NCBI RefSeq assembly: GCF_000143415.4 | Contig: NW_003314275.1 | Coordinates: 563,955-627,954, forward strand | Origin: Selaginella moellendorffii | Taxonomy: Eukaryota > Plantae > Lycopodiophyta | Reading direction: 5' to 3' | DNA: 64,000 nucleotides | Part shown: piece by piece, positions 1 through 64,000 of the stretch | Layout of the letters: the number at the start of each line of letters is the position of its first letter | How positions within the stretch are numbered: the stretch's first letter is position 1 | Program-made: the position numbers and the translations under genes | Notes under the pieces: generated by a model | Seen by the model: the letters and a program-made list of their open reading frames with translations, nothing else | The model's database searches: none | What the model was told of the DNA's origin: nothing

Positions 1-895
1 AGATTCAGTACTTATTGCACAAGCAACAAGGTGTTAACCGTCCATCTACGAATTCCCAAATTTTCTCCCAATCCCCCTCCCTAAGTTAAAACTTAAAGTT
101 TGACTAAACTCCCCATAAGCACAAGTAGCCAAGCACATCAAACCTCCTAGTTCTTAACTTCCCTAACAAGACTTGATTATATGACTCTTTAAATCCCAAG
201 CCTTAAGTGCATCTTTTACTTTAGGACCCTAAAGGGAAATACTATGGCTTAACAGCCTAGTATGGGTATTCTTACTCCCCCACTTCTATCCCAAAAAGAT
301 CACCCAAGCCCTTTAAAAGGAGCAAAGACGAATGAGTCATATGGTACTCAAATGGGGCACCCCTCCACATAAGCCAAAAGCACCATAGTCAATTTCTTTT
401 TTAAGAGTGGGAGCTACTTTTGAGCACTTCCTTGGATGGCCTCTTTAGCACAACTTGAGTCCGTGCTTACTCATACACGAAGCTAACCCCTAATCCCAAG
501 CTCAACTCAGTTTAAAAGCACCACTAGAGAGTTCCTTCAAGACTCAATCCTAGATCAAACTCTTCCTAACATACTTTTGGAACCCCCTTACCCCCCCCCC
601 CCCCCCCCTCCGAGGGGATGATTACTTTGGGCTTTCGCCCTGCGACCTATATTAGTATTCGAACTTGGTCTCAGACTCAATTTCATACTTGATCTTAGGC
701 TCAACCTCGGACTCAGTTTCAGACCTGATCTTGAATCTTGAACTCGGTCTTGAACTTGGTCTTGGAGTTAGTCTCAGACTCAATTTCAAATCAGTCTCAT
801 CTAATGAACTCTTTATCATTCGGGTCATGATTTCCGAGATCCTTAAGCCTACAGCCACTCGATGAGTTAGTTCCTTGACTCTATAACTCATAGAA
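1..895. repeat. LTR-like retroelement repeat, copy 1 (starts before window)
   Basis: 1-580 is near-identical to 3218-3798, and 1-895 is co-linear with the more diverged copy at 4665-5650; lies among gag/pol relics. Confidence 0.6.
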
Positions 896-1203
896 GAAGT
901 TTAATGCCTATATTGAATGTCTTTATTTAATTGTATGACTTGTTGGCCATGTCTCTGAGGGCATCCCCCCACTTAATAATCTGCTTAAGTCAACTTCCCC
1001 AACTAAGAGCCCATGACAATGAGATATAAGTGTCCTTATACTACCTTGCAAAAATTCCTTCACTAGATCTCGAGCGTTCCCTAGGTTCTACTAGGCTCGT
1101 GAGTGAGGCACATTAGCAACTCAAAATTACATTTTGAGTTAAACAGGATTAATGTTAGCCTATCAGTGGTTCCATGAGCTTAAAAGATACCGTGGGTAAA
1201 AGT

Positions 1204-2025
1204 NNNNNNNNNNNNNNNNNNNNNNNNNNNNNNNNNNNNNNNNNNNNNNNNNNNNNNNNNNNNNNNNNNNNNNNNNNNNNNNNNNNNNNNNNNNNNNNNN
1301 NNNNNNNNNNNNNNNNNNNNNNNNNNNNNNNNNNNNNNNNNNNNNNNNNNNNNNNNNNNNNNNNNNNNNNNNNNNNNNNNNNNNNNNNNNNNNNNNNNNN
1401 NNNNNNNNNNNNNNNNNNNNNNNNNNNNNNNNNNNNNNNNNNNNNNNNNNNNNNNNNNNNNNNNNNNNNNNNNNNNNNNNNNNNNNNNNNNNNNNNNNNN
1501 NNNNNNNNNNNNNNNNNNNNNNNNNNNNNNNNNNNNNNNNNNNNNNNNNNNNNNNNNNNNNNNNNNNNNNNNNNNNNNNNNNNNNNNNNNNNNNNNNNNN
1601 NNNNNNNNNNNNNNNNNNNNNNNNNNNNNNNNNNNNNNNNNNNNNNNNNNNNNNNNNNNNNNNNNNNNNNNNNNNNNNNNNNNNNNNNNNNNNNNNNNNN
1701 NNNNNNNNNNNNNNNNNNNNNNNNNNNNNNNNNNNNNNNNNNNNNNNNNNNNNNNNNNNNNNNNNNNNNNNNNNNNNNNNNNNNNNNNNNNNNNNNNNNN
1801 NNNNNNNNNNNNNNNNNNNNNNNNNNNNNNNNNNNNNNNNNNNNNNNNNNNNNNNNNNNNNNNNNNNNNNNNNNNNNNNNNNNNNNNNNNNNNNNNNNNN
1901 NNNNNNNNNNNNNNNNNNNNNNNNNNNNNNNNNNNNNNNNNNNNNNNNNNNNNNNNNNNNNNNNNNNNNNNNNNNNNNNNNNNNNNNNNNNNNNNNNNNN
2001 NNNNNNNNNNNNNNNNNNNNNNNNN
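1204..2025. other. Assembly gap (run of N)
   Basis: Continuous n bases. Confidence 1.
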
Positions 2026-3120
2026 TTTGGGCTAAATATTTTATTTGGATTCACTACCCTTATCTTCACTTTACAATCCATATCACTACATTGTGGGATC
2101 TAGGACTGTACATCTTTAGGGGCTTTTTATATCTTTGAGAAAGTATAGGCACCATACAAATGGAGATCAAGTGAGAGCAATGTACTTGCATTGATCTCAC
2201 GATTGACTCAAATCCTTTATATCGTTAGGCACAGTCACATGGGAGAGATGAGGCTAGGGACCATGGATAAAGCACAAAGTTCACAACCACTAAGGATTGG
2301 GAACATGCATTTGTGGAGTGAGTGGCATGAATTTGAGTTGCACAGAATTGGACTCTTGTTCCCTTGATCTAGACCACATAAAACCAGATTCTAGTTCCAT
2401 TGATCCCTCATCTACTTCATTATTATGGCTAAACTTTTATTTGTCCCCTCTACCTCCTCCAAAAAGTAAGAAAAATTTTTAAGTATAAGTGAAAAGAGCA
2501 TCAAAAATGTAATTTTTAGCAACTATCAAGGCAAAAAAAAGGGAAATAAAGAGAGAGAAATATACTTAAAGCTTGAAGAATAAGGGAATTTTATTATAAA
2601 ATACTTCAACCACCACAAGATAAGTAAGAAATTCACAATGTTCAACATCCTTAATACACAACTCAATATTTGAGACGAGACAATCAATAGAAAAATCCAC
2701 TCTTAAAGGAATATATAAACTCCTTAATAGCAATGTTAAAATAAAGAATTTTGATGACACTCATAACTAGGGATATGCACTCTACCTCAAACTCTGGCAA
2801 AAGCAAGTCAACCCTTGGAACAAAAGAACACTTAACACTAAAATTAATTAAAGACTCCAACAATGAAATGAAAGTAAAATTCTTATCTTCATGCATATAC
2901 TCAACTTTTAGATTAATATAAGGACATAAAACACTGAACTCATACACTAGACTAAGATTGAGAATCATAAGAGGCACAAATTATCAACATAAAATGGCAA
3001 AGCACCTAATCATATCCTATAGAAGCTCATATCACCAAAATTTTAATCTAGTGAGGATATAGCCATAAAACATTTTTGGGTGATAACAATCATACTATAA
3101 GTTTTAAATTTTCTTTTTTA

Positions 3121-3798
3121 CAATTTGTTAGCTTACCTCATCTATCTAACCATTTTTGCCTCGGTCTTAATTAAGTTCCCTTGCCAAGGTTCCTATCTAT
3201 TGTACCAGCTCCTATTTAGATTCAAGTACTTATTGCACAAGCAACAAGGTGTTAACCGTCCATCTACGAATTCCCAAATTTTCTCCCAATCCCCCTCCCT
3301 AAGTTAAAACTTAAAGTTTGACTAAACTCCCCATAAGCACAAGTAGCCAAGCACATCAAACCTCCTAGTTCTTAACTTCCCTAACAAGACTTGATTATAT
3401 GACTCTTTAAATCCCAAGCCTTAAGTGCATCTTTTACTTTAGGACCCTAAAGGGAAATACTATGGCTTAACAGCCTAGTATGGGTATTCTTACTCCCCCA
3501 CTTCTATCCCAAAAAGATCACCCAAGCCCTTTAAAAGGAGCAAAGACGAATGAGTCATATGGTACTCAAATGGGGCACCCCTCCACATAAGCCAAAAGCA
3601 CCATAGTCAATTTCTTTTTTAAGAGTGGGAGCTACTTTTGAGCACTTCCTTGGATGGCCTCTTTAGCACAACTTGAGTCCGTGCTTACTCATACACGAAG
3701 CTAACCCCTAATCCCAAGCTCAACTCAGTTTAAAAGCACCACTAGAGAGTTCCTTCAAGACTCAATCCTAGATCAAACTCTTCCTAACATACTTTTGG
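3121..3798. repeat. LTR-like repeat, copy 2
   Basis: 3218-3798 matches 1-580 with only a 1-nt indel seen; ends at a poly-C run like copy 1. Confidence 0.7.
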
Positions 3799-3839
3799 GG
3801 GCCCCCCCCCCCCCCCCCCCGCCCCCACACACGACTTTG

Positions 3840-4660
3840 TTGTGTTTCTTTTTTGTAGGTTATCATTAAAATACATATTAATAGCTGCATCTAATGCTTC
3901 TTTGTAGTTAGTTGAGTTCCAATGCACTTAGCCTTATCTATTAAGTATGGTTTTGCACATAAGACCTTTGTTAAGCTTGGTAATCACAACACTTGAAAGT
4001 AATCCTCTATATCGTAAAATCAATCCTCTACCATCTTATACTTATTCAGTCCCTTGAAGACTGATAGGGGCTTTAGTTTGTACTTAGGAACTACTTAAGG
4101 GATTGATTCTACTTCGGTTTGTTCAACCTTATTTGGTTTTGCCTCAATCTCTACCAAAGGGTCTACATCTTCTGCATTGCTAGTCTTTACAATCTTTTCC
4201 CTTTTCTTTTTCTTCTCATTGCACTTTAGGTTGTATAACAGGGCATTGGCTTGTGCCAATTGTCCTTCCAAAGTGTCCAATTAAGCCTTAAACAACTAAA
4301 CCTCACCACAAAACTCTTGTTTAGAAGTTTCTTCACTGGAGTCTTTCTTATGCAAAGATTCCTCATTCATAACTTTTTATTCAACTATAGGTTCCATCTC
4401 CGGAGAAGGTTTTATCTTTGCTTTGGTTCACTCATGCTACTTTAGCCATCTCCCAACAATTCGCCTCTATCCTTCATTAGAATTGATACTAAATTGTAAA
4501 CCATCTCTTAGCAATCTACCTTTATCTTTCACTAAAATTGAGGAAAAGGCTCCTATACCAAATTGTAAGTCATCTCTCAACAATCTATTTCTATCCTTCC
4601 CTAGAATTGAAGTATGTATAAACTTCATATCATCTTAGTTGGTGGAGTTATAAATTTTTC
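3840..4660 (-). mobile_element. Degenerate gag-like retrotransposon fragment
   Basis: Short broken charged/coiled-coil ORFs (4095-4280) directly inside the LTR-like copy 3; family not resolvable by eye. Confidence 0.35.
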
Positions 4661-4664
4661 TTTT

Positions 4665-5650
4665 CCAATTTGTCAACTTACCTCATTTATCCAACCACCT
4701 CTAATTTAGCCTTAGTTAAATTCCTTTATCAAGGTTCCCACCTATTATACCATCTCTTACTTGGATTCAACTACTCATTACATAAGTAACTCATCTATCT
4801 ACAAATTCCTAAATTCTCTCTAAATCCCTTTCCTTGAGTTAGATTGGACTTAAAGTTTAACTACACTCTTTATAAGTACAAGTGCAACTAACCAAGCATA
4901 CCAAGCCTCTAGGTTCTTAACTTCTTTAGGTACAACAAGACTTGATCATAGGGCCCTCTGAATCCCAAACCTTGAGTGCATCTCTTACTTTGGGACCCTG
5001 GGGGAAACACTATGGCCTAATGGCCCAATATGGGTACCTTTACTCCCCACTTTCATCCCAAAGGGAAGGCTTAAGCCCCTTGAAAGGAGTGAAAACTAAT
5101 GAACTACATAGTACTCAAGTGGGGCACCACACCATATGAATTGAGAGCACTACAATCGATTTCCCTTCCGAAAGTGGGAGTTGCTCTTGAGCACTTCCTT
5201 GAATAGCCTTTCAAGCACCACCCAAGTCTATACTCACTCCCACTCAAGGCTATTAACCCCTAGTCCCAACCTCAACTCAGTTTGAAGGTACCACTGGAGA
5301 GTTCCTTTAAAACTAGGATTGAGTCCTAAACCTCACTATCCTTACTATACTTGTGGAACTCTTTGCAATCCCCCTTTCCCCAGGGGACGATCACTTTGAA
5401 CTTTCACCCCATAACCTGCATTAGTATTCGGGGACTTGGTTTTATACTCAATCTTGGACTTAGTCTCAAACTCAGTCTTGGACTCAGTCTCAGACTTGAT
5501 ATTGGATCTCGGTATCAAACTTAGTTTCGGAGTTGGTCTCAAACTCAATCTTAGACTTGGTTTCATCTGATGAACTCTTTATCATTTTGGTCATGATTTC
5601 TGGGATCCTTTAGCCTACGCCTACTCAGGGAGTGGATTCCTTACGCGTAC
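4665..5650. repeat. LTR-like repeat, copy 3 (diverged)
   Basis: Co-linear similarity to 3121-3798 and 610-895, including the low-complexity ETESKTEF-type tract. Confidence 0.65.
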
Positions 5651-6599
5651 CTCATTTGTAACCTTGGATGACACACTCCTTGATCAATGATGGTGTGGTA
5701 TGGTGGAAGAAGAGAATGTAGTAAAGATTGAAAAAGAAGAATAGGATCTGGAAACAAGCTAACATAGATTTAGATCTAAAGAACAAGGGAATAACAACAA
5801 AAACTTGATCTTGAACATTGAGTAAAGAATTATCAAAACACTTTACCCTTTAGGGATAAATTCTAGTGTTTGAGATATGGGAACAAGTGGGGTTTAAACC
5901 CCTTCTTATGAATGGATCAAATTTAATCTCAAATGGATGGTCAAATTCTATAATACTATAATTAATATATTACTTAACATGTATATACAAATATGTATTT
6001 AGAAACTTTATATATATTATTTTACATATTAATAACTTACTTTACCTCTCTTTAGTTTGGCTTCCCAATTTATTATATTACTTCTTGCTTTGCATTTAGT
6101 ATTGGCTTATGTATAAACTCCATATCATCTTAGTTGGTGGAGTACTAACATTATATTAGGCCATAGGTATGCTTATATTGTGTCTTATTGTTTTGACTGT
6201 TTTGAGACTTAATCTTAAAATTAGAATTTTTAGGAGGTGTAAGTATATATTGGCAAAAATATCTAGTTTCTATATAGCAAACTAAGAGCTTCTCACCTCC
6301 CAACCACCCTTGAGCCACTCTACTTTATTATCACAAGCAAAGTATGGAGTTCAAGGATTGTTATCCACTAGTTCCTCATTAAATTAGTGATAAGACTCAA
6401 TACTAAGTATGGGTTGCTAATCTAACCAAGGTTAAGCATAGTAGCAATCTCACAACTACAGAATTGATACACTAGTTGTTATGACCTAACCCTAAATAAC
6501 AAACAAAGAAGCTTAGCCTTGCCTAGATTATATTATTCCTCTTCTTGAGGTTCCTCACCATCCAACCACCCCCAGCTACCTCAAATTTTTCACCTCTTA

Positions 6600-8000
6600 T
6601 CATGAGCCTTTAATGTAGGTTAAGTTCTTTACCCTAAAATCCATCATTAGTTCTTTAACCAATGTGGTTAAAGTTAATGCCTAACAATTCTTGGATTTTT
6701 CTGGATGATGTTTAATAGATCACTCCTCAAACTCTATGAATTAGACCATTTAATAAGTTTGCCTAGTGTTCAACTCCTTCTGTGTGAATAGATGCATAAA
6801 AGGTCTGTGATCTGTTAACACCATAAACACCGCACTATGAAGATAGTGCCTTCATGTTTGCAAAACATGAATAATTGAAAGTAACTTTTACTTATATATG
6901 GAATATCATTACTCCATAGGATTTATAGTCTAACTCTTATATGCAATGGATTGTCCCCCTTGTATAAAAAATCCCTTTAGTGCATAGCCACTTACATCAC
7001 AAGTCACCTTATAAAGTATTGATGGATCAACAATATGAAGTACTAAAGCCTCACTAAACAACCATTTCAATGCCATAAAACTGTCCTTTATAATTTTTCC
7101 ATTCGAATGACGCATTTTTACATAACAATTGTGTGAAGGAATAGCCACCTTCACAAACTTATGTTAGAAATGTTAGTAGTAACTGACCATACCAAGTAAA
7201 TTATGTAGCTTAGCCATTAAAGTTAATGTAGACCAATTTTCCAACCTAGCCACCTTTTTTAGATTTGTTTTGACATCCTTAGATGTCACAATGTAGCCTA
7301 GATACTTCACTTTTGACCTTGCAAATTTATATTTGCTCTTTTTCATGTAAAGTTAATTTTTATATAGTAATAAAAAAACTTTATATAAATGCACCTTATA
7401 CTCCTCCATATTCTTACTAAAAATAAGAATATCATCTAAAAAATCTTTACAAAGTCATGTAAATAATGTTTAAACACCTCCATTATCAACCAAGTAAATG
7501 TGGCTGGTGCATTTGTCAAACTAAATAACATAATTGTGAATATAAAATATCCAAAGCTTGTGTTAAATACTGTATTAGAGATAAATATGTTATCTATTGC
7601 AATCTAATAATATTCAATCCTCATATAAATCCCTGTAAATACTTGGGTTTCGCCAAGTTTATCTAAGATATCATCTATATGCAGCATTGATATTTCATAT
7701 TTTACTATATATTTATTCAAAGTTAATACACATCTACATTAAGCCATCCTTTTTCAAAAACAAAATTGGTGCACCAAACAAATATTTACTTAGCTTAATA
7801 AATTCAAACTCAATTAACTTTTTGATTTATCATTAAACTTCTTGCTCTTCTACATAGTATAGCCAAAATAGATGTTCTTAAATTGGCTTTGTCTTTGACT
7901 CTAGTGTATCATGTTCCACACCTCATAATAGAGGCAACCTATAAGAAAGTTCAGATGAAAAATATAAAAATAAATTCAAGTACAACCCACATTATTGCTT
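6600..8000 (-). mobile_element. Degenerate Ty3/gypsy pol (reverse transcriptase-RNase H) relic
   Basis: Minus strand reads LDDILIFS (RT YxDD region, ~7420-7441) and VTCDVSGYA...GQSIAY (RNase H, ORF 6930-7154); many stops. Confidence 0.85.
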
Positions 8001-9274
8001 CTCCTTTACATGTGCTTTAGTCCCCCAAGTCACAAATAAATAATAAATAACTATAAAGTGATTTTCCATTACAACAAGTCCACTTTAAAAATGTAATAAA
8101 GAGTATAATTGGAGGTTAAACTCTCTTTTCAAACCATACATCCTCAACACCACAATGCTTCAGTAAGACATATTTAATACTTCACTCTATCTTTGCATCT
8201 ACCTTCACCAACCATAACATCCCAAAAAATAAAATCTATATAATAAATTTCTACAAATAAAAAATATCTAAAAGTATGATTTTTCTAATCAGCCCTCTTA
8301 TGAAATCACACATTCTTCCTCTCTCCTCAAGCAACTTAATACCCCATTGATAGAGTGAGCAATATTTGAGCTCAAATGAATTCCTTAAATTATTAAGGAG
8401 TTCAATAGTTTAGAGGATTCTATATAAGCATTGAAATGCTAAATAAAGGTAGTTGCACTTTCCATTATACATAAAAGACTCCTCCTGTCACTAAGCAATT
8501 CAATATTTATGTAGAAATTTTTCTCTTTAACAAACTTTACTAAAACAAAATTATCAAATCACTCTTACTACACACAATTGAGTTAATGAGTAATGATTGA
8601 ACACATCTTCCATGAATTAGAATGGTTTTTCTGTCATCCTCACATTATAAATTTTGTAAATTTTTAATATTTCATCCATTACATTGTTGTCTCATGCTGC
8701 TATTTGGGTGCTGCAAGACCCTCAAGATGCTATTGATTAATACGTGTGACAAGAAGATTGCAAAGCTTAAAAAAAAAGGTAAAATTGTTAAATTTGTAAG
8801 TGAATACACATTAATTTTGAAAAGATTTTTTAGACAAACATGGAAACTGATATCTTCTTCTTATATTAGGCTGTGCCTTCCAATAGAGAACATTGAATGG
8901 ACAGAATTAGTAGTAAACAAAATTTCAATGATGTTTAAAATCCAAAAAGATTGGCCATTCTACTACTTGTTCTTTACTTATGGATAATCAACCTTATAAT
9001 GTCTAAATTTACTACAATGATAATAACCTTCCTCACAAAGAACTTTTCCTTTGCATCTAAAATAACCACCACATATTTTAGTTTGTCATGTTTGTTCTTG
9101 TCCTTCTGTTTACATCAATCATCATAATAATTCTCGACCAGAAGACTCCTTGAATGCTTGAGTTAGTACATAGCTCCACCAGAGGAACACAAAGCATACC
9201 AGTTGCTCGAAATGTTGAAAATGGCTGTAGTGCACATCACAAATTGTCAAGACAAAACAGCATTAGTGTTTCAT

Positions 9275-10676
9275 TTAGCCGACTCTTTCTAGAACTGGGA
9301 GCCTGTAGTGCAAGGTGACTGCTGTGTCAGGATGGTGAGTCGCAGGAGCATAAAACTGGAACTTCATCACCAGGTAGGAATCACTTGGAGCCACTCCTGT
9401 AGATGGAAAGAATAAAAAAGAAAGAAAGACAAAACCCATACCAACATAGCATGTGTCTGGCCTTGTCAAACTGCATTGCAAGCTCTTCGCAAAGTGTTTG
9501 ATCTTCACTTGCTGCCATACAATCAAGAGTGTTTAGTAGGAATCCAAGAGTTTTCTTTCAGTGCGTACCACAGAAGACGCTTCTCCCCTGGCTAGAGCTT
9601 GTTCCAGCCGCATCGCTGGACTCGCGGTCGCGTCTAGAGTGGAGCCAGCAGCCGCTACAAAAGCAACACCTTGTCTGTTTTACTCTAGAAGACTATAGGA
9701 AAAAAAACAAAAAAGCGTTTTTCTATGCACCTCTTTCCCCTAGCACTTGCAGCCTCCGAAACTCGGAACCTATAGACACCAAAGTGGTGGACACTTGGAG
9801 GTGCACATCGCCATGAAACGTTACTGCCACGTCCAGAGCTTCTCCGACGTTCTTGAGGCGATCCACCAAGATTTGGAGCTGACCCAAGTCGGGCATCTGT
9901 ACAAGAGTCTGTCCAAACAAGAATAAGTGAAATAAAGTGTAGAATTCCTGGAGGACAAGAAAAAAACTTAGTGATACCCGAGGCAAATTGTGAACAGCGT
10001 CAATGGTGTCTTGAAGCTCCTGGACGTCGCCTCGACTCAGGGGCTGTGAGATTGGGATGTCCTGAACAACAGCCGACCTGAATCCCTGGAGAGTTTCTTA
10101 GATGCCATACGAAAAATCGAGCTAGCCCAGACGAAAGACGAAGAAGAAGAAGAAAAACATACCTTACTTTCCAGAGTGAGATATGGCATTGGACGCTCGT
10201 TCAAAGAAGGCCGCTTCTTCACCAGCTTGATTTGCAGCTTATCTCCATCCATGCTCACGCTGCTCTTGAGCGCTCGCAGCAGCAGGTTTAGATCCAGCGT
10301 GAAAGCAATGCGGTCTTCGTTCTGGCTGGAAATCCGATAGTCATCGAACAGCAGTGCCTAGAGCATACATGTATCAGACAGAGGAAGGAAAAACCGAAAG
10401 AGAGTGAGAAAAAGAATGCCCACCTCCTTGAACTGCGCAATCGCCTGGACGCCATCGGCATTGACGGCATTGTGCATAAGCGTGACGTGCGTCCTGGTGA
10501 GATAGACGTAGCACGTCTTCCCAATCTTCTCAAACGCCGGCACGAATTCTGGCAAAGAACCGGCGAGGAGGATCCATCAAGAAGATCGAGCTATCTATCG
10601 ATCGAATCGATGGAACCGGCTTACTCTTCTCCAGCGTCGTGACGCCCTTGTCCGTGAAGAATGCCTTGAATTTCAT
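9275..10676 (-). CDS. HUS1: Checkpoint clamp (9-1-1) subunit HUS1, multi-exon
   Basis: MKFKAFFTDKGVTTLEK start, FVPAFEKIGK, GVQAIAQF, QIKLVKK, C-terminal LHYRLPVL match plant HUS1; GT-AG introns. Confidence 0.93.
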
Positions 10677-11031
10677 CGTTAGGGTTTTAGGGCAAAGCCC
10701 AACCAGAGGTTTAGTTAATGTTAATAATACAGAGTAACAGATACATTTATCCCTAGAATATGCTCAAACAGTGTTTATTTAATCTGACGTAATTTGATTA
10801 ATTTTAAATCACGAATAGCGACTTATAGCGACCTTTTAACTCGAGCGTCCAATAGAATCACATGATTCTAACGTGTGAGTGGAAGTTTTGTCTCGTCATT
10901 GAGGACCACACTCGTGGTAGCGTACAGCGTTAGTAGTCCACGGCTCCAAGTCGGGAGTATATATCTTTTGTTCTTGCTCCAAGCTCCCCAGAGTCGATCA
11001 TCAATAGTGAAGCGTGTAGTGCTTGCTTACC

Positions 11032-13850
11032 ATGGCTACTATAGCTTCTACTTGCCAGCTCCTGTTTTCGCACAAAACCACAGTCAGTCGAAGCTTTGAG
11101 AGGAGAATTGCAAGTAGGACTCACCAGAGATGCCTCGTCACAGCGAAGGTTGCCAAGCAAAAGAGCTCCAGCGTTGCCACCGCACCTGCTTCTCTAGAGA
11201 TCGCTCCGGATGTTGCGACGCAGCGCGGTGTTTCATCGCCGGTCCTTCTTGAATGCGTCCTGGTCGTGTACAAGAAGAACGTGCTAGATCTCGTTGACGT
11301 CCTCGCGGATTTCCGGGACGACGCCGCCGATTTTCTGCTCGGCAAGAAGGTGACGGTTCAGCTCGTGAGCGAAGAACTGCTTCCTGGTAAGCACGAGAGC
11401 GGTTTAGATGCTGAACTTAGCTTCTTACCTGTCCTTGGTTCTCTACAGGCACCCAGGAACCGAAGATGAGCGACGTGGTGCCGATAAGTCACTGGTATTG
11501 TGCTCGAGACAGAATCGAAGCGAGCGGATGTATCACATACAAAGTCCAGATAGTTGTAGATAAGAGCTTCGGGAATGTTGGGGCTGTTCGTATTGGCAAT
11601 GCTCACCCGAATGAATTCTTTCTCAGCACCTTCCACATTGTGCAGCCAGATGGAACTTCAGCTTACTTCACCAGTGATTCATGGCTGCACCCGACCGCGG
11701 AGAACTGCCCCCGAATTTTCTTCAGAAACAAGGTAAGGCATCTGCACATATATATTTTTTTTTCGTTAAAGCTGAGGAAAGAAAAACCTGATGTGATAAG
11801 GTGTGCCTACCTGGCAACACTCCCTTGGGCCTGAGAAACTTTCGTGCACGAGAACTCCAAGATATTCAAGGCGACGGAACAGGCGAGCGAAAGGATAGCG
11901 ACCGGGTTTACGACTACGATGTGTACAACGACCTCGGGAACCCTGACAACGACATTGAGCTGCGGAGACCCGTTCTTGGAGGAGGCGAGTTTGCTTATCC
12001 TCGCAGAGTTAGAACCGGTCGCCCGCCTACACAAACAGGTGAGTCACGAGTTCATACAAAGAGCAATTTTACTTACCGATATCTAAGCTAAACAGATCCA
12101 CGGTCGGAGAGTTTGCCTCCCGGAATCGATAACATGTATGTCCCGTCGGACGAAACGTTCATGAGAGAGAAAAACTCCAACTTCGTAGGGGACACGATCA
12201 AGGCCGCTGCACATTATCTGGTTCCAGCTATCAAATCGGCATACAGGAGGGACAAGAGCCCTTACTTTCAGAGCTTCGAACAGATTATAGCGCTGTATGA
12301 CGACGGTATTGAGCTGGGACAAGACGTCAGTAGTACAAATGCAAATGAAAAGAAGAAACTTCGGAATCCCTTCACCTTGATCAACCAGCTGACAGATACC
12401 GATAAAACCAACAACAGCCTTCTCAAGTACCCGTTGCCGCAAATTATCCAAGGTAGGATATGGAGGTGTTCCGGGGTTTTGCCTCTCATCGTCACTTCTT
12501 TTTGCAGATGATTGTGAATCCTGGATGCTGGATTATGAGTTCGGAAGGCAGACTATTGCGGGTCTGAATCCCATGATAATAAAAAAGCTCGAGTCCTATC
12601 CTCCTGTAAGCAGTCTGGATCCCAAGATTTTCGGGCCAAAAGCCACTGCACTGAAAGACGAACACATACTGGATCAGCTCAACGGCCTCACTGTTCAAGA
12701 AGTAAGAAAGTGTTTTTCTAAGAACCAAGCTTCACCGCTGGTGTTTGTCAGGCTTTGGAGGCGAATAAGCTCTTCATCCTGGATTACCACGATGCATTCC
12801 TGCCATACTTGAACAGGATTAATGCGCAGGAGGGAAAGAAAACGTACGCAACACGGACTATATTGTTTCTTACAGACAGAGGTGTCTTGAAGCCTATAGC
12901 CATCGAGTTGAGCCTCCCAGCAGCAACAGCGACCGGCCAGAGAAAGAACAGGGTATTTGTCTGCTCCGACACACCAAAGAGGGACTGGGCTTGGGAAGTT
13001 GCCAAAGGACACGTTGCCGTGAATGACTGTGGATACCATCAACTCATTAGTCACTGGTAAGAGAATGATACAAAAAAATATATGGCAATGCTTACCTGAT
13101 CGCGCTCATCCAGGCTGAGAACGCATGCCGTCATGGAACCGTTTATAATTGCTATGCACAGGCAGCTGAGCATTCTTCATCCAATCTACCTCCTGCTGAT
13201 TCCGCACTTCAAAGACACAATGACCATCAATTCCAAAGCTCGCCAATCGCTGATCAATGCATCAGGAATCATCGAAGACAACTTCACGGCGGGAAATTAC
13301 TCCATAGAACTAACTGTTGTCGTCTATGGATCGCTGTGGAGATTCGACCAGCAGGGACTTCCAGCTGACTTGATCGCCAGGTAAGGGGATTTCTAGCTTG
13401 AAGCTATCCAAACAAAAAGCAAACAATGATTTTTCCCAGCCAAATCCGAAACCCAGACACGGCCTAGACCTCCTCATTGAAGGCTATCCTTACGCAGTTC
13501 TGGAGTGCATTGAAGCAATGGGTGACAGACTACACAGACATTTTCTACAAGGACGATGCTTCAGTTAGGGATGACACTGTGGTGGCAAGAAATCGTGAAT
13601 GTTGGTCAAGCAGACAAGAAAGTTGGACGGACAGACATGAACACAAAAGAAAACTTGACCGACGCACTAACCATCATGATTTGGATCTCATTGTGCCACC
13701 CATACGCTGGATTTCCAGTGAATAGCGCTCACAAGCTTAAACATTTGTGAAGAAACGGGGAGAAATTCTACCTCTTATCCTCCAAAGCCGAAGCGACGTT
13801 GGTGATGACAACCATCGAGATCCTCTTCATGCATTCCTCTGACGATTGAG
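11032..13850 (+). pseudogene. LOX: Plastid-type lipoxygenase; 5' two-thirds intact, 3' end eroded by deletions (probable pseudogene)
   Basis: Transit-like N terminus, PLAT domain, [41 protein letters not shown]. After 13440 the frames shift, HAAVNFGQY is missing and no C-terminal SISI-type end is seen. Confidence 0.8.
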
Positions 13851-14019
13851 AACTGCCGCCTTGTCAATCTGCCTTACACGATGAACCCTAAAATCCCAAA
13901 TAGATTTAGCTGTTAAATTTAATTTTTCCCGCTTTATAATTATTAGAGTTCTTCATACTTTATTTATAATAGACACAATCTCCAAACGGTCTCTCTCCTC
14001 TCTCTCGCGATCGATTCAT

Positions 14020-15370
14020 CTAGTACGCCAAGAACTCGCAGATGAAGGGCTGATCCGCGTGCTCGTCGTTGCAATACAGCCCTGGATGCTGCTTGAATCC
14101 CTGCTTGGCCAGCAATTCGCGCACCGCGAGCACCAGATCCTTGTTCCCAATGCCTCGTCCATCGCTCTCGCGCAGCACGCTCTGGACGGCATTGCTGAGA
14201 GCACCGTAAGCACCCTCCTTGTTCCCCCCGGGCTTCGCATCCGCTGAGGTCTCATCCGATTGACAGCCGCTCACAAGCACCGCCATGTCCGATCTGCGAC
14301 CCTGGTTCCCACTTCCAGCGTAGGCATCGTGTGGATTCGCGTGCGTTTTCACCGCCGGCGATGCGTACTCCTCCCCCGATTCCTCGAGCTTTGTCTTGAG
14401 GAAATCCTGCGCGAGACCACCGATTGCTCCCCAGATCCCCCCCTGGCCTCCATCGTTCCCGCCGCTGCTCTGGAGCCTCTGGAAGAGGAGATTGACGAAC
14501 TTCTTCACCTTGGGGCTGGCGTCCTCGCCGAAAACGTCGAAGAGCGTGGGTCGGATGTTGCCCACGCTCACGTCTTGCCTGCCGGTCTTCTCCTTGAGGA
14601 GATCGATGAACACCGACAGCGGCAGTGACTTGTTCTTGACGACGTCACCATTCTCAGTTTCTTCCTCGAGAACTTGCTCTTCTTCTTGGTCCTCTTGGCG
14701 ACGGTGGCGGCTGCCCAGCTTGAATGGGAGCTTGATGCCGGATCGGCTCTCAAACGCGCTCTGGACGCCCTGGAAAACGAGATCTCGGAATCCACCACCA
14801 CGGCCACCTTGTTCTTCCTCTTCTCCGGAGTATGATCGCGATCCCGTGGAGCTATCGCCGACTTGCTCCTTGGCATTCTCGATCAATCCACCGCTGTGGC
14901 ACGAATCCGAGACGAGCGTGATCCGGCATCCCTCCGGGAGCTTGTCAACCAAGTCGCGGAAATCATCATCTAGAACAAGAAAAATCAAGTTTTTATCAAG
15001 ATGATAACGATCGATCGATCTTACCAGTGATCAAGTTCATGTCGCAAGGAACAATGCATTCGTCGTAGCCCGTATCATCCGGCTCGCCCGACTCGGCAGG
15101 AACTCGGACACCATGGCCACTGTAGTGGAAAAAGAGGATACCGCCATCCTCGGTCCCCTCGATGAGATTGGCAAGAGCTTTCCGGATGTTGGCGCCGGTG
15201 GGCTGAGTGCCCTCGGAATCGGTGTCGATGAGCACCACGATTTCATCCTCGGCGAAGCCAAACTTCTCCACCAGGCTGCGATACATCCGCTTCACATCGT
15301 TGACACAGCCGTGGAGCTCGGCCTTGGTACCGGGGTAATTGCAACCCACCAGTAGCGCCCTCTTGCCCAT
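14020..15370 (-). CDS. Type II metacaspase, 2 exons
   Basis: [21 protein letters not shown] and DSCHSGG catalytic His-Cys motifs, long linker, C-terminal QHPGLYC. Confidence 0.96.
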
Positions 15371-15907
15371 GGATCGATCGATCCGCGAAGATCACTGCAA
15401 AGAGGAGGAACCCAGATGCGCAAAAGAGGATTTTTGTCTTAGGAAAAAGAGGATTTTTTCGCTGAGATCTAAGAATGCAGTATCGATTGTGTGGGGAGAT
15501 CGAGATAGCACTTACCAGCGATGGGATCAATCGATCGAAGAAGGCCACTCCTTTTCTTTCCAGGACTGAGAAAGAAGATAAATACTCTCACATAGTGGCT
15601 ATGGGCTATGGATTAACTAAATCCGAGTCTCGCTACTTTCTTTTCTAGCTAAAATCCGGAAGAGCGTGTTGTCGGTGACAGTTCCGTAGAGAGAATCTTT
15701 TCTCCGTACGAGAGCATTTTGGGGGAATATTCGTGCTTCTTCTACCTGGAGTGAAGAAAAAAATTTCTCTAATGGAAGCTCCCCCTTTTTCTAGTTAGGG
15801 TTTTAGCGGAAGGAAAAAAGGCTCCTTCCTTTGAGTGTCGCCAACGTTGACGTGACTTAATGTAGCCTCCAGATAGATATTTTAGGGCTCCTCTCCTTTG
15901 TGGCGCA

Positions 15908-18900
15908 ATGGCGCATCGTCTAGCAGCGCGATCTTCCTCCAGAGCCGCGATTCGGCGGCTGTGCGTGCGATTCTTCCACTCCAGCACCACAAGCAGCGGC
16001 GATCGATCGGCGCCGCGCCAGGTACTGAAATATCTCGAGGAATCGCAACGGCGGCAGCCTTTTGGGGTCCGATCGCTGCCATTCCATGGCAGCCCGCGGT
16101 GGATGCAGACGGCCGCGGCGTCGGCGCCCCGGTCCGTGCCCCTCTCGCGCCTCACGGATAATTTCCTCGATGGCACAAGCAGCGTCTACCTCGAAGAGCT
16201 CCAGAGGGCGTGGGAGGCAGATCCCAAGAGCGTGGATGAATCGTGGGACAACTTCTTTCAGAACTTCACAGGGAAAGCGGCCTCCAGCCCGGGGGTGTCC
16301 GGCCAGACGATCCAGGAGAGTATGCGCTTGCTGCTGCTGGTGAGAGCGTACCAGGTCAATGGTCACATGAAAGCCAAGCTCGATCCACTGGGACTGGACG
16401 AGCGGGTTCCTCCTGAAGATCTCAACCCTGCGCTCTATGGATTCACAGAGGCCGATCTGGATCGGGAGTTTTTCATCGGGGTGTGGAGGATGTCCGGGTT
16501 TCTGTCGGAGAATCGCCCAGTCCAGACTCTCCGCGCGATCTTAAAGCGACTCGAGCAAGCCTACTGTGGGACGATTGGGTATGAGTATATGCACATCTCG
16601 GATCGAGAGAAGTGTAACTGGTTGCGGGAGAAGATCGAGCAGCACGTTCCTAGCAAGTATTCTAAGGAAAGGCAGATCACCATCCTCGATCGTCTCATCT
16701 GGGGGACAAAGTTTGAGAACTTCCTGGCACAGAAGTGGACGGCCAAGAGGTTTGGACTGGAAGGTTGCGAGACACTTATCCCTGGTATGAAGGAGCAAAT
16801 CGATCGAGCAGCGGACCTGGGAGTCGAGAGCGTTGTCATCGGTATGCCTCACCGTGGCAGGCTCAACGTACTGGGAAACGTTGTGAGGAAGCCTCTGCGG
16901 CAAATCTTTAGCGAGTTTGCTGGGGGGACCAAGCCTGCCGAGAGTGGCTACAGTGGAAGTGGTGATGTCAAGTACCATCTAGGAACGTCCTACGATAGAC
17001 CGACCAGGACAGGGAAGCACATCCATCTCTCGCTTGTTGCGAATCCTAGCCACCTGGAAGCTGTGGATCCGGTTGTGGTTGGTAAGACGAGAGCCAAGCA
17101 GTACTACTCGGACGACTTCGAGAGGAAGAAGAACATGGCGATTCTGCTTCATGGAGATGGGAGCTTCTCTGGCCAAGGTGTGGTGTATGAGACGCTGCAC
17201 TTGAGCGACCTTCCAAACTACACCACCGGGGGAACGATTCATATCGTCGTGAACAATCAGGTGGCTTTTACGACGGATCCTAGGAGCAGTCGCTCCTCGC
17301 CTTACTGCACGGACGTTGCCAAGGCTTTGAACGCTCCTATCTTTCACGTGAATGGAGATGACGTTGAGGCTGTCGTCCATGCCTGCGAGCTGGCCGCAGA
17401 ATGGAGGTGCCAGTTCAAGGCGGATGTTGTGGTGGACATAGTTTGCTACCGTCGTTTTGGTCACAATGAGATTGACGAGCCATCGTTCACTCAACCGAAA
17501 ATGTATCAGGTAAGCACAATCTTTGTCTCGATTTTCTAGTGCTTGATGGTTTTTTTTCTTTTTTTGTGCAGGTTATCAAAAATCACCCAACTTCATTGGA
17601 ACTCTATGAGAAGAAACTCATCGAAAGTGGTCAGATCAGTGAGGAGACCGTGAAAAAAATCCATGACAAAGTGTATGGAATTTTAAGCGAAGAGTTCGAG
17701 AACAGCAAAGACTACGTTCCTAAGACACAGGACTGGCTTGCGGCATATTGGTCAGGTTTCAAGAGTCCGGAGCAGTTGTCACGGTTAAGAAACACCGGGT
17801 AAGGCTAAATCTTTTGCCTTTCGTCTTCGTTTCTTACATGTGTTGGTGTTCTGACTGCAGTGTTAAACCAGAGGTATTGAAAAATGTTGGCAAGAAAATC
17901 ACCACTCTTCCTCCCTCGTTTACCCCGCATAGAGCGATCAAGAGGGTGTATGAGCAACGTGCGCAGATGATTGAAACGGGAGACGGAGTGGATTGGGCTA
18001 CAGCTGAGGCATTGGCGTTCGCAACGCTTCTTGCAGAGGGGAACCACGTACGGTTGAGCGGCCAGGACGTCGAAAGAGGCACTTTTAGCCATAGACATGC
18101 CGTGGTACACGATCAAGAAACTGGTGAAAGATACTGCCCCCTTGACCACGTTGTGACCAATCAAAAGGAGGAGATGTTTACCGTGAGCAACAGGTATTTT
18201 CTCCAGCTATCTGTTGTTCTGGAGCTAACTAGTTTTTATGCAGCTCGCTCTCGGAATTCGGGGTGCTTGGGTTTGAGCTCGGATATTCAATGGAAAACCC
18301 GAATTCGTTGGTGTGCTGGGAAGCTCAGTTTGGAGACTTCGCCAATGGTGCGCAGGTGATATTTGATCAGTTTTTGAGCAGTGGAGAAGCCAAGTGGTTG
18401 CGTCAAACGGGACTGGTGTGCATGCTGCCACACGGTTATGATGGACAAGGGCCAGAGCACTCGAGTGCGATGCGTCAACGGGACTGGTGTGCATGCTGCC
18501 ACACGGTTATTGTGGCCGAGGGCCAGAGCACTCGAGTGCGAGGCTAGCAAGGTTTTTGCAGGTTTGTGCCGTTGGTTTTTGCGTGACATTCTTTGACGCG
18601 ATGCTCTTTTACCTTACAGATGAGCGATGATCATCCCTTCGTTATTCCCGAGATGGAAGTGTCTCTTCGGAAGCAGATCCAGGAGTGCAATTGTCAGGTT
18701 GTGAACGTGACGACGCCTGCAAACTACTTCCATGTTCTTCGCCGACAGGTAAGCCGAGACGTGGCTTTTCTGTTCTAATAAACTTTGTTTGATCGTGTCG
18801 GCAGCTCCATCGCGACTTCAGGAAGCCACTCATAATTATGTCCCCGAAGAATCTCCTTCGCCACTCGTCATGCCGCTCGAATCTGTCCGAGTTTGATGAC

Positions 18901-19502
18901 GTTCAGGGGCATCCTGGTTTTGACAAGCAGGGCACACGATTCAAGCGCCTGGTCAAGGACAAGAACGATCACGGCACGGTGGAGCCAGAAATCCGTCGCC
19001 TGGTCCTCTGCTCTGGAAAGGTACATCTTTTCACTTTGGTTTGTGGCGGAAAACAAGATTTTTACTTCCATGTCTGTGTTCTTCAGGTATACTACGAGCT
19101 CGACGAGGAAAGGGAGCGCGTTGGAGCAAAGGACGTGGCCATCTGCCGCGTAGAGCAGCTGTGCCCGGTTCCTTACGATCTCCTCCAACGAGAACTCAAG
19201 CGCTATCCAAGTAAGAAAGCTTGTAGAGTGATCGATCGATCGATAGATTGATTGACGCATGGTTTTTTCTTGTAGACGCGGACGTTGTGTGGTGCCAGGA
19301 AGAACCCATGAACATGGGAGCCTTCTCCTACATTGCTCCGCGACTGGGAACGGCAATGCTGTCCGTCAATCGTGGAAGCTTTGGGGACATCAAGTACGTG
19401 GGAAGGCCTCCATCCGCGGCCACTGCGACTGGATTCGCTGCGGTGCACAAGATGGAGCAAACCGAGCTCGTCCAGAAGGCTCTCCAAGCGGAAAAAATGT
19501 AA
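15908..19502 (+). CDS. OGDH: Mitochondrial 2-oxoglutarate dehydrogenase E1; apparent frameshifting duplication at 18399-18541
   Basis: [67 protein letters not shown]. Confidence 0.95.
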
Positions 19503-19667
19503 AGCTAGCGATTGTTCTTCCAGCTCACAGAATAAAACCCGCGAGAGAGATGATAACTTATAATCAATCACACCAATAAAAGTATACACCATTTCTTTTG
19601 TTCTTCCAAAAGACCATGAAAGGAGAGATTCTTTGAGCCCTAGGAAGGAGGAGCTTGGAAGTTTGCG

Positions 19668-20669
19668 ATGAGGACGATCACCCACGTCTTGTTCGACATG
19701 GACGGCCTTTTGCTCGGTAGCGTATGCTGGTTCTTCTCTGGATCAAAGCTCCTAGAGTTTTTCTTTGTTTGATATCTCGCGTAGCACAGACACGGAGAAG
19801 TTCTACTCGGTTGTGCAAGAGAAGATCCTGTCCGGCTATGGCAAGAGCTTCACCTGGTCGCTCAAAGCCAAGATGATGGGAAAGAGAGCTGCCGAGGCGG
19901 CGGAGATCTTCGTCCACGACTCTGGCCTCGAGGGCATTCTCTCGCCTCGCGACTTTCTCACGCAGCGCGAAGCAATGCTCGAGGTTATGTTCCCCGAGAG
20001 CCAGCTTCTACCTGGTAAACCTCGAGCTATCGTTCTTTCTCCAAGGATTTGTGTATGATCTTAAGCTTGCTAGGAGTGGAGAGACTTGTTGGCTACTTCC
20101 AATCTCAGGGGATTCCAATGGCCATAGCTACCAGGTTCTCTCCCAACTTGAGGGAGATCTAGCACGCCGTAACTTTGTGTGCAATGCAGCTCCCACAAGA
20201 GGAACTTTGATCTCAAGACGATCAACCACAAGGAGCTCATCTCTCGCATGCACCATGTCGTTGTCGGCGACGATCCGGACGTCAAGCTCGGCAAGCCGGC
20301 ACCGGACATTTTCCTCGTGGCAGCTTCGCGGTTTCCGGTACGAAAGAAAGCTCTCGTTCTTCGATGGTCAGTGGGTGATTTTGACACAGGATCCCAAACC
20401 AAGGCCTGAGAACGTTTTGGTTTTCGAGGACGCTCCTACTGGTGTTGAGGCTGCTCAAAACGCTGGAATGTAAGCTCTAGATAGCTCTTCTCTCACATTT
20501 TCTTACATGAAGTTCTATGATAGCTCTTTGTTCTTCACGCAGGAGTGTTGTCATGGTGCCAGATCCAAACCTGGACAAGAGCCTCTGTGATCGAGCAGAC
20601 ATTGTACTGGAAACTCTGGAGGACTTTGATCCCTCTACGTTTGGGATGCCTCCTTTCATCAAAAACTAG
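19668..20669 (+). CDS. HAD-superfamily phosphatase, GPP1/GS1-like
   Basis: MRTITHVLFDMDGLLLDTE, GKPAPDIF, LVFEDAPTGV; ends PSTFGMPPFIKN*. Confidence 0.9.
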
Positions 20670-20683
20670 TCCTATATCAACAC

Positions 20684-20910
20684 AAAGATGAGAAAAAAAG
20701 AGAGATCATAGCAAAAAAGACCATAAAGTTCTGAGTTACATATCAAGAAAGATGAAGAGAGAGATCATATATTGATTGTAGCAAAACAAAAACGGTGATG
20801 CCTCGATCGTAACAAAAAGACAATAAAGTTCGAGTAAGAAATCACACACCAAGATGAGAAAGAAAAAAAGAGAGATCACATAGCAAAAAAACCATAAGGT
20901 TATAAGCTAT
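20684..20910. repeat. Three imperfect copies of an AAGATGAGA..AGAGAGATCA..TAGCAAAAAA unit between convergent 3' ends
   Basis: Copies near 20686, 20748 and 20850. Confidence 0.6.
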
Positions 20911-21013
20911 ATACACAGCAAACAACGCTTGGAACTTGCAAGATCTTTCGTTTTAGTACCACCAAACTCGGAGAGCTTTCGATCCTCGCAAACGCTGGAA
21001 CTCACTCACTCTC

Positions 21014-23993
21014 TCACACGTAGTAAGTCATGCCCACCTCGATCAAGCAAATGTGGGGGATGCTCAGCGCCACCGTCGAGTTCCGGCAGTTCTTCCGCAA
21101 GAAGTTATACACCACGTCGATGGCGAACTTCTTCACGAACGACGACGCCTTCTTCGCCTTGACGTACGAGTGCCCCAGCACGTACGCCACCCCGGCCTCC
21201 TTGGCCTCGATCAGCTCCAGCAGCTCCGCCTTGACGGACGGATCCATCTCCACCGCCGCCTTTGGCAGCTCGAACCTCACCCTCTTCTTGTTGTCCAGGC
21301 GAGGGAGCTCCGCCTCCTCCAGCTCTTGCTCCTCCAGCAGCTCCTTGCCGCTCGGCCTGTCCATCCGGAAGCTCACGGACTGCTGCGGCGGCGGCTCCAC
21401 GTCCTCCAGCCCCGACGTGACGAGCCTCATCGCTGCCCGCGACGGAGTTCCCACCACCGTCATCCTCCCATCCACGGACACCTCGGTGCTCGAGGGGATC
21501 CAGGGGTGCGCGTCCTCCATCTGGATGAACTCGCCGATGTTGACGATGAGCATGTTCTCGAAGTCCTGGTCGTCCTGGTGGAGATCCTTGTAGCCGTATC
21601 TGAGAATGCACCTGTACATCCGGTACTCCTTGGGCCCGATCCTGCCGATTAGATACCGCTCCTGCGGTGGGACGTGAGGCACTGGCACGGACTTGATGCA
21701 GACGAAGACGAGGACTTGGTGAAACGCCGGGAGGTTTGTGACGAAGTGTGAGAAGATGGCGGGGACGCCGGTCACCAGCTCTGTGTATATCAGGCCTATT
21801 CCAGGAACTCGGACGATGCCAAGGCTCGGGCCCAGCGTGAGCAGCCACTTCATGGAGACTTTGTTTTGCAAGTCGAACTCGTACTTCTTGGAGGTGCCGT
21901 AGTGCCATATGTACATGACCGCCATGAATATCACCGCGAGGACCAACGGGACCCAGCCGCCTTCCCTGACTTTGATCAGTGCCGCTGATATGTAAAATGC
22001 CTCGATGGAGCCAAAGAAAAGGAGAAACGCAGCTGCCAGGAAGATGCTCTTCCTCCATACCATGACGATCACCAGTGACATGAGAAAAGTGGTGACGAAC
22101 ATAACCGTGACAACGGCCAAACCTGAAAGGACAAAGATCAATCACGCATTGCAAGTGAACTGGAAACACACCATACCATATGCGTGGCCGATGAGGATTG
22201 TATTCCTGAATCCGAGTGTCACGGCAAGGCAGAGAAGCAGGAGCATCCAGTTGACTTCGGGAATGTAAATCTGACCGTAAATATCTTTGGATGTGTGGAC
22301 AACTTTCACTCGTGGAAAGCAACCCAGAGATAGGCATTGCTTGATAATCGAGAAGGTTGCAGAAATGACTGCCTGGCTCCCAACAATGGACGCGAGCGTG
22401 GCGATGACGAAAACTGGCCAGTACACAGTCTCTGAAGAGATTGTCAAGGCATTAGACCACAAAGCACGTTTCAAAATTTTCTTACTCGGTATGGATTTGT
22501 AGAAACTCTTCAAAATGTCATCGTGATTCTTGGAGAGATACGCCGCTTGTCCCATGTAGGCAAGAACAAGACAAGGATAGACTACACACGTGAACGCAAT
22601 CTACGAAAATCGTGTGCCGTCAGGAAAAAGCACAGCATTCATACACCTCCAAACAAAAGTACCTTGATAGAGAGCTTGGAAAAGTGTCCCAAATCAGCAA
22701 ACATCGCTTCCGTTCCTGAAAAGAACAGGAAGAAAAAACACTCACTGGTGAGGCGGAGTGATGGTAAAGTGATGCGAAGCTTACCTGTGATACACAAGAG
22801 AATCCCCCCCAGAGAAGTCCAGCCTTCCACGCCCGTCTTTCGTAAAAAGTTGTACATGTAGTAAGGTGACAGAGCTCGAAAGATTCCGGGATTCCAGGCT
22901 GCGATGTTATATACACCGATTGCCGCAATACAGAACAGCCACGCTATCACGATGGGTGCGAAAATGAAGGCAACTCTATGCGTCCCAAAGTGCTGCAGCG
23001 CAAACAGCCCGATCAATATCAAGCACGCAATAATGTGGACCACGTCTGCAAAAGGACCCATGACAATCGTGAGTGGCAAGTTGTGCGAGAGGGAATTCTA
23101 CAAAGGAGAATTTTCGACGTACGTTCATGGTGCTCGGTTTCCGTAGAGTTGATTCCGGAAACAGCGGAAAGAACTGGAAAACAAAAGGAAAAAACAGTCA
23201 GCGTACGGCTTTGACAACGTTTTACGAAGGCCGGACCTGATATAGGTGGTGTAAGAACTCCATCGCCAATGACCATACACGTCCCGAGGAGGACTATCGC
23301 AAGAAGACTAATCCGAAGATGTCTGTGCCTCTCGAGGAAAGCTTTGAATGGAACGCCTCCAGACTTTCTGTTGGTGCGCCCTCCTTCCAGCTTGTAGGTG
23401 GATAAATCCTCGTCCGCGGGCTGCTGGTTTGGTAAAAGGCTTAGCTTGGCATGGCGGCACAAGAGCGAATACAAGGCGAAAGTGCCACCTGATAACACAG
23501 ACAAAGAACTTTAAAGTTAGACTAGCCACGAAGAAGGAACACTAAGAAAAAGAAAAAAAAACATGGAAAAGGGGAGCGAGAGAGCAAAGCTAACCTTCCC
23601 CATTGTCATCGGCATTCATGACTATGAGAACATACTTGATGAACGGTAACAGCGTGAGCGTGTAGATGATGAAGGAGAGAACGCCCAAAATCTCCTCATC
23701 GTTCTCGTTGAGCCGCAATTTCCCGGAGAAGGTACTCCGATAAACGTACAGCGGGGACACGCTAAGATCGCCATACACCACTCCAAAGCTCTGGTATGTC
23801 AGGCACAAGAGCGCTCTCAGCGAATTCCCCTTCACGGCTTGCTGCAAAGCAGAGATAGACAATGGAGAGATTTACTCCCACAAATCGATCGAGCAGCCAC
23901 ACGAACCTTGTAATTCGTTTGCAGCGTCGTCCCTCCCGCCGACGCCCCGGGAGCCGACGTCGCAGACTCCGGATCCAGACCGGCCGTCGACAT
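21014..23993 (-). CDS. KUP/HAK/KT potassium transporter
   Basis: [72 protein letters not shown]. Confidence 0.96.
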
Positions 23994-24748
23994 CTCCCCC
24001 CTCGAATCGCTAGCGCCGCCCCCGCGCCGTACGCTGCCGCATTGCGCCGCGCCGCCGCATCTATGCCTCCCAAGATCGAGCTCCCGCCGCGAGGGATCGC
24101 GAATGACGAAACCCTTGACCTATAACCTTGGATGAGAAGAAGAAAGGCGCCACTAGAGAAGCACGCACAACACTCCCTCCACTCTCTAGCTAAAACTCAC
24201 ATAAACATCGTGAGGTACTTTAGGGTTTTGTGTTAATAAACAGTAAAGCGATTAAAGAACACGTGTAAAACAGGGTAGGTTAACAGCTGTAAGAAAACCT
24301 GTTTAACCCGGGGTAGAATATGCTCCCTCGGATGATCGTGGCCGTCCACGTTGGACCGCCCATAAGTTATTTTACCTGGGACCTACTTTGACCACCCAAA
24401 TCTAATTGCTGTGACCCACTCGATCCAATCGAGATGCCCTCTTTTCCTTTTAGCTTTGTGGAGAATCATCGTGATCTGGAACAATTGTGCTAGTTCGTGC
24501 GTATAAGCGTGATAAATTTTGGGGTTTCTTACGTTACCTCAAAAGTTTTGGGGGTCGTGTATCCCTATTGGCAATCCAATCGTATCCGCGGAAGCGGATG
24601 AATGGATCCATTGATGCAGACTTATAGTTAGCCACCTTTCACACTGGCGGTGATCGCGCGTCTGGAGAATCGCCCAAGCGTAAACATCCGTCCTCGTCAG
24701 CACATCACAACATATGTCAAATTTCAGTTTGACCACGTGTTCACTACA

Positions 24749-24834
24749 TCGAGAAAAAAATTTCAATCTTTACAACCTTGGAGTGTCCTGTCGAGAAAAA
24801 ATTTGCAATTTTTACAACCTTGGAGTGTCCTGTC
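24749..24834. repeat. ~42 bp tandem duplication
   Basis: Two copies of tcgagaaaaaa...tttacaaccttggagtgtcctgtc. Confidence 0.8.
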
Positions 24835-25139
24835 AATCCAATTGACGGACTTTGCCTCTGTTTACTTTTTCTCGTTACTTGCATGCTTTTGTAGTGCCTT
24901 TTAGACCATATTAGCGAAGTCAAGAATCGGTAGTTGCGTGATCCTTTTCCAAGACCATGGACTTGTATTTTAATAAGGTTCTATCAAATTAAAATGCAGC
25001 ACGACTCATAAAAATTAAAATGCTACAGTAGAAATTAACCTATTAAATTTGAACCATAACAAGAGGTTGAGTGTTTCAATATCAAAACAAAGTCTGGATG
25101 AAACATTGTTAGACAAAAAACTCATCTCCTTTGCATCAC

Positions 25140-26298
25140 TGTAATTATCTTGTAGTTAAAGTGTTTCTTACTAATGAAAGCTAATTACCGTGGGAGTATA
25201 ATCGCCAGAATCAAAGAGATGAGGCTCCTGTTGAAGATTTTGAACTTCAGGAAAACCAACTTGAGGCTCGTGACTCATAGGATTCAAGTGATCTCCCATA
25301 AATAAAGCTTGATGTTGTTCGTCCCTGATTTAACAAAAATTAGGCCACCAAATGAGAATAAACAAAATTTATTACCTAAAAAGATTTAAATTCACGTCAG
25401 GGTGCAATTTATTGTAGTCAAGGATCTGAAGTAAAAAAGAGATAAACATAATTGCAAAATATTTTAAATTATGATACCTTGAGCAAGCTAGCCTTCTCCA
25501 TAACAGTTTGTATGTGGAGCTCCATTTGATGTAGCTCTTCATAATTTAAAGAATCCAAGCTAGCACAATCACCTTGAAACAACCTTAAAACAAACATGAT
25601 ATAATCTTATCAATAAGAATTTCAAAGTTCAAACAAACCTTAAATGATTTTGAAGTATTTGGTTTTCTTGTTGCAATCTTGCTAGCTCCTTCTGTAAAAC
25701 CTAAAATATATCTGAATAGATACATGAGACTAAATTTCTTACCTCAATGTCTTCAAACCCCATCCCTCTACTTAATCAACAACAGATTAAAACATTTTGA
25801 ACGTGAATTGAGAAATTAAAATCATACCTCGCAATTTCATTGTCTCCCTTCTGCTTCCGTATCCCTCTGTTCAATTGCTGTTTTAAAAATGTTTAGACAT
25901 CTAAAATACGAGCAAAATAAAAATTCCACCTCCAGATTTTCCTTCTTCCTGAAAAATAAAAATGCATGTTATCATAGATGTATTAAAAAGCAAAGTAGGC
26001 GTACCTTTTGATCCTTTCAGCAAGAGGTACATTCGCATAACGCATGATAATCTCCTGAATCCTGCAAATTTCGATCAAAATAAAGCACAAGAAAAGAAAG
26101 AGGGATACCATACTTCAAATCACTTGGATAGTGGATGAGATGATCCACAGGAGAGAACATTATCAAAGCAATGTCTATATCACACAAAGTGGCCAATTCC
26201 TGTGCTTTTTTCACCAATCCAATCTTTCTCTTTGCAAAAGTAGCATGCCTGCTAACACTATTCTCTATTCTCTTTATCTCTAATTTCACTCTCCCCAT
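25140..26298 (-). CDS. Divergent MADS-box transcription factor, MIKC*-like; 3' end approximate
   Basis: [13 protein letters not shown]...[21 protein letters not shown] ([11 protein letters not shown] is typical of MIKC*), followed by many very small exons. Confidence 0.8.
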
Positions 26299-26415
26299 TA
26301 TCCCCAAAACCCCAAAAGAAAGCTTTCGAAAGAGCATTAAAAGGCGCATTAACTTAACAAAATGCTTAAATTTAGATAATGGGGTTTACTACCTAAATTA
26401 AGCAATCTAGAACAA

Positions 26416-27832
26416 ATGGCGCCTATGTTCTTGGTGTTACTCCTGGGAATCTCTGCGACATTGGTAAGCATTCTTCCTCCCTAATTGTCACTCTCTCACT
26501 CGCGATCGATCTCCTATCAGGCGCTAGAACAGCGCCAAAATCTCACATTTCCTCTTGCGATCTCGACCTGGTCGTTCGTGGAGGCTGTGCGATCCGCCCG
26601 GCGAGCGCTGGAATCCGGCCGCTCGGCTGTGGATGCCGTGGTGGAAGGCTGCTCCACCTGCGAGAGATTGCAGTGTGATGGATCTGGTAGGTCGAATTCT
26701 TCTTGTTCTTGGCCTGGATCTTCAATGCTGTGGATATATTTTAGTCGGCTATGGCGGCAGCCCGGATGAGAGCGGTGAGACGACGCTGGACGCGATGGTC
26801 ATGGACGGGGTATGGTACGTCTCATCTCGATCCATTCCTGGGATTCTTTGGTTTTCACGGGAGATCTTGCAGACTACCATGAATGCTGGCGCTGTGGGAT
26901 CGCTTCGTTTCGTCAGGGACGCCGCCATTGCTGCCAAGCTTGTTCTTCTCCACACCGAGCACACGCTCCTCGTTGGCGACCAGGCATCGAAGTTTGCGAT
27001 CTCGATGGGACTCCAGGGACCAGTGAATCTCAGCACCGATGAATCGCTTGGCAAGACGCGATCGTGGCTGGGGAATTCATGCCAGCCCAACTTCTGGAAG
27101 GATGTGGTTCCGGATAGCAAGCTTTCGTGCGGGCCTTATCAGACTTCCCCGCCATCGCCACCTTTGGAGGCCAAGCTTGGGTGTGGTGGCGATTCCACAA
27201 GTTTGTCACGAGGAATAAGCTCTCACAACCATGACACGATCTCTATGGCAGCGATCGACAAGGCAAGTCACAAAAGTTCTTTCCTTTCTTTCTCTTGAGA
27301 TTGATCGATTTATCAGGAAGGAAACATAGCAGTCGGGACTTCCACGAATGGAGCTACTCATAAAATCCCTGGAAGGTTGTGTTCGTCCGCTTTTCTCTCC
27401 TCCTCCAAACCTTTGAAAGTCTCGCTCTTGTCCATCCAGAGTTGGAGATGGACCGATCGTTGGAGCTGGAGCTTACGCTGATTCGGAAGTTGGAGCTTGC
27501 GGAGCCACTGGAGATGGAGACGTGATGATGCGCTTCCTCCCATGGTAACTCAACTCTCCTTCGATGGTTTGTCTAGATCGCTAGTGATTCTTCTCCGTTG
27601 AATCAGCTACCAGGTTGTAGAGAGCATGCGCCGGGGCATGACTCCTCAGCAAGCGGCAGACGATGCCATCGCTAGAATCCGGCGAAAGTACCCCGACTTT
27701 GTTGGAGCGCTCTTCGCGATTAACAGGCAGCTCGAGCACGCTAGTGCCTGCCATGGATGGACGTTCCGCTACTCCGTGTGGAGCAAAGGAATGGACGATG
27801 TGGAGGTGATAACAGTGCTACCGAGCGATTGA
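26416..27832 (+). CDS. Aspartylglucosaminidase (N4-(beta-GlcNAc)-L-asparaginase, Ntn hydrolase)
   Basis: Signal peptide, [22 protein letters not shown] autocleavage site, [23 protein letters not shown]. Confidence 0.93.
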
Positions 27833-27975
27833 TCAAGTTCATCCCTGTGTTTGGGTGCTGTAAATCACAAACTTTAATCCATTGAAACCACAAGCTTGCA
27901 AAAACCGAGTCACCAGATACCACTGAGGCTTTCTTGCAGCCCATCTTCTATACGTAGGCCGTAGGCACGCAAGCG

Positions 27976-28408
27976 TTACTCTGGAGGTGGTGGACTACTG
28001 AGAGATTATAAATTCTCCCAGAGGAAGAGCAAAACCAGTGTGTGCTGTTAGGCAAATAAATCTCTTACACATTGATAGTACCTCGTTATTTGCGACGAGC
28101 AAAGAATGAGAATGTCCAATGCCTGTGACAAGAAGAAAACCAAAACAGAGAGCTTGCTTAAACCCTGAGCTCAGATCACACACTACAGACCTTGGTGACA
28201 AGCGCATCACCAGCCAAAATCGATGCCTCCAAAACTTTTCTAGCGCCTGTGTTCCTCACTCTCTCGGAATGAACCCTGCAAAAATAAAAATCAACACTAA
28301 AAGGAAAGCTCGAGAAAAAACTTACTCTACCACTCCAACGCGTTTGAGCACACAGATCGTCGTCAGCGACACAAAGGTGTACATTAAAAGGCTGTTCATC
28401 ACCGCCAT
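27976..28408 (-). CDS. Small (~76 aa) 4-exon membrane-associated protein, DUF1748-like; absent from the ORF track
   Basis: Manual splicing gives MAVMNSLLMYTFVSLTTICVLKRVGVVEVHSERVRNTGARKVLEASILAGDALVTKALDILILCSSQITSSPPPPE* with three canonical GT-AG introns. Confidence 0.65.
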
Positions 28409-28728
28409 GGTCTAGAGGCCACTACCGCGACCGCGACCGCGACAGCAAGCACAACCGCGGCAGGCTTTCCATTCACCGCGGCATCCTCTCTGCGACCTTT
28501 CAGCCATCGTCTCCCACAAAAGGGCCTAACCGCCACGTGTCTGCCACGTTATAGGCATTAGAACACCGAAAAGATAGAACTTGATCCCCCACACCTTCCC
28601 AAGAACTCCATTGTCTGAAAACTTGCGTTGAATCTACCCGCAAAACGAAAGAACGAAACAAGAAAAGAAAAGAAGGATATAGATTCCATCCGGTTTGAGA
28701 AAAAACACCTTGTTATCATTTTGCTTGC

Positions 28729-29910
28729 TCAATAGATGGAAAGATCTGGGGGTGCTCCGTAAACTGTTGACCACGACAAAGGTATCCTCCAGTTCTTGCA
28801 TTCCTTGCCTGCGTAAATGTGTAAGTAGTTAGCATGGTTGATCCAAGAACGATAGGACATACCATTGCAAGAATGGAAGAATTTATCGCAAGCGCTCGCG
28901 AGGAAGGTAGCGTCTGGGATGTTATCTCCTTCGGCACAGTAGCACAGCACTGACAGAACTTTCAAGCCTCTTTTCTGTAGCGGAAAACCAAGGCAGGGAA
29001 GATTTTAGACTGGTTTTCACCACTTTGAATGAATAGAAGTACCTTGAAGGACGTGAACAGAGCAGTAACCGGCAGCCGCGAGAGGTAGTCTTGGTCATGC
29101 TCTCCGACTCTACCATCCATCGCATCTCTCAGCACAGAAAACTCGAAGGGCTCGGTGTGCTGACCGGATTGTTTCACGTCCAGCCAGCCTAGTCTCTCGC
29201 ACAGCTCGTCTTTGCCATCTTCGCTGGCGCTGGTTTGATAGTAAACTTGAGGCCTGGAAAAGGAAGGAGAAACGCATTAGCAAGTAAAGCAAGAGGATCG
29301 GATCGTACCCAGCGTTGTGGAGAAGGTGTCTCTTTCCCGAGTCCAAGCCGGATAGCACGACGACGTTTTCAAATCCCTCACTCTTCGCCCAGTCGGCCAG
29401 ATTCTCGGCAAACTTAAGCGTGGAGCCCTGAAGCATCTCATATAATCTCAAGTGATTCGTGAAAAAGTTCTAAGTCCTACCTTGACAAGAGGCGATCGCT
29501 GTTGCAAGACTGTGATATCACTAGCAGAATCCACGTACACTGCAAAAGCACAAGATAGCATGAGACGAGAAGAAGAAAAGAAGAGCAAGAAGGAAAAGAG
29601 GAGAAAGAGAGATTCCTCTACTTCTCTCTTCAAACTTACATTCCATTGCGACTGCTAATTCGCCCCGAGGCTCGGGACCAAATGGATCATTTCCCACGCA
29701 CGGCAACACATGAGGATCATCCAAGAATCCGACCCTGGGCATTCCATACGTCGAAATCAAGAGATCCACGGCGAGCTGGCCCGCATTTCCAATCGAGAGC
29801 GCCGGCTGATCGCAAGAAATCAGACAATGAGCGAGGCAAAGGCCTGGATTGAAACTCACCAGTACGAGCGCCTTGCGTCGCAGCCGAGCCCTGTCGCCAC
29901 AAAACTCCAT
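28729..29910 (-). CDS. PAC2: Proteasome assembly chaperone 2 (intact copy)
   Basis: PALSIGNAGQLAVDLLIS, LPCVGND, LQQRSP, CYCAEGDNIPDA, WRIPLSWSTVYGAPPD. Confidence 0.93.
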
Positions 29911-29919
29911 ATGGACGAA

Positions 29920-30348
29920 GAACCCTAAAGTTGCAGTTAACAAAAAATGGTTCAGGAGTTTTTAATCTCATCTTAGGTCAGATGGAGCGCGAGTGGCGAC
30001 TCACGACTTAGTTACTCATCATCACCACTAGGCATCGAACCATGGACCTCTCGATCCACAACCCAACACCTTAACACTGAGTCACATGACTCAGCCTTGT
30101 GAAGATGCAACACGTCAATACTTTTATTGAGAACACTCGGGTTTTAGTGTTTAAGGTTTTAAAATTAGGGCTTTTCAAAACCAAAATTTCTCGCACATGT
30201 TTAAAAGTTTAAAGAAGAAAGAGGGGGGCATTTTAGGAAATCGTTGTCCTCCTCCTCGGCAATGTGCTTGGCGAGCTCCTGATCCTGCTGCTGCTGCTCA
30301 CGCGACTGCATGAAGCTGTGTGTGTGGTCGATCACTGCATCGATGCGT
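29920..30348 (-). pseudogene. Duplicated RPN3 3' end and 3' UTR fragment with internal deletion
   Basis: Matches 44515-44885 joined to 45030-45080 ([10 protein letters not shown] coding remnant). Confidence 0.9.
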
Positions 30349-30609
30349 TGAATCTACCTGCAAAACTAAAGAACGAAAAAAGAAAAGAAAAGAAGGATAC
30401 AGATTCCATCCGGTTTGAGAAAAAACACCTTGTTATCATTTTTCTTGCTCAATAGATGGAAAGATCTGGGTAAACTGTTGACCACGACAAAGGTATCCTC
30501 CAGTTCTTGCATTCCTTGCCTATGTAAATGTGTAAGTAGTTAGCATGGTTGATCCAAGAGCAATAGGATATGCCATTGGAAGAATGGAAGAATTTATTGC
30601 AAGCGCTTG
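30345..30609 (-). pseudogene. 3' half of a split PAC2 duplicate
   Basis: Matches 28626-28898; its 5' half is at 43605-44505. Confidence 0.9.
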
Positions 30610-30611
30610 TT

Positions 30612-30785
30612 GTGATGAGTGTTATCTGTCTTTCTTCCATGGCTGTAACACACAACTCAACACGTTAACACTGAGCCACATGAGATGAGTGTTATCTATC
30701 TTTCTTCCATGGCTATAACACACAACCCAACACTTTAACATTGAGCCACATGACTTAGCCTTGTGAAGATGCAACAGGTCAATAG
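30612..30785. repeat. ~70 bp tandem duplication partly copied from the neighbouring RPN3 3' UTR (filler DNA)
   Basis: Two copies of gatgagtgttatct...gagccacatga; the tail matches 30057-30120. Confidence 0.75.
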
Positions 30786-31818
30786 ATTTAAAGAGAATAA
30801 AATAGCACATTTTATCTTTCTCCTTTTAATCCAATTGGAAAAGGAGTAATTGTTTTAATTGAGAGAGCTTTTAATGGTTATTTTATTCCAATTTATCTCA
30901 TAAAGTTTCAAGGATTTGTAATGACAATATATCTAAATTTCATCTCATGATCACATTCACTATAATGGCCTATAAGAAGCTATTGCTACTGTGGCCAGAT
31001 TTCCTATGAAGCTAGAGATGTTGCAAGCATAGAAGTCTAGCATGGGGAAGAATGTGTTCTCTTTAGTGGCCATTTTCATTATAAAAGTTTTGAATAATAG
31101 TGGATTTCATTGTGGAAAGTCTTGTCAATATGAATTTCATGATAAAAGCCATAATATTTAACTCATTGTAATCCATTATATTACTACAATATATGTCAAT
31201 ACATTTATGATTAGAAGTTCAGAACTAACCAAACCTACCACTACCCCTGAGGCTAAATTTTTTTTGCATTCCCTGAGTTGCAAGCCAAGTGGGAATGGTT
31301 TCCAAGCTAAGTGGGAGTGATTTTGGAGTGAATAAATGTTCACTCCACTCTAATTCATTGCATATCCACTACAAGAACAATCTTTTTTACACTTCACTTT
31401 AATATATACTTTGACAACCACTGTAAACACCATTGCAACACACATGCATTCTGTACTTCAGCTTCATAAGCATGGGATGGCATCAATTATGCACTCTACT
31501 GCAAAACACTTCATGCCATGTATTTCTATGCCACATCAGCCATTAACATGACTTTTGTTTTTGATAGATTGAGATGGTGTTAGTGCCATGTTGTTTTTGA
31601 TGGAGATTGCCAAGTTATGTGGGTGAGCAAGATAAGAGGCGAGGCAAGGAAAAAGAGGCCATTCTTCTCGCATTTTCCAGTTAAGACGAAGATGGTTCCA
31701 ATCCACCTGACAAAATTCCCAAAGAATTTCATGAGTCAAAATCATCGTCTTTCTTTGATCCAGTCGTACACCTCCATTGCTGCTCGTGCTTGACACTCGG
31801 ATCCATCTCCTCAAACTC

Positions 31819-31980
31819 ATGGGAGACTATGCACCGCCCGACTCCACCCCTGCTACCAACGACGAGCACACCTTTACCAGCAAGCTTCCTCCTGCAACAG
31901 TCCTGGAGCTTACGATCCCTCAGTACGTTTTTCAAGGACTAGAGAGTTACCTGGACAGGGTAGCGATCGTGGACACAGAC
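31819..31980 (+). pseudogene. N-terminal fragment of a 4-coumarate:CoA-ligase-like acyl-activating enzyme
   Basis: MGDY...EHTFTSKLPPATVLELTIPQYVFQGLESYLDRVAIVDT resembles the 4CL-like N terminus; similarity stops at the palindromic insert. Confidence 0.6.
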
Positions 31981-32180
31981 AGGATCCCACCCAAACAAAG
32001 CTGCCATGGCCGTGGCAATCCAGCCTTGGCAAGCAATCGCCACGGATTTCCCAGGCCATAGCAGCCATGGCCATGTTGCCATGGCAAAGGCCATGGATTG
32101 CCACAGCCATGCCACAGCTAAGGCCGTGGATTGCCACGGGCACAGCATTTTCAACACTGCTGCCTGGAACGATCCATCCA
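31981..32180. repeat. GC-rich foldback element built from GCCATGGC/GCCGTGGCAATCCA motifs (MITE-like)
   Basis: gccgtggcaatcca near 32008 is reverse-complementary to tggattgccac near 32094 and 32126. Confidence 0.55.
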
Positions 32181-32724
32181 GAATCTAAATTGTGCAAAGA
32201 GAGATCGCGAGGGAGATGTGTGATGCCAGAAATGGAGCTGGAATCCCTTCTCTTCGATCATGCAATAGACATGGTAGTGTTCCTGAGGCACCACATATGA
32301 CGGGGTTTGGCAAAAAGGGGTACTTGTGACGCACGCGAGAGATGCAGCTTGGTGAGGGTGAGCAGCATCACCAAGGCCCGGCTGCTCAAGCTCAATCTGT
32401 TTGGAGTACTGCACGAGCTCTAGAAGGCCAGCGGTTTGCCTTTCGGCGCATGGAGGAAAGACGCCTAGGGAACGTTGTTTGCTACAAACAGCATGGATAA
32501 AGGGACTAGAGAGAAGATAACTTTCATTGCATTCCATGTAGGTAGGTTCCCATGCTTCTTAGTTGGGCTATATATATATATATATATGGTGGTAATGTTT
32601 CTGGTTGATAAACTGGATCTTGATCTCCTTGTTGATGTTTCCCAAGGCCCATGCGGTCAAATCACATGCGATTAGCATCACAAACTCCAGAATTTAATGG
32701 GTAAAAGGGTAATTATTATTGTCA

Positions 32725-34661
32725 TTAATAATGCTGAAGCCATTCACCAATGTACAACTGGATAATGCACGTTAAGGACAGCAAATGCAAAATTGGCTTA
32801 CTTGACGAGGTCTCACAATCTTGTTGTCACGCAAGTCAAGGCATTCTTTCCAGTGTGCTAGGTAGCCAACAACACGAGCCAATGCAAACAGGAGTGGAAA
32901 GTTTCCTTGAAATCCAAGAGCTCTGGAATATGAAATTAATGCAGTTGAAAACATTTTCAAAACTTACTTGAAAACAATCCAAGAGTAAAAGTCGATATTG
33001 GGATAAAGTTTCCGCTTGATGAAGTACTCATCTGAGAGAGCGGCTTCTGCTAATGCGTCTGACACCTTTAAAGTTGAAATATAAGAGTCAGGCTTTTTCT
33101 GGTACTTTTTCTTTTCTAATATACTTACCTTGATGAGCGGGTCATGCCCTACAATCTCAAATGCATCTTCTGCCAGCTGCCGAATTACCTGAATAAAAGA
33201 AAGATAAGAAACTTTCAAATGTAAAAGTGAGCAAAATTCAACCTTGACACGTATTTCATATGCCCTATGGATTCGATGGCCAAATCCAAACAACTTCTTC
33301 TTCTTGTTTTTTACAGCCTCTAGATAGGCTGGGATATTGTCGACGGTTCCAATCTCCTGAATCATGTTTGCACATGCCTACAACATAGTAAAAGTACCAC
33401 ATTCTTGCAATCAGGAAATTCCTTGCAAATTTTACCTCATTTGCACCTCCGTGAAACGGGCCTCCTAGTGTTGCAACTCCTGCTGCTAAACAAGTGTATA
33501 GATCCACGCCACTGTTATTGAAAGAGGTAAAGTAACAGTTAAAGCTGTAGTCTTAAAACACTTGCCATGACACAAGGTGTCGTACAGCAGCAGATGAACA
33601 GCTAAGCTCATGTTCCATATGCACAATGAGCAGCCTCTCAAGAATGCGAGCCAATAGCGGAGAAGACCTGGGAAAAAGAGAGACCAATTTTCTTACAGCT
33701 TGAGTATATAAAAACTAGTGGAGGGTGACCTTGTTGGGCTGGTATTATGGAACATATGCATGTAACGAAAGTTGGCAACGTATGGAAGCTCAGAAGATGG
33801 ATTTGGCAGAACCATACCCTCTGCATGCTGGAATATATGTGCGATATAAATAGGTATCTGATAAACAGAAAGATATAATTCGGTAGCATGGAATAGCTAG
33901 AATTTCACCTGACCAAGTACGCGTGCAATGAGCTGGTCTTGGACATGTTTGTCCTGGTATGCACCCTAATTTCTAAACCATGTTAGAAAGCTGATGAGAA
34001 AGATGAATTACAATATTACCACATCAGGCTGTGGGTAAAACGAAGACATGGAGCTAATAGCAGTTGCCAGCAACCCCATTGCGTGTGCATTCTTTGGCTG
34101 ACTCTTTATCAGGCCCTGATAAAACGAAATATAAAAAAAAGTATGATGGATCTCTTAAAATGTATGCTCACCATAGCTCCTTTGTGACAGCAAGTTTCCT
34201 TCCTGACGCTATCCTCAAATCTCGAAAGCTTGGCCTTGGATGCCAAATCTCCATAGACTGATGCACGGAGTGACTTCTATACGTTATTTAGGCTGAAAAA
34301 CTACTTACTTAGAAGGTAAGCAACTTGTAAGAATGTGCAATGTTGTGCAAGTTCCTCCACTGGGTAGCCCCTAAATTTGAGCGTCCCGTCATTCCCATTG
34401 GCGAGCGAGATTGCAAACTTGGTGACTGCAGTGTTGAAATATCCGGGGTCAAATAGCAGCAGATCACCATCTTGTGCTGCGGCCTGCATTCAAAACAAAA
34501 TGACATGTCTAAAGACAAACATGCATTGCTACCTTGTTGATCATTTCTTTGGCCAAAACAATTCCACCCTGTTTGATCTCAAGCTCAAATTCAAGCCCTG
34601 TCCTGGTATCTGCAATTGTGAGTAAACCAGGGCCGCCACCCAAAGCTTGATGCTCATCCAT
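32725..34661 (-). CDS. Citrate-synthase-like protein A (derived from the peroxisomal CSY type, divergent, catalytic residues kept), ~13 exons
   Basis: [64 protein letters not shown]; manual splicing gives an open frame. Confidence 0.9.
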
Positions 34662-34792
34662 AATGGTTTTGATATTCAGCTCTCTGAAGTTCTCTGCTCT
34701 ATATATGCATACTCTAAACCAGGCGTGACATCGGGACATTGGGACATCAGGACATCGAGACATTGGTGCATCCCAACATTGATCACATGCTC

Positions 34793-35119
34793 ATTGGCGT
34801 TTTTTATAAAGCTGGCATCTGATAAAGCCTGCAAAAAGAACAATTCCGCAATGTCAAGCTCAAACTCCCTGGTATCCTCAACTGTGAGTATATCAAGACA
34901 TTGGCGTTTTTTATAAAAGCTGGCATCTGATAAAGCCTGCAAAAAGAACAATTCCGCCCTGCTTAATGTAACCCTTATCCTCAACTGTCAGTATATCAAG
35001 ACATTGGCATTTTTTTTATAAAAGCTGGCATCTGATAAAGCCTGCAAAAAGAACAATTCTGCCTTGCTTAATGTCAAGCTCAAACTCCCTGGTATCCTCA
35101 ACTGTGAGTATATCAAGAC
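34793..35119 (-). repeat. Three tandem ~105 bp degenerate copies of the citrate-synthase-like exon 1
   Basis: Translate to LTVEDTR-EFELDIKQGRIVL versus LTIADTRTGLEFELEIKQGGIVL in gene A. Confidence 0.75.
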
Positions 35120-36832
35120 TATACTGGGCACCACAAGACTATAAACAGCATATAAATAGATAGATAGCTATCAAGACATTGGCGATAACTTTAGAGACCT
35201 GCGTTGGACTGCCCGGAGCTTGGAAACACACTCATGTGGCCCCACATGAATAATGTTAAAAGAGAGATGCCATAAATCCATTGCATTCATGTAGATAGGT
35301 GGTGAGTTGCGATCGTGGGCGCAGCGGCGGCAAGCTCAAGCGTGGGTAGTGGGGGCCAGTGGGCTCATGGCTCGGCAGCCATGGCAGCAAGCTGTGAGTG
35401 GACAGCACCAAGCAGTGGGCATGGGTAGCAGTGAGCTGCGAGCTGGAGCATGAGCGGCATGAGGGCGGTGGTGAGCAGCATGGCTAGTGGCTTGCTCATG
35501 GCTCGTGAGTAGGAGGCTGCGAGTTGTGAGCTGTGAGTGGGGTGCAAGCCTGAGCAGGGTGAGGCAAGTGTGTGTATGGGTGGGTTTGTGGTCTAGGTGG
35601 TGTGAAGAGGTGGCGCTGAGCTTGAGGAGGCAGTGGCAAGCTGCTGCAACGATGAGCTGCTAGTGAAGGTGTGGGCGTGGGGCTCAATTGTTGGTGATTT
35701 AAGTTCATGTATATGTCTTATGCACAGCATATGATGTGCATGGCATCGGCATTATATGTGCATGTCATCGGCATTATATGGGCATGTGTATTTTCCCGCT
35801 TCAGTTTGAAATTTGAGGGCATTATGTTTTCTTGAACTAACTAAATGTCTAACTAAATATCCAACTAAATGTTTAATGTTTTAGAGATTTAACAAGCACA
35901 TTTTTTGGTTTGCTTAAGCAAACTTGTAGATAATAATGGATATACTAAGAATATGCTTGGATATTCTACTATCTAATGGTTATTATTCATTTAGATTAAT
36001 CTTGTATTTATAATTTGTATAAATGTTTATAATTTATAAACTTTTCTAAACACCTTATAGTATATTCCCATCTAATGGTAATCTTGTTGTTATAAATATG
36101 TTTATAATTAAAAAAAAATCTTAAATAGGGTGTATTTTAAGTAAACATTCTTATTAAAACATTTACTTTAATAAGTGTTATGTAATATTTAAAATAAACA
36201 AACAAACCAAATGTTGCTGACCATTTGGAAATTTCCTCACCAATTTGCTCCGGGCTTACGCACGCTGCTGCGACATTTCCCATGAAGGAAAAGAGTGCGC
36301 TAAAGATTCGGAAATCTGGAAATGTAATGCATAGCAATTTATTTAGTAGATCTAGACATAACTTTATAAGCTCAAAATAAAAACTCAAAGCATAAAAGGG
36401 ATTGTAGAAAATTTATAAACTTTAACAATCTATGGCCAATGAATGATTGTGAAAAAGGGTAATTAGATGAAAAACCTTCTGTTTGTGAGATAACCAAACT
36501 TAATGTTCCACTCGCAAATACATTTAGTTTAGATCTGAACTGTCTCGAAGATCGGGTGGGGGGAGGGGGAGGCGGGAATATCGTGCTTGCCTACCTACGT
36601 CCTCTGGCTGGAAGCCTGCAAAAAGCCTGCAAAAAGAGCTGTTTGACGTCAACCTTGACTGTTTGATGTCTTCTGTAAAAGCTTGCATCTGATAAAGCCT
36701 GCAAAAAGTAAAAGATTGAATGAAAAGAACTACTATATAGCACATGTACATTATTACATAAATATGCAATTTTTTATTCTCTAAGAGTTTTTATTATTCA
36801 CGTTGGTTGTTTGTGTCTAGCTTGAAGAAACC

Positions 36833-38920
36833 ATGGCAGCTCCCAGTCAATCCAGGAAATTGCGCATCATCGATCACAGGACTGGGCTCACATACGAGAT
36901 GGATGTATGTGAGCGAGGCTGTCTCAAGAGTTCTGACTTCTCCAAGGCATGCTTCGTTTTTTCGTTGGTGCAATTAAAAGACAACTTCATGTTCTTGTTC
37001 CTCTTCTCGCAGATCAAGGCTGGCGGAGATGGCAAGGGATTGAAGCTGTATGATCCGGGATTTGTGCATACAGCTCCCGTGAAGTCCACCATTGCATTCA
37101 TTGATGGGAGGAATGGGATTTTGAGATACAGAGGATACCCCGTGGAAGAGCTTGCGGAGAGAAGCACATACTTGGAGGTGGCATATTTACTGTGTAAGTA
37201 TACATCTTTTCAAGAAAACGGATAAATCTTTTGTGGAACAGGTAAGGGGAATCTCCCCACGAAGTCCCAGCTTTCTGAATGGGAAGCTGCAATCCAAAGG
37301 CAGTCCTCAATGCCAGAAGAGCTTCTGGCAAGCCACTACAGCTATGAGAGAGTGTTGTTGTGACACAATTTTGTTTTGCAGGCCCTTATTGGCGCTCTTC
37401 CTCGAGATTCTCATCCAAAGCAAAACTTTGCCACGGCCTTGTATGCCCTCATTTCATTCAATCCAGATGCAAATCCTCTAGTAGCGGTGAAGCTTTAATT
37501 TTTTCCTAGTATACAATCTTTGTCTTTGTACAAATGCAGGGACATGATCTGTACAAAACAGAAGCTGCACAAAACCTGCACATTATTCGTATAATGGGAA
37601 AGGTGATGTCTCATTCATCAATAATACATGTTTTTGGGGTCCATTGGCACCCAGCTGGAGGCATTAGACCATTGGTTTGTTAAAATGTGCCTTTTCAGGC
37701 TGCTAGCTTGGCAGGCGCAATCTACGTTCATATGGAGGGTCAAAAGCCCATTCAAAATCCGAACAACAGTCTCAATTTTTCTGAAATGATTCTTTATATG
37801 TTCCAGTCAATGTGAGCATTAAGCAAAATTTCTTGCTTTGACTTCAACTGCTTTCTGCCTTCAGGGGAGATCAGGACTTCAAGCCAAATCCCGCACTTGC
37901 AAAAGCTTTGGATGTGATTTTTGTAATATTGGCTGAGCATGAACTTGGTACAGCAACGGCAGCAACTTTACACCTTGCATCAAGGTGCTTTTCTTTTGGT
38001 GTAATTTTACTGTCTGCTTTCTACTAATTTTTCAGCAGTGGAGTGGATGTTTATACAGCAATTGCTGGAGGCACTAGTGCATTATCAGGGCCCAATGATA
38101 TAGGGGCTGTTGAGGTAAACGACTATCAAACACTAGGATTTTCTGAATAAACGTTATGATTTTGTTAAGGCTGTTTTGGACATGCTCAATGAAATTGGAA
38201 GCATTGAGAATGTTGCATTCTACATAGAAGAAGCCAAGAAAAGGTATGAAGAAAATTAATAAATTATATTATACTAAATTATTTTTACTAACAGTAACAC
38301 CAAACTACCTGGAATTGGCCACCGTGTATACAAGACATATGATCCTCGAGCGAAGGCAAGTGTAACAATGGCCTTTCAAAGTTACTTGACAATGTTTTAA
38401 TTTTGCAGCTCATTCAAAAGCTAGCAGAAGAGGTTTATGACGTGGTTGGCAAGGATCCCCTGGTAGAGGTGTAATTTACATTAATGGACTTCTGTTCCAG
38501 AGCCTTATGTTTTGAGTGATCAGGTTGCAGCTGCATTGGAGAATGCCATTATTGCCGATGAGTATTTTATAAACAGAAAACTGTATCCTAATGCCACCTT
38601 TCACTTGGGCCTCTTGCTTAGGCAAGTAGTTTTGCATATTCACTGACATGGTTTCAAGACATGCTTTGATGTACAGGGCTCTTGGCTTTCCTAAACAATT
38701 TTTTGTGGTTCTTGTCTCTATTGCCCGAATTGCTGGTCAGTTGGCACACTGGAAAGAGTCTATGAATGACCCGTCAACTAGGCTGATGAGGCCACAACAG
38801 GTGAGTAAAAATCTCTATTCTTTTATAACATTCATTCATTCATATTCTGTTTTTACATGGTCACTGCTTTTTCTCTTGTAGTGGTACACTGGGCAAAGGC
38901 TTCGCCATTATTCAAAGTAA
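36833..38920 (+). CDS. Citrate-synthase-like protein B (pseudoenzyme-like, His and Asp catalytic residues substituted), 14 exons
   Basis: [36 protein letters not shown] kept; GPNDIGAVE replaces GPLHGGANE and YPNATFHLG replaces YPNVDFYSG; frame open after splicing. Confidence 0.9.
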
Positions 38921-39198
38921 TTATTTGTTTAAAAAATTTGGAACATGTGCTTGACATGTCTTGGAATTTACCCCGGTGGTGAAAGAAGAAGAAGAGTTTA
39001 AAGTCTCAGCAGCGCCCAGTGGGGCATGGGACTTGTTGCATGGCAACGACGACAAAGGCGTGCCTTTCGGACTCCTACTTCGCTGGAAGTGACGGGCTGT
39101 TATCCTTGTTGTGTTGGCGTGTCGGTCAGGAAAGCAAAGAAATTTCCCGGTGAGTGAATAAATAAACAGACAAGATAAGGGTTTCTTAATAGAATTCC

Positions 39199-64000: not shown

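Follow-up and report, generated by a model that had tools for sequence, protein, structure and literature searches.

Two divergently transcribed genes of Selaginella moellendorffii, referred to here as A and B, appear to be old, very fast-evolving paralogues of the peroxisomal citrate synthase that have been kept but are no longer ordinary enzymes, a reading to which we assign a probability of about 55%. B is an expressed pseudoenzyme that is retained by purifying selection, and A and B probably do something other than make citrate. The genes lie in the window, that is, the whole stretch of 64,000 nucleotides that was analysed (Table 1). Both are already in RefSeq under automatic names, and literature searches covering the accessions, the phrase ‘citrate synthase-like’, the expression atlas of Selaginella and the publications on solved plant structures returned nothing on either gene.

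Table 1. Features of the citrate-synthase-like gene pair, in positions of the window
Feature	Position	Strand	Description
Gene A	32725..34661	-	Citrate-synthase-like, 13 exons, 431 aa; XP_024531006.1
Gene A exons 1-7	34661-34533, 34483-34309, 34257-34172, 34115-34020, 33965-33909, 33857-33730, 33667-33566	-	
Gene A exons 8-13	33511-33436, 33377-33243, 33188-33129, 33065-32968, 32922-32802, 32757-32725	-	
Gene A codon 377	32979..32981	-	TGG (Trp); Gly invariant in 202 homologues; PNVDFYSG to PNIDFYSW
Gene A Asp373	32991-32993	-	Retained catalytic Asp
Gene A His317	33276-33278	-	Retained catalytic His
Gene A codon 278	33451..33453	-	CAC (His); retained catalytic His
Gene A intron 7	33512..33565	-	GC-AG; joint 33511 to 33566 present in RNA contigs, plus-strand ends CT..GC
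Gene A codon 246	33601..33603	-	AGC (Ser); HExN substrate loop, where Asn (pig Asn242) is near-invariant
A-B intergenic region	34662..36832	.	2171 bp, divergent; tandem repeats and short weakly transcribed stretches; PTS2-coding exon absent
Gene B	36833..38920	+	Citrate-synthase-like, catalytic His and Asp absent; 14 exons, 437 aa; XP_024531005.1
Gene B exons 1-7	36833-36946, 37013-37193, 37242-37327, 37382-37486, 37540-37602, 37699-37811, 37865-37984	+	
Gene B exons 8-14	38039-38114, 38170-38243, 38295-38355, 38409-38468, 38524-38621, 38677-38800, 38882-38920	+	
Gene B Gly	37947-37949	+	At the column of pig Asn242
Gene B codon 281	38097..38099	+	GAT (Asp); replaces catalytic His (pig His274, E. 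coli His264)
Gene B codon 376	38596..38598	+	ACC (Thr); replaces catalytic Asp (pig Asp375, E. coli Asp362)

Both gene models are closed (0 stops, 0 frameshifts) and give proteins identical to the RefSeq entries, with start codons at 34661 and 36833 on opposite strands. Both haplotypes preserve the head-to-head order, the two reading frames and every splice site (25/25, 5 of them GC donors); five GC-AG introns occur across the two genes, and the GC donor of A intron 7 is among those conserved on the second haplotype. The sequence-only reading had described two intact, divergent multi-exon genes about 2.2 kb apart that differ strongly from each other, and the closed models, the 2171-bp gap and a protein identity of 38% bear this out. 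A tblastn search of the window for further citrate-synthase fragments gave nothing beyond A, B and one exon-1-like fragment (35049-35111). The locus sits in a repeat-bearing block flanked by PAC2 duplicates.

Membership of the citrate synthase family is evident from Pfam PF00285 matches on single exons (E = 1e-9 to 1e-11) and from phmmer searches against the PDB, in which the best match of both proteins is Arabidopsis peroxisomal CSY3 (A, E = 8e-134; B, E = 6e-162). A and B are predicted to fold as citrate synthases still: the AlphaFold models have pLDDT values of 83.3 (A) and 87.3 (B), and Foldseek aligns them to the plant structures 9x0i/9xau with TM scores of 0.83-0.88. In the phylogenetic tree, both proteins nest within the green-plant clade of peroxisomal-type enzymes (support 95/90), A at the streptophyte base and B in a land-plant polytomy, on very long branches (A 4.0, B 2.3) that are 10-20 times longer than those of ordinary plant enzymes. 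Exons 2-13 of B match those of the canonical S. moellendorffii gene in length, save for exon 6 (113 versus 110 nt); A, compared with the same gene, has lost intron 9 and changed several exon lengths. Tree position and intron positions thus agree with the earlier assignment of the pair to the peroxisomal CSY lineage. The canonical S. moellendorffii enzyme (XP_024528054.1) is 50% identical to A and 58% identical to B, which is the closer of the two, whereas canonical peroxisomal enzymes are 75-83% identical across land plants, from liverworts to angiosperms. A and B are not sisters in the tree; however, approximately unbiased (AU) tests reject neither an A+B clade (P = 0.16) nor a clade of A, B and the canonical Selaginella enzyme (P = 0.156), and the canonical enzyme has only 5 lineage-private residues, none of them common to A or B. 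Searches for orthologues in other species found none, the next best matches being ordinary enzymes at 51-53% identity, in a database that held no canonical enzyme of any other Selaginella (best non-self match Diphasiastrum, 83%); the annotated Diphasiastrum genome yielded ordinary citrate synthases only. Conservation of the pair beyond one species is therefore unproven.

Active-site residues set the two proteins apart. A carries the motifs GPFHGGANE, GFGHRIHRAYEIR, PNIDFYS and HELSCS and has the full His/His/Asp triad (equivalents of pig His274, His320 and Asp375). B, which carries PNATFHLG, has Asp281 and Thr376 at two of these positions and keeps only His320. Because the catalytic His and Asp are conserved in 100% of 202 homologues, the double loss in B is not chance variation, and both altered states are also present on the second haplotype. 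The residue that follows Asp281 is Ile, at a position where the family has an invariant Gly. As far as these searches reach, B is the sole plant citrate-synthase homologue without both catalytic residues. E. coli His229, His264, His305, Arg314, Asp362, Arg387 and Arg407 align column for column with A and B. All five His/Arg residues that bind oxaloacetate or citrate are retained in B (His246, His320, Arg329, Arg401 and Arg422), and A retains their equivalents plus His278 and Asp373; scored against the pig ligand set (His238, Asn242, Arg329, Arg401 and Arg421′), both proteins keep the His and the three Arg, and both have lost Asn242. Arg422 of B corresponds to the Arg that reaches into the active site of the adjoining subunit in citrate synthase dimers, a role that is established for pig Arg421′. 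Around its pocket, A has EIR in place of DPR in a substrate loop and Trp377 four residues past the catalytic Asp. Conservation reaches 97% or more in 112 columns; A deviates in 26 of these, B in 30, and only 6 are common to both.

Neither protein carries a recognizable peroxisomal targeting signal. The canonical S. moellendorffii enzyme has the PTS2 RLAVLSAHL at residues 3-11, coded within exon 1; A and B start about 35 residues downstream of the canonical start, past this signal, and end where the canonical C-terminal tail begins. Their C-termini (LQHY in A, HYSK in B) end in tripeptides, QHY and YSK, that are not PTS1-like, and the PTS2 nonapeptide (R-[LIQ]-x5-H-L) is absent from both proteins. 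An upstream exon supplying a PTS2 was considered and rejected: a six-frame scan of 34500-37000 gave two PTS2-like matches, one out of frame in B exon 1 and the other in a strand and frame unusable by either gene; across the 2.2-kb intergenic stretch, no such nonapeptide was found on a usable strand and frame. B has an in-frame stop 15 nt upstream of its ATG, and its RNA starts 22 nt before the ATG. From these features, we infer that A and B lie outside the PTS2 pathway. Peroxisomes import folded oligomers, and piggy-back entry of partners that lack a signal is established in yeast and plants; a cytosolic location can thus only be inferred, as an oligomer whose partner bears the signal could be imported. 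The sequence-only reading had anticipated most of this picture: the absence of PTS1 and PTS2 is upheld by the protein ends and the intergenic scan, which also gave no sign of the upstream PTS2-supplying exon that would have refuted it; the His-to-Asp and Asp-to-Thr codons of B are exact in position and identity; and A does keep three catalytic residues while altering the substrate loops (HELSCS, EIR).

The history of substitution indicates that both genes have been maintained. Silent sites are saturated while dN is only 0.34-0.59, so the reading frames of A and B have been held by selection. Agreement with the family consensus, in classes of falling column conservation, is 77, 55, 32 and 11% for A and 74, 71, 36 and 32% for B. 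Between haplotypes, B and its allele B′ (exons 2-14) are separated by 8 non-synonymous and 10 synonymous substitutions, which gives an omega of 0.23 (P = 0.004 versus neutrality). For A and A′ the counts are 8 non-synonymous and 4 synonymous, and the omega of 0.59 cannot be told from neutrality (P = 0.32); A′ has a Gly-to-Ala change within the HGGANE catalytic loop. In view of these two observations, constraint on gene A may by now be relaxed. Both genes have spliced RNA in transcriptome contigs, with junctions as predicted: contigs of two runs contain the joints of A introns 1-8, and for B, contigs and raw RNA-seq reads alike show the joints of introns 1 and 3-8, each with 2-8 raw reads per run. 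In 20 runs, drawn from 9 studies, 0.23-0.35 of the words were present, approximately as expected from the exons of A and B together. Spliced RNA and an omega of 0.23 run counter to the outcome that the sequence-only reading had named as fatal to its view, a B that is not transcribed or evolves neutrally. In two raw stranded RNA-seq runs, the depth of B is about 5-7x and that of A 0-0.3x; this roughly 20-fold excess argues against tight co-regulation.

We propose that both genes derive from the plant peroxisomal (bacterial type II-like) citrate synthase, most likely through one common ancestor in which the N-terminus with its PTS2 and the C-terminal tail would already have been missing. An inverted tandem duplication would then have given the two genes, which diverged separately over a long time. 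A has retained the acid/base machinery and three substrate Arg residues, but its pocket is remodelled (Asn to Ser in HExN, DPR to EIR, Gly to Trp). Because the whole catalytic machinery is present in a remodelled pocket, A is probably a Claisen-condensing enzyme with a changed substrate preference or a weakened activity. B, without the equivalents of His274 and Asp375 and with remodelled CoA-side residues, is predicted to be unable to enolise acetyl-CoA. As it keeps every oxaloacetate- and citrate-binding His and Arg, B would most likely be a non-catalytic binder of a di- or tricarboxylate ligand, with a regulatory or scaffolding role and with B itself, A or the canonical enzyme as its partner.

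It is unlikely, in our judgement, that A and B form an obligate cytosolic heterodimer, co-regulated from the region they share, in which catalytic A and scaffolding or regulatory B act on a non-standard acyl-CoA or 2-oxoacid. The conserved head-to-head order, the small overlap between the deviating columns of the two proteins, the retention in B of an Arg that is contributed across subunits in citrate synthase dimers, and the presence of both RNAs in many transcriptome assemblies are all consistent with such a dimer. However, the gap in RNA depth, the weaker constraint on A than on B between haplotypes, and an intergenic region that, at 2.2 kb and made up of repeats and other weak transcripts, does not resemble a compact bidirectional promoter argue against it. 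Plants do pair catalytic enzymes with non-catalytic companion paralogues, as in the SCPL acyltransferases (PMC9541279) and DRM2/DRM3 (PMC2965745); in these pairs, too, an expressed dead paralogue is retained next to or with an active one, but they belong to other enzyme families, and an interaction or dependence between A and B is hypothetical. A hetero-oligomer figures again in what we hold to be the least probable account, a lycophyte-specific condensing enzyme off the import route, with a catalytic subunit and a dead substrate-binding subunit acting on another acyl-CoA or 2-oxoacid, the resulting citrate analogue perhaps then being glycosylated by the adjoining UDP-glycosyltransferase. That gene is found 279 bp downstream of B in each haplotype, and one RNA contig may cover the two. 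This would amount to a small specialised-metabolism cluster based on a citrate synthase, and we know of none in plants.

That both genes are functionless relics drifting towards pseudogenes, with residual transcription and frames left intact by luck, seems decidedly doubtful. Each gene is altered at about one in four of the positions that are near-invariant in the family, A has a haplotype omega no different from 1 and a catalytic-loop substitution in A′, the pair is known from one species, and the locus lies among repeats and PAC2 duplicates. Against drift, a neutral gene of 430 codons and 13-14 exons would not stay open while silent sites saturate, every splice site is conserved on both haplotypes, B is under significant constraint, substitutions avoid conserved columns, confident citrate-synthase folds are predicted for both proteins, and correctly spliced transcripts occur in several studies. 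Improbable as well, and more so, is that A, B or both join the PTS2-bearing canonical enzyme, enter peroxisomes piggy-back and modulate the enzyme of the glyoxylate cycle or beta-oxidation, for example with B as a dominant-negative or regulatory subunit. The established import of signal-less partners in folded oligomers would allow this, type II-like citrate synthases are dimers or hexamers that share active sites across subunits, and B is both constrained and closer to the canonical enzyme in identity and branch length; however, at 42-50% divergence from that enzyme, mixed oligomers may no longer form.

Compared with known systems, the pair is closest to plant peroxisomal CSY (CSY2/CSY3), with which it shares family, fold and intron positions and, in the case of A, the catalytic triad and substrate Arg residues; it differs in its divergence from the canonical enzymes, its altered near-invariant columns, the absence of PTS2 and C-terminal tail and, in B, of the catalytic His and Asp. 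Relative to the type II enzyme GltA of E. coli and other bacterial structures (4g6b, 1nxe, 2h12), the N-terminal beta domain and all-alpha core are retained, but identity reaches only 32-36%, the genes of the pair are eukaryotic and carry plant introns, and B is without equivalents of His264, Asp362 and Phe383. Fungal alkylcitrate and bacterial 2-methylcitrate synthases are citrate-synthase paralogues with changed acyl-CoA preference. By analogy, such recruitment of a paralogue with an intact triad to other acyl-CoAs could be a model for A, if its substrate is new; methylcitrate synthases are nonetheless distant relatives (E = 1e-40 to 1e-43 against A, versus 8e-134 for plant CSY3), and, unlike in fungal alkylcitrate clusters, no dehydratase or fatty-acid synthase is adjacent to the pair.

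Few plant enzymes are as conserved as the peroxisomal citrate synthase, and A and B have escaped that constraint: their targeting signal is gone and their divergence is complementary, yet their frames are still open and both genes are still spliced and expressed. If the pair is functionless, it would be an example of how long a multi-exon gene can stay intact under weak selection. A functional pair would mean that plants either use the citrate-synthase fold in a new way, for regulation or ligand binding, or possess a condensing activity that is new to their metabolism.

The head-to-head citrate-synthase-like genes A, which keeps the catalytic triad, and B, which lacks the catalytic His and Asp, have reading frames without stops or frameshifts, introns of 44–96 nt and start codons 2,171 bp apart on opposite strands. 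Pfam PF00285 is matched already by individual exons of both, and the two proteins are 38% identical. The rebuilt models are the same as RefSeq XP_024531006.1 (A, ‘citrate synthase 3, peroxisomal’) and XP_024531005.1 (B, ‘citrate synthase, glyoxysomal isoform X2’), so that both genes are already annotated, under automatic names only; annotated S. moellendorffii proteins were compared from assembly GCA_000143415.2. A literature search by accession and topic found no paper on either. RefSeq isoforms X1 and X2 of B are one Ser apart because of a tandem CAGCAG acceptor at intron 7. The rebuilt models, the RefSeq identity and a codon check bear out all descriptive details of the sequence-only reading, including the divergent arrangement.

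Genes, introns and neighbouring features of the A/B locus (window positions unless stated)
Feature	Position	Strand	Remarks
Gene A	34661-32725	minus	13 exons, 431 residues, rebuilt from raw sequence
Gene B	36833-38920	plus	14 exons, 437 residues, rebuilt from raw sequence
A GC-AG intron 7	33512-33565	minus	joined in RNA
B GC-AG intron 1	36947-37012	plus	joined in RNA
B GC-AG intron 3	37328-37381	plus	joined in RNA
B GC-AG intron 10	38356-38408	plus	GC donor kept on second haplotype
B GC-AG intron 12	38622-38676	plus	GC donor kept on second haplotype
B intron 7 tandem acceptor	38033-38038		CAGCAG
Tandem units 5' of A	34799-35119		three units of ~105 bp
Weak transcription	35300-35930	plus
Weak transcription	36125-36324	minus
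UDP-glycosyltransferase	39199-40685	plus	two exons, apparently intact; Pfam UDPGT
PAC2-family gene pieces	29521-29943; about 43600-44000	minus (29521-29943)	second haplotype: L002:232-1146, 14908-16088
Short ORF	31777-32061	plus	no Pfam match at E = 0.001 or better

Introns with GC donors are present in both genes (4 of 13 in B, where three donors fit the GCAAG consensus, and 1 of 12 in A) and in the canonical gene (1 of 13), which encodes the PTS2-bearing peroxisomal citrate synthase of the same species, XP_024528054.1. The older GenBank models EFJ28330 and EFJ20503 are mis-spliced precisely at the GC-AG sites. On the second assembled haplotype all 25 splice sites of A and B are kept, including the five GC donors.

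Gene structure, fold and phylogeny place both genes with the peroxisomal-type enzymes of plants. Exons 2–13 of B match the lengths of those of the 14-exon canonical gene, except for one that is 3 nt longer, and A differs from that gene in that intron 9 has been lost precisely and a few exons have changed in length. Among solved structures, Arabidopsis glyoxysomal CSY3 and the pineapple non-mitochondrial citrate synthase match best, both by sequence (E = 8e-134 for A and 6e-162 for B) and by predicted fold (TM ~0.83 and ~0.88; pLDDT of 83.3 and 87.3, respectively). In a maximum-likelihood tree A and B fall within the green-plant peroxisomal-type clade on stem branches of 3.99 and 2.31 changes per site, respectively; those of ordinary plant enzymes are 0.1–0.4. 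Their exact positions in the tree are unreliable, and neither an A+B clade (P-AU 0.16) nor a clade of A, B and the canonical Selaginella enzyme (P-AU 0.156) is rejected. The nearest proteins from other species are ordinary peroxisomal enzymes with 51–53% identity. The canonical enzyme shows 75–83% identity across land plants, S. moellendorffii being the only Selaginella species in the database, and the A/B pair is absent from Diphasiastrum as far as protein searches reach.

Both proteins are shortened at both ends. The canonical enzyme (503 amino acids) carries its PTS2, RLAVLSAHL, at residues 3–11, and the exon that encodes it also encodes the first conserved strands; A and B start ~35 residues further in, and a separate upstream PTS2 exon is therefore not expected. 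None was found in the DNA between the genes, in agreement with the earlier claim that both lack this signal. An in-frame stop lies 15 nt 5' of the B ATG, and an RNA contig begins 22 nt 5' of it. The two proteins finish no more than two residues apart, just where the canonical enzyme goes on into its 31-residue tail, leaving the ends QHY (A) and YSK (B), neither of which resembles a PTS1, as had been stated. Because the genes lie head to head and are truncated alike at both ends, we infer that A and B arose by inverted tandem duplication of a single ancestor that was already shortened.

The active sites have changed in different ways. In an alignment of 202 full-length homologues, numbered after E. 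coli GltA, 112 columns reach a conservation of 97% or more; 26 of these are altered in A and 30 in B, and only 6 deviant columns are common to both, approximately the expectation under independent change. A retains the equivalents of His238, His274, His320, Arg329, Asp375, Arg401 and Arg421 (pig numbering), and the motifs reported for it, GPFHGGANE, GFGHRIHRAYEIR, PNIDFYS and HELSCS, are all present. Asn242 is changed to Ser and DPR to EIR, and a Trp stands four residues past the catalytic Asp, in a column that is Gly in 202 of 202 homologues. B retains His238, His320, Arg329, Arg401 and Arg421, and its dicarboxylate-binding set appears intact, judged by residue identity. It has lost His274 (to Asp; codon 38097-38099, GAT), the next Gly (to Ile), Asp375 (to Thr; codon 38596-38598, ACC, in the motif PNATFHLG) and Asn242 (to Gly), as well as the equivalent of E. 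coli Phe383 (to Val) and several residues around the CoA site. Mutagenesis of the enzymes from pig and E. coli has shown that removing either His274 or Asp375 is enough to cut turnover by orders of magnitude. The known citrate synthase mechanism thus cannot run in B.

Both genes are transcribed. In 20 public runs from nine studies, 0.23–0.35 of the 31-mers sampled from a 6.25 kb stretch were present, about the share expected with exons of both A and B. RNA was mapped to positions 32725-38724, from the last exon of A into exon 13 of B. In contigs from two runs the splicing of both genes agrees exactly with the models, also at the GC-AG intron of A, and in two raw stranded RNA-seq runs introns 1 and 3–8 of B each have 2–8 junction reads on the correct strand. 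Mean exonic depth of B in these runs is ~5–7; A has few reads, ~20-fold lower. In the same two raw runs, dated 2026, almost every B read over 36934-38442 has the alleles of the second haplotype (15 variants listed, of which 7 are non-synonymous), and a contig run bearing the label of another organism is a mosaic of both haplotypes across the same interval.

The tandem units just 5' of A, also found on the second haplotype, hold partial copies of A exon 1 coding ...LTVEDTREFELDI..., and no RNA coverage was seen over them. Transcription between the genes is weak, and one ~200-bp intergenic stretch reaches a depth of 240 in one of the contig runs with loose ends on both sides, which suggests either repetitive sequence or one exon belonging to a transcript that extends elsewhere. 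On both haplotypes the glycosyltransferase begins 279 bp 3' of the B stop and is read in the same direction as B. An RNA contig starting at the 5' end of B is 2,973 nt long, ~1.6 kb beyond what B needs, and may run into it.

The assembly contains the whole locus a second time, as the other haplotype, on scaffold GL377602 (L002 in the coordinates given here), in the order PAC2, glycosyltransferase, B', A', PAC2. PAC2 pieces flank the block on both haplotypes, with 84–90% identity in the flanks compared with 94–96% in the block and over its genes. Between copies, B (exons 2–14) has 8 non-synonymous and 10 synonymous differences (omega 0.23, P = 0.004 versus neutral), A has 8 and 4 (omega 0.59, P = 0.32) and the canonical gene has 1 and 12 (omega ~0.09, P = 4e-7). 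B is clearly still under selection. The constraint on A may be relaxing: it is significantly less constrained than the canonical gene (Fisher P = 0.004), and A' has Gly changed to Ala within HGGANE. Exon 1 of B' (L002:7230-7345) has ~15 clustered substitutions, and its RefSeq model (408 amino acids) begins inside intron 1. RNA reads with B'-type alleles have a normal exon 1 with one synonymous change only, so the cluster probably reflects poor assembly quality or else belongs to that haplotype alone.

Over the longer term, dN among A, B and the canonical gene is 0.34–0.59 with silent sites saturated, and the agreement of A and B with the family consensus drops stepwise with column conservation. 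A neutral gene of 430 codons with 12–13 introns would not stay intact over such divergence, so selection has acted on both through most of their history. This evidence contradicts pure decay of the two genes, which we regard as quite improbable. The cytosolic A/B heterodimer proposed from sequence fits the complementary pattern of loss and the presence in B of the Arg that one subunit lends to the active site next to it; however, B is expressed ~20-fold above A, the intergenic region is long and filled with repeats, and A is the less constrained partner, making such a complex unlikely. Piggy-back association with the canonical enzyme is the least probable alternative in our estimation, and on its account a cytosolic location of A and B is presumed rather than observed.

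The two genes form a strongly diverged citrate-synthase pair that lacks targeting signals and includes one retained pseudoenzyme; the pair is automatically annotated and not described. We slightly favour, with a probability of roughly 0.55, the reading that both proteins are outside the PTS2 import route, A as a condensing enzyme whose remodelled pocket would have changed its specificity or weakened its activity, and B as a catalytically dead protein that would bind a di- or tricarboxylate and may have a regulatory or scaffolding role.
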